Assembly (NCBI GenBank): GCA_029245795.1
Contig: JAQWOP010000009.1
Coordinates: 11,725 to 75,724, forward strand
DNA length: 64,000 nt
Direction of reading: 5' to 3'
From: Hyphomicrobiales bacterium
GTDB taxonomy: Bacteria > Pseudomonadota > Alphaproteobacteria > Rhizobiales > TMED25
Shown here one piece after another: positions 1 through 64,000 of this stretch (positions are counted from its first letter, which is position 1; every line of letters begins with the position of its first letter). Below the pieces are notes generated by a model. The model worked only from the letters and a program-made list of their open reading frames with translations. It ran no database searches and was not told where the DNA came from. A program made the translations under genes and the position numbers.

Positions 1-586
1 GATTAGACCAAAATGGTCAATAAATACCTTTCTTAAAACCATTTTATTGCATGGAATGCCACATTTTGAGAATTTCTTGGCTCAACGTGGCGAACCTGTA
101 TTCTCAGCATCGGTCAATAGAGACTTCGGTAAGAGATCAAATTTAAATTGGTCCCATATGAAGCAAATTCGTGATTTGTGGGATGGGAATTTAATTGTGA
201 AGGGCATCTTAAATAAAGATGATGCTATTAAAGCTTCTTCTTTTGGAGCTGATGCTATAATCATATCAAATCATGGTGGACGACAATTAGATTCAGCTAT
301 TTCTTCAATAAAGGCTTTAGAGAATATTCGTCCTCATATAAAAGATAATTGTAAGTTATTTATAGATAGTGGTTTTAGAAGAGGGACGGATGTTATAAAA
401 GCTCTATCAATTGGAGCAGACTTTGTTTTTATTGGTAGACCGTTTTTATATGCTGCATCAATTGCAGGTTTGCAGGGTGTTGAACACGCTATTAATTTGC
501 TTATGGATGAGATTGATAGAGATATTGCTTTGATTGGAATTAATAACTTAACAGAATTAAATAAACAATTGATTTATAGTTATTAA
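1..586 (+). CDS. FMN-dependent alpha-hydroxy-acid dehydrogenase/oxidase (LldD / glycolate oxidase family), C-terminal part; the 5' end lies upstream of the window
   Basis: The frame of ORF 47..586 stays open back to position 2. SNHGGRQLD and DSGFRRGTDV...GADFVFIGRPFLY align by eye with the C-terminal half of E. coli LldD. Confidence 0.8.
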   Translation, partial: IRPKWSINTFLKTILLHGMPHFENFLAQRGEPVFSASVNRDFGKRSNLNWSHMKQIRDLWDGNLIVKGILNKDDAIKASSFGADAIIISNHGGRQLDSAISSIKALENIRPHIKDNCKLFIDSGFRRGTDVIKALSIGADFVFIGRPFLYAASIAGLQGVEHAINLLMDEIDRDIALIGINNLTELNKQLIYSY

Positions 587-1552
587 TTAGAATTTTAATA
601 TTCCAGTGGAAAGGAGTTCTGATTTCATTTCCTTTTTTTTGTCTTCAGTCATTGGGATAACAGGTGGTCTAGTACCTCCACCCTTCATCCCGATTAATTC
701 TTGCCAATATTTCATTTCTGCAATTGGCATTCTACCACTATTCCAATAACCCATGATCCATTTTGCATGCAACTCTCTTAGGGGTTGTAATGTCTTTGCA
801 ATTTCCGTAGCTTTTTTGATATCACCATCTTGAGCTGCCTTAGTATATTCATTAATTGGTAGCCAATTTTTTGTTTGATATAGATGAGGATTGTAATTTA
901 CCAGCCATTGCAGGCCTAATTGTGTCATGCTTGTTAGCCATGGTGCCTCATCTGCAACTGAAATGACTAATTGATTGCCAACTGCATTTATTATAGCGTG
1001 TGTTGCTGCAGGAGATCCATCTGCCTGTTTATAACCACATATATTATCTAGCTTTGACAATCTTTTTGCAAGATTAGCTCCAATTGTATGGCATGTTTGA
1101 GGAACGTTAAACAAAATGATTCCAATATCAATATTAGTGCATATATATTCGTAAAATTGGAAGACAGCTTCATCATCTCTAGCGGCAACATATGGTGTTA
1201 AGACAATAATAAAGTCATAACCTATACTTTCAGCATGTTTTGCTATAGCAACAACTTGTTTAACGGATTGATGGTGGCACCCAGCTATTAGTGGAATTTT
1301 ACCACGAGCTTGATCATACATGACCTCATGCGCATACATTCTTTCATCATCTGGCATTGACCAAAATTCAGCTATATTCCCTGAGCAATAATGACCATCA
1401 ACCTTTATGTTATTGATAATATGGTCCATATTTGATCTATTTGCTGGTTCATCAAAGTTATCATTTTGATCCCAGCAATACGGCATCGCTGTCCAGACTC
1501 CTTTTAGTATTTCTCTGGCAGCTTCCTTTGCTTCTTTTTTCTTATATTGCAT
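587..1552 (-). CDS. DHDPS/N-acetylneuraminate-lyase family (DapA-like) class I aldolase-type protein, divergent
   Basis: 321 aa. By-eye alignment to DapA: PLIAGCHH, VLTPY, ILFNVP, and GYKQADG, which retains the Schiff-base Lys position. Confidence 0.6.
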   Translation of the reverse strand: MQYKKKEAKEAAREILKGVWTAMPYCWDQNDNFDEPANRSNMDHIINNIKVDGHYCSGNIAEFWSMPDDERMYAHEVMYDQARGKIPLIAGCHHQSVKQVVAIAKHAESIGYDFIIVLTPYVAARDDEAVFQFYEYICTNIDIGIILFNVPQTCHTIGANLAKRLSKLDNICGYKQADGSPAATHAIINAVGNQLVISVADEAPWLTSMTQLGLQWLVNYNPHLYQTKNWLPINEYTKAAQDGDIKKATEIAKTLQPLRELHAKWIMGYWNSGRMPIAEMKYWQELIGMKGGGTRPPVIPMTEDKKKEMKSELLSTGILKF

Positions 1553-1573
1553 CTTAAAATATCAAATATGTAT

Positions 1574-2494
1574 TTATTTTCCGAAAGGTACATCATCTAT
1601 ACCCTCCCTTTCTTCAAGACCTGCCATCCCTCGCAAAATTTCATAAAAAGAAACAGTATCTTTTTCTGAGTATCCCTTTTCCAGAGCTGCTTGGTAACAT
1701 TGAGATATCACTGAAGTCAGTAACATTGGGGCACCAAGTATTTGCCCTTGCTCAAGCATTAAGCGATTATCTTTTAAAGAAGTTTTCACCTGACCTTGTT
1801 TTGAATAGTCAGCATTTATCATCTTTGGTCCTTTGTCGATCATTGTTTTTGATGATGCTGCACTATCTTTTAATACTTCAAGTAAGTTGTTTTGTTCTAA
1901 ACCAGCCTTATCTCCTAGAACTAAACCTTCAGCAAGTGCAAGTCTATTTCCAGCAAGTATGAGGTTAATAACTAATTTAGTACGAGCACCAGAACCAACA
2001 GGTCCCATATGATATGCAGCTCTACTGAAACCTGAAAAATAATTTTGGCAGGCATCAAAATCTTCTTTCTTCCCACCTGATATAACAATCAAGTCTCCTT
2101 CTCGAGCCATTGCACTTGTTCCACTTACAGCTGAGTCTAAAAATTTAATACCTTTTTTCTCAAGTTCTTCTGACAGTTTGATAGAGTCTTCTGGGCGAGA
2201 TGTGGTTGTGTCACAGATATAGAGATTCTCTGTATTTGCTCCTTCAGATATGCCATTCGGACCAATTGTAGCTTCTCTTGCAATAGAACTATTAGGAAGT
2301 GACATGATTACGCAATCAACATCTTTTGCTGCATCAGCAGGCGTGTTAACTGGCGTTCCGCCATGAACTCGCAGTTCATCCATTCTTTTAGGGTCAACGT
2401 CAAATCCCTGAATCATAAATTGAGACTTTCTCATATTTAATATGAAGGCTTGACCCATCAAACCCATACCTACTATACCCACTTTTTTTACCAT
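1574..2494 (-). CDS. NAD(P)-dependent beta-hydroxyacid dehydrogenase (3-hydroxyisobutyrate / 2-hydroxy-3-oxopropionate reductase family)
   Basis: N-terminal Rossmann motif VGIVGMGLMGQAF. Length of 306 aa and overall pattern are typical of the family. Confidence 0.7.
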   Translation of the reverse strand: MVKKVGIVGMGLMGQAFILNMRKSQFMIQGFDVDPKRMDELRVHGGTPVNTPADAAKDVDCVIMSLPNSSIAREATIGPNGISEGANTENLYICDTTTSRPEDSIKLSEELEKKGIKFLDSAVSGTSAMAREGDLIVISGGKKEDFDACQNYFSGFSRAAYHMGPVGSGARTKLVINLILAGNRLALAEGLVLGDKAGLEQNNLLEVLKDSAASSKTMIDKGPKMINADYSKQGQVKTSLKDNRLMLEQGQILGAPMLLTSVISQCYQAALEKGYSEKDTVSFYEILRGMAGLEEREGIDDVPFGK

Positions 2495-2523
2495 TTTACT
2501 CCCTCTCTTTATTAAAGCTATTT

Positions 2524-3501
2524 TTATAGTTTAATTACTATTTTTCCAATTTGACTATTGTTCATCATATATTTTCGTCCATTATCTATATCATCAAAAT
2601 CAAAAACTTTGTCAATAATTGGTTTGAATTTATTTTCTCCTAAATGAGGCAAAATTTTTTCTTTAAACCCATTTACGGTAGATATGATATCCTCTTTTTG
2701 TACAAAAGCATTTGACACCCCATGCACACTTATCCGTTGTGCATGAATCTTTCTCAGATCAATTGATGCCTTATCTATTCCATCCATATAACCTACACTT
2801 ACAATAATCCCTTTAAATGTCAGAGAATCAATGGAAGCCTCAAAAACAGAACCTCCTAGACAATTAACAATTAGATTTAGCCCATTTTTAGAAAATTCCA
2901 TGATCTTCTTTGTAAGATCTTCTTCAGGTGTGAGTATTCCAAAGTCCATTCCTATATTTCTTAATTGATCAATTTTTTGACTTGAGGTAGAGGTTCCTAT
3001 AACTTTTGCTCCTAATATTTTACCAATCTGTAGTGCAGAAACGCCAATCGCAGAAGATATAGATGTGATAAGCATAGTTTGATCTTTTGATAGCTTGCCA
3101 TAAGTTATAACCGCATCGTATGCAGCTAGAAAGCTCACAGGTATAGCAGCGGCTTGCTCCCAAGTATAGCCATAGGGAATTGGCATAATTTGATATTCTT
3201 TTAAGAGTGCATATTCTGCAAAAGATCCAGATTTAGTTCCCAGAACACGTCCCATTATATTGTCTCCTGGCTTATATCCTTTAACTTTAGAACCAACGGA
3301 TATAATTTCACCAGATGCTTCTGTTCCAGATGGTTTGTCTTGTTTGCCATGCATTACACCACCAACAATAAACCCACCTCTATTTAATCCGGTTGCTTTT
3401 ACTTTTATTAAAACCTCATCTTTTTCTGGGGAGGGTTTATCCGCACTACCGGGAATTAGAATGCTATAACCATCAATAATTTTTGTAAAATAAGCTCTCA
3501 T
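2524..3501 (-). CDS. MDR-superfamily quinone oxidoreductase / zinc-type alcohol dehydrogenase-like protein
   Basis: 325 aa with a GroES-like N-terminus (VLIKVKATGLNRGG) and a Rossmann region (SSAIGVSALQIGKILGAKVIGT). Confidence 0.7.
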   Translation of the reverse strand: MRAYFTKIIDGYSILIPGSADKPSPEKDEVLIKVKATGLNRGGFIVGGVMHGKQDKPSGTEASGEIISVGSKVKGYKPGDNIMGRVLGTKSGSFAEYALLKEYQIMPIPYGYTWEQAAAIPVSFLAAYDAVITYGKLSKDQTMLITSISSAIGVSALQIGKILGAKVIGTSTSSQKIDQLRNIGMDFGILTPEEDLTKKIMEFSKNGLNLIVNCLGGSVFEASIDSLTFKGIIVSVGYMDGIDKASIDLRKIHAQRISVHGVSNAFVQKEDIISTVNGFKEKILPHLGENKFKPIIDKVFDFDDIDNGRKYMMNNSQIGKIVIKL

Positions 3502-3568
3502 ATCTATATTCTTGTAATTTTATATTTATTTATTATATAATTAAATTTTAATATTAGATAGGTGGATT

Positions 3569-4408
3569 ATGCCAAATAAAAATATTGATGGAATAAATAT
3601 TGAATATGAAATCATCGGTCAGGGAGAGCCAATCCTTGCGCTTATGCCTGGTGCGCGCAGGGGGTATCTTGAGATGATGGGTTTAGCTGAGAAAATTGCA
3701 AAGAATAATATAAGAGTTTTATTGCATGACAGAAGGAATACAGGGAAATCTGATTTATTAATTGATGACTCTGAAACTGAAGAAATAACTTGGGCTAGAG
3801 AATTAAATAACTTGTTTAAGTCATTGGATGAAAAGAATATTTTTATATCAGGATCATCTTCTGGTGCTAGAACAGCATTGATGTATGCATTAGAATTTCC
3901 AAATGATTTAATAGGTATGATAATTATGAGAGTAACAGGTGGAGAATTTGCAGCAAGAAGACTTCCTATAAATTATTATGAAGTATTTATTGAAACAGCA
4001 AAGAAGGGGGGTATGGAAGCAGTTTGTAAAACAAATAGATTTATAGAATATATAAAAACTAATCCTGCAGTAAAACAAAAGCTTCTGGAAATGGATGCAG
4101 AAGAATTCATAAATATTCAGACAAACCTATTATCCAAGTTTTTAGAAGGTGCAAATTTGCCTGTTATGGGCATAACGAAAAAAGAATTAGATTCTATTAA
4201 AATGCCATCATTAGTAATACCTGGGAATGATAACACTCATAATTCAAAAAGTGGTATCAACGCTTATAACATGCTTGGTAATAGTATGCTTCATCAATTA
4301 CCTATTGAAGATGTTGATGTTGATTTAATTTCTTGGGAAGATTGGTCGGCGTATGAAGATGAAATTGCAGAAGTAATGTCTGAATTTATAAATAAAAATA
4401 TGAAGTAA
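3569..4408 (+). CDS. alpha/beta-fold hydrolase
   Basis: 279 aa. Nucleophile-elbow-like GSSSGA follows a beta-strand; HDRRNTGKS is typical of the fold. Confidence 0.65.
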   Translation: MPNKNIDGINIEYEIIGQGEPILALMPGARRGYLEMMGLAEKIAKNNIRVLLHDRRNTGKSDLLIDDSETEEITWARELNNLFKSLDEKNIFISGSSSGARTALMYALEFPNDLIGMIIMRVTGGEFAARRLPINYYEVFIETAKKGGMEAVCKTNRFIEYIKTNPAVKQKLLEMDAEEFINIQTNLLSKFLEGANLPVMGITKKELDSIKMPSLVIPGNDNTHNSKSGINAYNMLGNSMLHQLPIEDVDVDLISWEDWSAYEDEIAEVMSEFINKNMK

Positions 4409-4447
4409 CCCTCAGCCTACTAATGTCTAGTATCTCAGTAATATTTT

Positions 4448-5692
4448 TTATTGGACAATGTGTAATTTGCGATCTTGTTTAGTAAGCAACTCATAACCAT
4501 TTTTTTTGACAATTACAGTCTGTTCAATTTGAGTTCCTCCAAGACCAAATATTTGGCAAGGATTTTCTATGCATAATACAGTGTTTTCTTCAAGGGGAAT
4601 ATCAGTTGTTTCGGGTAAATATGGACTACTCACTTTATTTTTATTACCTAGCACGTATGGTAATTCTCTCATTTCAAGCCCTATTGCATGACCAGCAAAA
4701 GTACCAGAGTGATCGGGTAGTCCGTTATCCTTAGTTCCATTTAGCATTGCGTATTGGATGTCTGAGGGAATTGCACCTGCCTTTATCACGGATAGTGCTG
4801 CACTATAACCGGCTAATGTTGCTTCCCATAATTTGATGTGCTCCTTGGAAGGTTCGCCCATTACTCCACCCCATCCTGTATCTGCTTGATAATTATGAAG
4901 GGATAATCCAGCATCAAATTTCCACATTTCTCCAGCTGCAATAATCTTTTCTGATGGAGGGAATATACCAACTGAACGACGCCCTGATCCAAAATGAAAC
5001 CATAACCATTTTCCAAGCCCATCTCCAACATTCTTTGCATAGATTCTTGCAATATCTAATTCTTTCATCCCGACCTTTATCTCATCACATGCTGCTATTG
5101 CTGATATTTCATTTAGGTCAGCCGCTAATTTCATTGCATTTATTTCATCTTTAGTTTTCACAGCTCTTATCAGCCTAAATAGGTCAGCAGAGTCTATTAT
5201 TTGACAATTAGGCAATTGTTCTATTAATTCCATCTTTGCTTTATAAGCTATCCTATCTTCGTCTAAAGCTACTTTTAATTTTCCTCCAGTCTTATCTTTA
5301 TCCTTTATGGACTTAACAAGAGCTTTAACCCCATTTGTAGATCTTTTTTTATCATTATTCTGCATATTTAAATAATTCGATTCCTCTTTTGATATTGTCA
5401 CTAGATTTTGAGGTTGAATTAATGCACTTTTGCCTCCAAAAGTATAAACATCATCTATCCATGTTTTTGATCCCGAAACATAGGTCATTTCTTGACTCGG
5501 AACGATTATTGAAGTTTTTATATCGGGATCGCGGAAGTATAAAACGAACATATCAACAGAATAAGAATAAACCTTTGGAGCCCAACTCACAGTATTACTA
5601 AGATAAGTAACATTCTCAGGAGTTGAAGCAACTAAGATATCAATTCCAAATTGGTCCATTAATTTATTTGCTCTTACATCATTAAAATACAT
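4448..5692 (-). CDS. M24-family (creatinase / Xaa-Pro peptidase-like, pita-bread fold) metallohydrolase
   Basis: 414 aa. Asp (FDAG) and a second Asp 11 residues later (ADTG), then GHAIGLE, CIENP and IEQTV match the D-D-H-E-E ligand pattern by eye. Confidence 0.65.
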   Translation of the reverse strand: MYFNDVRANKLMDQFGIDILVASTPENVTYLSNTVSWAPKVYSYSVDMFVLYFRDPDIKTSIIVPSQEMTYVSGSKTWIDDVYTFGGKSALIQPQNLVTISKEESNYLNMQNNDKKRSTNGVKALVKSIKDKDKTGGKLKVALDEDRIAYKAKMELIEQLPNCQIIDSADLFRLIRAVKTKDEINAMKLAADLNEISAIAACDEIKVGMKELDIARIYAKNVGDGLGKWLWFHFGSGRRSVGIFPPSEKIIAAGEMWKFDAGLSLHNYQADTGWGGVMGEPSKEHIKLWEATLAGYSAALSVIKAGAIPSDIQYAMLNGTKDNGLPDHSGTFAGHAIGLEMRELPYVLGNKNKVSSPYLPETTDIPLEENTVLCIENPCQIFGLGGTQIEQTVIVKKNGYELLTKQDRKLHIVQ

Positions 5693-5728
5693 AATTTTCT
5701 AATTATATTTTCTTTTAAAATAGCTTTT

Positions 5729-7396
5729 TTATTTAGTCCATGCGGTTGGAGCGAGTGCATTAATATCTCCTTCAATTTCTATAATTGATGGTTTTTTACT
5801 TTTTATTGCTTGATGAATGGCTTCTTTTATATCATTCGGATCCGTAACTTTAATTCCAAAGGCGCCCATATTATTTGCTAGTTCTGCAAAACTTACTTTG
5901 TTAAAGTACCACATTTCAGTCCATCTATTTGATGGTTTTCCGTCATATGCATTCATGAAGATATCATATTCTTGATTAAGTGCATTGTTATTGTTCACTA
6001 TGGTGATGGTAGGGATATCAGATCTTATAGCTGTTTCTAATTCAGTAAAGTGATACCATAGGCCTCCGTCACCAGTTAAACAAAAAACATTTTTTTCAGG
6101 AAATGCACATTTGGCACCCATAGCAGCAGGAAATCCCCAACCGAGAGATCCAGCACATCTAATAAACTCCCATTTTTTATTTATCCATAAATTTTGTACT
6201 GTCCACATCGCTGTATGTCCAGTATCAGAAACGACAATAGAGTCGTCAGGTAATGATTCAGAAATCTCTTTCATCATTCTTTCAGGTCTTATTGGAATAT
6301 TATTAGAGTTTCTTTGCTTCTCAACTTCATTCCTCCACTCTTTTACCAAGTCTTTTGTTCTTTTTAACCATTGATCAATAGATAGTGGCAAAATTTCTTC
6401 TTTTAATAGTAATTGAAGTGTACTTTTTGCATCACCAAGCAGACTAACGTCATTAGGGTAGTTTCTTCCAAGATCTGAGGGATCTATTCCAATTTGAATA
6501 ACTCGGACGTTCTTATCAGGAATCTTCCAAAAATGTGTAACTTGTCCTCCCGTACTTGAGCCAATATAAATCACTAGATCTGCTTCTGAGACAATTTTAT
6601 TTGAACATGATCTTGAATAAGATCCAGGCACACCAATATAGTGCTCATAGTCTTCAGGAACAAGATTATATGCTGCTACTGAGGTTGCAATAGGTATCCC
6701 AAATTTTCTTGAAAACTCAATAGCCTCATCGCCTGCACCAGATATTCTAGCTCCTCCGCCAAGGATAATAAGAGGTTTTTTTGAGGTTTTTATATGAGCG
6801 ATTGCGTCTTTTATATCTTCTACAGGAGGTAAAATTCTATGAGAGGGAGCTATAGTATAACGATTTTCTACAATTACATCTAGATCTGCATAATCATCTT
6901 CAATTTGACCATTATTACCTGCAAGCTGCAAATTTACTGGACCTGGATTACCAGAAGTTGCCTCTCGAAAAGCTTGACGCATCAGATCAGGAAGTCTCTC
7001 AACTTGATCAACTTGAAAGTTGGCTTTTGTTAAAGCTTCAAATACAGGAAAGTCATCATTCTCTTGATATGCCCCTTTATGTTTTTCCATAGATTTTCTG
7101 CCACCTGAAATTGAAATAACAGGACTATTTCCTAATAGTGCATCTCTTAATCCAGCAGCCAGATTTGCCGCACCAACGGCTTGTCCAGCGCATATACCAG
7201 GTTTGCCCGAAGCCCTGGCATAACCATCAGCCATATACGCAGCTGATTTTTCAGCATGGGCAAGGACACGTTTAATTGGCATATTATCCATTTCGGCTAA
7301 AGGCCTACTTAGTATTGTTGGCACAAAGAACACAGCATTGGTTCCTGTTTTTTCTAAAAATTTAGCTATAAATCGGCCACCTGACATTTTTGGCAT
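5729..7396 (-). CDS. thiamine-diphosphate-dependent enzyme (acetolactate-synthase-like family), substrate unknown
   Basis: 555 aa. ThDP-binding motif GDGGLWYHFTELETA...VNNNN, plus an N-terminal Pyr domain with a conserved Glu (HAEKSAAYMADGYA). Confidence 0.8.
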   Translation of the reverse strand: MPKMSGGRFIAKFLEKTGTNAVFFVPTILSRPLAEMDNMPIKRVLAHAEKSAAYMADGYARASGKPGICAGQAVGAANLAAGLRDALLGNSPVISISGGRKSMEKHKGAYQENDDFPVFEALTKANFQVDQVERLPDLMRQAFREATSGNPGPVNLQLAGNNGQIEDDYADLDVIVENRYTIAPSHRILPPVEDIKDAIAHIKTSKKPLIILGGGARISGAGDEAIEFSRKFGIPIATSVAAYNLVPEDYEHYIGVPGSYSRSCSNKIVSEADLVIYIGSSTGGQVTHFWKIPDKNVRVIQIGIDPSDLGRNYPNDVSLLGDAKSTLQLLLKEEILPLSIDQWLKRTKDLVKEWRNEVEKQRNSNNIPIRPERMMKEISESLPDDSIVVSDTGHTAMWTVQNLWINKKWEFIRCAGSLGWGFPAAMGAKCAFPEKNVFCLTGDGGLWYHFTELETAIRSDIPTITIVNNNNALNQEYDIFMNAYDGKPSNRWTEMWYFNKVSFAELANNMGAFGIKVTDPNDIKEAIHQAIKSKKPSIIEIEGDINALAPTAWTK

Positions 7397-7478
7397 TTCA
7401 ATTCCCTTAATTTTAAGTTATTAATATTTATATATTTTATTATAACATACCCTAAACCTTTAATTAAAAAAACAATAT

Positions 7479-8690
7479 ATGAACAATAAAACTGAAAAAT
7501 TAGAGGCATTAGGAGGGTTAAAAGTATTAGAATGCGCAACTGTCATTGCTGCTCCATTATGCGGAAGATTATTAGCAGATTTTGGTGCAGAAGTACTTCA
7601 TATAGAAACGCCTATAAAGGGTGATCATCTAAGAAATTTTGGATTTGAAATTGATGGGATTAATCCATGGTGGAAGACGTATGCAAGAAACAAAAAACTT
7701 ATCACACTAAATATATCAAAAGAAGAAGGAAGAAAGATATTATATCAACTACTTGAAGATACAGATATATTTATTGAAAACTTTCGTCCAGGAAGATTAG
7801 AAGATTGGGGAATAAATATTGATGAGTTGCAAAATAAATTTCCAAGACTAATTATAGTAAGAGTAACGGGTTATGGGCAAACTGGTCCATATGCAAACCA
7901 GCCAGGCTTTGGAACTTTAATGGAAGCAATGAGTGGTTTTGCTGAAATGACTGGTGAAAAAGAGGGGATGCCAACATTACCTCAATTTGCTCTTGCTGAT
8001 ACCTTCGCTGGCTTTTATTCAGCATTATCTGCAATGTTTGCTATATATAATCGTGATATACTAAAGACACAAAAAGGACAGGTGATTGATGTAAGTATTT
8101 GGGAAAGTTTATTCTCTGTACTTGGTCCAAATGCAATGGTTTATGATTTAACTGGTCAACCTCCAAAGCGTATGGGTAATAGGGCACCAACCAGCGCTCC
8201 AAGGAATACCTATAAAACAAAAGATAATAAATGGATTGCAATTGCTGGAGCAACTCAAACTACTGCTGAAAGATTGTTTAAAGTAATTGGTAGATCAGAT
8301 TTAATTAATCATCCAAAATTTTCAGATAATTCTAAAAGAGTTGTTCATGTGAATGAGCTGGATGATTATATTTCTGAATGGATGCAAAATCACACGCTAG
8401 AAGAAGCATCATCTATATTGCATAAAGAGGATGTTCCAATGGGGCCTGTATTTAATATAGAAGATATTATGAATGATGTTCATGCCAAAGCAAGAGAAAT
8501 GGTAATTAATATTTTTGATAATGGAAAGAATCTTCACACAGAAAATGTATTTCCAAAATTATCGAAGACTCCTGGGAAAATAAAACATCTTGGTAAGGAT
8601 ATGGGAGCAGATAATGAAGAAGTTTTCAAGAATCGGTTAGGGCTAAAGACAGACCAAATTAATCAGTTAAAAAAAGAAGGAATTATATAA
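7479..8690 (+). CDS. family III CoA-transferase (CaiB/BaiF/Frc type)
   Basis: 403 aa. The N-terminus LKVLECATVIAAPLCGRLLADFGAEVLHIE is the typical family III signature region. Confidence 0.85.
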   Translation: MNNKTEKLEALGGLKVLECATVIAAPLCGRLLADFGAEVLHIETPIKGDHLRNFGFEIDGINPWWKTYARNKKLITLNISKEEGRKILYQLLEDTDIFIENFRPGRLEDWGINIDELQNKFPRLIIVRVTGYGQTGPYANQPGFGTLMEAMSGFAEMTGEKEGMPTLPQFALADTFAGFYSALSAMFAIYNRDILKTQKGQVIDVSIWESLFSVLGPNAMVYDLTGQPPKRMGNRAPTSAPRNTYKTKDNKWIAIAGATQTTAERLFKVIGRSDLINHPKFSDNSKRVVHVNELDDYISEWMQNHTLEEASSILHKEDVPMGPVFNIEDIMNDVHAKAREMVINIFDNGKNLHTENVFPKLSKTPGKIKHLGKDMGADNEEVFKNRLGLKTDQINQLKKEGII

Positions 8691-8709
8691 CAAAGAAAGG
8701 AAATAAGTT

Positions 8710-9567
8710 ATGAATAAAAAACCTTTAATAACTCTCTATACTCCCGGAAATAAGCCTGAGTTAATAGAAAAAGCATCTCGCTTTGAACCTGATGGAATTA
8801 TTATCGATTTTGAGGATGCTGTTCCAATAAGCATGAAGAGTCAAGTTAGAGATAATATCGCTCAAAACATAATACCTAATCTAAATATAACAACTCTAGT
8901 CAGAGTCAATAGTGAGAAGGAATTTCTGGAAGATGATTTAAGAGCGGTAGTACATAAAAATATTTATGGTATAGCCCTTCCAATGGCAGAGTCAGTGAGC
9001 CAAGTAAAGTTTGTTGATCAAGTGCTAACAGATCAAGAAAAGAAAGTAGGGCTTGAGAAAAACTCAATAAAATTATTCTTGTTAATAGAAACAGCTTTAG
9101 GAGTTATCAAATGTTACGATATTTGCAGTGCTGCTGAAAGAGTTGAGTCTATAGTATTTGGGAGTGCTCAGGATGGAGATCTCCAAAGAGACTTAAGGTC
9201 TGATTGGTCAATTGAAGGTTTTGAATTAAACTATTCTAGATCTAGGTCCTTAGTAGAAGCAAGGGCTGCAAAACTTCCATATATATTAGATGGTGCATAT
9301 GGTGGAATAAAGGATCTCGAAGGTTTAAAGGCAGAATGTGAATTAAGTAAAAAGATAGGATATGATGGAAGGACCTTGATTCATCCAAGTCATATCAAAA
9401 TTGCGAGAGAAGCATATGAGCCAGATCCAAAAGAAATTGAGTTATACACAAGAATGGTCATAGCTTTTGAGGAGGCTATTGAGAATGGGCAAGCAGCAAT
9501 TACATTTGAAAATAAATTAGTAGATTATGCGATGTATAAGAAAGCTAAAGATTTTCTTGATATATGA
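8710..9567 (+). CDS. CitE-like (HpcH/HpaI / citrate lyase beta family) acyl-CoA lyase
   Basis: 285 aa. DFEDAV motif near the N-terminus, plus LIETA and IHPSH regions typical of CitE/malyl-CoA-lyase-type proteins. Confidence 0.75.
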   Translation: MNKKPLITLYTPGNKPELIEKASRFEPDGIIIDFEDAVPISMKSQVRDNIAQNIIPNLNITTLVRVNSEKEFLEDDLRAVVHKNIYGIALPMAESVSQVKFVDQVLTDQEKKVGLEKNSIKLFLLIETALGVIKCYDICSAAERVESIVFGSAQDGDLQRDLRSDWSIEGFELNYSRSRSLVEARAAKLPYILDGAYGGIKDLEGLKAECELSKKIGYDGRTLIHPSHIKIAREAYEPDPKEIELYTRMVIAFEEAIENGQAAITFENKLVDYAMYKKAKDFLDI

Positions 9568-9589
9568 GTTTTAGCATAGTTTAAAGAAC

Positions 9590-9622
9590 AAAAAAAACCC
9601 AGCAATTAAGCTGGGTTTTTTT
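9590..9622. terminator. bidirectional rho-independent terminator between convergent genes
   Basis: A8 run, CCCAGC stem (9598-9603), AATTAA loop, GCTGGG stem (9610-9615), then T7 run. It reads as a hairpin plus U-tract on both strands. Confidence 0.75.
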
Positions 9623-9644
9623 GTTTCTAAATTTAGTATGGTAA

Positions 9645-10502
9645 TTATTCTGCCATAGTCCATTTTCTTTTTCTTTTGGCACTAACTTCTTCCATTCTAG
9701 AATGCCTTCTCCAATAAATGACTTTGTAGTCCATATACTCCATTAGAGTAAATAAACTTAAGCCCATTAAAGACATAACAATAAGAGCAGCAAAACTACC
9801 ATCCATGTTAAGCCTGAAAGCAAATCTTTGCATTAATATCCCCACACCTTCTGATGCAGAGAAGAATTGTGCAACAACGGTTCCAATCAATGCACCAGTC
9901 ATTGCAAGTTTTAATCCAGCAATTATGATTGGTGTAGCAGTTGGAATTTGACACTTGATAAAGTATTGTCTTTTTGTTGCTCCAAGAGATCTAAATAACT
10001 CTGTAGCATCTTTATCAATGTGCAATAAACCAGTCAATGTGTTGATAAATGGTGGGAAGAAGCAAACAAGAGCTGCAAGAGCTATCTTTGAGCTATATCC
10101 AAAACCAAACCAAGCAATGATAAATGGAGTAACAGCAATACCTGGTGTTACATTGAATACCACTGCATAAGGGGCCCAATATCTTCTAAAGACAGGACTA
10201 ATAGCTGCAGAAATTGCTAAACCCATACCTATACTAACTCCTATAATGAAACCCATCACCGCTTCATACATTGTTATTATATAATGCCAATATATGGAAC
10301 CAGTCACAAAAAACATTTCATAAAGTCTATATGCAATTGATGTAGGGGCTGGCATGATAAGTTCATTAACATGTCCGAGTCTTGAGCCTAGTTCCCATCC
10401 ACCAAAAAGGATAATAAAAACTGACAAATGCATAAAAAGTTTTTTAGCTGGAGATAGTTCCTTAACTCCGGCTAGAACGCCGTCTGATCCTATATCACTC
10501 AT
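9645..10502 (-). CDS. ABC transporter permease (NitT/TauT-like binding-protein-dependent family)
   Basis: 285 aa, multiple TM segments. It carries the EAA-like region ELFRSLGATKRQYF and is a paralog of the upstream permease. Confidence 0.85.
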   Translation of the reverse strand: MSDIGSDGVLAGVKELSPAKKLFMHLSVFIILFGGWELGSRLGHVNELIMPAPTSIAYRLYEMFFVTGSIYWHYIITMYEAVMGFIIGVSIGMGLAISAAISPVFRRYWAPYAVVFNVTPGIAVTPFIIAWFGFGYSSKIALAALVCFFPPFINTLTGLLHIDKDATELFRSLGATKRQYFIKCQIPTATPIIIAGLKLAMTGALIGTVVAQFFSASEGVGILMQRFAFRLNMDGSFAALIVMSLMGLSLFTLMEYMDYKVIYWRRHSRMEEVSAKRKRKWTMAE

Positions 10503-11374
10503 ACGCTTATCTCCTTGTGAAATTTAATTTTTCTCTTTGCGCTTTTCTTTGTCATGAGATCATCACTTAACCAATATAGTACTTGCTTGTCTATAACTTC
10601 CATAGTTCTAAACAATAGAAAACCGTATAGAGTAATTGATAATAATCCAGCAAAAGCTGATGGCATATTAAGAGACATTGTATATCTTGCCATTAGAATA
10701 CCCATACCAGCTTGAGCAGAAATAAATTCTGCAACCAGAGCTCCACCGAAGGCAGAACCGACAGCTAGCTTCAAACCAGCATTCATAGTAGGCAGTGCAG
10801 TTGGGATCATCAGTCTCCAGAATACTTGTCTTCTAGTTGCACCAAGTGATCTAAATAGTTCATATGATTCTTCTTCAACACCCAACAATCCTGTAATTGT
10901 ATTAACAAATGGAGCAAAGAAACAAACAAGTGCTGCAAGTGCAACTTTTGAACTCATTCCAAAACCAAACCATGTAACAAATATAGGTCCTACAGCAATC
11001 CTAGGAGTTGCTTCGACAATAATAATATAAGGCTTTAAGAATTGTCTGAATGTATCACTTAATACCGCTGCAACAGCAAGTCCAATGCCGACTACACAAC
11101 CGATAAAGCAACCTAACATAGCTTCTTTGAATGTTACCCAGAGATGATACCAAACATTTCCTTGGGTTACATAAATTTTCCAAATTGAAGCAACCACTTC
11201 GGTAGGTCTTGGAAGAAGAAGAGGGTTACTAAAACCAGTCCTATTAGCCATTTCCCATATAAACATTAAAACAAAGAATATAATTGTATGTCTAATTACA
11301 GCACCACCGGTGCTTCCCTTATAATCGGCAGCTAGTTCAATATTACTAACTTGTGCTTCATTATCCATACTCAT
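10499..11374 (-). CDS. ABC transporter permease (NitT/TauT-like family), second distinct subunit
   Basis: 291 aa with ELFRSLGATRRQVF. There is a 4-nt overlap with each neighbouring gene, consistent with translational coupling. Confidence 0.85.
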   Translation of the reverse strand: MSMDNEAQVSNIELAADYKGSTGGAVIRHTIIFFVLMFIWEMANRTGFSNPLLLPRPTEVVASIWKIYVTQGNVWYHLWVTFKEAMLGCFIGCVVGIGLAVAAVLSDTFRQFLKPYIIIVEATPRIAVGPIFVTWFGFGMSSKVALAALVCFFAPFVNTITGLLGVEEESYELFRSLGATRRQVFWRLMIPTALPTMNAGLKLAVGSAFGGALVAEFISAQAGMGILMARYTMSLNMPSAFAGLLSITLYGFLLFRTMEVIDKQVLYWLSDDLMTKKSAKRKIKFHKEISV

Positions 11375-12144
11375 AGCGGTTGATCCTCTAAATGACTAGC
11401 AAGAACATCTCTTACTTGCTGAACATAAGCTTGGAACTCTGGTGTTGTTTCCAAGTCAATAGTTCTAGGTTTTGGAAGATCAATTTCAATTTGGGCTGCA
11501 ATTCTTCCTGGTCTAGGTGTCATTACAAACACCTGATCACCGAGGAATATTGCTTCACTTATATTATGTGTAACAAATACAGTTGTTATATTTGGATCAT
11601 CAACAATTTTAAGTAACTCAACATTCAATCTTTCACGGGTAAATTCATCCAAAGCTCCGAAAGGTTCGTCAAGAAGCATAATATCTGCTCCAGTTTGTAA
11701 CAGCCTTGCTAGAGCAACACGTTGTTGCATACCACCTGAAAGTTGCCTTGGGAAAGAAAATTCAAAATCTTGAAGACCAACTAAATGTAGGTGATCCCAA
11801 GCTTTCTTTTTTGCTTCAGGAGATACGGTTCCTCTTATTTCATCTGGCAAAAGAACATTTTCAATTGCAGTACGCCAATCTAAAAGTACTGCTTTTTGGA
11901 ACATCATGCCGATATCACTTCTAGGTCCGACAACCTCGGAATTCCTTACTAATAAGTCTCCATCTGTTTTTTCAATAAGACCAGATATAAGTCTTAATAG
12001 TGTTGATTTACCACATCCACTTGGTCCCACTAGAGAAATGAACGAACCACGAGGTATAGTAAATTTAGCGTCTTCAACAGCAATCACAGTTTCTGTGAAT
12101 TGCTTTCTGAGACCGTCTCCTTGAATGACTATGTCATCAGCCAT
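11371..12144 (-). CDS. ABC transporter ATP-binding protein
   Basis: Walker A GPSGCGKST, signature LSGGMQQRVALARLL, Walker B MLLDEPFGALD. Confidence 0.9.
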   Translation of the reverse strand: MADDIVIQGDGLRKQFTETVIAVEDAKFTIPRGSFISLVGPSGCGKSTLLRLISGLIEKTDGDLLVRNSEVVGPRSDIGMMFQKAVLLDWRTAIENVLLPDEIRGTVSPEAKKKAWDHLHLVGLQDFEFSFPRQLSGGMQQRVALARLLQTGADIMLLDEPFGALDEFTRERLNVELLKIVDDPNITTVFVTHNISEAIFLGDQVFVMTPRPGRIAAQIEIDLPKPRTIDLETTPEFQAYVQQVRDVLASHLEDQPL

Positions 12145-12453
12145 AATGAATTTCCTCCCATTATATATGCAGGTTTTGCATTAATTGATTATAATTATCA
12201 TTTTAAACAACGAATATTTAAAGTTACTTTTTAGCAATATTTTAATTAAAGTGAAAGAGAAAATTACATTTATATTAAAAAAAATTAATTAAAACATTTG
12301 ATTAGTTTGTTTTTTTAAAAAAAAATGTATTATTTGTGTATAACTATTCAAAAAAAATAAGGGTTTTTTTCCTATTAATTGAGTAAGTTATGCGATGTTA
12401 ATACATATATATTTTAGTATTTGGCATGAAATTTTAGAATTTAGGAGAAAAAG

Positions 12454-13023
12454 ATGAGACTAGAAAATTTAAGATATGAAGATATGAATAAAGAGCAAAA
12501 AAAAATACATGATGATATTTCTTCTGGGCCACGGGGAAGTGTTAGAGGTCCTCTCGCTGTATGGATGCACAGAGCAGGACTTGCGGACAAAGCTCAATCA
12601 CTTGGCGCATATTGTAGATATAATTCATCTTTGGAACCAATGCTCTCAGAATTTGCAATCTGCTTGATAGCAAGATTATGGGGAGCAGATTACGAATGGA
12701 GGGTTCATAGTAAAATAGCAATTGAGGCAGGCGTCAGTAGTAAAATTATTGATGAGATAAAATTAGGTAGGAAACCTGCTAAGCTAAGCAAAGAACAAAA
12801 TGCTATATATAATTTTACAATGCTTTTACACAAAGATAAAAAAGTTGATGATGATATTTATCATCAAACCGCAAAAATTCTTGGAGACGATAGGCTTGTG
12901 GATTTGGTGGGTGTACTGGGTTATTATACTTTGATATCGATGACAATAAATGTTTTTGGTGTGCAACATTTGGAATCAAAAAGCCCATATATGGATGTTT
13001 TGGAGAAAGATATTGAAATATAA
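12454..13023 (+). CDS. carboxymuconolactone decarboxylase (CMD/AhpD-like) family protein
   Basis: 189 aa. The pattern EFAICLIARLWGADYEWRVHSKIAIEAGVS is typical of the CMD family. Confidence 0.65.
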   Translation: MRLENLRYEDMNKEQKKIHDDISSGPRGSVRGPLAVWMHRAGLADKAQSLGAYCRYNSSLEPMLSEFAICLIARLWGADYEWRVHSKIAIEAGVSSKIIDEIKLGRKPAKLSKEQNAIYNFTMLLHKDKKVDDDIYHQTAKILGDDRLVDLVGVLGYYTLISMTINVFGVQHLESKSPYMDVLEKDIEI

Positions 13024-14050
13024 TGATTTTGGCAAGACTGGATTTAAAGTATCAGAAATTGGTCTTGGGGGTGCAGGAATCGGTCATGCATGGGGAAAAA
13101 CTACTGATGAAGAATGCAATGCGCTTATAAAATTAGCCTTAGATAATGGCATAAATTTTTTTGATACATCTCCTATCTATGGTAATGGAAAATCTGAGTT
13201 TAATATTGGGAAAGAATTCCAAAATATTAATTCCTCAGATAGAGAGAAGATATTTTTAGCTTCGAAAATTAGATTTAATAATAATCATGAGCTAGATAAT
13301 ATGGAAGCTTATATCTCCGCTTCTGTGGAGAGGAGTTTAAAAAGACTCAAAGTCGAATATATCGATCTAATTCAAATCCATCATCAAGTAGGAAAGAGCA
13401 GAGGCAGCTATAAATTTAGAGATGCTCCACCAGAATTTGCTCCTTTGCTGAATTATGATGATTGTATTTTGTTTGCTGAAATAATGGATAAATTCAAAAA
13501 GAACGGGAAAGTAAGATTTATTGGATTAACTGGTTGGAATGGTGATTTGATTACATGTGGAAGATTAATTAATAGTGAGGAATTTTCAACAATACAAATT
13601 TTATATAATGTATTAAATCAATCTGCTGATGGTTTGCCTCCAATTGGAAATGATAGTGATCAGGGTAGTGGGATAATTGAAAATAATCCAAATATATTAA
13701 ATCAATCTCAGTTAAGCAAAGTTGGAGTTATAGGCATACGATCGCACGCCGCTGGATCAATAGTGGAGGTTCTTGATAGAGAGGTTGATAAACAAACAGA
13801 ATTTTATACTACACACATAAAAGCATTAGAACTTAGAAAAATAGCAAATAAGTATGGTATTAATATATCTGAACTTGCTCTTTTATTTTGTATAAGAAAT
13901 AAAAAAATTAGCACGACAGTTCCAGGTGTAAAGAATAGAATGGAATTACAGGAGTCATTAAATTTAATCAATAAATCGATTGGATATGAGATTATTGAAG
14001 AAATTAGAAATTGGTACAAAGGTTCAATATCTCAACATCTACTCAAATGA
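13013..14050 (+). CDS. aldo/keto reductase
   Basis: The N-terminus (M)KYNDFGKTGFKVSEIGLGG is a textbook AKR start. GGAG at 13002-13005 lies 7 nt upstream of TTG 13013. Alternative starts are ATG 12995 or the track start 12950. Confidence 0.8.
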   Translation: MKYNDFGKTGFKVSEIGLGGAGIGHAWGKTTDEECNALIKLALDNGINFFDTSPIYGNGKSEFNIGKEFQNINSSDREKIFLASKIRFNNNHELDNMEAYISASVERSLKRLKVEYIDLIQIHHQVGKSRGSYKFRDAPPEFAPLLNYDDCILFAEIMDKFKKNGKVRFIGLTGWNGDLITCGRLINSEEFSTIQILYNVLNQSADGLPPIGNDSDQGSGIIENNPNILNQSQLSKVGVIGIRSHAAGSIVEVLDREVDKQTEFYTTHIKALELRKIANKYGINISELALLFCIRNKKISTTVPGVKNRMELQESLNLINKSIGYEIIEEIRNWYKGSISQHLLK

Positions 14051-14142
14051 AGAAATATTGAAAAATATAACTCTTTTATTTTTTAAATTATAATATATAA
14101 ATAATATTCGCCTATGCGAGAAATAATTGAGGTAAATTACTA

Positions 14143-14415
14143 ATGGCAAAAGAAGAATTGCTTGAACTAGATGGAATCGTTACAGATGTGCTTCCTGATG
14201 CTCGTTTCAGGGTTAAGTTGGATAATGAGCACGAAATAGTCGCGTATACAGCTGGAAAAATGAAGAAACATAGAATCAGAACTCTCATTGGAGACAGAGT
14301 TACAGTTGAAATGACGCCTTATGATCTAGATAAAGGTAGAATCACTTTTAGACACAAAGATGAAAAAGCTCCAGCCACAAGATCTCAAGCGAGAAAAAAT
14401 TTTAGAAGAAGATAA
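14143..14415 (+). CDS. infA: translation initiation factor IF-1
   Basis: [46 protein letters not shown]...GRITFR matches IF-1. It carries an extra basic C-terminal tail. Confidence 0.92.
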
Positions 14416-14468
14416 TTTCTTTTCTAATATTCCTATAGATACATTGAAGTTTATTGTATCTGTAAATT

Positions 14469-15350
14469 CTAATTTTCATAATTTGCTAAAACGACTGCAA
14501 TCATAACACATAAAAAACCAAATAGTATTTTAGATGACACAGGCTCATGTAAGATTATTGCCCCTAAAATAATTGCACTTAAAGGATTAAAACCAACGGT
14601 CATTGTAATACCTGTTGGAGTTGACATATTTATAGATGCCATAAATAGGGACACCATTATCGCGGCACCGGGTATTGCCAGTATTAATAATACAAGCCAT
14701 TGAGTTGTATCAAATGATAAAGAACCTCCAAGAGGGTTTCCAAAAAATAATGCTAAAATCATCATCATTGAGGAGCCAATGAACATTGGCCAGGCTGTGA
14801 AGGTAAATGCCCCATATTTTTTTATTAGTCTACCAGCGTTTAAGACATACAATGAATTACAAAAAGCTGCCAAAAACATTAAAAAATCACCTTTTAAAGC
14901 ATTAGGCGCAAGGTCACCAATATTATCACTTAATGTCACAGTGATACCCGTTATAGCTACAAATATTGCTATAATCTTTAATAAACTTGTTTTTTCTATA
15001 CCTAAAATTGATCCTAATATTAGTGTGATGACTGGCTGAGATGTAAATACAATTGCCCCTCTTGCAGCAGTTGTATTTTCTAATCCTGAAGCAAAAGACC
15101 ATGGAAATGCAACATAAAAAACAAAGGATAGTAAAATAATTGGCATCCAGTCAATTAATTCAAGTGGTTTATTTTTTTTTAAGATGAATAGAAGAGAGAG
15201 CAATACTAGTGCACCTATCCCATATCTAATACCAGGTAATGAAAATGGGTCACTATCAGGCATTAAATATCTTGTAAGGACAACAGTTGTCCCTCCAATA
15301 GTTGCTGATATTGATGCCATCACTGCACCTAAGTAACTTTTTCTAATCAT
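14469..15350 (-). CDS. EamA/DMT-superfamily transporter
   Basis: 293 aa, about 10 hydrophobic segments, with the two-repeat architecture typical of EamA. Confidence 0.7.
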   Translation of the reverse strand: MIRKSYLGAVMASISATIGGTTVVLTRYLMPDSDPFSLPGIRYGIGALVLLSLLFILKKNKPLELIDWMPIILLSFVFYVAFPWSFASGLENTTAARGAIVFTSQPVITLILGSILGIEKTSLLKIIAIFVAITGITVTLSDNIGDLAPNALKGDFLMFLAAFCNSLYVLNAGRLIKKYGAFTFTAWPMFIGSSMMMILALFFGNPLGGSLSFDTTQWLVLLILAIPGAAIMVSLFMASINMSTPTGITMTVGFNPLSAIILGAIILHEPVSSKILFGFLCVMIAVVLANYEN

Positions 15351-15380
15351 ATTTTTGATAATTACATAAAAAGGCAGAAA

Positions 15381-16799
15381 TTAGAGGATTTTGCCAGGGT
15401 TAATAATATTTTTTGGATCTAATAAAGCTTTAATATCTTTCATGATTTCTAATTCAACTTTATCTTTATACTTTAGCATTTGTTTCTTTTTTATAATACC
15501 AACGCCATGTTCTGCTGCAAAACTTCCACCTAAGCTATTAACATTACTGTAAACTATTTCACGAATATCAGAAGTTTTGTCTTTGAATAGTTGTTCGGGG
15601 TAATCAATTGGTGGACAAACATTAAAATGGATATTCCCATCTCCTATATGTCCATATGGAACAGGTCTTATATTTGGAATATATTCTCTTAATTTTTCAA
15701 TAGTAGTTTGAATAAATTCTGGCACTGATGAGATTGGGACTGATACATCATGCTTTATCTCACCACCAAGTTTCGGTTGATGTTCAACAATTGCTTTTCT
15801 AATTTTCCAGATATTATTTGTTTGTGAGATTGAATTTGCTATTACCGCATCTAAAACAATTCCTTGAGTAATGCTATGTTGAAGAGATTCCTGTAATATA
15901 TCATGAGCATTATTATTATTCTTTGTATCAGAAAATTCTATTATCACATTCCATTGTTCCCTATTCTTGAGAGGTTCGGTTATGTTATCTCCATATTCTG
16001 TTGCGATGTGAAGCCCAATAGCGGGTATTAATTCATACGAAGTTAAAAGATCACCAGAAAATTCTTTCAATATTTCAAGTAGTTTTATAGCTGAATCTAG
16101 GTCTTTTAATGACGCAAATCCTGTGACCTTATTCTCAATCTTTGGAAAGAGTCTTAGGCTTGCAGCAGTAATTATCCCAAGAGTTCCCTCTGCTCCCATA
16201 AAAATATGTTTTATAGCGTAACCTGTATTATCTTTTCTTAATCTTTTAAGGCTATTTAGGATACGACCATCTGCAAGGACCACTTCTATACCCAAAACTA
16301 AATCTCTCATATTACCATATTTTAAAACTGATATTCCACCTGCATTTGTTGAGATATTTCCACCGATAGTGCAAGAGCCTTCTGAACCAATGCTCAACGG
16401 AAAAAATCTTGACGCATTTTTAGCTGCTTCCTGAATTTGACTCAATATACAGCCTGATTGAACTGTAATGGTATAGTCATTTGGGTTAATTTCTATTATT
16501 TTATTCATTTTCTTCAAACTTAAAATAATTTCACCATTTGGAATGCCAGCAGCAACAGATCCCGTGTTACCTCCTTGAGGTACGATTGCAATATTTTCAT
16601 TTGAACATAATTTAGCAATTTGTGATATTTGTTCTTTATTCCTAGGAGTGATCATGAGAGGTGAATTTCCATGAAAATTCCCAACCCAATCAATTAAATG
16701 AGGTCCAATTGTATTTTGGTCGGTGATAATATCTCTCTCATCAATAATTCTACTAAGCTTATTGACGAAGGGTTTTAATTGCTTTTTTAATAGCTTCAT
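15381..16799 (-). CDS. FAD-linked oxidase (GlcD / D-lactate or D-2-hydroxyacid dehydrogenase family)
   Basis: 472 aa. PCMH-type FAD-binding region (IVPQGGNTGSVAAG) and a C-terminal AEHGVG motif. Confidence 0.8.
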   Translation of the reverse strand: MKLLKKQLKPFVNKLSRIIDERDIITDQNTIGPHLIDWVGNFHGNSPLMITPRNKEQISQIAKLCSNENIAIVPQGGNTGSVAAGIPNGEIILSLKKMNKIIEINPNDYTITVQSGCILSQIQEAAKNASRFFPLSIGSEGSCTIGGNISTNAGGISVLKYGNMRDLVLGIEVVLADGRILNSLKRLRKDNTGYAIKHIFMGAEGTLGIITAASLRLFPKIENKVTGFASLKDLDSAIKLLEILKEFSGDLLTSYELIPAIGLHIATEYGDNITEPLKNREQWNVIIEFSDTKNNNNAHDILQESLQHSITQGIVLDAVIANSISQTNNIWKIRKAIVEHQPKLGGEIKHDVSVPISSVPEFIQTTIEKLREYIPNIRPVPYGHIGDGNIHFNVCPPIDYPEQLFKDKTSDIREIVYSNVNSLGGSFAAEHGVGIIKKKQMLKYKDKVELEIMKDIKALLDPKNIINPGKIL

Positions 16800-16822
16800 T
16801 TTCCATATATATGAATTTTAAG

Positions 16823-16898
16823 TGGTGCCGGCTGAGAGATTTGAACTCCCGACCTACTGATTACAAATCAGCCGCTCTACCAACTGAGCTAAGCCGGC
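16823..16898 (-). tRNA. tRNA-Thr (anticodon UGU)
   Basis: The reverse complement folds as a cloverleaf: acceptor GCCGGCT/AGCCGGC, anticodon loop UUUGUAA, T-arm GGGAGTTCAAATCTCTC, encoded CCA. Confidence 0.9.
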
Positions 16899-17033
16899 AC
16901 AAGATTGAAAATTATTTTAATATTTAAATCAAAAAAATAAATATTGAAAGCAAATTATTGAGTAATAGTCTTTTAAAATATAAATATGATATATTTTTAC
17001 GAATAATAATTCTATTCTTAGATATAGAAATAT

Positions 17034-17759
17034 TTAATTATGGGTTGTAATTTTATCTAAAACAATTCCAATTGCCACTGATACATTAAGACTTTTAATA
17101 TTTCCGATTGTGTCTAATTTATAAATTCCATGACATTTATTCTTTGTAAGATTTCTTATCCCCTTTCCTTCATCGCCAAAAATTAAAACTATCTTATCAT
17201 CTGCCCCAAAATTCATTTCATTGATGTTTGATAACCCATCACTATCAAACCCAATTAACCAGAAATTATTTTTTTTTAAGAATTCAAGAATATTGGAAAG
17301 GTTTGAGGAGGTTATAATATTAGTATATTCAATTCCACCGGAAGAAGATTTGGCAATTAGCCCTTCATCAAGTTGATCAAATCTATTTGTTGATATGACC
17401 GTAGTAAAATCATAGGCTGCGCATGTTCTCAGTATTGCTCCTATATTTCTTGGATCAGATATATTGTCCAATAATATTATTTTTTGTATATTTTTTATAT
17501 TTATATTATTAATTGTGTTTAATTTCTTTTGTTCACAAATTAATACTATGCCTTGATGGACAGAGCCTGGGGAAAGCTGAGAATTTAATTTTTTTGTTGT
17601 TACTATTTCATGAACGAATTTATCAAGGTTTATAGATGTTTTATTTATAATTTTTTTTCGAGCATTTTCAGTTATTAATATTTTTGATATTTTCCGATCT
17701 GGATTAGCTAAAGCATGAATGGCTGCATGAAAACCATATAATTTTATAAATTTATTCAT
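17034..17759 (-). CDS. TrmH/SpoU-family RNA 2'-O-methyltransferase (RlmB-like)
   Basis: 241 aa. The C-terminal SpoU methylase pattern is DPRNIGAILRTCAAY, LIFGDEGKGI, SLNVSVAIGI. Confidence 0.75.
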   Translation of the reverse strand: MNKFIKLYGFHAAIHALANPDRKISKILITENARKKIINKTSINLDKFVHEIVTTKKLNSQLSPGSVHQGIVLICEQKKLNTINNINIKNIQKIILLDNISDPRNIGAILRTCAAYDFTTVISTNRFDQLDEGLIAKSSSGGIEYTNIITSSNLSNILEFLKKNNFWLIGFDSDGLSNINEMNFGADDKIVLIFGDEGKGIRNLTKNKCHGIYKLDTIGNIKSLNVSVAIGIVLDKITTHN

Positions 17760-17860
17760 AACAAATGATTCCCTCTAGATTTTTATATATCTTTGGTGTA
17801 AACGTGTATAGTAATTATTATAAATTATGATTTATAATGTAAAATAAGGGCGTTGCGCAT

Positions 17861-17945
17861 GGAGGGGTGCCCGAGTGGTTAAAGGGGACGGGCTGTAAAC
17901 CCGTTGGCTTAGCCTACGTTGGTTCAAATCCAACCCCCTCCACCA
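17861..17945 (+). tRNA. tRNA-Tyr (anticodon GUA)
   Basis: Acceptor GGAGGGG/CCCCTCC, anticodon loop CUGUAAA, long variable arm, T-arm GTTGGTTCAAATCCAAC, encoded CCA. Confidence 0.9.
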
Positions 17946-17964
17946 TTTTTATAAATGGCAGAAT

Positions 17965-18038
17965 GCGGGTGTAGCTCAAAGGTAGAGCAGCAGCCTTCCA
18001 AGCTGAGGACGAGGGTTCGATTCCCTTCACCCGCTCCA
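17965..18038 (+). tRNA. tRNA-Gly (anticodon UCC)
   Basis: Acceptor GCGGGTG/CACCCGC, anticodon loop CUUCCAA, T-arm GAGGGTTCGATTCCCTT, encoded CCA. Confidence 0.9.
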
Positions 18039-18175
18039 TTAATAAAAATAATAGGTTATGTGATTTTTTTGTAGATTTTTTGAAATATTCAAACTATATA
18101 TGTAGATATTCAATTATATGTAATAAAAACTCATATAAAGTATGATTTTAAAAAACTATTAAGGTAGGAATTAAT

Positions 18176-19366
18176 ATGGCTAAAGAAAAGTTTGATCGCA
18201 GTAAACCTCATTGTAATATCGGGACGATCGGTCACGTTGATCACGGGAAAACAACATTAACTGCTGCAATTACAAAAGTATTATCAGAATCTGGTGGTGC
18301 AGAATTTTCTGCATATGACGCAATTGATAAAGCTCCTGAAGAAAAAGCTAGAGGTATTACGATATCAACTGCGCATGTTGAGTATACGACGGAAGGCCGT
18401 CATTATGCTCACGTTGATTGTCCTGGACATGCCGACTATGTTAAAAATATGATCACAGGTGCTGCTCAAATGGATGGAGCTATCTTAGTTGTGAATGCAG
18501 CCGATGGCCCAATGCCACAAACAAGGGAACATATATTGCTCGCAAGACAAGTTGGGGTTCCAGCTCTTGTGGTTTATTTGAACAAAGTTGATCAAGTTGA
18601 TGATGACGAGTTACTTGACTTGGTTGAAATGGAAGTTAGAGAATTATTAAGTAAATATGAATTTCCTGGAGATGATATTCCTATCGTAAAGGGTTCAGCC
18701 TTAGCGGCCTTAGAAGGAAAAAATGATGAAATTGGGAAGAATTCTATATTGGAGCTAATGGCAGCTGTAGATTCCTATATACCTCAGCCTGATAGGCCAA
18801 AAGATCAACCATTCCTTATGCCAATTGAAGATGTTTTTTCTATTTCAGGAAGAGGAACGGTTGTAACAGGAAGAGTTGAGCGTGGTATTATAAATGTTGG
18901 TGAAGAAATAGAAATTGTTGGCATTAAAGAAACCGCAAAAACAACTTGCACAGGCGTTGAAATGTTTAGAAAGCTTCTTGATCAAGGAGAGGCAGGAGAT
19001 AATGTAGGTGTCTTATTGAGAGGTACGAAAAGAGAAGAAGTCGAAAGAGGGCAAGTTCTTGCAAAACCTGGATCAATAACTCCACATGCTAAATTTAAGG
19101 CAAATGCCTATATTTTAACAAAAGATGAGGGTGGAAGGCATACTCCTTTCTTTAAAAATTATAGACCTCAATTCTATTTCCGTACAACAGATGTTACAGG
19201 AATTGTTTCTTTACCAGAGGGCACCGAAATGGTGATGCCTGGCGATAATATAGAAATGGATGTTGAGTTAATTAATCCTATCGGAATGGAAGAAAATTTG
19301 AGATTCGCTATTCGAGAAGGTGGTAGAACTGTCGGTGCAGGCGTTGTGTCGAAAATAGTTAAATAG
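18176..19366 (+). CDS. tuf: elongation factor Tu
   Basis: Unambiguous EF-Tu sequence ([22 protein letters not shown]). Confidence 0.98.
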
Positions 19367-19403
19367 GAAGCAAAGACTGGCACTCCAGCCATCTCAATCA
19401 TAC

Positions 19404-19479
19404 AGGAGTGTAGCTCAACTGGCAGAGCGTCGGTCTCCAAAACCGAAGGTTGGGGGTTCGACTCCCTCCACTCCTGCCA
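19404..19479 (+). tRNA. tRNA-Trp (anticodon CCA)
   Basis: Acceptor AGGAGTG/CACTCCT, anticodon loop CUCCAAA, T-arm GGGGGTTCGACTCCCTC, encoded CCA. Confidence 0.9.
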
Positions 19480-19508
19480 GTAAGATACATTGTAAGCTAG
19501 ATTTAAGA

Positions 19509-19715
19509 ATGAATTCTATGATAAAATTGAAACCTATTAAATATATACAAGAGATTAAGACCGAAATTAGTAAGGTGACTTGGCCAACTAAGCGTGAAAC
19601 ATCTGTAACATCTATTATGGTTCTTATATTTGTATTCATTGCCGCAATTTTCTTCTTAATATCAGACCGGATTCTTAGTTGGGTTGTGTCATTAATATTA
19701 GGTATTGGAGGATAG
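19509..19715 (+). CDS. secE: preprotein translocase subunit SecE
   Basis: 68 aa. KVTWPTKRET followed by a single TM helix, in the conserved position between tRNA-Trp and nusG. Confidence 0.85.
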   Translation: MNSMIKLKPIKYIQEIKTEISKVTWPTKRETSVTSIMVLIFVFIAAIFFLISDRILSWVVSLILGIGG

Positions 19716-19721
19716 TCTGTC

Positions 19722-20252
19722 ATGACGCATAATTGGTACATAGTCCATGCATATTCAAACTTTGAAAAACAAGTTGCAAACTCCATTAAAGAGCAGGCTG
19801 TCTTGCGGGGAATGGAAGATTATTTTAGTGAAATATTAGTCCCAACCGAAGATGTTGTTCAGGTCCGTAAGGGACGTAAAGTCCAATCTGAAAGAAAATT
19901 TTTTCCAGGTTATGTTATTGTTAAGATGGAAATGACAGATGATTCATATCATTTAGTTAAAAAAACAAATAAGGTGTCAGGTTTTCTTGGCTCTCAAAGT
20001 AGACCTATACCAATTTCCCCTGAGGAAGTTGAACGTATCATGACACAAGTAGAAGAGGGCGTGGATGGTGTTGTATCGTCAATCTCATTTGAAATTGGAG
20101 AGCAGGTCAGGGTTGCAGAAGGCCCATTTGCTTCTTTTAGCGGTATGGTTGAAGAGGTTGATGTAGAAAGATCAAGATTAAAAGTTGCTGTGTCAATTTT
20201 TGGTCGTCCAACTCCGGTTGAATTAGAATATAATCAGGTTGAAAAATTATAA
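19722..20252 (+). CDS. nusG: transcription termination/antitermination factor NusG
   Basis: The WYIVHAYSNFEKQV N-terminus and the KOW region EQVRVAEGPFASFSGMVEEV. Confidence 0.95.
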   Translation: MTHNWYIVHAYSNFEKQVANSIKEQAVLRGMEDYFSEILVPTEDVVQVRKGRKVQSERKFFPGYVIVKMEMTDDSYHLVKKTNKVSGFLGSQSRPIPISPEEVERIMTQVEEGVDGVVSSISFEIGEQVRVAEGPFASFSGMVEEVDVERSRLKVAVSIFGRPTPVELEYNQVEKL

Positions 20253-20313
20253 TAAATTGATTTTACCATTTATTTATGTAATGTGTAATTTTATTGAAAT
20301 ATAGGAATGTGAA

Positions 20314-20742
20314 ATGGCAAAGAAAATTAGTGGTTATTTGAAGCTTCAGGTCCCGGCAGGAAAAGCCGCTCCGGCTCCACCAATTGGACCAGCTCTTGGT
20401 CAAAGGGGTTTGAATATTATGGAATTTTGCAAAGCATTTAATGCTGCAACACAAGATTTTGAGCCTGAAATGCCAATACCAACACTGATAACAATATACG
20501 CAGATAAGTCATTTTCTTTTACTACTAAGACTCCTCCAGCATCATTCCTGCTCAGAAAAGCAGCAAATTTGACAAAAGGGAGTTCGGCCCCTGGAAGAGA
20601 TGTCGCTGGTCAAGTGACAAAGCAGCAAATTATACAGATTGCGGAACAAAAAATGAAGGATTTAAATGCAATTACGATAGAGCAAGCCTCAAAAATTATA
20701 GAAGGTTCAGCTCGTTCAATGGGCTTGGAAGTTAAGGATTAA
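20314..20742 (+). CDS. rplK: 50S ribosomal protein L11
   Basis: [34 protein letters not shown] matches L11. Confidence 0.97.
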
Positions 20743-20751
20743 GGAAAGATT

Positions 20752-21447
20752 ATGGTTAAGACAGGAAAAAGATATAAAGAAATTTCAGCGGCATTTGATG
20801 TACTCAAAACCCATGAAATTGACGAAGCAATTAAACTAGTTAAAAATAATGCAAAAGCAAAATTTAATGAGACCATTGAAATAGCTTTTAACCTAGGGGT
20901 GGATCCTAAACAGGCAGATCAAAATGTTAGGGGTGTAGTAAATTTACCTGAAGGAACTGGAAAAGAAGTAAGGGTAGCAGTATTTGCTAGGGATGCTAAA
21001 GCAAAAGAAGCTAAGGATGCTGGGGCAGATATAGTTGGAGATGATGATCTCGCTGAAACAGTGAAGTCAGGGAAATTAGATTTTGATAGAGTTATATCAA
21101 CTCCTGATATGATGGCTGTTGTTGGACAACTGGGAAAAATATTAGGGCCAAGAGGTTTGATGCCAAACCCAAAACTGGGTACCGTAACAGATGATATTGA
21201 GACTGCAGTGAAAAATATAAAAGGTGGTTCAGTTGAATATAGAGTTGAAAAGGCTGGAATTGTTCATGCAGGAATTGGAAAAGCAGATTTTTCTGAAGAG
21301 GCAATTAAGACTAATATTAAAGCAATATGGGATGCTATTTTAGCTTCCAAGCCTTCTGGAGCGAAAGGTGCTTATATAAAAGGGGTAACACTTACATCAA
21401 CAATGGGAACAGGGGTAAAAGTTAACCCTGATTCTGTTGTTAATTAA
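20752..21447 (+). CDS. rplA: 50S ribosomal protein L1
   Basis: Conserved L1 sequence, positioned after rplK. Confidence 0.97.
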
Positions 21448-21519
21448 CTAAAAGAAGAAATTAAATAATTAGACTTTACATTTAAGTTTAAAAAGCATAA
21501 ATATATCATACTTATGCTT

Positions 21520-21675
21520 GACCTGTCCAAGATTATAGGTGCGAAAGCTTAATTTCCTATATGAGACATTCGGGTTAATTCAAATTTTTTTTGAATTCCG
21601 ACGCAGTTAGTAAAATTACTAAGGGCAGGTAACATTAGAGTCTAACTCAAATGTAAACTGTAGAAGGAGAGAGCT
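21520..21675 (+). promoter_or_regulatory. candidate rplJ (L10) leader, a structured 5' UTR
   Basis: The 228-nt gap before rplJ is unusually long for this window. It contains several local hairpins, e.g. TATAGG/CCTATA, AATTCAAA/TTTGAATT and TTAGTA/TACTAA. An L10-L12 autoregulatory leader is known at this position in other bacteria. Confidence 0.4.
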
Positions 21676-22194
21676 GTGGATAGACTAGAAAAACAAAATT
21701 TTGTATCGAACTTAAAAGATGTATTTAATAATTCATCAGTAGTAGTGGTGGCGCAAAATGCTGGTCTTACCGTTTCAGCAATGAACGATCTACGGGGTGC
21801 CATGCGAGAAGCAGGTGGACAAGTTAAGGTTGTCAAAAATAGATTGACTAAAATAGCCTTAGAGGGAACACCTTTAGCTGGTATTGAAGAGTTTTTAAGT
21901 GGCCCTTCTATGATTGCATATTCAGATGATCCTGTTACTGCACCAAAGATAGCTATGAAGTTTGCAAAAGATAATGAAAACTTTATAGTATTAGGCGGAG
22001 CTCTCCCTGATAAGAAGATCGACCTAGGGGAAGTAAAACATCTCGCAAGCTTACCATCATTGGATGAATTAAGATCTAAAATTCTTGGATTAATTAAAAC
22101 TCCTGCTGGTAATATAGCTAGTCTGATAAATACCCCTGGTACCAATATAGCCCAAGTTGTAAAAGCTTATTCGGAAAATAGTAAAGCAGCTTAA
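21676..22194 (+). CDS. rplJ: 50S ribosomal protein L10
   Basis: GTG start preceded by AGGAGAGAG. The sequence and its position before rplL support the call. Confidence 0.95.
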   Translation: MDRLEKQNFVSNLKDVFNNSSVVVVAQNAGLTVSAMNDLRGAMREAGGQVKVVKNRLTKIALEGTPLAGIEEFLSGPSMIAYSDDPVTAPKIAMKFAKDNENFIVLGGALPDKKIDLGEVKHLASLPSLDELRSKILGLIKTPAGNIASLINTPGTNIAQVVKAYSENSKAA

Positions 22195-22229
22195 TTTTTA
22201 TTAACTAAATAAATTCAAGGACGAAAAAA

Positions 22230-22610
22230 ATGGCAGACTTAGATAAAATTGCGGAGAGTTTATCAAATTTAACAATACTAGAGGCTTCAGAATTAACAAA
22301 AATTCTAGAAGAAAAATGGGGTGTTTCAGCAGCAGCACAAGTTGCAGTCGCCGCAGCGCCATCGGGTGATGCGGGTGGTGCAGAAGCCGCTGAGGAAAAA
22401 ACTGAGTTTGATGTTATCCTATCAAGTATGGGAGATCAAAAAATTAACGTAATTAAAGAAGTTAGAGCAATTACTGGATTGGGCCTAAAAGAGGCAAAGG
22501 ATCTTGTTGAAGCAGCTCCAAAACAAGTCAAAGAAGGCGTATCTAAAGATGAAGCAGAAAAAATCAAAGCTCAATTGGAAGGAGCAGGTGCCACCGCTGA
22601 AGTTAAATAG
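22230..22610 (+). CDS. rplL: 50S ribosomal protein L7/L12
   Basis: Ala-rich hinge and the C-terminal domain [24 protein letters not shown]. Confidence 0.97.
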
Positions 22611-22677
22611 TAGATAAATTCAAAGCTCATAGCTATAAAATCAACAACTACTTTTAACTTTTGAACGGGAACACAGA

Positions 22678-25600
22678 ATGTCTGAAACTCTTATTGGACG
22701 AAAAAGAATAAGAAAATCATTTGGTAAAATTCGCGAAGTTGCGGAGATGCCTAATCTAATTGAAGTGCAAAAATCATCTTATGATTATTTTCTTCAAGCA
22801 CAAGAGCCACTTGGAGGCAGAGATAATACTGGTTTGCAATCAGTGTTTACATCTGTATTCCCAATAAAAGACTTCAATGAGTCTTCTATATTAGAATTCG
22901 TTCGGTATGATTTTGATTTACCGAAATATGATGTAGATGAATGTCAACAAAGAGGTTTGACATATGCAGCTCCTTTAAGGGGAACGTTAAGGCTTATCGT
23001 TTTTGATATTGATGAAGAAACTGAAGCAAAGTCAATAAAAGATATCAAAGAGCAGGAAGTTTATTTAGGTGACATTCCGTTAATGACAGATAACGGTACT
23101 TTTATATTTAATGGTACTGAAAGAGTTGTGGTTAGTCAAATGCATAGGAGCCCAGGCGTTTTTTTTGATCATGACAAAGGCAAATCACATTCCAGTGGAA
23201 AGATATTATATGCTGCAAGGATTATTCCTTATAGAGGTTCATGGCTTGATTTTGAATTTGATGCAAAAGATTTGGTTTATGCTCGTATAGATAGAAAAAG
23301 AAAAATTCCTGTTTCTACTATCCTATTTGCACTTGGATATGAATCTGAGGAAATTCTATCTCATTTTTATGATACCTATACAATAGCAAAAAAGAAAACG
23401 GGCTGGGTTTGTGATTTTAAGGAAGGACAATTCAAAGGCATCAAGTTGACTTCAGATCTTATAAATGCAGATACTGGTGAAGTTGCAATAGTTTCGGGTA
23501 CAAAAGTTACTCCTCGTTTAATTAAAAAAGTAAAAGAAGCTGGTTTAAACAAAATATTATATTCCGAAGAGAGTATAATGGGTCTATTTGTTGCTGAGGA
23601 TATTGTTAATATGAAAACTGGAATCATCTATGCAGAAGCAGGTGATGAGATTTCAGCAACCTTACTAGCCGTTTTAGAAGAAAATAAGATATCAAAACTT
23701 CCGATTCTTGATATTGACCATATAAATACTGGTGCATTTATTCGAGACACGTTGAAAGTAGATAAAAATGAGAATAAATATCAGGCATTATTAGATATTT
23801 ATAGATTAATGAGGCCCGGCGAACCACCAACAGAGGAAACAGCTCAAGGACTTTTTGATAGTCTTTTCTTTGATACAGATAGATATGATCTTTCAGCAGT
23901 TGGTAGGGTAAAGTTAAATATGAGATTAGATCTAGATGCACCTGACGATCACTGTGTATTGAGGAAAGAAGATATTTTAGCTGTTGTAAAACACCTTGTT
24001 GAATTAAGAGATGGAAAAGGCGAGGTTGATGACATAGATCATCTTGGAAATAGAAGAGTAAGATCAGTAGGGGAGTTAGTGGAAAACCAATATCGAATTG
24101 GCTTGCTAAGAATGGAGAGAGCAATCCGCGAGAGATTGAGTTCAGTAGACATTGATACTGTTATGCCAAATGATTTAATTAATGCAAAACCAATAACGGC
24201 TGCACTCAGAGAATTTTTTGGATCATCTCAATTGTCTCAATTTATGGATCAGACAAATCCTCTTTCCTTAATTACTCATATTAGACGTGTATCAGCTCTT
24301 GGGCCTGGTGGTTTAACGCGTGAACGAGCTGGTTTTGAGGTTAGGGACGTGCATCCTACCCATTATGGTAGAATATGTCCGATTGAAACTCCTGAAGGTC
24401 CTAATATTGGGTTAATCAACTCACTAGCAACATTTGCAAGAGTGAATAAATATGGATTTATTGAAAGTCCTTGCAGAAAAGTTGTAGATAATAAAGTAAC
24501 AGATGAAGTTATTTACTTATCAGCAATTGAAGAATCCAAATATAATATAGCCCAAGCAAATGCCGCACTAGATCAAAAGGCAAAGTTTACTGAAGATTTA
24601 ATAAATTGCAGAGTTGCTGGAGATGTTCAATTAGTTCCAGCAGATAAAGTAGATTTTATGGATGTGTCACCAAAACAACTTGTATCAGCTGCGGCTGCAT
24701 TAATTCCATTTTTAGAAAATGATGATGCCAATAGAGCTCTTATGGGATCAAATATGCAGCGACAAGCTGTCCCTCTCATGAAAACGGAGGCTCCTTTTGT
24801 TGGAACTGGTATGGAGGCTGTTGTTGCGAGAGACTCAGGTGCAGCTGTTACGGCCAGAAGAACAGGAATTGTTGATCAGGTTGACTCGAATCGTATAGTT
24901 GTAAGAGCAACAGATGAGAAAGATGCTTCAAAGTCGGCTGTGGATATTTATAATCTAGCTAAGTTTCAAAGATCAAATCAAAATACTTGTATTAATCAAA
25001 GGCCACTTGTAAAAATGGGTGAGTCTGTTATTGCGGGGGATATAATTGCTGATGGGCCATCAACAGATTTGGGTGATCTAGCGCTTGGCAAGAATGTTCT
25101 CGTAGCATACATGCCTTGGAATGGTTACAATTACGAGGACTCAATTTTGATATCAGAAAGGATTGTAAGAGAAGATACGTTTACTTCTATTCACCTTGAA
25201 GAATTCGAAGTTATGGCAAGAGATACTAAACTTGGACCTGAAGATATTACAAGAGATATTCCAAATGTTGGGGAAGAGGCTCTAAAAAATCTAGACGAAG
25301 CTGGGATTGTGTACATCGGTGCTGAGGTAAAGTCAGGGGATATACTTGTTGGTAAAATAACTCCAAAAGGTGAAAGTCCTATGACGCCTGAGGAAAAACT
25401 TTTAAGAGCAATATTCGGTGAAAAAGCCACAGATGTTCGTGATACTTCACTTAAATTACCACCTGGTGTAACGGGTACGGTTGTCGAAGTAAGGGTGTTT
25501 AATAGACATGGTATTGAAAAAGATGAAAGAGCTCTTGCAATCGAAAGAGATGAAATAGTCAGGTTATCTAAAGATAGAGATGATGAGTTTGATATTCTTG

Positions 25601-26811
25601 ATAGGAATGTTATGGCCAAACTTCGGGGAACCCTTATTGGCTGCGAAATAGCTAAACTATCCAATGGTATGAAAAAGGGTGCTAAAATAACTCCTGATAA
25701 TATTGATAGTACCAATAAGAAAGATTGGTGGAATTTTGTACTGACAAGTGATCAAAAAATGGCAGAGATAGAGGCAATGAAATCTCAATACGATGCGTCA
25801 AAAGAAATTATAGAGGCCCGTTTTATTGATAAAGTTGATAAGCTACAACGAGGCGATGATATGCTTCCTGGAGTAATGAAAATGATTAAAGTTTTTGTTG
25901 CTGTTAAAAGAAAACTTCAGCCTGGAGATAAGATGGCTGGAAGGCATGGAAATAAGGGGGTTGTGTCAAGAATTATGCCCCAAGAAGATATGCCATATCT
26001 TGAAGATGGAACTCCAGTTGATGTTGTGTTAAATCCTCTAGGTGTTCCAAGTAGAATGAATGTTGGTCAAATCTTAGAAACTCATCTTGGATGGGCTTGC
26101 CGGGGTTTAGGAAAACTTATTGGTGATTCAATTGATCTCATAAAAGATAATGATAAAGATGATAAAGATTTAAGAGAAACACTTCAAGATATATATGGAA
26201 AAAATGATACCTTGGATTCTATGAGCAAAGAAAATCTTATCGAACTTGCTTCAAATTCAAGAAAAGGTGTTGCAATAGCGACCCCAGTTTTTGATGGTGC
26301 GAAGGAGTCTGATATAAATGAATTGCTTGAGAAGGCAGGTCTGGATAAATCGGGGCAAGTTCAACTCTATGACGGAAGAACGGGAGAAGCTTTCGATAGA
26401 AAAGTAACTGTTGGATATAAATATATTTTAAAATTACATCATCTTGTGGATGATAAAATTCATGCAAGATCAATTGGTCCTTATAGCCTTGTTACACAGC
26501 AACCACTTGGCGGTAAAGCACAATTTGGTGGACAAAGATTCGGTGAGATGGAGGTGTGGGCATTAGAAGCTTATGGAGCCGCATATACATTGCAGGAAAT
26601 GTTAACGGTGAAGTCTGATGATGTTGCAGGTAGAACCAAGGTATATGAGGCAATTGTTAGGGGCGATGATGCATTCGAGGCTGGCATTCCAGAATCTTTC
26701 AATGTTTTGATTAAAGAGATTAGATCACTCGGCCTTAATATTGAGCTCAAGTCATCTGATAGAGTCGCTGATACTAGTGCTAGCACATTAACCGATATGA
26801 GTAGTGAATAA
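22678..26811 (+). CDS. rpoB: DNA-directed RNA polymerase subunit beta
   Basis: 1377 aa with unambiguous RpoB motifs (e.g. [15 protein letters not shown]). Confidence 0.98.
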
Positions 26812-26823
26812 TAGGAAATTGAT

Positions 26824-29800
26824 ATGAACCAAGACTTAACAAATGTATTTAACCCAAATTTTTCTCAAGCACAAATCTTTGACTCAATTAAAATAACTAT
26901 TGCGTCACCGGAAAAGATTTCTTCATGGTCTTTTGGTGAAATTAAAAAACCAGAAACTATAAATTATAGAACATTTAAACCTGAAAGAGACGGTTTGTTC
27001 TGCTCAAGAATATTTGGTCCAATTAAAGATTATGAGTGTCTATGCGGAAAATATAAACGCATGAAATATAGGGGGGTTATTTGTGAAAAATGTGGAGTTG
27101 AAGTAACCCTATCCAAAGTAAGACGTGATAGGATGGGCCATATAGAATTGGCTGCTCCAGTTGCCCATATTTGGTTCCTTAAATCATTGCCATCAAGAAT
27201 TGGTCTTCTCTTAGATATGAAGTTAAAAGACTTAGAGAGAGTTTTGTACTTTGAAAACTTTATTGTTATTGAGCCAGGACTTTCACCTTTAAAAGAACTT
27301 CAATTATTAACTGAAGAAGAATTACTGCAATACAAAGATGAATATGGAGATGATGCATTCACGGTTGGAATTGGTGCGGAAGCAATCCGTGACTTGCTAA
27401 CTAATATAGATTTAGAAACGCTCGCAGAAAGTCTTAGGGTTGAGATAGATGAATCTACATCAGAATTAAAGCCAATTAAGCTTGCAAAAAGATTGAAAGT
27501 TGTTGAGGCATTTATAAATTCAGGTAATAAACCGGAATGGATGATTATGACAATTGTGCCTGTTATTCCGCCCGAGTTAAGGCCTCTGGTACCTCTCGAT
27601 GGGGGTAGATTTGCGACATCTGATTTGAACGATTTGTATAGAAGAGTTATAAATAGGAATAATCGTTTGAAGCGTTTAATTGAATTACGAGCTCCTGAAA
27701 TTATAATAAGGAATGAGAAGAGGATGTTACAGGAATCTGTTGATGCCTTATTCGATAATGGACGAAGAGGACGTATTATTACAGGAGCGAATAAAAGACC
27801 GTTAAAATCCTTAGCAGATATGCTAAAAGGGAAACAGGGTAGATTTAGACAAAATCTTCTTGGAAAAAGAGTAGATTATTCAGGTCGGTCAGTTATTGTT
27901 ACTGGTCCAACGCTTAAGCTGCATCAATGTGGTCTTCCAAAAAGGATGGCTCTTGAATTATTTAAACCATTTATATATTCAAAATTAGAGGCAAAAGGAC
28001 TTTCAACCACAGTTAAACAAGCAAAAAGGTTAGTTGAAAAAGAAAGACCGGAAGTCTGGGATATACTTGATGAGGTAATTAGAGAGCATCCAGTTTTATT
28101 AAATAGGGCTCCTACGCTACATAGGCTTGGAATACAAGCATTTGAACCAACCTTGGTTGAGGGTAAAGCTATACATCTCCATCCTCTAGTTTGCTCTGCT
28201 TTTAATGCAGATTTTGATGGAGATCAGATGGCGGTGCACGTACCGTTATCTCTGGAAGCTCAACTTGAGGCTCGTGTGCTTATGATGTCTACTAATAACA
28301 TTTTACATCCTGCAGATGGCTCACCAATTATTGTTCCAAGTCAGGATATGGTACTTGGATTGTATTATTTATCCTTGGTAAAAGAAAATGAACCTGGAGA
28401 AGGTATGATTTTTGGTAACATGAATGAAATACATTACGCAATACAAGCTGGGACAACAACTCTCCATGCTAAGATTAAGGGGCGCTTTATAACTAAAGAT
28501 GAAGAAGGTAATCTAATCAAAGAGTTACATGAAACAACTCCTGGGAGATTGTTGATGGGTGAGTTATTGCCACAATATCATAACATTAAATATTCTCTTT
28601 GTAATAAAGTAATGACTAAGAAAGATATCTCAAAAATGATAGATGAGGTTTATCGTCATTCAGGGCAAAAAGACACTGTTATTTTCTGTGATAAAATTAT
28701 GGCTTTAGGTTTTCATCATGGTTGTCGAGCTGGTATATCATTTGGAAAAGACGATATGATTATCCCAGACACAAAGATAAAACTTATAGATGAAACAAAT
28801 CTTCTAGTTAAAGAATATGAGAACCAATATAATGATGGTCTAATAACCCAAGGGGAAAAATATAATAAGGTTGTTGATGCTTGGGCAAAGTGTACAGATA
28901 AAGTTGCTGATGAGATGATGTCTAAAATACAAGTTATTGAGATCGATGATGTAACTAAAAAGCAAAAAGATCAAAATTCTATATATATGATGGCGCACTC
29001 AGGAGCGCGTGGTTCACCAGCACAAATGAAACAACTTGCTGGTATGCGCGGTTTGATGGCAAAGCCATCGGGTGAGATTATTGAAACCCCAATCACTTCA
29101 AATTTCAAAGAAGGTCTATCAGTTCTTGAATATTTTAATTCAACTCATGGAGCAAGAAAGGGACTCGCTGATACAGCACTTAAGACTGCAAATTCAGGGT
29201 ATTTAACAAGAAGGTTAGTTGATGTTGCTCAAGATTGTATAATTCTTGAGAGAGATTGTGGTACTAGTGAGGGTATAACCATTAGGACTGTGATGGATGG
29301 TGGAGAAGTTATTGTCCCTATCGGGCATAGATTGCTTGGACGCTATCTTGCAGAAGACATTCTTGATCCTATATCTGGAAAGGTAATATTCGATAAATCT
29401 GAAATGATAGACGAAGCACTTGCAAAGCAAATTGAAGAAAAAAATCTTGATGCTGCAAAAGTTCGATCAGTTTTGACTTGTAATTCAAAAATTGGGGCAT
29501 GCGGGAAATGTTATGGCCGTGACTTGGCAAGGGGTACACCTGTTAATGTTGGCGAAGCCGTGGGTGTTTTAGCTGCTCAATCTATAGGTGAACCAGGTAC
29601 ACAATTAACAATGAGAACTTTCCATATTGGTGGTACTGCTCAAGTTGTTGATCAATCTTTTATTGAAAGTTCGCACGATGGTAAAATATCCATACAAAAC
29701 CCATCTATGGCAACTGACTCTAATAATAAGATTGTTGTAACAGGAAGAAGTCTTATAGTTTCGATTCTTGATGAAAATAGTATTGAAAGATCACAAAATA

Positions 29801-31074
29801 AAGTGCCATATGGAGCGCAGTTATTTATTAAAGATGGCGAATCAATTAAACGAGGTCAAAGAATTGCATCATGGGATCCTTATACGAGACCTATTTTAGC
29901 TGACGTTGCTGGGAAAGTTGATTTTGGCGATCTTGTTGATGGGATCTCAATTGATGAAGTATTAGACGAATCAACCGGTATTTCTCAAAGAGTTGTTATT
30001 GATTGGAGGGGGTCCTCAAGAGGGAATGATCTTCAACCTTCAGTGACACTTAGTGCAATAAAACCAAAGTCAAAAAGCACCAAAGGAGAATCATCAGATA
30101 ATCGCAAATATTCACTTCCTGTGAAGGCAATTTTATCTGTTGAAAAGGATAACGAAGTCTCAGCTGGAGATGTTTTAGCAAGGGTGCCAACAGATAGTGC
30201 AAAAACAAAGGATATTACTGGAGGATTGCCTAGGGTTGCAGAGTTGTTCGAAGCTCGTAGACCTAAAGATCATGCTATTATAGCTGAAATAACTGGGATT
30301 GTTGAGTTTGGCACTGATTTCAAGAATAAAAGAAAAATTAGAATTATACCAACTGATGAAAACGATCAAATATCTGAGTACATGGTACCTAAAAATGTCC
30401 ATCTTGAAGTTCAGGATGGTGATAAAATTGAAAAAGGAGAATTTATCCTTGATGGCAATCCTGCTCCACATGATATTTTGGCAATCAAAGGTGTTGAAGA
30501 ACTCGCTTCCTACCTAACTACTGAGATTCAAGATGTTTATCGTCTTCAGGGTGTAACAATAAATGATAAGCATATTGAAGTTATTGTTAGTCAGATGTTG
30601 AAAAAAGTTGAAGTCCTAGACCCCGGTGACTCTAGTTTACTACATGGAGAACAACTAGATAAAATTGATGTTTTAGAGCTTAATGAGCAGCTTAAAGATT
30701 CTAGAAAAAAACTAATCGTTGCGCGCCCTATCCTTCTTGGGATTACTAAGGCAGCTCTTCAAACAAGAAGCTTTATCTCAGCTGCATCATTCCAGGAAAC
30801 AACTAGAGTGCTTACAGAGGCATCAATGAACGGTAAATCAGACTTATTACAAGGCTTGAAGGAAAACGTTATTGTTGGAAGATTAATTCCAGCTGGGACT
30901 GGTAGTGCAATAAGTAAGTTAAGGCAAGTTTCTGTGCACAGAGATCATCTTATTCTGCAAGAAAAAGAGAAAACGGAGCAGTTACTTCATGATTCATCAG
31001 AAGTGCTTTCTCCAGAAGTTGCAGAAGCCGGTGGTGATAATTTAGTCAGTGAAGATGTTCCTCTTGAAGAGTAA
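26824..31074 (+). CDS. rpoC: DNA-directed RNA polymerase subunit beta'
   Basis: 1416 aa. Zn motif CLCGKY...CEKCGVEV and catalytic [12 protein letters not shown]. Confidence 0.98.
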
Positions 31075-31129
31075 TTAATTTAGAATTAATTTTTTATAAA
31101 AATTCTAAGTTTCTTATCAATAATAATAC

Positions 31130-31158
31130 TTGACGATTTGTTTTTGAGGAAGTATTGT
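31130..31158 (+). promoter_or_regulatory. candidate sigma70-type promoter of the rpsL-rpsG-fusA (str) operon
   Basis: TTGACG (31130-31135), a 17-nt spacer, then TATTGT (31153-31158), about 90 nt upstream of rpsL. Confidence 0.4.
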
Positions 31159-31249
31159 CCGATCATCTAGTTCAATAGGCTGTATGGTTACCTTAAACGC
31201 TATTGATAAAATAAAAAAAGAGATTTAAAAGATAAGGAATTTGGATTAT

Positions 31250-31621
31250 ATGCCTACTATTAATCAATTATTGCGAAAACCTAGAAAACCTCAGGTAAAA
31301 AGAAATAAGGTTCCTGCGATGGAAGCCTGTCCGCAAAAAAGAGGTGTTTGCACAAGAGTTTATACAACAACTCCAAAAAAACCGAATTCTGCACTCAGAA
31401 AAGTTGCAAGAGTTAGACTTTCAAATGGATTTGAAGTCACTAGTTATATTCCAGGAGAAGGACACAATCTCCAAGAACATTCAGTTGTTTTGATTAGGGG
31501 TGGCAGGGTCAAGGATTTACCTGGAGTCCGTTACCACGTAGTAAGAGGTGTGCTCGATACACAAGGTGTTCAGGATCGTAAGCAAAGACGATCTAAATAT
31601 GGTGCTAAGAAGCCTAAATAG
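31250..31621 (+). CDS. rpsL: 30S ribosomal protein S12
   Basis: [13 protein letters not shown] is the canonical S12 N-terminus. The track's TTG start at 31241 would add 3 non-canonical residues. Confidence 0.97.
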
Positions 31622-32101
<480 letters not shown>

Positions 32102-32119
32102 GGGTATAAAGGTTACAAG

Positions 32120-34195
32120 ATGTCAAGAAATAACGCAATTGAAGATTACAGAAATATTGGCATAATGGCTCACATTGATGCTGGGAAAACTACAACTACA
32201 GAACGTATATTATATTATACTGGTAAAAGTCATAAAATTGGTGAAGTTCATGACGGTGCAGCCACTATGGACTGGATGGAGCAAGAACAGGAAAGGGGTA
32301 TAACTATTACCTCTGCTGCTACCACTACTTACTGGAATAACAAAAGAATCAATATTATTGACACTCCTGGACACGTTGATTTTACTATTGAAGTTGAGCG
32401 ATCTTTACGTGTACTTGATGGAGCAATTGCACTACTTGATGCAAATGCAGGTGTTGAGCCACAAACAGAGACTGTTTGGAGGCAGGCAAATAAATATAAT
32501 GTTCCAAGAATGATTTTTGTAAATAAGATGGATAAAATTGGTGCAGATTTTGCGAGATCTGTTGAAATGGTTACCGAGCGATTAGGTGCAAATCCTTTGG
32601 TGTTGCAATTGCCTATTGGTGCGGAATCAAGCCTAAAAGGTGTAGTTGATCTTATCGAAATGAGAGGGATTATTTGGGAAGATGAAAATTTAGGTGCGAA
32701 TTTTAACTATGAAGAAGTTCCATCAGATATGTTAGATGAAGCAAAGAAATATAGAGAAATACTTGTAGAAACAGTTGTTGAATTAGATGAAGTTGTGATG
32801 GAAAAATATCTTGATGGTGAGGATATAGATATTCCAACTATTAAACGTCTTATCCGTAAGGGAACTTGCGAAAATACATTCTATCCCGTTTTTTGTGGTT
32901 CAGCCTTCAAAAATAAAGGAGTTCAACCGCTTTTAGATGGTGTAATTGACTATTTACCCTCTCCGGTTGATGTTGAGAGAATAAAGGGGATTGAATTAAA
33001 AACAGAGACAGATATTCTTGTCACACCTGCTGATAATGAGAAAGTTTCTATGCTTGCTTTTAAAGTTGCGAATGACCCATTTGTGGGATCACTTACCTTC
33101 TGTAGAATTTATTCCGGTAAATTAGAGAGTGGCTCACAACTGCTTAACTCTGTTAAAGATAAGAAAGAAAGAGTAGGTAGAATGTTGTTGATGCATTCAA
33201 ATTCAAGAGAAGATATTAAAGAAGCTTTCGCTGGAGATATTGTTGCCCTTGCGGGATTAAAGTTAACTACTACAGGAGATACCTTATGTGATCCATCATA
33301 TCCTGTTGTTTTAGAAAGAATGGAGTTCCCTGAACCAGTTATTGAGATTGCTGTTGAACCAAAGACAAAGGGTGATCAAGAAAAAATGGGAGCAGCGCTT
33401 GCGCGACTTGCTCAGGAAGATCCTTCATTTAGAGTTTCTTCAGATGATGAGTCAGGTCAAACAATTATCAAAGGTATGGGTGAACTACACCTTGATATAC
33501 TTGTTGATAGAATGAAAAGAGAATTTAAGGTAGAGGCAAATATTGGTGCACCACAGGTAGCGTATCGAGAAACAATAACAAAGTCATCAGATGTAGATTA
33601 TACTCACAAGAAGCAGTCTGGTGGAGCTGGGCAATTTGCTAGAGTAAAGATGACAATAAGTCCAGGAGAAGCTGGAACTGGTTTTGTTTTTGAGAATAAG
33701 GTTGTTGGCGGTAATATTCCAAGAGAATATATCCCAGGTGTGGAAAAAGGTATTGCATCAGTTTTAAATAATGGTATTTTAGCTGGTTTTCCTTTACTAG
33801 ATATTCATGTAGTATTACATGATGGAGCTTATCATGATGTTGATTCCTCCGTTATGGCTTTTGAAATAGCTGGAAGAGCTGCTTTTCGTGAGGGAGCGCA
33901 ATCTGCTTCACCAAAATTATTAGAGCCAATCATGGATGTTGAAGTTGTTACACCCGAAGAATATATGGGTGATGTTATTGGTGATCTCAATTCGCGAAGA
34001 GGCCAGATATCAGGAACCGAATCTAGATCAAATGCTACCGTTATTAAATCAAAAGTTCCATTGGCAAATATGTTTGGTTATGTCAGTCACTTAAGATCAA
34101 TGAGCCAAGGTCGTGCTCAATTTACTATGCAATTTGATCATTATGAACAAGTACCGCAAGCAGTTTCTGATCAAGTAATAGCAAAATACGCATAA
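32120..34195 (+). CDS. fusA: elongation factor G
   Basis: [23 protein letters not shown] and a length of 691 aa. Confidence 0.98.
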
Positions 34196-34213
34196 AACAT
34201 AATAGGGTAAAAA

Positions 34214-34522
34214 ATGCAGGGACAAAATCTTAGAATTAGATTGAAAGCTTATGATCATCGGTTGTTGGATAATGCAACTACTGAGATTGTTAGTACGGCA
34301 AAAAGAACTGGAGCTAATGTAAGAGGTCCTATTCCGATTCCAAGGAGAATTGAGAAATTCACAGTGCTTCGTGGTCCACATATTGATAAAAAAAGTCGTG
34401 AACAATTTGAGATAAGAACATATAAAAGACTTTTAGATATTGTTGATCCCACACCTCAGACAGTAGATGCGTTAATGAAGTTAGATCTTTCTGCTGGTGT
34501 GAATGTTGAGATAAAATTATAG
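34214..34522 (+). CDS. rpsJ: 30S ribosomal protein S10
   Basis: [13 protein letters not shown] matches S10. Confidence 0.97.
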
Positions 34523-34537
34523 AATATAGGTATTGAT

Positions 34538-35413
34538 ATGAGAGTTGGTTTAATAGCAGAAAAACTTGGTATGATGAGAATTTTTTCAGAAAAAGGTCAG
34601 CATATTCCAGTGACTGTATTAGCTATATCTAATTGCCAAGTTGTCTCACACAAAACACAAGAAGTTGATGGTTACTCTGCTATACAAATTGGTGCTGGAA
34701 GCCCGAAGGTAAAAAATGTTACCAAACCAATGAGAGGGCACTTTTCAAAATCTAAGGTTGAACCAAAATCAAAGTTAGTAGAATTCAGAGTTGATGAGGA
34801 TAAATTCATACAGATTGGGTTGTTCATGAAAGCGGATCACTTTATGCCAGGGCAAAAAGTTGATGTTACTGGAACTAGTATAGGTAAAGGATTTGCTGGT
34901 GCTATGAAAAGACATAACTTTTCAGGTTTAAGGGCATCTCATGGTGTTTCAGTAAGTCATAGAAGTCATGGATCTACAGGGCAATGCCAAGATCCAGGTA
35001 AAGTTTTTAAAGGAAAGAAAATGGCTGGTCACATGGGGGCTGCCCGAGTAACGATACAAAACCTAGGAGTATATTCTGTTGATAATGAAAAAGGCCTTAT
35101 ATTTGTTCATGGAGCAGTGCCAGGACATAAAGGTAGCTGGGTCACTATTAAGGATGCTGTAAAAAAGCAGGCTGATATAGAACTTCCATTACCAGGAAGC
35201 TTCATAGATCCAAATAATCAAGCAGAAGATGTAACAAAAAAAGATGATGTCACTTCAGTAACAGCTGAAAAGAATGCGGAAACCACAAATGAAGAATTAC
35301 ATGTTGATTCTTTGAATGAAGATCAGGGTCAGGAAATCAACCAACAACAATTAGAAGAAGCTGATTCTGCTGATCTTAAAGAAATACCAGAAAATGATGG
35401 TGAAAAAAAATGA
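34538..35413 (+). CDS. rplC: 50S ribosomal protein L3, with a long acidic C-terminal extension
   Basis: Residues 1 to about 215 are canonical L3. About 70 further residues are rich in D, E, N and Q. Confidence 0.95.
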
Positions 35414-36039
35414 AGGTAAATGTAGTAGATATAACATCAAAAGCATCTGGTACTATTTCTATTAAAGATGAAATATTCTGCCTTGAGCCTCGTAAGGATA
35501 TATTACATAGGATTGTTTTATACCAGTTGGCAAAAAGGAGAGCAGGTACCCATAAAGTTAAAAATAGAGCTGAAATAACTGCAACAACAAAGAAAATGTA
35601 TAAGCAAAAAGGAACAGGCGGAGCTCGTCATGGTTCAAAAAAGGTTCCGCAATTTAGGGGTGGTGGAAGAGCTTTTGGTCCACTTCCTAGAGATCACTCA
35701 ATAAAGCTTACAAAGAAATTCAAAAAATTAGCACTGAAGCATGCTCTATCAGCTAAACTACAAGAAGGTAATCTTGTGATATTAAGTGAGGCGAAGTTAG
35801 ATAAGCCAAGAACATCGGATTTGGTCAAAAAACTACAAAAACTAGATGTAACCTCTGCTTTATTCTTGGATGCAACTGAATTCGACAAAAATTTTGAATT
35901 AGCCTCTATGAACATACCAAGAATTGATATATTGCCAGTTCAGGGGATGAATGTATACGATATGTTGAAGAGAGATAAACTTTTCATAACAAAAGCAGCG
36001 TTAAAAGAAATTGAAGGTAGATTAGATGAACGAAATTGA
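35410..36039 (+). CDS. rplD: 50S ribosomal protein L4
   Basis: [12 protein letters not shown] motif. ATGA start/stop overlap with rplC. Confidence 0.96.
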
Positions 36040-36325
36040 TATATATGATGTTATCAGAAATCCAGTCATAACTGAAAAGGCTACCCTTATCTCAGAAAAT
36101 GGACAAGTGATTTTCGACGTTTCAAAAACAGCTACTAAAGCTCAAATTAAAGAGGCTATAGAAACGTTATTTAAAGTAAAAGTAAAATCTGTTAATACAC
36201 TTATAAGAAAAGGAAAAGTTAAAAGATTTAAAGGACGAATTGGAAAAAGATCAGATGTTAAGAAAGCAATTGTTTCACTTGAAGATGGGCAAAGCTTTGA
36301 TTTTACAACGGGTATAAGTGGGTAA
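36026..36325 (+). CDS. rplW: 50S ribosomal protein L23
   Basis: Sequence and conserved order. Confidence 0.95.
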
Positions 36326-36331
36326 TTAAGA

Positions 36332-37171
36332 ATGGCTTTAAAATCATATAAACCGAATACACCAGGGCAAAGAGGTCTAGTTTTAGTTTCTAGGGCTCAT
36401 CTATGGAATGGTAAACCAGAAAAAACATTAACAGTTGGTCTAACAAAATCTGGTGGTCGTAATAATAACGGTAGAGTAACTGCTCGTAGAAGGGGCGGTG
36501 GACACAAACGTTTATATAGAATTATTGATTTTAAAAGAATTCATTTTGATGTTCCAGCCAAGGTTGAAAGAATTGAATATGATCCAAATAGATCTGCTTT
36601 CATTGCTTTGTTATCGTACGATGATGGAGTAAAGTCATATATCTTAGCTCCCCAAAGAATGTCAATAGGGGATATTGTGATGTCTGGACCAAATGCTGAT
36701 ATAAAACCAGGTAATGCTCTGCCTCTAGCTAATATTCCAGTCGGAACTATTATTCATAATGTCGAGCTAAAGCCTGGCAAGGGTGGTCAAATTGCCAGAT
36801 CAGCTGGTACTTATGTTCAGTTAGTAGGGAGAGATCAAGCATATTCTATTTTAAGATTAAATTCTGGAGAACAAAGAATGACACGTTCGGAATGTATGGC
36901 TACAATAGGTGCTGTATCTAATCCGGACAAAAAAAATATTAAACTAGCTAAAGCTGGTAGATCAAGATGGTTAGGTAAGCGCCCTTCAGTCCGTGGAGTA
37001 GCTATGAACCCGATAGATCATCCACATGGTGGCGGTGAAGGTAAAACATCTGGTGGTAGACACCCAGTAACGCCATGGGGTAAGCCAACTAAGGGGAAAA
37101 AGACACGCTCAAAAAATAAATCTTCAGATAAATTAATTGTCAGAAGTAGACATCTTAAAAAGAAAAGGTAA
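36332..37171 (+). CDS. rplB: 50S ribosomal protein L2
   Basis: The GGGHKRLYR and [13 protein letters not shown] motifs. Confidence 0.98.
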
Positions 37172-37179
37172 TTTAGTAT

Positions 37180-37458
37180 ATGACACGTTCAGTTTGGAAA
37201 GGACCGTTTGTTGACGGGTATTTGTTAAAGAAAGCAGAAAAAGCTAGAGCATCAGGAAGAAATGATGTTATTAAAATTTGGTCAAGAAGGTCCACTATTT
37301 TACCTCAATTTGTTGGATTAACATGGGGTGTTCATAATGGCCAAAAGCATATATCTGTTCTTGTTACAGAGGAGATGGTTGGACGAAAATTTGGAGAATT
37401 TTCTCCAACAAGAACATATTATGGTCATCTCGCAGATAAGAAGGCAAAAAGGAAGTAA
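37180..37458 (+). CDS. rpsS: 30S ribosomal protein S19
   Basis: [12 protein letters not shown] and VHNGQKH. Confidence 0.97.
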
Positions 37459-37460
37459 TT

Positions 37461-37832
37461 ATGGCACTTAAGGCTAAAGAGGGCACAGCCCTTGCGATAA
37501 CAAAGAACCTCAAGGTAAGTTCACAAAAACTTAATCTTGTAGCTGCGATGATACGTGGAAAAAAAGTAGATAAGGCTATCAATGATCTTCTATTTTCAAG
37601 AAAGAGAATTGCCCAAGATGTTTTAAAAACACTCAAATCTGCAATAGCAAATGCCGAAAATAATCATAATCTAGATATTGATGAATTGTATGTAAATGAA
37701 GCTTATGTTGGAAAAAATTTAGTACTTAAAAGATGGAAACCAAGAGCTAGAGGTCGTATGGGCAGAATTCTTAAACCATTCAGTCAATTAACCGTTGTTG
37801 TAAAACAATTGGAGAATGAGGAAGGTAAATAA
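37461..37832 (+). CDS. rplV: 50S ribosomal protein L22
   Basis: Sequence and conserved order. Confidence 0.95.
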
Positions 37833-38536
37833 TGGGACAAAAAGTTTCACCAGTATCATTAAGGCTTGGAATCAATAGAACTTGGGATTCACGTTGGTAT
37901 GCTGAAAAAAATGAATATCCAAAACTTTTGATGGAAGACCGAAAAATTAGGTCTTTAGTTAATGGATTAAAATCTGCTGCTGCAATATCAAAAATTGTAA
38001 TAGAGCGCCCTCATAAAAAATGTGCGGTAACAATTTATTCAGCAAGGCCTGGAATATTAATTGGAAAAAAAGGTTCAGATATTGAACTTATTAAAACAAA
38101 AATACAAAAAATTACAAATACAGATGTTTCAATAAATATTCTTGAAGTTAGAAAGCCTGAAATAGACGCTACACTTGTTGCAGAATCTATCGCTTCTCAA
38201 CTGGAAAGAAGGGTCGCTTTTAGAAGAGCCATGAAACGTTCGGTTCAGACAGCTTTAAGAATGGGAGCTGGTGGTATAAGGATTAATTGCGGCGGAAGGC
38301 TCGGTGGAGCAGAAATCGCAAGAACTGAATGGTATAGAGAAGGAAGAGTTCCATTACATACACTCAGAGCTAATGTTGACTATGGATTTGCTACAGCTAA
38401 AACAACATATGGAGCTATTGGTATAAAAGTGTGGATTTTTAAAGGTGAAATTTTAGAGCATGATCCAATGGCGCAAGAAAGAAGTATTACAGGTGGCAAC
38501 CAAGAGGGTGCCCGTTCTTCATCAAGGGCAGAATAG
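37832..38536 (+). CDS. rpsC: 30S ribosomal protein S3
   Basis: [24 protein letters not shown]. Confidence 0.97.
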
Positions 38537-38551
38537 AGTAAGGATTGAATA

Positions 38552-38971
38552 ATGTTACAGCCAAAAAGAACAAAATTCAGAAAGATGCATAAAGGCAGAA
38601 TAAGTGGAAATGCCAAAGGGGGTTTTAACCTAAACTTTGGGTCATATGGTCTTAAATCATTAGAGCCATCAAGGGTAACTGCTAGACAAATTGAAGCAGC
38701 AAGAAGGGCTATGACAAGACACATGAAAAGAGCTGGTAGAGTATGGATAAGAATTTTTCCAGACGTGCCTGTTTCAAAAAAGCCTACAGAAGTTCGTATG
38801 GGTAAAGGTAAGGGTTCAGTTGAGTATTGGGCAGCAAAGGTTAAACCAGGAAGAATGATGTTTGAAATAGATGGTGTGCCAATCGATGTGGCAAAAGAAG
38901 CTTTGTCATTAGCAGCAGCAAAGTTGCCCGTTAAATGCAAAATCGTTTCAAGAGTAAGTGATATAAATTAG
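38552..38971 (+). CDS. rplP: 50S ribosomal protein L16
   Basis: [16 protein letters not shown]. Confidence 0.97.
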
Positions 38972-38982
38972 GAATTTATTAA

Positions 38983-39186
38983 ATGAAGGCAGCAGAAATT
39001 AGAGAACTATCTCTGGACCAGATAAATGATAATCTTGTGAGATATAAAAAAGAACAACTGAATTTGAGGTTTCAGAAAACAAGTGCTCAACTTGATAATA
39101 CCTCAAGAGTTAGAGAAGTTAGAAGGATAATTGCAAAATTGAAAACAATTTATAGTGAAAAAAGTAAATTAGAGGAGAAAAAATAA
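38983..39186 (+). CDS. rpmC: 50S ribosomal protein L29
   Basis: 67 aa. Sequence pattern and conserved order. Confidence 0.93.
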
Positions 39187-39410
39187 TGCCAAAGAGAATA
39201 CTCTCAGGTGTTGTGGAAAATAATACTCTTGATAAAACTATTGTAGTTCGTGTTGAGAGAAGATTTATAGATCCATTATTAAAGAAAACAGTAAGAAGAT
39301 CAAAAAAGTACCATGCCCATGATGAAAAGAATGAGCACAATATAGGTGATGAGGTTAGAATACAAGAGTCAAAACCTTATTCTAAACTTAAAAAATGGAT
39401 AGTCATATAA
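39186..39410 (+). CDS. rpsQ: 30S ribosomal protein S17
   Basis: [27 protein letters not shown] and YHAHDE. Confidence 0.95.
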
Positions 39411-39432
39411 GATATAAGAGGAATAATTTAAA

Positions 39433-39801
39433 ATGATCCAAATGCAAACAAATTTGAGTGTTGCGGATAACTCTGGTGCAAAAAGAGTACAGTGTATTAA
39501 GGTATTAGGTGGTTCAAAAAGAAAGACCGCTCAAATTGGTGATACTATTGTTGTAACAGTAAAAGAAGCAATTCCAAGGGGAAGAGTTAAAAAAGGAGAT
39601 GTCCTTAAGGCTGTAATTGTAAGAACAGCAAAGGGTGTTTTAAGAAATGATGGTACAGCTATTCGTTTTGATGGTAATGCTGCGGTTTTAATTAATAACC
39701 AAGGAGAACCTATTGGAACAAGAATATTTGGACCAATCACAAGAGAATTAAGAGCAAAAAATCATATGAAAATAATTTCATTAGCTCCGGAGGTACTGTA
39801 A
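39433..39801 (+). CDS. rplN: 50S ribosomal protein L14
   Basis: [17 protein letters not shown]. Confidence 0.98.
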
Positions 39802-39803
39802 TA

Positions 39804-40121
39804 ATGGCTAAAATAAAAAAAGGCGATAATGTGATAGTTCTTGTGGGCAAAGATAAAGGAAAGACAGGGACAGTACTAACTGTTTTCCCAACTGAAAACA
39901 AACTTGTAGTTCAAGGTGTTAGTATAAAAAAGAAGCATCAAAAACAAACTCAAAATCAAGAATCTGGTATTATTGAGAAAGAGGGAAAGATACATGTTTC
40001 AAATGTTGCGATCGTTGACCCAAAAGACTCAAAGGCATCTAAAGTAGGTTTTAAATTTCTTAAAGATGGAGAAAAAGTTAGATTTCTTAAGAAATCAGGG
40101 GAGGTGCTAGATGACAAATAA
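39804..40121 (+). CDS. rplX: 50S ribosomal protein L24
   Basis: KOW motif [18 protein letters not shown]. Confidence 0.95.
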
Positions 40122-40665
40122 TTACATACCTCATATGAAAGTTCAATATCAAGAAGAAATTATAAAGGAATTAAAGAAAAAATTTAATTATTCTAATGAT
40201 ATGCAGATTCCAAAACTTGATAAAATTGTTTTAAATATGGGCCTTGGAGATGCTGTGGCTGAATCCAAAAAGGCTGATGTTGCATTTGAAGCGCTTGGAT
40301 TAATTGCGGGGCAAAAACCAGTCTTTACAAAAGCCAAAAAATCGATAGCAAATTTTAAACTTCGCGAAGGAATGGTTATAGGAGCGAAAGTCACTCTAAG
40401 AAAATCTATGATGTATGATTTCGTTGATAGACTAATTACTATAGCATTACCGAGAGTCCGAGATTTTAGAGGTATTAGTGCCAAAAGCTTTGATGGCAAT
40501 GGTAATTACGCGATGGGTATGAAGGAACATATTGTATTTCCTGAGATTAATTATGACAAAGTTGATGTAATAAGAGGTTTAGATATCATTATTTGTACTA
40601 CTGCGAAAACTAACGAAGAAGCTAAAGCATTATTAATAGGATTTAATTTTCCATTTAGGAATTAA
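40111..40665 (+). CDS. rplE: 50S ribosomal protein L5
   Basis: Sequence and order; overlaps the rplX end by 11 nt. Confidence 0.96.
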
Positions 40666-40681
40666 TTATATAGGAGTCTAG

Positions 40682-40987
40682 ATGTCAAAAGTAAGTTTAA
40701 TAGAAAGAAACGAAAAAAGATTAAAATTGAGTAAAAAACACTCCGTTAAGAGGGCTGAATTGAAAGAAATTTCTAAAAATAAATCACTTTCATTGGAAGA
40801 GAGATTTCAGGCGACTGTAAAACTTGCAAAACTTCCAAGAAACTCTGCTCCTATAAGGTATAGAAATAGATGCGCAATAACTGGTAGACCGAGAGGCTAC
40901 TATAGAAAACTTGGTGTTTCAAGAATAGCCGTTAGAGACCTAACAGCACAAAGTCAAATACCAGGAATGATAAAATCAAGTTGGTGA
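40682..40987 (+). CDS. rpsN: 30S ribosomal protein S14 (long, non-zinc form)
   Basis: 101 aa, ending RNRCAITGRPRGYYRKLGVSRIAVRDL...W. Confidence 0.95.
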   Translation: MSKVSLIERNEKRLKLSKKHSVKRAELKEISKNKSLSLEERFQATVKLAKLPRNSAPIRYRNRCAITGRPRGYYRKLGVSRIAVRDLTAQSQIPGMIKSSW

Positions 40988-40996
40988 GGTATTAAC

Positions 40997-41392
40997 ATGA
41001 TGACAGATCCATTAGCAGATATGCTAACAAGAATACGGAATGCTCTTATGAGAAATAAGACAGCAGTTCTTACTCCAGCCTCTAAGATAAGAGAGAATGT
41101 ACTGTTGGTATTGCAGGATGAAGGATATATTCGTGGCTATACAAGGATTGAAATTGAAGGTCAATTTCCAATGTTTGAAATAGAATTAAAATATCACGAA
41201 GGTGATCCTGTTATTAAAAAACTAGAGAGAGTTTCAAAGCCTGGTCGTAGGGTATACTCATCTGTAACAGAATTACCTAGAGTATTTAATGGTTTAGGTG
41301 TTTCAATATTATCAACTTCCAAAGGTGTTATGTCGGATGTTAACGCAAGAGAAGCAAATGTTGGTGGTGAAATACTTTGTAAAGTATTCTAG
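40997..41392 (+). CDS. rpsH: 30S ribosomal protein S8
   Basis: [13 protein letters not shown]. The start could instead be the second ATG at 41000. Confidence 0.96.
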
Positions 41393-41404
41393 GAAGAGGT
41401 TAAT

Positions 41405-41938
41405 ATGTCAAGAATTGGAAAAAAGAGTATTTTAATACCAGAAAATGTAAAAGCAGATATCAACGAAGGTGTTTTAACCGTAGTTGGCCCAAAGGGCCAG
41501 TTATCAGCAGTGCTTTTTGATGGTATTGATGTTCAGATTAAAGATGCGGAGATTAATGTTATCCCAAAAAATCTAGACAAAAAGACTCGTTCTTTTTGGG
41601 GTTTGACTAGAACTCTGATTAGTAATTTAATCTCTGGAGTTTCAGAAGGTTACGCCAAAACACTTGAAATACAGGGTGTTGGATATAGAGCTCAATTACA
41701 AGGTGAAATACTTCAGTTATCACTAGGTTTTAGCCATGAAGTTAATTATCCTGTTCCGGAAGGGATAGAAATCAAATGTACACGTCCAACAGAAATTGTC
41801 ATAGAAGGAATTGATAAGCAAAGAGTTGGTCAGACAGCGGCTGAAATTAGAAAATTTAGACCTCCAGAACCTTATAAGGGTAAGGGTATCAGATATAAAG
41901 ATGAATACGTATTCAGAAAAGAAGGAAAAAAGAAATAG
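41405..41938 (+). CDS. rplF: 50S ribosomal protein L6
   Basis: MSRIGKKSILIPENV. Confidence 0.96.
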   Translation: MSRIGKKSILIPENVKADINEGVLTVVGPKGQLSAVLFDGIDVQIKDAEINVIPKNLDKKTRSFWGLTRTLISNLISGVSEGYAKTLEIQGVGYRAQLQGEILQLSLGFSHEVNYPVPEGIEIKCTRPTEIVIEGIDKQRVGQTAAEIRKFRPPEPYKGKGIRYKDEYVFRKEGKKK

Positions 41939-41947
41939 AGTTTAAAA

Positions 41948-42301
41948 ATGGTACAAATGAACAGTAAAATAAAAAGAAAATTAAGAGTAAGAAGGTCTTT
42001 AAAGAAAAATAACAATCAAAGGCCTAGGTTAAGTGTATTTCGTTCATCAAAAAATATTTATGCCCAAATCATTGATGATATGAATGGTAAAACTTTAGCT
42101 TCAGCTTCAACTCTTGAGAAGGAAAATAGATCTCAGAATGGATCTGATAAAAAAGCAGCAGAAAAGATCGGTAAATTAATAGCTGAACGATCTTTAAAAG
42201 CAGGAGTTGATAAAGTTGTTTTTGACAGAAGTGGTTATTTATACCATGGAAGAGTCAAAGCTCTTGCTGACACTGCACGAACTAATGGATTAGAATTTTA
42301 A
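41948..42301 (+). CDS. rplR: 50S ribosomal protein L18
   Basis: A basic N-terminus, then [19 protein letters not shown]. The start could be ATG 41957. Confidence 0.95.
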
Positions 42302-42310
42302 GGGGAAAAT

Positions 42311-42859
42311 ATGGCACGTTCACAGGCAAAGTCCAAAGATGAAAATAATGATTTTATTGATAGACTTGTTCACATTAATAGAGTTGCAAAAGTTGTAAAG
42401 GGTGGAAGACGATTTGGTTTCGCTGCGCTTGTCGTAGTTGGTGACCAAAAAGGTAAAGTTGGTTTTGGTCATGGAAAAGCAAAAGAAGTTCCAGAAGCAA
42501 TTAGAAAAGCAACAGATGATGCTAAGAGAGAAATGATTAGAGTTCCCCTTAGAGATGGTAGAACCCTGCATCATGATGTTTATGGACATCATGGAGCTGG
42601 ACGAGTGCTTTTGAGGACAGCTCCATCAGGAACTGGTATTATCGCTGGTGGGCCAATGAGAGCAATATTTGAAGCACTTGGAGTACAGGATGTTGTTGCA
42701 AAATCTCAAGGTTCGGCTAACCCATACAACATGGTTCGAGCAACCTTTGATGCATTAAAGGGTGAACAGAGCCCACGAATGATAGCTTCTAGAAGAGGAT
42801 TGAAAGTGAGTGATCTTGTTTCAAGGAGAAAAGAATTAAATTCTGAAGTGGAATCATAG
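42311..42859 (+). CDS. rpsE: 30S ribosomal protein S5
   Basis: [22 protein letters not shown]. Confidence 0.96.
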
Positions 42860-42866
42860 GAGTAAT

Positions 42867-43058
42867 ATGGCAAAAGATATTAAAACTATAAAAGTAAAGC
42901 AAACCGGAAGTTCAATTGGAAGAAAGTTTGATCAAAGACAGACTTTAATTGGGCTTGGGTTAAATAAAATTGGAAGAACGAAGGTATTAGAAGACACTCC
43001 ATCTGTAAGAGGAATGGTAAGAAAAGTTCAACATCTTGTAAAAGTGTTAGACTCATAA
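42867..43058 (+). CDS. rpmD: 50S ribosomal protein L30
   Basis: 63 aa; [12 protein letters not shown]...LIGLGL. Confidence 0.93.
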
Positions 43059-43076
43059 AAATATATAGAGGTAGCG

Positions 43077-43553
43077 ATGAAATTAAATGAATTATCAGAT
43101 TTGCAGGGTGCTAAAAAGAACCGGAAAAGAGTTGGTCGAGGTATTGGCTCAGGAAAGGGAAAAACTGCTGGAAGAGGAGTTAAAGGACAAAAGTCTCGTT
43201 CTGGGGTTGCTATAAAAGGATTCGAAGGGGGGCAGATGCCTCTTCATAGAAGACTGCCTAAAAGAGGATTTAAAAATATATTTGCCAAGCATTATAATAT
43301 TTTCAATCTTGATCGAATACAATATTTTATAGATAACGGTAATATTGATGACAAAGAAGTTATCAATTCAGAAAACCTTTTAAAGGCTAGGATAATTAAG
43401 ACTGAGAAAAATGGTATAAAAATTCTTGGAACAGGTGCTCTGAAATCAAAAGTTGTATTTGAAGTTTCAGGAGCCTCTCAAACAGCAATAAAGAGTATTG
43501 AAAAATCAGGTAGTAAGATTACTATCATTGGTTCTTCTGAAGAACATGTGTAG
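43077..43553 (+). CDS. rplO: 50S ribosomal protein L15
   Basis: KRVGRGIGSGKGKTAGRGVKGQKSRSG. Confidence 0.96.
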   Translation: MKLNELSDLQGAKKNRKRVGRGIGSGKGKTAGRGVKGQKSRSGVAIKGFEGGQMPLHRRLPKRGFKNIFAKHYNIFNLDRIQYFIDNGNIDDKEVINSENLLKARIIKTEKNGIKILGTGALKSKVVFEVSGASQTAIKSIEKSGSKITIIGSSEEHV

Positions 43554-43586
43554 TGTATAAATTACAAAAAATCATTAAGGTGATAA

Positions 43587-44921
43587 ATGGTATCTGCAGC
43601 TGAACAACTTGCGTCTAATATAAATTTTTCAACCTTTGCAAAAGCCAAAGATTTAAAACAAAGAATTTTATTTACACTAGGTGCTTTGCTTATATATAGG
43701 CTTGGAACTTTTATTCCTTTGCCTGGAATCAATACGCAAGCACTTAATGATTTATTTCAACAAAACCAAAGCGGCATACTTGGAATGTTTGATATGTTTG
43801 CTGGCGGTGCTGTTGGTAGAATGGCTATTTTTGCTCTTAATATAATGCCATATATATCTGCCGCAATTATAATGCAATTACTTGTGGCTGTTTCTCCAGT
43901 TTTAAGCCAGTTAAGAAAAGAAGGTGGTGAAAGAGGTAGGAAACAAATAAACCAATACACGAGATATGGTACAGTATTTTTAGCAGTCCTTCAGGCATGG
44001 GGTATATCAATAGGTCTTGAGGGAGCTGGAGATATTGTAATTGATCCAGGTTTATATTTTCGTTTTTCTGCCGTTATTACATTAGTTGGTGGTGTTGTTT
44101 TTTTGATGTGGATTGGAGAGCAGGTTACTGCGAGAGGTATAGGTAATGGTATATCACTTATAATCTTTGCAGGTATTGTAGCTGAGCTCCCGTCTGCCCT
44201 GGTAAATACATTAGAATTAGGAAGGCAAGGCGCACTTTCAACATGGCTTATACTTGCTGTCCTGATAATAGCAATTGCTGTTATAGTTATTATAGTTTAT
44301 GTCGAAAGAGCCCAAAGAAGGATTATTGTTCAATACCCAAGACGACAGCAGGGTAATAAAGTCACAGGAGGAGATAGCTCTCATTTACCTTTGAAAATTA
44401 ATACAGCTGGGGTTATTCCGCCTATTTTTGCATCATCATTACTTCTTCTTCCTATGACTGTAGCTAACTTTTCTACGGGACAAGGCCCAGATTGGCTGAA
44501 TTTTATAAGCTCCCTTCTTGGAAGAGGTCAACCATTATACATAATATTTTATATTAGTTTAATTGTATTCTTTGCTTTCTTTTATACTGCAATTGTATTC
44601 AACCCTTCAGATACGGCGGATAATTTAAAAAGACAAGGTGGATTCATTCCAGGAATTCGACCAGGTGATAGAACAGCTGAATATATAGATTATGTGTTGA
44701 CAAGAATAACATGTGTTGGGGCAGCTTATCTTGCCGCTGTCTGTATATTACCAGAGATATTAATGTCATATGCAGCAATCCCTTTCTATTTTGGAGGTAC
44801 TTCCCTGCTAATTGTAGTAAATGTTACGATGGATACAGTATCTCAAGTGCAAAGTCATCTGTTGGCTCATCAATACGAAGGTTTGATAAAGAAATCAAAT
44901 CTAAGAGGTAAGAAAAGATGA
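43587..44921 (+). CDS. secY: preprotein translocase subunit SecY
   Basis: 444 aa with 10 TM segments; conserved position after rplO. Confidence 0.97.
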   Translation: MVSAAEQLASNINFSTFAKAKDLKQRILFTLGALLIYRLGTFIPLPGINTQALNDLFQQNQSGILGMFDMFAGGAVGRMAIFALNIMPYISAAIIMQLLVAVSPVLSQLRKEGGERGRKQINQYTRYGTVFLAVLQAWGISIGLEGAGDIVIDPGLYFRFSAVITLVGGVVFLMWIGEQVTARGIGNGISLIIFAGIVAELPSALVNTLELGRQGALSTWLILAVLIIAIAVIVIIVYVERAQRRIIVQYPRRQQGNKVTGGDSSHLPLKINTAGVIPPIFASSLLLLPMTVANFSTGQGPDWLNFISSLLGRGQPLYIIFYISLIVFFAFFYTAIVFNPSDTADNLKRQGGFIPGIRPGDRTAEYIDYVLTRITCVGAAYLAAVCILPEILMSYAAIPFYFGGTSLLIVVNVTMDTVSQVQSHLLAHQYEGLIKKSNLRGKKR

Positions 44922-45493
44922 ATTTAATACTTTTGGGCCCTCCTGGTTCAGGTAAAGGAACACAATCTGAATTCATTGTTAAAAAATATGGTTATTATCA
45001 ACTTTCTACTGGGGATATATTGAGACAAGCAATTACTAAGAAAACAACTACAGGAATGGTTGTAAAGGATATACTGGCAAGTGGAAAGCTAGTGAATAAT
45101 GAATTGATTTTACAGATTATGGAAGAGAAATTATCTGAGACATATTCTAAACCCGGGAGAATATTTGATGGGTTTCCAAGAACGATTATGCAAGCAGAGC
45201 AATTAGAGGAATTATTACATAACCAGAATATGAAATTAGATTTGATAATAGAACTATCTGTTGATGAAAATACATTATTGGAACGGATTACTAAACGTGC
45301 TAATGAAAGTTCTGAGACAAGAGAAGATGATACTATTGAAATTCTAAAAAAACGATTAGAAGTTTATAATATTGAAACAAAGCCTATAATAGACTATTAC
45401 ACAGACAAATATCATGTGCAGAAGATAGACGGAATGATGAGCGTTCATAAAGTAAGTGAGAGAATAGAGGAGTTAATAAACTTAAATTCTTGA
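44918..45493 (+). CDS. adk: adenylate kinase (short form)
   Basis: P-loop GPPGSGKGTQ. ATGA overlap with secY. Confidence 0.95.
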   Translation: MNLILLGPPGSGKGTQSEFIVKKYGYYQLSTGDILRQAITKKTTTGMVVKDILASGKLVNNELILQIMEEKLSETYSKPGRIFDGFPRTIMQAEQLEELLHNQNMKLDLIIELSVDENTLLERITKRANESSETREDDTIEILKKRLEVYNIETKPIIDYYTDKYHVQKIDGMMSVHKVSERIEELINLNS

Positions 45494-45611
45494 TTAATGG
45501 ATAATAGATAAACGAATATAATTGATAATATAAATAATTATTGATATAAACACAAAAGATTATGACATATTATTTATTTATTCATAACATTTCATACTAA
45601 GGAGAACTAAA

Positions 45612-45980
45612 TTGGCGAGAATAGCAGGGGTAAATATTCCAACTAACAAGCGTGTTGAGATTGCGCTTAGAAGCATACACGGGATTGGACCAATAAAAGC
45701 AAGAGATATATGCAATAAAGTAAATATTGATCTTACAAAAAGAGTAAATCAATTATCTGATTCTGAAGTGATTGCTATAAGAGAAGCTATTGATAATGAT
45801 TATATTGTTGAAGGGGATCTACGTAGAGAAGTAGCAATGAATATAAAAGGAATGATGGATCTTGGTTGTTATCGAGGTTTAAGGCATAGACGAGGACTTC
45901 CTGTTAGGGGACAAAGGACTCATACAAATGCGAGGACACGAAAAGGTCCAGCCAAGGCAATTGCTGGTAAGAAAAAATAG
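45612..45980 (+). CDS. rpsM: 30S ribosomal protein S13
   Basis: TTG start preceded by AAGGAGAA, then ARIAGVNIP. Confidence 0.96.
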
Positions 45981-45992
45981 TTAGGATTAATA

Positions 45993-46382
45993 ATGGTTAA
46001 AGATAAGACTAGAGTAAAAAGAAGAGAGAAAAAGAATATAACTTCTGGTGTGGCTTATGTAAACGCTACATATAACAATACTATGGTTACAATTACAGAT
46101 GTTCAGGGGAACGCGATATCATGGTCATCTGCTGGGGGTATGGGTTTCAAAGGATCACGTAAATCTACACCTTATGCTGCACAGGTTGCGGCAGAAGATG
46201 CTGCTAAAAAAGCAATGGAACATGGAATGAAAACAATTGAGGTTATGGTCAAAGGTCCAGGTACAGGTAGAGAGTCAGCTCTTCGTGCTTTGCAAACAAC
46301 TGGATTTACAATTACATCAATAAAAGATGTTACACCTATTCCACATAATGGTTGTAGACCTCCAAAAAGACGACGTGTTTAA
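45993..46382 (+). CDS. rpsK: 30S ribosomal protein S11
   Basis: [14 protein letters not shown] and the [14 protein letters not shown]-terminus. Confidence 0.97.
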
Positions 46383-46452
46383 TGCCCATTAAGTTCATAA
46401 TTTGAATATGAAAGAGATAATTTTTAAAATAAAAGAGTAAAGAGGTAATACT

Positions 46453-47469
46453 GTGATAGAAAAAAATTGGCAGGAATTAATAAAGCCTAATAAAATTGAG
46501 ATCAAAGATGAACAATCAGGAAAAAATGTTTCTCGTTTAACTGTTGAGCCAATGGAAAAAGGTTTTGGATTAACGATTGGGAATTCTCTCAGAAGAATAT
46601 TATTATCATCTTTGCAAGGTGGTGCCATTACTTCTGTGAAGATAGATGGTGTACTCCATGAGTTCTCAGCTATATCTGGCGTAAGAGAAGATGTAACAGA
46701 TATTATTTTAAATATTAAGGATATTGCATTAAAAATGCATACTGACACTCAGGTCAAACTCATACTCAATAAAACTGGCCCTTGTACTGTTGTTGCTGGT
46801 GATATTGAATCTTCAACTGATATTGAAATTTTAAATCCTGAATCTGTAATTTGTACTCTTGATGATAAAGTAAATATCAGAATGGAATTTATTGCAAGAA
46901 CTGGAAGAGGCTATGTGCCTGCTGAAAAAAATAGATCTGAAGATGAGCCCGTAGGACTTATTCCAATTGATAGTCTTTTCTCACCAGTAAAAAGAGTCTC
47001 ATATGAGATTGAAAATACAAGAGAAGGGCAAATTCTTGATTACGATAAACTGAATATGACTATCGAGACAGATGGTTCGGTTCGTCCAGAGGATGCTATC
47101 GCATTTGCTGCAAGAATTATGCAAGATCAATTAGATGTTTTTGTTAATTTTGAAGAACCTGTTGCTCCTGTTGTAGAAGATAAAACACCTGAACTAACAT
47201 TTAATCCAGCGCTACTGAAAAAAGTAGACGAATTAGAACTTTCAGTTAGATCAGCTAATTGTCTTAAAAATGACAATATTGTATATATTGGAGACCTGAT
47301 ATTAAAGTCTGAGTCAGAAATGCTAAGAACACCTAATTTTGGCAGAAAGTCACTGAATGAAATAAAGGAAGTTTTAGCGCAAATGGGTCTACACCTGGGT
47401 ATGAATATACCGAATTGGCCACCAGAAAATATTGATGATTTAGCAAAAAGATACGAAGAAAGTTATTAG
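46453..47469 (+). CDS. rpoA: DNA-directed RNA polymerase subunit alpha
   Basis: GTG start; [14 protein letters not shown]; C-terminal domain [12 protein letters not shown]. Confidence 0.97.
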
Positions 47470-47494
47470 TATAAAAAATATATAGGAGAAGAAT

Positions 47495-47935
47495 ATGCGT
47501 CATAAGAATTCTGGACGTAAATTAAATAGAACATCTAGTCATAGAAAGGCTATGTTTTCAAATATGGTTAATGCTTTAATTAAGCATGAACAAATTGTTA
47601 CTACGCTTCCAAAAGCAAAGGAATTAAGGCCAATTGTTGAGAAGTTGGTGACTTTGTCGAGAACAAATGATTTACATTCAAGAAGGCAGGCAATATCAAG
47701 ACTTCAAGATAATACTATAGTAAAAAAACTATTTGATGTCCTAGGTCCAAGGTATGCAGAGAGAAACGGTGGCTACACCAGAATAATAAAAGCTGGTTAT
47801 AGGTATGGTGACTCTGCTCCAATGGCTGTAATTGAATTTATAGATAGAGATAAGGAAGCTAAGGGCAAAGACTCTGGTCCCGTTCAGATACAAGAAAATC
47901 AAGAAGAAACTGAAAACGCAAATTCAATTGCTTAA
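47495..47935 (+). CDS. rplQ: 50S ribosomal protein L17
   Basis: [20 protein letters not shown]. Confidence 0.96.
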
Positions 47936-47937
47936 GA

Positions 47938-48309
47938 ATGCTTAAAGTCATAATAGTTGGCTTTGGTGGTTTTTTAGGCTCAATTTTAAGATATCTAATT
48001 TATCTATTCTCTAATAACATATTAGGATCTCAATACCCTTTTAGTACAATAATCATCAATGTTTTGGGTTGTTTTTTGATTGGAGTAATCTTTCAGGTTT
48101 TCAATGAGGCTATTACTATTTCAGAAAATCTAAAATTATTTCTGACTATTGGTTTCTTGGGTGGTTTTACAACTTTTTCAACATTCTCCATTGATGCGTT
48201 TCTTATCTATCAAAATAATAGTAAATTAGTAGCTATGTGCTATATTTTACTAACTTTATTCTTATCTTTATCTGCTATGCTGATAGGTATGATGACGTTT
48301 AAGTCTTAA
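47938..48309 (+). CDS. crcB: fluoride ion channel CrcB/FEX
   Basis: 123 aa, 4 TM segments, GGFLGSILRY and GFLGGFTTFSTFS motifs. Confidence 0.85.
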   Translation: MLKVIIVGFGGFLGSILRYLIYLFSNNILGSQYPFSTIIINVLGCFLIGVIFQVFNEAITISENLKLFLTIGFLGGFTTFSTFSIDAFLIYQNNSKLVAMCYILLTLFLSLSAMLIGMMTFKS

Positions 48310-48326
48310 ATTGAGAAGGGCATCAA

Positions 48327-49247
48327 ATGCAGAAGGTTGTCAAGATTGATGATAATCATATAAGGCTTGATAGATGGTTAAAAGAGAATATATCTAATAA
48401 TAGTTATATAAATATACAAAAGATAATAAGAACTGGTCAAGTAAGAGTAGGTGGCCGAAGAAAGAAATCAGATTACAGAGTGTTAACTGGAGATATTATC
48501 CGTATTCCACCAGAGTATTTTGATAAAAAATCGACATTAAAACAGAATACTAGCAATTCCTCATTTTCTATTGAGGGTATGAGAATTTATGAAGATGAAA
48601 GTGTTTTAGTTATTAATAAACCATATGGGCTATCAACCCAAGGTGGGACTGGGGTTAATATACATGTAGATGGTTTGTTAAAAGATATCAATGATGAAGT
48701 GAATGAGAAATATAGGTTAGTTCATAGATTAGATAAACATACGAGTGGCGTTTTGTTGATCGCAAAGAGGCGAGAAGTAGCACAATTTTATATGTTAGCT
48801 TTTAAGAATAAGTTGGTAAAAAAACAATATGTAGCTTTGGTAAATGGTAAGCCCTTGGAAAATAGTGGCGTTATAAGTAAAGATTTGGAGATCAAATATC
48901 AAAATAAAGGTGATTTAGAAAGGATTGAAAAAAAACAAGACGCTCAAACAACATATAAAGTATTAGATACATATGAGGATATAATCTCTTTTTTAGAAGT
49001 ACATCCGTTAACAGGTAGGAAACATCAAATCAGAAAGCATTTAAGCCTAATTGGAAATCCAGTCTTAGGTGATAAAAGATATGGTGAGGATAAACTCATT
49101 AAAGGTTTAGATAGAAAATTATACTTACATTCCCAAAAACTAGTATTTCCTAGTTTTGGGAATAAAAAAAATATAGAAGTTGATGCAGAAATGCCAGATT
49201 ACTTTTGTAATGCTTTAAAAATATTAAACATTAATGCAAATGGTTGA
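48327..49247 (+). CDS. RluA-family 23S rRNA pseudouridine synthase (RluC/RluD-like, N-terminal S4 domain)
   Basis: S4-like N-terminus IRLDRWLKE. Catalytic HRLDKHTSGVLLIAK and GRKHQIRKH. Confidence 0.85.
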   Translation: MQKVVKIDDNHIRLDRWLKENISNNSYINIQKIIRTGQVRVGGRRKKSDYRVLTGDIIRIPPEYFDKKSTLKQNTSNSSFSIEGMRIYEDESVLVINKPYGLSTQGGTGVNIHVDGLLKDINDEVNEKYRLVHRLDKHTSGVLLIAKRREVAQFYMLAFKNKLVKKQYVALVNGKPLENSGVISKDLEIKYQNKGDLERIEKKQDAQTTYKVLDTYEDIISFLEVHPLTGRKHQIRKHLSLIGNPVLGDKRYGEDKLIKGLDRKLYLHSQKLVFPSFGNKKNIEVDAEMPDYFCNALKILNINANG

Positions 49248-49947
49248 AATAAAAAATAATTTAAAATCAATTTTTGACAATATAAGCATAGTTACAGAGG
49301 GTCTATTCTATAAGATGTTTATTAGTAATAAACCCTTTATTACTCTTAAAGGCAACCCAGTCAATATTCCAAATAATATTTTTAAAATTCAGCTAGAAAA
49401 TGAGTTAGGTAGTTATCAAGAAAAGCAATCAAATAATTTAGTTACATATAATATGTTAATTAAATTTGCTGATAATATTCATTCCGATAAAGACGAATCA
49501 ATTAATTTTTTTTTGAAATATTTAGACACAGATTTGCTATTTTATAAAGTTAACACACCTAGTGCTCTTGTAAAACTTCAAGAAGATTCTTGGGGTAAAA
49601 TAATTCAACGTTTTAATAGTGTCTTCAAAACATCTTGGAAGGTTACTAACAAAATTCAACCATTAAAGCAAGATCCGGCAAGCATATCTATAGTCAAAAA
49701 TTATTTAAATAGCTTAGATAATATGAGCCTGCAGTTAATGGATTCAATTCTTAAATTAACAGGATCATGTTTATTAACTATTTTATGTAAACAAAAAGAA
49801 TTAAGTTATACCGAAATTTGGGAAGCAATATATTTAGAAGAGATATGGTATAATAAATATCTTTACAAAGATTCTTTGAGGAAAAAAGAGCTTGAAGAAA
49901 AAAAAATTGAACTAGAATCTTATCTAAAATTATTAGATTCATTATGA
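49234..49947 (+). CDS. ATP12-family F1-ATPase assembly chaperone-like protein
   Basis: By-eye match to the ATP12 pattern (YLDTDLLFYKV, LQEDSW, LTGSCLLT, EEIWYN). It follows a pseudouridine synthase, as in many alphaproteobacteria. Confidence 0.55.
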   Translation: MQMVEIKNNLKSIFDNISIVTEGLFYKMFISNKPFITLKGNPVNIPNNIFKIQLENELGSYQEKQSNNLVTYNMLIKFADNIHSDKDESINFFLKYLDTDLLFYKVNTPSALVKLQEDSWGKIIQRFNSVFKTSWKVTNKIQPLKQDPASISIVKNYLNSLDNMSLQLMDSILKLTGSCLLTILCKQKELSYTEIWEAIYLEEIWYNKYLYKDSLRKKELEEKKIELESYLKLLDSL

Positions 49948-50604
49948 TAATATTAAGTTATCTATTCTCGTCAATTTTGCAATTTTATACTCAAAATTTT
50001 CAATAAATTTTTTATCAAATCTTTCTATAGAAATATTTGTATCTATTTCATTAAGACTCGTTACTCCAAAATTTGATAATCCACATGGAATAATACCATT
50101 AAAATAATCCATATTAGGGTTAATGTTAATTGCAATACCATGGAGAGAAATCCATTTTTTCACTTTAAGCCCAATTGCCCCTATTTTTTGTTCTTCATTA
50201 TCTCTTTTTACCCATAAGCCAATACGGTCTCTACTTGGATAAACATCTATATTAAAAGACGCCATTGTATTAATCAAAATTTCTTCAAGAGTTTGGATAA
50301 AATATCTTATATCCTTATTAAAACGCTCTAAGTCTATCATTAAGTAAATAACTCTCTGTCCAGGTCCATGGTATGTATATTTTCCGCCTCTCGGTGTTTG
50401 GTAAACCGGAATTTTATTTGTTACTAGCAATTCTTCTTCTTTAGCACTTGAGCCAGCTGTATATATTGATGGGTGCTCCAGCAACCAAATTAATTCTTTC
50501 ATTTCTCCATTGCGTATAGATATAGCTCTACGCTCCATGAAATTCGATGCTTCTTGGTAATCCACTAAAGTGGTGCTTTTATAATATTCTATTTTTCTGG
50601 TCAT
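49942..50604 (-). CDS. lipB: octanoyltransferase LipB
   Basis: LLEHPSIYTAGSSA, RGGKYTYHGPGQ, and KIGAIGLKV with the catalytic Lys region. Confidence 0.9.
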   Translation of the reverse strand: MTRKIEYYKSTTLVDYQEASNFMERRAISIRNGEMKELIWLLEHPSIYTAGSSAKEEELLVTNKIPVYQTPRGGKYTYHGPGQRVIYLMIDLERFNKDIRYFIQTLEEILINTMASFNIDVYPSRDRIGLWVKRDNEEQKIGAIGLKVKKWISLHGIAININPNMDYFNGIIPCGLSNFGVTSLNEIDTNISIERFDKKFIENFEYKIAKLTRIDNLILS

Positions 50605-50690
50605 ATTTAATTTTAATATAGTTTTTAATTTTAGTAATTGCTAAATAATAACATTCTAATATATTTAGTTATATAATTTAAATAAATTTT

Positions 50691-50776
50691 GCGATCGTGG
50701 CGGAATGGTAGACGCGCAGCGTTGAGGTCGCTGTAGGGGTAACTCTGTGGAAGTTCGAATCTTCTCGATCGCACCA
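50691..50776 (+). tRNA. tRNA-Leu (anticodon GAG)
   Basis: Acceptor GCGATCG/CGATCGC, anticodon stem CAGCG/CGCTG, loop UUGAGGU, long variable arm, T-arm GGAAGTTCGAATCTTCT, encoded CCA. Confidence 0.9.
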
Positions 50777-50844
50777 TCTTTATAGGAAAGAATAATTTTT
50801 TTAAACTTATGAAAGTATATTTTTAACTATTTTAGAAACTACAG

Positions 50845-51180
50845 ATGTTAATATTAATCCTTTCTATAATTTTTATTGCAATAATGGGCTTATTGGTAAA
50901 ATTTAAAGTCCTTGGTTTTTTTCTTTATTTATTACCGTATATAATGAGAAACTTGGGTAATCTAGGTAAATCTTATTCAAAATCAAAAACAAATAATCCA
51001 ACTAGTATGAATGAAGATGAAGCATATGAGATTTTAGGATTAAATCCAGGAGATGATCTCGATAAGATTGAAGAGGCTTACCGTAATTTAATAAAGAAGA
51101 ATCATCCTGATAGAGGTGGAAGTGAATACATAGCAAAAAAAATTAATTCTGCAAGGGAGACTTTGATAAAATCAAGATAA
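50845..51180 (+). CDS. membrane-anchored J-domain protein (DnaJ-domain, Tim14/Pam18-like architecture)
   Basis: N-terminal hydrophobic segments, then a C-terminal J domain: AYEILGLNPGDDLDKIEEAYRNLIKKNHPDRGG, carrying the HPD motif. Confidence 0.8.
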   Translation: MLILILSIIFIAIMGLLVKFKVLGFFLYLLPYIMRNLGNLGKSYSKSKTNNPTSMNEDEAYEILGLNPGDDLDKIEEAYRNLIKKNHPDRGGSEYIAKKINSARETLIKSR

Positions 51181-51184
51181 GAAA

Positions 51185-52156
51185 TTAGGGTAATATAGCT
51201 AAAAACTTATTAACTCTATTACTTAAAATGTCATATTTAGAGCTGCTTATACTTTGTTTATGATTTAGGCTGTAATCAATTTTCTGATTCTTTAAATCTG
51301 ATACGCTATATGGATTCATTATAGGGTAGGGGATATTCCCTCCTGTTTTTTTAAGAGATAAATCTAAAACTTTGGCCATATTGCTATTTCTTGAATTAGA
51401 AGTACTACCTCCCATGACAACTGATATTAATTGTTTGTTACTTCTTGTTACATAGGTTAATAAATTGAATCCTGACATGCTCGTAAAACCAGTTTTGATT
51501 CCTTTTGCTCCATTGTAGGTATATAAAAGTCTATTATGACTAGAATATTTTTTACCTTCATAGCTAAATTCTTTTATTGAAAAAACTTTTGATTCTTCAG
51601 GGTAATCTTTAATCATTCTTAATCCAAGAATTGCCATATCATATGCAGTTGTTGTTTGGTAATTATCATGTAATCCAGAGGCATTTTTAAAGGTAGTACT
51701 GTACATTCCAAGCTCTCTTGCTTTTTCTGTCATCTTAAGTGCAAATTGTTTTTCAGAACCAGATATATGTTCAGCTACTGCAGTAGCAACATCATTTGCA
51801 GACTTTATCGCTAAAGCTTTAATAGCATTACTGAATGATATAGTTTCACCTGTTGATAATCCTAATTTAGAAGCTGGTTTACTTGAGGCATTTCTAGAAA
51901 AAGTGATTAGATCTGTTTTTTTTATCTTATTATTATTAATATCTTCAAAAATTAAATATAAAGTCATAACCTTTGTAAGCGATGCTGGATAACGTTTTTG
52001 AAACCCTTTATTGTTATGAACTATTTCTCCTGATCTTGCATCGAGAGAAAATGAGGAATATTTCGGTGCTGCATTTACATCATTAGTTCCAGTAAAAATG
52101 AAACATGGAAATATTATTAATATAAAAATTAATTTTTTTATAAATATATTTTTCAT
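51185..52156 (-). CDS. D-alanyl-D-alanine carboxypeptidase (S11 / PBP5-type)
   Basis: N-terminal signal-like segment, SxxK motif (PASLTKVMT), and KTGFT box (GIKTGFTS). Confidence 0.85.
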   Translation of the reverse strand: MKNIFIKKLIFILIIFPCFIFTGTNDVNAAPKYSSFSLDARSGEIVHNNKGFQKRYPASLTKVMTLYLIFEDINNNKIKKTDLITFSRNASSKPASKLGLSTGETISFSNAIKALAIKSANDVATAVAEHISGSEKQFALKMTEKARELGMYSTTFKNASGLHDNYQTTTAYDMAILGLRMIKDYPEESKVFSIKEFSYEGKKYSSHNRLLYTYNGAKGIKTGFTSMSGFNLLTYVTRSNKQLISVVMGGSTSNSRNSNMAKVLDLSLKKTGGNIPYPIMNPYSVSDLKNQKIDYSLNHKQSISSSKYDILSNRVNKFLAILP

Positions 52157-52297
52157 ATCTAAAATAATACTATTAAATTCTTATGTTTTTATTAATCTCA
52201 AAGGTTATTCCACAGATCCTTAATAAATATTTTTTTAAAATTGAATTTTGTATTTTAATTACCAAGTAATATAATAGAATAATTATTTAAAAAGGTT

Positions 52298-52621
52298 GTG
52301 GAAATGGTCACATCTGGCAATTCAGTATCGAATGAGAATCAAACACTACTTAAAGATAAAGTTACTAGACCAAGTATGTATCAAGTGATACTCTTGAATG
52401 ATGACTATACGCCTATGGAATTCGTTGTAGAGGTATTGATGAAATACTTTTCCAAAAATATAGATGAAGCAAATCAAGTAATGTTGCATGTTCATAAGAG
52501 TGGGATGGGCTTATGTGGTGTCTACCCATTTGATATTGCAGAAACAAAAGTTATGCAAGTAATGAACTTCTCTATAAAGAATGGTCATCCTTTGCAATGT
52601 AAAATGGAAAAGAATAGGTAA
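52298..52621 (+). CDS. clpS: ATP-dependent Clp protease adaptor ClpS
   Basis: [20 protein letters not shown]. The start is GTG 52298 or ATG 52304. Confidence 0.93.
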
Positions 52622-52624
52622 GTT

Positions 52625-54943
52625 ATGCCCAGCTTCTCAAAAGGTTTAGAAAACTCTTTACATAAAGCACTCTCAATTGCTCGAGATAAAAAACATGAAT
52701 TTTCAACTCTAGAGCATCTATTACTCGCAATCTTAGAGGATGAAGATGCCACCGATGTATTTAAATATTGTTCTATAGATATAGATATTCTAAGGAATGA
52801 AATACAGGGATATCTGGATAATGAGTTGAGACATATCATTATAAAAGACTCTGATGATGTTAAGCCAACAACCAGTTTTCAAAGGGTTATACAAAGAGCA
52901 GTTATACATGTTCAGACATCAAATAAGGATGTAGATGTTACAAGTGCTAACGTACTTGTGGCCATCTTTTCAGAAAGAGAAAGCCATGCTGTTTATTTCC
53001 TAAATAAAGTAAATTTATCCAGGTATGATGTTGTTAATTATTTAAGTCATGGCATTATTAAGAAAGAAGAAGATGAAGAAAATAAAACTTCAGCACAAGA
53101 ACCATTTGATGATGTTAGTAAGAGCAAAACTCCAAATATAGATGATTATTGTATTCATCTAAATAATAAAGCTCGAAATGGCGAAATAGATCCCATTATT
53201 GCTAGAGAGACGGAAATAATAAGAATAAGCCAAATCCTATGTAGAAGAAAAAAAAACAATCCTCTATTAGTTGGTGATCCAGGTGTTGGAAAAACTGCAA
53301 TTATTGAAGGTTTAGCTCTAAATATAGTAAATGGGCAAGTGCCAGATTTTCTAAAAGATGTTGAGATAATACAATTAGATATGGGAGCTCTCATTGCTGG
53401 CACTAGGTATAGAGGAGATTTTGAGGAAAGACTTAAGGATGTTTTGAAAGAGATAGAGAATCTCCCAAAAGCAATTTTATTTATAGATGAGATTCATACA
53501 ATCATAGGATCAGGCGCTACTTCAGGGGGAGCAATGGATGCTGCTAATTTACTAAAACCCGCTTTGCAATCTGGACAATTTAAGTGTATTGGTTCAACAA
53601 CATACCGTGAATTTTCAAGGTATTTTGAGAAAGATAGGGCACTTGTTAGAAGATTTCAAAAAATAGATATAAGTGAACCAAGCATTGAAGACTGTATAAA
53701 AATTATTACAGGATTGAAACCATATTTTGAAGATTACTATCAACTTAAATTTGATAATAGTAGTATTAAAACAGCTGTAGAGTTGTCTGCTAGGTATCTT
53801 CAAGATAGAAAGCTTCCTGATAAGGCAATTGATCTGATAGATGAAACTGGTGCATCTCAAATCATACTTCCAAAAGAAAAAAGAAAGAAAAAAATAACAT
53901 CGAAGGATATAGAAAAAACTTTATCAATAATTGCAAAAATACCTGAGAAAAATGTTACCAAGTCTGATAACTCAGTATTAAAAAATATAGAGAAAAGTTT
54001 AAAAAATCAGGTATTTGGTCAAGATCATGCTATCGAACTTCTTTCAGCTTCTATAAAATCTTCAAGAGCAGGGCTTAGAGATATAGAGAAACCAATTGGA
54101 TCATATCTTTTCTCTGGTCCTACTGGTGTTGGCAAGACAGAACTTGCAAGGCAATTATCTCAATCGCTATCAATAGATCTAATCAGGTTCGATATGTCAG
54201 AATATATGGAGAGACATTCAATTTCTAAATTAATTGGTGCCCCTCCAGGATATGTGGGATACGATCAAGGTGGGCTTTTGACGGATAGTATTGAAAAGAC
54301 GCCGCATTGTGTTCTTCTTCTAGATGAAATTGAAAAAGCTCATTATGAGATTTATAATATACTCCTACAAGTTATGGACTATGGCTTTTTAACCGATCAT
54401 AATGGGAAGAAGATAGATTTTAGGAATGTTATTATCATTCTTACAACAAATGCTGGTGCAGCTGATTTAGCAAAAGAATCGATTGGCTTCTCGGAAGTAA
54501 GAAATAAAGAGAGTTATAATCAAGAGATAAATAAGTTATTTTCTCCAGAATTTAGGAATAGATTAGATGGGATTATTCCATTTAATGGTTTATCTGTAGA
54601 TATTATGAAAAGGGTTGTTGATAAATTTATTATTAAACTTGAAAGTCAATTGGAAGAAAAAAATGTTGTCTTAACTCTTTCGGAGTCAGCATATGAATGG
54701 TTGTCTATCAATGGTACAGATGAAAAATATGGAGCAAGACCTTTACAAAGATTAATAGATGAAAAGATTAAAAAGCCTCTTGCTGATGAACTTTTGTTTG
54801 GCAAACTTAAAAGTGGTGGTGCTATAAAGGTGGATGTCGAAAAAGATCTTCAGGGGGATATAAGTGACTTAATCTTAATTGTTAATGATAAAAAGATATC
54901 TAAAAAATCCTATAAAAACAAAGAAGATTTAATTCTTCATTAG
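52625..54943 (+). CDS. clpA: ATP-dependent Clp protease ATP-binding subunit ClpA
   Basis: 772 aa with two AAA+ modules (GDPGVGKTA and GPTGVGKTE); it directly follows clpS. Confidence 0.96.
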   Translation: MPSFSKGLENSLHKALSIARDKKHEFSTLEHLLLAILEDEDATDVFKYCSIDIDILRNEIQGYLDNELRHIIIKDSDDVKPTTSFQRVIQRAVIHVQTSNKDVDVTSANVLVAIFSERESHAVYFLNKVNLSRYDVVNYLSHGIIKKEEDEENKTSAQEPFDDVSKSKTPNIDDYCIHLNNKARNGEIDPIIARETEIIRISQILCRRKKNNPLLVGDPGVGKTAIIEGLALNIVNGQVPDFLKDVEIIQLDMGALIAGTRYRGDFEERLKDVLKEIENLPKAILFIDEIHTIIGSGATSGGAMDAANLLKPALQSGQFKCIGSTTYREFSRYFEKDRALVRRFQKIDISEPSIEDCIKIITGLKPYFEDYYQLKFDNSSIKTAVELSARYLQDRKLPDKAIDLIDETGASQIILPKEKRKKKITSKDIEKTLSIIAKIPEKNVTKSDNSVLKNIEKSLKNQVFGQDHAIELLSASIKSSRAGLRDIEKPIGSYLFSGPTGVGKTELARQLSQSLSIDLIRFDMSEYMERHSISKLIGAPPGYVGYDQGGLLTDSIEKTPHCVLLLDEIEKAHYEIYNILLQVMDYGFLTDHNGKKIDFRNVIIILTTNAGAADLAKESIGFSEVRNKESYNQEINKLFSPEFRNRLDGIIPFNGLSVDIMKRVVDKFIIKLESQLEEKNVVLTLSESAYEWLSINGTDEKYGARPLQRLIDEKIKKPLADELLFGKLKSGGAIKVDVEKDLQGDISDLILIVNDKKISKKSYKNKEDLILH

Positions 54944-55342
54944 ATATTCATTTATAACGTTCGCTTGCTTTTCCATTGTATCTAATTTTAGTGGCATTTT
55001 TGCATCTTCTTCAAAGACTGGGATAACATGAAAATGTGTATGGAAAACAATCTGACCGGCCGAGCTTTCACAGTTATGTTTTATTTTACATCCAGAGGCT
55101 CCAAAAACATGAATTTGAGCTTTAGTAATTTTCTTTACTATTAAGATTGATTCACATAAATCATCATTATGTATATCTAAAATATTACGAGATTCTTCTT
55201 TGGGAATCACAAGCATATGGCCTGGATTTTCAGGATACACATCCATAATCACAATATTTTTGCTATCCTCATATACTTTAATTGACGCAGTTTCATTTGA
55301 AATAATTTTTGAAAAAACATTATTTGCATCATATTCTACCAT
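54929..55342 (-). CDS. HIT-family (histidine triad) hydrolase
   Basis: The HTHFHVIP triad motif; 137 aa. Confidence 0.85.
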   Translation of the reverse strand: MVEYDANNVFSKIISNETASIKVYEDSKNIVIMDVYPENPGHMLVIPKEESRNILDIHNDDLCESILIVKKITKAQIHVFGASGCKIKHNCESSAGQIVFHTHFHVIPVFEEDAKMPLKLDTMEKQANVINEYLMKN

Positions 55343-55356
55343 ATAAATTAACTCCT

Positions 55357-56475
55357 TTACTTAAATGGGCTAAGCTTCGAAAGAGAGTCGACCTCTTTAT
55401 TAACATAGTGTATCTCTTTTAATAGATAATCTTCAATTACTTTATGGATATCCTGATTTTGAAAATAATGTGCTGAGTGTGTGATTACAGGTGAATAGCC
55501 TCTGGATATTTTATGCAAACCACCTGCGCCAGATTCAATAGAGCTCATTTTAAATTTAATTGCGAATTCTATAGCTTGATAATAACATAATTCATAATGA
55601 AGAAATTTATAGAAATCATTTGCACCCCAGTATCTTCCATATAAAGTATCTTTGCTTTTAATATGGAGACTAGCACCTATGTTAGTATTATTTTTTTTGG
55701 CTAACATTAATATTAGATTATCAGGCATATTGGATATAATAGTTTTAAAGAATTCAATATTTAAATAAGCGTTACCCCATTTCCTATTACATGTATCTAG
55801 ATAAAATTTATAAAACGCAGTAAGTTGTTCTTCATTGATATTTTCTCCACTGATCCATTCTATAATGATTCCGTCTGACTTTAAGGATTGTCGCTCTTTA
55901 TTTATCATTTTTCTTTTTCTAGATGTAAGTGTTTCAAGAAAATCATTGAATGAAGTATAATTATTATTTTTCCATATATATTGCTGACTAATTCTAGAAA
56001 TAAAACCTTCTTTATTTAGCTGGCTAATTTCGTCACCTTGAATAAAGTTAAAATGAGCGCTTGAAAGATCATATTTTTCTAGCAATAGTTTTATATTTCG
56101 TATCATTTCTTTATTTTTGATAGTTGTATTCTTCGATCTTAAAATTTTCATCGATCTTACTGGTGTGAAGGGAATAGCAATTAAAAGTTTAGGATAGTAT
56201 TTAAATTTAATTTGATTATAAAAGTCTACCCATACATGATCAAAAATAAATTCACCAAATGAGTGATATTTTAAGTATGCTGGAGTAAATCCGTCTAATT
56301 TTCCACTTTCATTAATGTGCGCTATATGATTTGGAACCCACCCAGTCTTATCTGTTGCACAACCGGAACTTTCAAGAGCTGCTAGAAAATCATATTTCAT
56401 AAATGGGTTATCATTAATTAAATTTTGATAATCATCCCTTTGGATTTCCAAAATACTATTACAGATTTGATGCAT
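55357..56475 (-). CDS. FemAB-like / DUF482-type GNAT-fold acyltransferase family protein
   Basis: The pattern FLAALESSGC...TGWVPNHI...YLKYHSFGEFIFDHVW...YYPKLLIAIPFTP resembles the family as I remember it. Confidence 0.6.
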   Translation of the reverse strand: MHQICNSILEIQRDDYQNLINDNPFMKYDFLAALESSGCATDKTGWVPNHIAHINESGKLDGFTPAYLKYHSFGEFIFDHVWVDFYNQIKFKYYPKLLIAIPFTPVRSMKILRSKNTTIKNKEMIRNIKLLLEKYDLSSAHFNFIQGDEISQLNKEGFISRISQQYIWKNNNYTSFNDFLETLTSRKRKMINKERQSLKSDGIIIEWISGENINEEQLTAFYKFYLDTCNRKWGNAYLNIEFFKTIISNMPDNLILMLAKKNNTNIGASLHIKSKDTLYGRYWGANDFYKFLHYELCYYQAIEFAIKFKMSSIESGAGGLHKISRGYSPVITHSAHYFQNQDIHKVIEDYLLKEIHYVNKEVDSLSKLSPFK

Positions 56476-56630
56476 GACTTTGATTTATAATGAATATAGT
56501 TCAAAAATTCTCTCAACCTCAACTAGGGAGTATTGTGGAAAATATAGTACTCCAATTGTTGAGTGAGTATGTTCTATAGATAATGTATAAGGTTTTTTTT
56601 TAGGACTTTTCATGGAACAAGATGCTATAT

Positions 56631-56645
56631 TTAATCATTATTTAA
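56631..56645. promoter_or_regulatory. TTAA-N7-TTAA (CtrA-box-like) site upstream of divK
   Basis: TTAAtcattatTTAA lies 79 nt upstream of the divK start. This is a weak call because the motif is AT-only and the genome is AT-rich. Confidence 0.2.
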
Positions 56646-56723
56646 TTAACTATAATATATCATTAATTCTAATTAGTGATATGAATTTTAATAGATTAAC
56701 ATTTTTTATTTTTTATTGGTTAA

Positions 56724-57098
56724 ATGGACAAAAATAATAGAAAAATCCTCATTGTTGAGGATAATAAATTAAATATGAAATTATTCAAAGACATTCTCGA
56801 GGCAGAGGATTGTTATGTTATAGAATGTTTTGATCCGATGTTTGCGATGGAAATTGTATCAACAGAATTACCAAATCTAATTTTAATGGATATACAACTT
56901 CCTAGAATATCAGGCTATGACTTAATCCAGTGGATAAAATCAGATTCAAATATTTCACATATTCCTATCATTGCCATAACTGCATTTGCTATGAAAGATG
57001 ACAAAGAAAAAATTCTTTCACTTGGATGTGAAGGCTATATGTCTAAGCCAATTTCTATGGATCCATTTATTGAAAATGTGAATAAATTTCTTAAATAA
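56724..57098 (+). CDS. divK: single-domain response regulator DivK
   Basis: Close by-eye match to Caulobacter DivK (ILIVEDNKLNMKLF, LILMDIQLPRISG, AITAFAMKDDKEKIL, GYMSKPIS). Confidence 0.85.
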   Translation: MDKNNRKILIVEDNKLNMKLFKDILEAEDCYVIECFDPMFAMEIVSTELPNLILMDIQLPRISGYDLIQWIKSDSNISHIPIIAITAFAMKDDKEKILSLGCEGYMSKPISMDPFIENVNKFLK

Positions 57099-57213
57099 AA
57101 AAACAGCTTATTATATAAGATTGTAGTTAGATTTTTCATCATTAAAAAATAAAGTAAAAAGGTATTTTTATTTAAAAACAAATACTATATAATAAGAAAT
57201 TGATATTTACAAA

Positions 57214-57330
57214 GGGTTTCCCTGCGGAGTTGCTCGGGTCCGCCGCATCTCCTGGGTCCGTAGGGTTTATGTCGTTATGTTGGTTTTCAAATTATGGCCT
57301 CCTCCATTTTTGTTAACCAACATGCGGCTA
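57214..57330 (+). ncRNA. candidate structured small RNA (unclassified); strand is tentative
   Basis: GC-rich island: 36 of 52 nt are G+C at 57214-57265 by hand count, in AT-rich flanks. Helices are 57220-57228/57257-57265, 57242-57246/57324-57328 and 57277-57285/57315-57323. The hairpin loop carries CCTCCTCC (57298-57305). There is no credible ORF. One G-T pair in the first helix is tolerated only on the + strand. Confidence 0.45.
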
Positions 57331-57434
57331 TTTAAATCAAGATAGCACAAATATAAAGATATATTGTTTTTAAAGAAGCCATTTTGAAGAAATTATAGAG
57401 GAACTGTTATAGGTTTTTGAGGACTAAATAGTAG

Positions 57435-57602
57435 TTATTTAATTTTATTTTCTTTAAAATCAACGTGTTTTTTAACAACAGGATCATATTTTTTAATAAC
57501 AAGTTTTTCTGTCATAGTACGACTATTTTTCCTTGTCACATAGAAATAGCCAGTACCTGCTGTGCTTTCTAATCTTATTTTTACGTTACCAGATTTTGCC
57601 AT
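57435..57602 (-). CDS. rpmG: 50S ribosomal protein L33 (Cys-less form)
   Basis: Not in the ORF track because it is only 55 aa. My translation is [55 protein letters not shown], which matches L33. Confidence 0.9.
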
Positions 57603-57664
57603 TAAACCCCATATTTAGACTTATCATATAAATATATCAAATCTTTACTAAGTCAATCATTGAT

Positions 57665-60154
57665 TTATTTTTTTTTATTCTTTGTTTCAATTAATTGTAT
57701 GGCTTTTTCTAGATCTATTTCTTCCATTGATAAATCTTTTGGAATTGAATAATTCTTTTTTAGATATTTTATATATGGGCCATATTTACCTTCAGCTGCA
57801 ATTATATCTTCATTAGATTTTGGGTGTTTCCCAATAAGTTTATTTTTTGTATTTGGTGTTTTTTTATTTTTTTCATCAATAAGAGTGACAGCTCTATTCA
57901 ATCCAATATCATAAAGTTCTTCTACTTCCTTTAGATTAACATAGGTATTTTGATGCTTTATATATGGACCGTATCTACCTAATGCCCCTATTATATCTTC
58001 CTTTGTATTTGGGTGGACCCCCACAATTCTTGGTAAAGAGATTAAATTTATTGCTTCTTCCTCTGAAATATTATCTAGATCAATATTTTTAGGAACAGAA
58101 ACTCTTTTTGGTTTGGTGTCTGGATCTTTATTTTCTAGCTCAAGATAGGGGCCATACCTGCCGATTTGAAGGGTGATATTTATTCCTGTTTCAGGTTCCT
58201 TTGCTATAATTTTTTTACTTGGAGTTGTAGTATTTTTACCAGAAAGATCTCTTTGATATTTACAAGTTGGGTAATTTGAACATCCTACGAAAGAACCTTC
58301 TTTGAATGATAATAAGGTTAACGTACCATCTCCACATTCAGGACATTTCCTTGGATCCTCTAATTCTTGATTAAATATATATGGAGCAAGGGTTTCATTA
58401 AGTTTTTCTACAACCTCTTTTCGGGATATTTCTGAAACATCTTTTGTTGATTCATCTAAATTATTCCAAAAATCATTTAAAAGAGATAATCTAGTATAAT
58501 CACCATTTGATATCTGATCTAATTTTTCTTCGAGATCTGCAGTAAAGTCATATTGAACGTAATCGGGATAGTAATTTTCAAGGAATGCTGTAACTAGTCT
58601 TCCATTAGATGTTGGAAAAATCTTTCTTTGATCGACTATTGTATAATTTCTTTCTGATAATTTAGACAGGATGCTCGCGTATGTAGAGGGTCTTCCAATA
58701 CCGAGTTCCTCTAATGTTTTAATTAAGGATGCTGCATTAAATCTTGGAGGAGGCTCTGTTTGATGAGATATATCTTCTAGTTTTTTGCATACTAGATTAT
58801 CATCTTTTGAAATAAGGATGTTGCTCTGATTTACAGGTTCATTATCACTCTCTTCTTGATCATTTGGCGTGTCATCAAAAACTGATAAATAGCCAGCAAA
58901 AGATCTATGCTGACTAGTTGCTCTAAATAAATTGTCTATATTATTGGAGTCTTTAACTAATATATCAATGCTAGTCCTCTCAAATTCAGCATTATTCATT
59001 TGACTCGCAATAGTCCTTTTCCATATTAAGTCATATAATTTAAATTGTTCATCAGATAAATAGGATTTAATCATTTCAGGAGAATTTTTAAATGATGTAG
59101 GTCTTATTGCTTCATGAGACTCTTGTGCATTTTTTGATTTAGTTTTGTATATATTCTTATTTTTTGGTAATTGCTTTTCTCCATATATACTATTGATACT
59201 ATCTCTTATTTGATCAATTATACTATCCTCAATTTGGACACCATCGGTTCTCATGTATGTAATAAGTCCTCCTTCAATCGCAGGATTATCTAGCCCTTCA
59301 TATAACCTTTGGGCAACCTGCATTGTTCTTGTTGGATCAAATCTCAACCTTTTCGAGGCCTCTTGTTGCATTGTCGAAGTAGTAAATGGTGGTTGTGGTT
59401 TTTTTTGAACTACTGTTTTATTAACTTCTTTTACTCTATATTTAGCATCTTTTAGATCAGAGATAATCTTAAGTGCTTCATCTTCAGATTTTATATCAAA
59501 TTTATTAAGTTTTTTATGATCTCGACTTAATAAAGTTGCAGAGAATTCTGATCCTTTATTTGATTTAAATAAAGAATTAATTGTCCAATATTTCTGGCTT
59601 TTAAAATTTTCTACATCTAGTTCTCTTTGGCAAATAATTTTTAGTGCAACTGATTGAACCCTTCCCGCTGACTTTGCCCCAGGAAGTTTTTTCCAGAGTA
59701 TTGGTGATATTGTAAATCCAATAAGATAATCTAATGACAAACGTGCTTTGTAAGCTTCAACGAGATCTTTATCAATACTTCGGGGGTTTTTAATTGCATT
59801 TAACACAGTATCTTTTGTAACGGCATTAAAAACAACCCTTTCAAATTTTTTATCATTTTTACTTTTGAATAATTCTTCAAGGTGCCAGGATATAGCTTCT
59901 CCCTCTCTATCGGGGTCAGTTGCTAGAATAATTTTTTCTGAGTTTTGGATTTCTTTTTTAATATCATTGATTGTTTTTGACCTACCTGAATTAGTTTTCC
60001 AGACCATTTCAAAATCTTTTTCAGGCTTTATAGACCCACTCTTTGCAGGCAAATCCCTTACATGGCCCATGGATGCAAGAACTTTATATCCAGACCCTAA
60101 GTATTTATTTATCGTTTTAGCTTTCGCAGGTGATTCAACTATTAATAATATCAT
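57665..60154 (-). CDS. topA: DNA topoisomerase I
   Basis: 829 aa. Toprim N-terminus ILLIVESPAKAKTI, one Zn ribbon CPECG...CSNYPTC, and three C-terminal G(R/K)YGPY repeats. Confidence 0.97.
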   Translation of the reverse strand: MILLIVESPAKAKTINKYLGSGYKVLASMGHVRDLPAKSGSIKPEKDFEMVWKTNSGRSKTINDIKKEIQNSEKIILATDPDREGEAISWHLEELFKSKNDKKFERVVFNAVTKDTVLNAIKNPRSIDKDLVEAYKARLSLDYLIGFTISPILWKKLPGAKSAGRVQSVALKIICQRELDVENFKSQKYWTINSLFKSNKGSEFSATLLSRDHKKLNKFDIKSEDEALKIISDLKDAKYRVKEVNKTVVQKKPQPPFTTSTMQQEASKRLRFDPTRTMQVAQRLYEGLDNPAIEGGLITYMRTDGVQIEDSIIDQIRDSINSIYGEKQLPKNKNIYKTKSKNAQESHEAIRPTSFKNSPEMIKSYLSDEQFKLYDLIWKRTIASQMNNAEFERTSIDILVKDSNNIDNLFRATSQHRSFAGYLSVFDDTPNDQEESDNEPVNQSNILISKDDNLVCKKLEDISHQTEPPPRFNAASLIKTLEELGIGRPSTYASILSKLSERNYTIVDQRKIFPTSNGRLVTAFLENYYPDYVQYDFTADLEEKLDQISNGDYTRLSLLNDFWNNLDESTKDVSEISRKEVVEKLNETLAPYIFNQELEDPRKCPECGDGTLTLLSFKEGSFVGCSNYPTCKYQRDLSGKNTTTPSKKIIAKEPETGINITLQIGRYGPYLELENKDPDTKPKRVSVPKNIDLDNISEEEAINLISLPRIVGVHPNTKEDIIGALGRYGPYIKHQNTYVNLKEVEELYDIGLNRAVTLIDEKNKKTPNTKNKLIGKHPKSNEDIIAAEGKYGPYIKYLKKNYSIPKDLSMEEIDLEKAIQLIETKNKKK

Positions 60155-60156
60155 GT

Positions 60157-60789
60157 TTATTTTATTTTTGCTTCTTGTCCATTTAGAAGGCGTTTAATAT
60201 TTTCACTATGCCTATATAGTAAAATTGTAGACATGAAAAGAATAAATATTAAATTTATGAAGAAATTATCCTGATAAAAACTAAATAATTTATTTATTAT
60301 AAGACTGTTTATCGAAAAATAATACACACCAATGTATATTATTGGAGTAATGGTGGCACAAATAGTACTCGAAAGAGATGAATATCTGAAAATTAAGAAA
60401 ACTATTATCCAAATCAATATAAATAGTAATGAAACTATTGGACTGATTATTGTTATTATTCCAATATATGTCGCAACACCCTTGCCACCTTTAAATTTTA
60501 TCCAAATTGGAAAAATATGACCAAAGAAAGCAGCAAATCCAATTATTATAGGATTATTGATATTTAAAAAGATTGCTATTAGCAGGGGTATTAACCCTTT
60601 GCAGAAGTCGAGAAGTAATGTTATCAGAGCAATTTTTTTGTTTCCTGTCCTCAAAACATTTGTTGCGCCAATATTTTTTGAACCGAATTCTCTAATATCT
60701 AATTTTAAAAATTTTTTTGTTAAGATTAGACCAAAGGGGATACTTCCAAAGAGATAAGAAAGTATAACTAATAGCATAAATAACTTCAT
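60157..60789 (-). CDS. plsY: glycerol-3-phosphate acyltransferase PlsY
   Basis: GSKNIGATNVLRTG and KGGKGVAT motifs; polytopic membrane protein. Confidence 0.92.
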   Translation of the reverse strand: MKLFMLLVILSYLFGSIPFGLILTKKFLKLDIREFGSKNIGATNVLRTGNKKIALITLLLDFCKGLIPLLIAIFLNINNPIIIGFAAFFGHIFPIWIKFKGGKGVATYIGIITIISPIVSLLFILIWIIVFLIFRYSSLSSTICATITPIIYIGVYYFSINSLIINKLFSFYQDNFFINLIFILFMSTILLYRHSENIKRLLNGQEAKIK

Positions 60790-60813
60790 TTTTTTCTATT
60801 ACTAAGGATTAAA

Positions 60814-62106
60814 TTAGATATTTGATTTGTACACAATATTTCCCTCAATGACGGTCATCAGTACTTTACCTTGCAGTTTCTGATCTTCAAATGTGGTATT
60901 TTTACATTTTGAAATCAGTTTATCAGCTTTTAAAATCCACGGAGCATCTTTGTCAAATAAAATTAAGTCAGCTTTTTTCCCAATCTCCATACTTCCTGTG
61001 TCTTCAAGTTTGAGTATCCTTGAGGGGTTATAGGTTAATTTTTTCATTAACTTTGGCAAAGATATATGGCCTCCATGATATAAGGATAAGGAAGCTGATA
61101 GCAGGGTTTCAATTCCAGTAGCTCCAAAAGACGCCTCTTCGAAAGGTAAACGTTTCGACTCTGTGCCCTGAGGGTCATGACTTGATGTAATGACATCAAT
61201 ATTTTCACTCTGAAGATTTTCTATTAGGAAACTTCTATCTTCTTCAGATCTAAGAGGAGGTCGAAGTTTAAAAAAAGTTCTATAAGCTCCAATATCATTT
61301 TCATTTAGTATGAGATTATTAATAGATACTCCAGAAGTTATAGTTTCTGTTCTATTTTTATAATACTTTATTGCATTTAATGACTCTTTTGTTGAAATAC
61401 ACATTGCGTGATATTTTGTTTCTGTGTGTTCGGCTATTCTTAATTCTCTTTCTAAAGCAATTGTCTCAGCAATGTTAATCATCCCTGGAAGTCCAAGTCT
61501 CATTGACATTTCACTTTCATTCATAACGCCTCCTTTGTCTAGATCTGATATGGGCTGTTGAATGATTTGGGCATCATAATTTGAGGCATATGTAAAAGCA
61601 TTTTTCAATACTTTAGTATTCTTAATTTCTTTGTATGCATCTGAAAAACCTACGGCCCCTGCGGCTATTAATGAACCAATTTCAGTCATATTTTCACCTA
61701 GGTGCTTCTTAGTTAGTGCAGCAATAGGATAAAATTTCACTTTAGATTTTTCCAATGATTTTCTTTTTATATATTCGACTAGTTCTATTTCATCTATAAT
61801 TGGGTTAGTGTCTGGTCGAGAAGCAATAGATGTGATGCCAGACTTTATAGCGGCATTACTAATTCCTTCAATTGTTTCAATATGTTCAAAACCTGGCTCA
61901 CCAGCAAATACCCACATGTCAACTAATCCAGGGGATAATATATAATTTTGACAATCAATAACTTCACAATTAGGTATTTTTAAATTTGCTTTATTTTTTA
62001 AAATATCTGCTATGACACCATTTTTTATTAGTACAGAGCCTGAAAATTCAGTTTCATTCTTTGGGTCTATTAATGTTGCATTATGAAGTAATATTGCTTT
62101 TGTCAT
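60814..62106 (-). CDS. dihydroorotase-like protein lacking the canonical metal-ligand motifs (PyrC'-type, probably non-catalytic ATCase partner)
   Basis: 430 aa with an amidohydrolase fold, immediately downstream of pyrB. The usual D-x-H-x-H is DMWVF, HVST is MCIST, and DHAPH is SHDPQ. Confidence 0.7.
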   Translation of the reverse strand: MTKAILLHNATLIDPKNETEFSGSVLIKNGVIADILKNKANLKIPNCEVIDCQNYILSPGLVDMWVFAGEPGFEHIETIEGISNAAIKSGITSIASRPDTNPIIDEIELVEYIKRKSLEKSKVKFYPIAALTKKHLGENMTEIGSLIAAGAVGFSDAYKEIKNTKVLKNAFTYASNYDAQIIQQPISDLDKGGVMNESEMSMRLGLPGMINIAETIALERELRIAEHTETKYHAMCISTKESLNAIKYYKNRTETITSGVSINNLILNENDIGAYRTFFKLRPPLRSEEDRSFLIENLQSENIDVITSSHDPQGTESKRLPFEEASFGATGIETLLSASLSLYHGGHISLPKLMKKLTYNPSRILKLEDTGSMEIGKKADLILFDKDAPWILKADKLISKCKNTTFEDQKLQGKVLMTVIEGNIVYKSNI

Positions 62107-62109
62107 ATT

Positions 62110-63054
62110 TTATCTTTTTGATAATATTTCTAATATTGCCATTCTACAGGCCACTCCCATTTCGACTTGATCTTTTATAACACTTTGAACATTATCTGCT
62201 ACTGATGTGTCAATTTCAACACCTCTATTCATAGGCCCCGGGTGCATAACGATTGCATCCTTTTTTGCAAAGGATAATTTTTCTTCATCTAAGCCGTAAA
62301 ATCTAAAATACTCTCTTGCTGAAGGAATATAAGAACTAATCATCCTTTCATTTTGAAGACGCAACATCATCACAACATCAGCATCTTTTATCCCATCTTT
62401 CATATTTTTAAATATTTTAACTTTATAGGATTTTATATACCTTGGAAGTAGTGTCTCAGGAGCTACAATATTAATATTAGCTCCGAGCATAGATAGAAGA
62501 ATAATATTAGATCTTGCAACTCGGCTATGTAATATGTCGCCACAAATAGCTACCTTTAATCCTTCAATACTTTTTTTATGACGTAATATAGTTAAAGCAT
62601 CTAATATTGCCTGTGTTGGGTGTTCATGAGAGCCATCTCCTGCGTTGATAACTGCACAATCTACTTTTTGAGATAGTAACTCAGATGCTCCAGCAGAAAA
62701 ATGACGGACTATAAGAAGGTCGGGTTTCATCGCATTAAGAGTTACAGCAGTATCTACCAATGTTTCGCCTTTTGATACAGAAGATTGTTTCAAAGACATA
62801 TTAATCACATCTGCACCTAATCTTTTTCCAGCAAGTTCGAATGAGCTTTGTGTTCTTGTTGAAGGTTCAAAAAATAAGTTTATTTGAACCTTACCCCTTA
62901 GTAGGTCATATTTATTGGCTTGGATTTTATTTTTTTCGAACCAATCAGTCGATTTTTCTATAATATAGTCAATATCGTTTATAGACAGTTTTTCTATGCC
63001 CAAAAGATGTTTGAGTTGAGGGGGGTAAAGAGAATTAATATTTTCTTTGTTCAT
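62110..63054 (-). CDS. pyrB: aspartate carbamoyltransferase catalytic subunit
   Basis: The motifs [23 protein letters not shown] and [11 protein letters not shown]. Confidence 0.95.
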
Positions 63055-63161
63055 TAAAAATGTATTTTATAACGAGATTTATATATTTCTGCAACATTAT
63101 TTATTTATTTTTTTAATAAATTAAAATATAAATTGGTTATTATAATAATAAATGGTGTCAT

Positions 63162-64000
63162 ATGGCTATCAATATATCAATATTAGGAACTGGTAGAATT
63201 GCTGAATTTGGATATATTCCAGCAATAAAACAGATTGAAGATGTTAACATTATTTCAGTTCTATCACGTGATCAGTTGAGAGGGGAAGATTTTGCAAGAA
63301 AAAATTCCATTCCCAATTCTTACAGTAATATTGATGATTTACTTGAGGATAAAGAACTTGATGCTATAATTATTTGCACGCCAGATGCTATGCACGAAGA
63401 ACAGACAATTAAAGCAAGCCAAGCGGGAAAGCATGTCTTATGTGAAAAACCGATGGCAACATCTGTAGCTAGCTGTTTAAGAATGATTGATGAAATTAAA
63501 AGATCTAAAATCATCTTTGGTATGGCATATAATAATAGATTTAACGCTGGTTTGAGGTATATAAAAGATACTATTGATAGTAATATATTAGGTGATATCT
63601 TTTATGCCAGAGCAATATTATCAACTCAACAAAATGATCCAGAAGGTTGGAGGGCCATAGGAGAACAGTCAAATTTTTGGGCAATGAGTGCAACTGGTTC
63701 ACATATGATAGATGTCTTTAGATGGTTTTTTGGTGAACCAACAGATGTTAAGGCAACAACGATATCTCCAAAATATAGGAGTGTTAATGATGAATTAACC
63801 TCTCTAATTTTAAATTTTGGAGACCATTTGATTTGTGAAATTACAGCATCGGCGATAACCCCAAAGGCTAATAGAATCGAGATTTACTCAAATACCGATT
63901 CTATTATTGGAGAAAATGTTTTTGGAATAAAAACTGATGAATTGATATATCATAATGGTCAAAGTGTCCTAATTAAGCCTATAAGTTCATTTTTTGGTGA
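63162..64000 (+). CDS. Gfo/Idh/MocA-family NAD(P)-dependent oxidoreductase, 3' end beyond the window
   Basis: Not in the ORF track, probably because there is no stop inside the window. ATG 63162 opens a frame that runs to the window edge: MAINISILGTGRIAEFGYIPAIKQ...HVLCEKPMA, an N-terminal Rossmann fold plus the EKP motif. Confidence 0.8.
   Translation, partial: MAINISILGTGRIAEFGYIPAIKQIEDVNIISVLSRDQLRGEDFARKNSIPNSYSNIDDLLEDKELDAIIICTPDAMHEEQTIKASQAGKHVLCEKPMATSVASCLRMIDEIKRSKIIFGMAYNNRFNAGLRYIKDTIDSNILGDIFYARAILSTQQNDPEGWRAIGEQSNFWAMSATGSHMIDVFRWFFGEPTDVKATTISPKYRSVNDELTSLILNFGDHLICEITASAITPKANRIEIYSNTDSIIGENVFGIKTDELIYHNGQSVLIKPISSFFG

Follow-up and report, generated by a model that had tools for sequence, protein, structure and literature searches.

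What is encoded by the GC-rich island that interrupts the intergenic region between divK and rpmG in an otherwise AT-rich alphaproteobacterial genome? The island lies in a stretch of 64,000 nucleotides from a Hyphomicrobiales bacterium, referred to here as the window, the rest of which is the tuf/rpoBC/str/S10/spc ribosomal-protein region; five tRNA genes (Thr, Tyr, Gly, Trp and Leu) are found at 16823-19479 and 50691-50776. An earlier note, made from the letters of the DNA, had proposed the island as a candidate structured sRNA, mildly favoured the plus strand, and could match it to no tRNA, SRP RNA, tmRNA or riboswitch consensus. A structured, stand-alone alphaproteobacterial sRNA gene on the plus strand is supported by a match to the Rfam model RF02500, by folding and by covariation. 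The element is not unmatched: the RF02500 match is full-length, and the position between divK and rpmG is that of ecpR1 in Sinorhizobium meliloti. We conclude that the island very probably encodes an orthologue of EcpR1 (RF02500 Atu_C6; SmelC291/SmrC10/Sra33), a stress-linked cell-cycle sRNA. This assignment is based on the match in sequence and structure, the divK/rpmG position, two covarying hairpins and two conserved single-stranded loops. EcpR1 is a trans-acting sRNA of ~100-120 nt that is found in Rhizobiales/Hyphomicrobiales and has been experimentally characterised in S. meliloti (PMC4414408). By the yardstick that the earlier note had set, an Rfam match to a known family, the element is known rather than novel: it is an additional, slightly sub-threshold member of that family and no new kind of element. 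The features of the locus are collected in Table 1.

Table 1. Features of the divK-rpmG locus, with positions given in the 64,000-nt window
Feature	Position	Strand	Basis
divK, single-domain response regulator, upstream anchor	56724-57098	+	Structure match 1m5t
Candidate -10 region TACTATATAAT	57183-57193	+	Conserved 11-mer; contains TATAAT and overlapping CTATAT
EcpR1-family sRNA core, SL1 and SL2	57217-57334	+	Extent of RF02500 match
SL1: 8-bp basal stem (P1), 4-nt asymmetric bulge, 7-bp upper stem, 12-nt loop	57220-57265	+	MFE fold
SL1 loop UCCGCCGCAUCU, presumed mRNA-pairing seed	57239-57250	+	Identity to S. meliloti seed
SL2: long, AT-rich, sequence-variable hairpin; P3 and one arm of P2 (the 3' one) fall within it	57271-57328	+	MFE fold, covariation
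CCUCCU, the 6-nt loop at the tip of SL2, similar to an anti-Shine-Dalgarno sequence; closing pairs AUGG/CCAU	57298-57303	+	Fold
rpmG, ribosomal protein L33, convergent downstream anchor	57435-57602	-	TIGR01023, 82.6 bits

The compositional jump that drew attention to the locus is real. The earlier count of 36 G+C among the 52 nt of 57214-57265 is exact, and the GC fraction calculated in 50-nt windows rises sharply from 0.12-0.24 in the flanks to 0.54-0.64 at the island. Only the background had been put too low, at ~30%: GC content is 34.0% over the 64-kb window, 30.7% in the divK-rpmG intergenic region and 51% in the island itself. On the plus strand the island folds into two hairpins, SL1 and SL2, with an energy of -46.6 kcal/mol (z = -4.6) that none of the 200 shuffled sequences equals, while the minus-strand minimum is weaker (-33.6 kcal/mol, z = -2.8). 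Several G-U pairs of SL1 become C-A mismatches on the minus strand, which further supports transcription from the plus strand, as had been suggested. All the complementary segments listed in the earlier note are present in the sequence, namely P1 (CCCTGCGGA, 57220-57228, with TCCGTAGGG, 57257-57265), P2 (GCCGCAT, 57242-57248, with ATGCGGC, 57322-57328) and P3 (ATGTTGGTT, 57277-57285, with AACCAACAT, 57315-57323), and the 29-nt loop of P3 does contain GGCCTCCTCCA. P1 is part of the conserved helix of SL1, and P3 is part of that of SL2.

The Rfam search that the earlier note recommended led to the family assignment. In a permissive local scan of 57050-57480, RF02500 matched over model positions 1-113 of 113 with 56.7 bits (E = 2e-7; E = 3e-5 when the whole window is scanned against all 4227 families). 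This is 3.3 bits under the Rfam gathering cut-off of 60 bits, which is an operational annotation threshold and no biological feature; a scan of the window at gathering thresholds returned the five tRNAs only and missed the island. The only other families at E <= 10 in 57050-57480 were a snoRNA and a pestivirus UTR (E > 2), no further sub-threshold match at E <= 0.1 was found across the window, and ARAGORN detected no tRNA or tmRNA at the island. Both UGCUCgGGUCCGCCGCAUCUCCUGGGUCC and UGGCCUCCUC are conserved in the alignment to RF02500, and R1, a covariance model built for the AT-rich clade described below, has a single match in the window, at 57211-57336.

Relatives of the island were collected by scanning one genome per species for the exact SL1 core GGTCCGCCGCATCTCCTGNGTCC, which gave at least 120 matches. 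The matches listed come nearly all from Hyphomicrobiales/Rhizobiales, with additions from Parvibaculaceae, Rhodobiaceae, Stappiaceae and a single-cell genome of the OCS116 cluster, which NCBI taxonomy places in Alphaproteobacteria incertae sedis; no Pelagibacter is among them, and the list of GC-rich intergenic regions of P. ubique (Meyer et al. 2009) holds no divK-rpmG entry. A SAR11 affinity of the window was rejected: among the matches listed, the named genomes closest to it belong to OCS116, Rhodobiaceae and Hyphomicrobiales, and its GC content is 34%. Three low-GC genomes (31-34%) among the matches listed, L042 (OCS116 SAG AH-326-K15), L056 (a 'Hyphomicrobiales' MAG) and L078 (a 'Rhodobiaceae' MAG, NAT146), have a window-type SL1 that is 1 nt apart, the motif UUGGCCUCCUCCAAA, and the SL2 architecture and gene neighbourhood of the window. 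Since these three carry the window-type SL1 and score above the cut-off (61.7-65.3 bits), they bridge the window to RF02500. Another 21 loci came from metagenomes that were scanned with a pattern specific to this clade; eight metagenome contigs with an identical DivK carry just two sRNA variants. Two contigs from MAGs that bear the labels Flavobacteriaceae and Actinomycetota also encode EcpR1 with L33 downstream (L069, 2113-2222, 94.5 bits; L114, 614-725, 97.1 bits), and are most likely mis-binned Hyphomicrobiales contigs.

The genomic context is in good agreement with this assignment. The upstream gene is identified as divK by its protein: the best solved-structure match, full length, is C. 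crescentus DivK (1m5t, E = 1.6e-37), which scores about twice any other (66 bits for the next-best receiver). In S. meliloti, ecpR1 sits between the divK-pleD operon and rpmG (PMC4414408), and the two loci share this placement, after divK and convergent with rpmG. Among the matches listed, 87 of the 103 genome loci with enough flank have an L33 gene downstream of the SL1 core on the other strand, and 67 of 73 have a receiver domain encoded ahead of it in the same orientation; in most of the GC-rich genomes listed this receiver domain is ~1.4 kb upstream, consistent with divK-pleD. The window locus differs from the classical divK-pleD-ecpR1 locus of S. meliloti in that pleD is absent, so that divK is immediately upstream of the sRNA, with 118 nt between its stop codon and the sRNA. 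The same holds across the AT-rich clade (L042, L056, L078, L129-L149), where pleD is missing and divK ends ~120-150 nt before the sRNA. In all loci of this clade divK is upstream on the same strand, and the eight-gene clpB-HIT-FemAB-like-divK-sRNA-rpmG-topA block is collinear. Protein identity to the window in this block ranges from 93% (L132) down to 48-66% (L133, L145, L146), and the RNA has therefore been retained across deep divergence. Between the FemAB-like gene and divK, the window also has a 42-aa ORF without a Pfam match (MKSPKKKPYTLSIEHTHSTIGVLYFPQYSLVEVERIFELYSL, 56485-56613, minus strand); gene calls on several independent metagenome contigs include it at the matching place.

Both hairpins are supported by covariation. 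MAFFT aligned SL2 poorly (alignment A1), and the model-guided alignment A3 took its place; A3 leans towards structure, and this was checked with slid controls. With 100 of the sequences listed on the clade-model R1 alignment, 93.7% of the cells are paired, compared to 34-53% in slid controls, compensatory changes are present in 24 of 37 pairs, and none of 500 shuffles reaches any of the observed measures. Covariation is concentrated in SL2, where it affects 21 of the 22 modelled pairs and all four helices (helices 3-6). The 18 sequences of the AT-rich clade, aligned with MAFFT, give the same picture: 92.6% of cells are paired in the window MFE structure, compared to 33-53% in slid controls, and seven SL2 pairs show double changes. 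The most divergent members (L133, L145 and L146) have a wholly different SL2 stem sequence with unchanged architecture. Pairing of SL1 is 98.6-100% across relatives, and its near-invariance in these alignments is partly due to the way the family sample was gathered, with the exact SL1 core as search pattern. In the comparison across relatives that the earlier note called for, P1 and P3 come out as parts of conserved helices.

The part of the molecule that is presumed to contact mRNAs is the SL1 loop. It is predicted to be unpaired with a probability of 0.985 and is identical in the window and in S. meliloti EcpR1, where this motif is essential for gcrA/dnaA repression (Robledo et al. 2015, PMC4414408); the SL1 stems are nearly identical as well. 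The earlier note had placed its emphasis on the second loop, CCUCCUCC, and had seen in the SL1 loop merely the 5' arm of P2, whereas the validated seed of the homologue is the SL1 loop. The S. meliloti report (Robledo 2015, PMC4414408) describes a 21-nt block, C16-G36, as identical in all species; if this block is CAGGUCCGCCGCAUCUCCUGG, a reading for which the numbering is assumed, the window matches it at 20 of 21 positions. The sole difference is an A-to-G change in CUCAGG of SL1, which keeps the pair as G-U and recurs in four of the 116 other unique sequences listed (Hyphomicrobiales L034, L041, L057 and L082). A 23-nt GC-rich segment is identical across genomes of 30% and 70% GC, which argues for very strong constraint.

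The second single-stranded motif resides in SL2. The motif CCUCCUCC spans 57298-57305 and provides the lone loop of its kind in the molecule; the exposure of an anti-Shine-Dalgarno-like CCUCCU(CC) in a hairpin loop, proposed in the earlier note, is borne out by the fold and by a predicted unpaired probability of 0.999 for CCUCCU. The CCUCCU loop is invariant in 18 members of the AT-rich clade, in which SL2 is zipped up to this 6-nt loop with closing pairs (A/U)UGG:CCA(U/A). Of the 118 unique family sequences among the matches listed, all of them selected on SL1 alone, 103 contain GGCCUCCUC. Reinkensmeier et al. (2011) described the family by a conserved 5' hairpin, whose loop is UCCGCCGCAUCU, and by another hairpin that has 'extremely variable stem sequences' and UCCUCG as its loop motif. 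In the window, the SL2 loop reads UCCUCC within CCUCCUCC, 1 nt off the family motif. The anti-Shine-Dalgarno-like SL2 loop is a family-wide feature and a second conserved single-stranded motif of the RNA, a putative partner of ribosome-binding sites. In two Rhodomicrobium MAGs (L071, 467-567; L092, 3708-3817) the SL1 core is followed by a divergent second domain in which ACGGUUUCGG replaces GGCCUCCUC and a long insertion is present.

Three other readings of the island have to be weighed against these results. The alpha-r14/alpha-r35/CcsR 'cuckoo' RNAs are alphaproteobacterial trans-acting sRNAs that display C/U-rich anti-Shine-Dalgarno-like motifs (CCUCCUCCC) in several hairpin loops, and the earlier note had been reminded of them by the CCUCCU(CC) motif. 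It is the near-certain exposure of this motif and its spread through most of the family sequences listed that would suit a member or analogue acting mainly via such loops. Yet these families, which we presume are included in Rfam 15, gave no match even at E <= 10, where RF02500 is the sole credible one; there is one such loop rather than repeated ones, and the remainder of the molecule is unambiguously EcpR1. Membership of the cuckoo family is therefore refuted, and we regard action in their manner as very improbable. Still further down the scale, to the point of being negligible, is a small protein gene. The earlier note had seen no ORF longer than ~15 codons in the intergenic region, but a 38-codon TTG ORF does cross the island (57200-57316, plus strand). 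A 1-nt indel frameshifts it in L003/L004, a near-identical metagenome population, stops break the frame in all other relatives, and there is no start in L042, L078, L056 and L133; the frame is not conserved and hence not coding, and substitutions in the island track base-pairing rather than codons. We rejected the 38-aa ORF as a gene.

The third reading concerns P2, whose 5' arm is the seed GCCGCAU: as a lineage-specific variant, the 3' base of SL2 (AUGCGGC) might pair with the seed, stacked on P3, and so gate access to it. The complement that the earlier note had spotted is indeed there, perfect over 7 nt, and the genome acquired its G-rich arm in spite of a bias towards AT; as a free 5-bp duplex, P2 is worth -8.4 kcal/mol against -7.0 kcal/mol for the competing basal helix of SL2, which includes two G-U pairs, although the former figure excludes the pseudoknot loop penalty. 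Conservation of the pairing is where the proposal failed. ATGCGGC is found in two of the 118 unique family sequences listed (the window type and L003), and on the 18-sequence clade alignment P2 is complete in three members, 65.6% paired and devoid of covariation. The nearest relative, L132, has UCGAC at the 3' arm, which forms a Watson-Crick SL2 base instead, and folding P2 into a nested structure costs 9.4 kcal/mol relative to the MFE. P2 was rejected as a conserved feature and is treated here as a lineage-specific coincidence; self-masking by it seems quite unlikely, though less so than kinship with the cuckoo RNAs. The EcpR1 assignment, with two hairpins and an SL1 loop predicted to be single-stranded, is the reading that we retain.

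How the RNA is made is less clear-cut. The TATAAT hexamer picked out by the earlier note is present at 57188-57193. It is part of the conserved 11-mer TACTATATAAT. Ten of the 18 clade members have this 11-mer at a distance of 14-26 nt ahead of SL1, with a spacer in between that varies in length and sequence; conservation of the 11-mer next to a variable spacer is the pattern expected of a functional -10 element. A generic consensus scan of 57000-57500 called no plus-strand sigma-70 promoter, and a consensus -35 is absent. No intrinsic terminator was called in 57000-57500 either, and so none between divK and the sRNA or after SL2. SL2 is followed by UAUUUAAAU and not by the U run of a terminator, which makes the 3' end uncertain. 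Elsewhere in the clade, the 3' tail reads CUUUUU or CUUUUC in some members and neither in others; the terminal U-tract is a trait of the S. meliloti RNA that the window lacks, and it does not define the family. A conserved small hairpin, aaccttattggtt, is found ~60-75 nt downstream of SL2 in L042, L131, L137 and L138, between the sRNA and the rpmG stop codon, and may be the rpmG terminator.

Without a terminator between divK and the sRNA, read-through followed by processing is possible, and the same RNA might then be cut from the divK transcript, as a 3'-UTR-derived sRNA or simply as its structured 3' end. The sRNA is on the divK strand, 118 nt past its stop codon, no consensus promoter is seen in between, and in S. 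meliloti the dominant 101-nt EcpR1 species itself arises by ribonucleolytic processing, from a 171-nt primary transcript with a 70-nt leader. That organism argues the other way too, given that none of its EcpR1 is made without the sigma-70 promoter directly upstream. In the clade it is TACTATATAAT that is conserved upstream of SL1 and not the intervening sequence, and in most of the genomes listed the RNA has been kept although pleD, not divK, is upstream there. We therefore consider an origin from the divK transcript unlikely, if less so than any of the readings above. Transcription from a promoter of its own, which we favour, would start ~7 nt past the -10 element and give a predicted leader of ~19 nt, compared to 70 nt in S. 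meliloti EcpR1.

What the RNA does can be proposed from its S. meliloti homologue, for which induction by ppGpp and stress, repression of gcrA and dnaA and independence of Hfq have all been demonstrated experimentally. By analogy, the window RNA would be made from its own sigma-70-type promoter with the candidate -10 at 57183-57193, and its transcription would probably rise in stress or stationary phase via ppGpp. The 12-nt GC-rich SL1 loop UCCGCCGCAUCU would base-pair with GC-rich sites in cell-cycle mRNAs, as in the case of gcrA and dnaA in S. meliloti. Pairing would repress the target mRNAs in a Hfq-independent manner, and the expected outcome would be a delay of replication and division under poor conditions. 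Since gcrA and dnaA are outside the window, the target part of this mechanism rests wholly on homology. Within the window, the loop-target prediction advocated by the earlier note found nothing above chance: RNAduplex runs of both loops against the -120 to +60 regions of 66 ORFs were matched by 45 and 67 of 100 shuffled seeds, respectively. The seed complement AGATGCGGCGGA, with <= 2 mismatches, occurs three times in the window including the sRNA itself, compared to 1.0 expected, and nine of 100 shuffles equal this. In 288 kb of clade DNA there is a single complement of a seed 9-mer, TGCGGCGGA at 38288-38296 (plus strand) of the window. It is located inside the gene 37832-38536, which we take to be rpsC from its position in the ribosomal-protein cluster, and we treat it as a chance match. 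With so few chance complementary sites (one 9-mer per 288 kb), the AT-rich lineage is favourable for finding conserved targets.

With this assignment an unannotated GC island gains a name and a candidate function, and the range of a cell-cycle sRNA of soil rhizobia grows to include OCS116-like marine relatives, which are abundant, uncultured and seen in TARA and other ocean metagenomes, and in which stress-linked control of replication would be of ecological interest. With its curated cut-off, Rfam overlooks genuine EcpR1 orthologues in genomes of low GC content. The window copy leaves the working model of the EcpR1 family unchanged; its use lies in annotation and in following how far the EcpR1 circuit extends. 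A broader proposal can be put forward tentatively: that EcpR1 is an ancient cell-cycle brake rather than a rhizobial speciality, with its seed unchanged in streamlined AT-rich oceanic alphaproteobacteria without pleD; that its regulon could be read directly in these genomes because seed complements are rare; and that CCUCCU might serve as a second, anti-Shine-Dalgarno seed or, in the population of the window, P2 might mask the first. Taken jointly, these elements make a doubtful whole, only slightly better placed than the derivation of the RNA from divK.

Compared with known systems, the window RNA is closest to S. meliloti EcpR1, with which it shares the two-hairpin architecture, the organisation as a stand-alone plus-strand gene, a core of ~115 nt, and a second hairpin with a variable stem and a UCCUC-containing loop. 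They differ in the host, a marine OCS116-like lineage of 30-34% GC here and a soil/plant rhizobium there, and in SL2, which in the window is AT-rich, longer and more fully paired, up to the 6-nt CCUCCU loop (CCUCCUCC as opposed to CCUCCUCG in S. meliloti EcpR1). The alpha-r14/alpha-r35/CcsR RNAs resemble it in presenting an anti-Shine-Dalgarno-like C/U-rich motif in a hairpin loop; unlike them, the island has a single CCUCCUCC loop next to a UCCGCCGCAUCU loop, and its genomic context is different. To our knowledge, none of those families has a GC-rich UCCGCCGCAUCU loop. Finally, GspR of S. meliloti is reportedly a cell-cycle sRNA that targets GcrA/CtrA. If the analogy with S. meliloti EcpR1 holds, the window RNA and GspR would both act after transcription, in connection with stress, on master regulators of the alphaproteobacterial cell cycle; this is a likeness of functional neighbourhood only, since the two belong to different RNA families and different loci.
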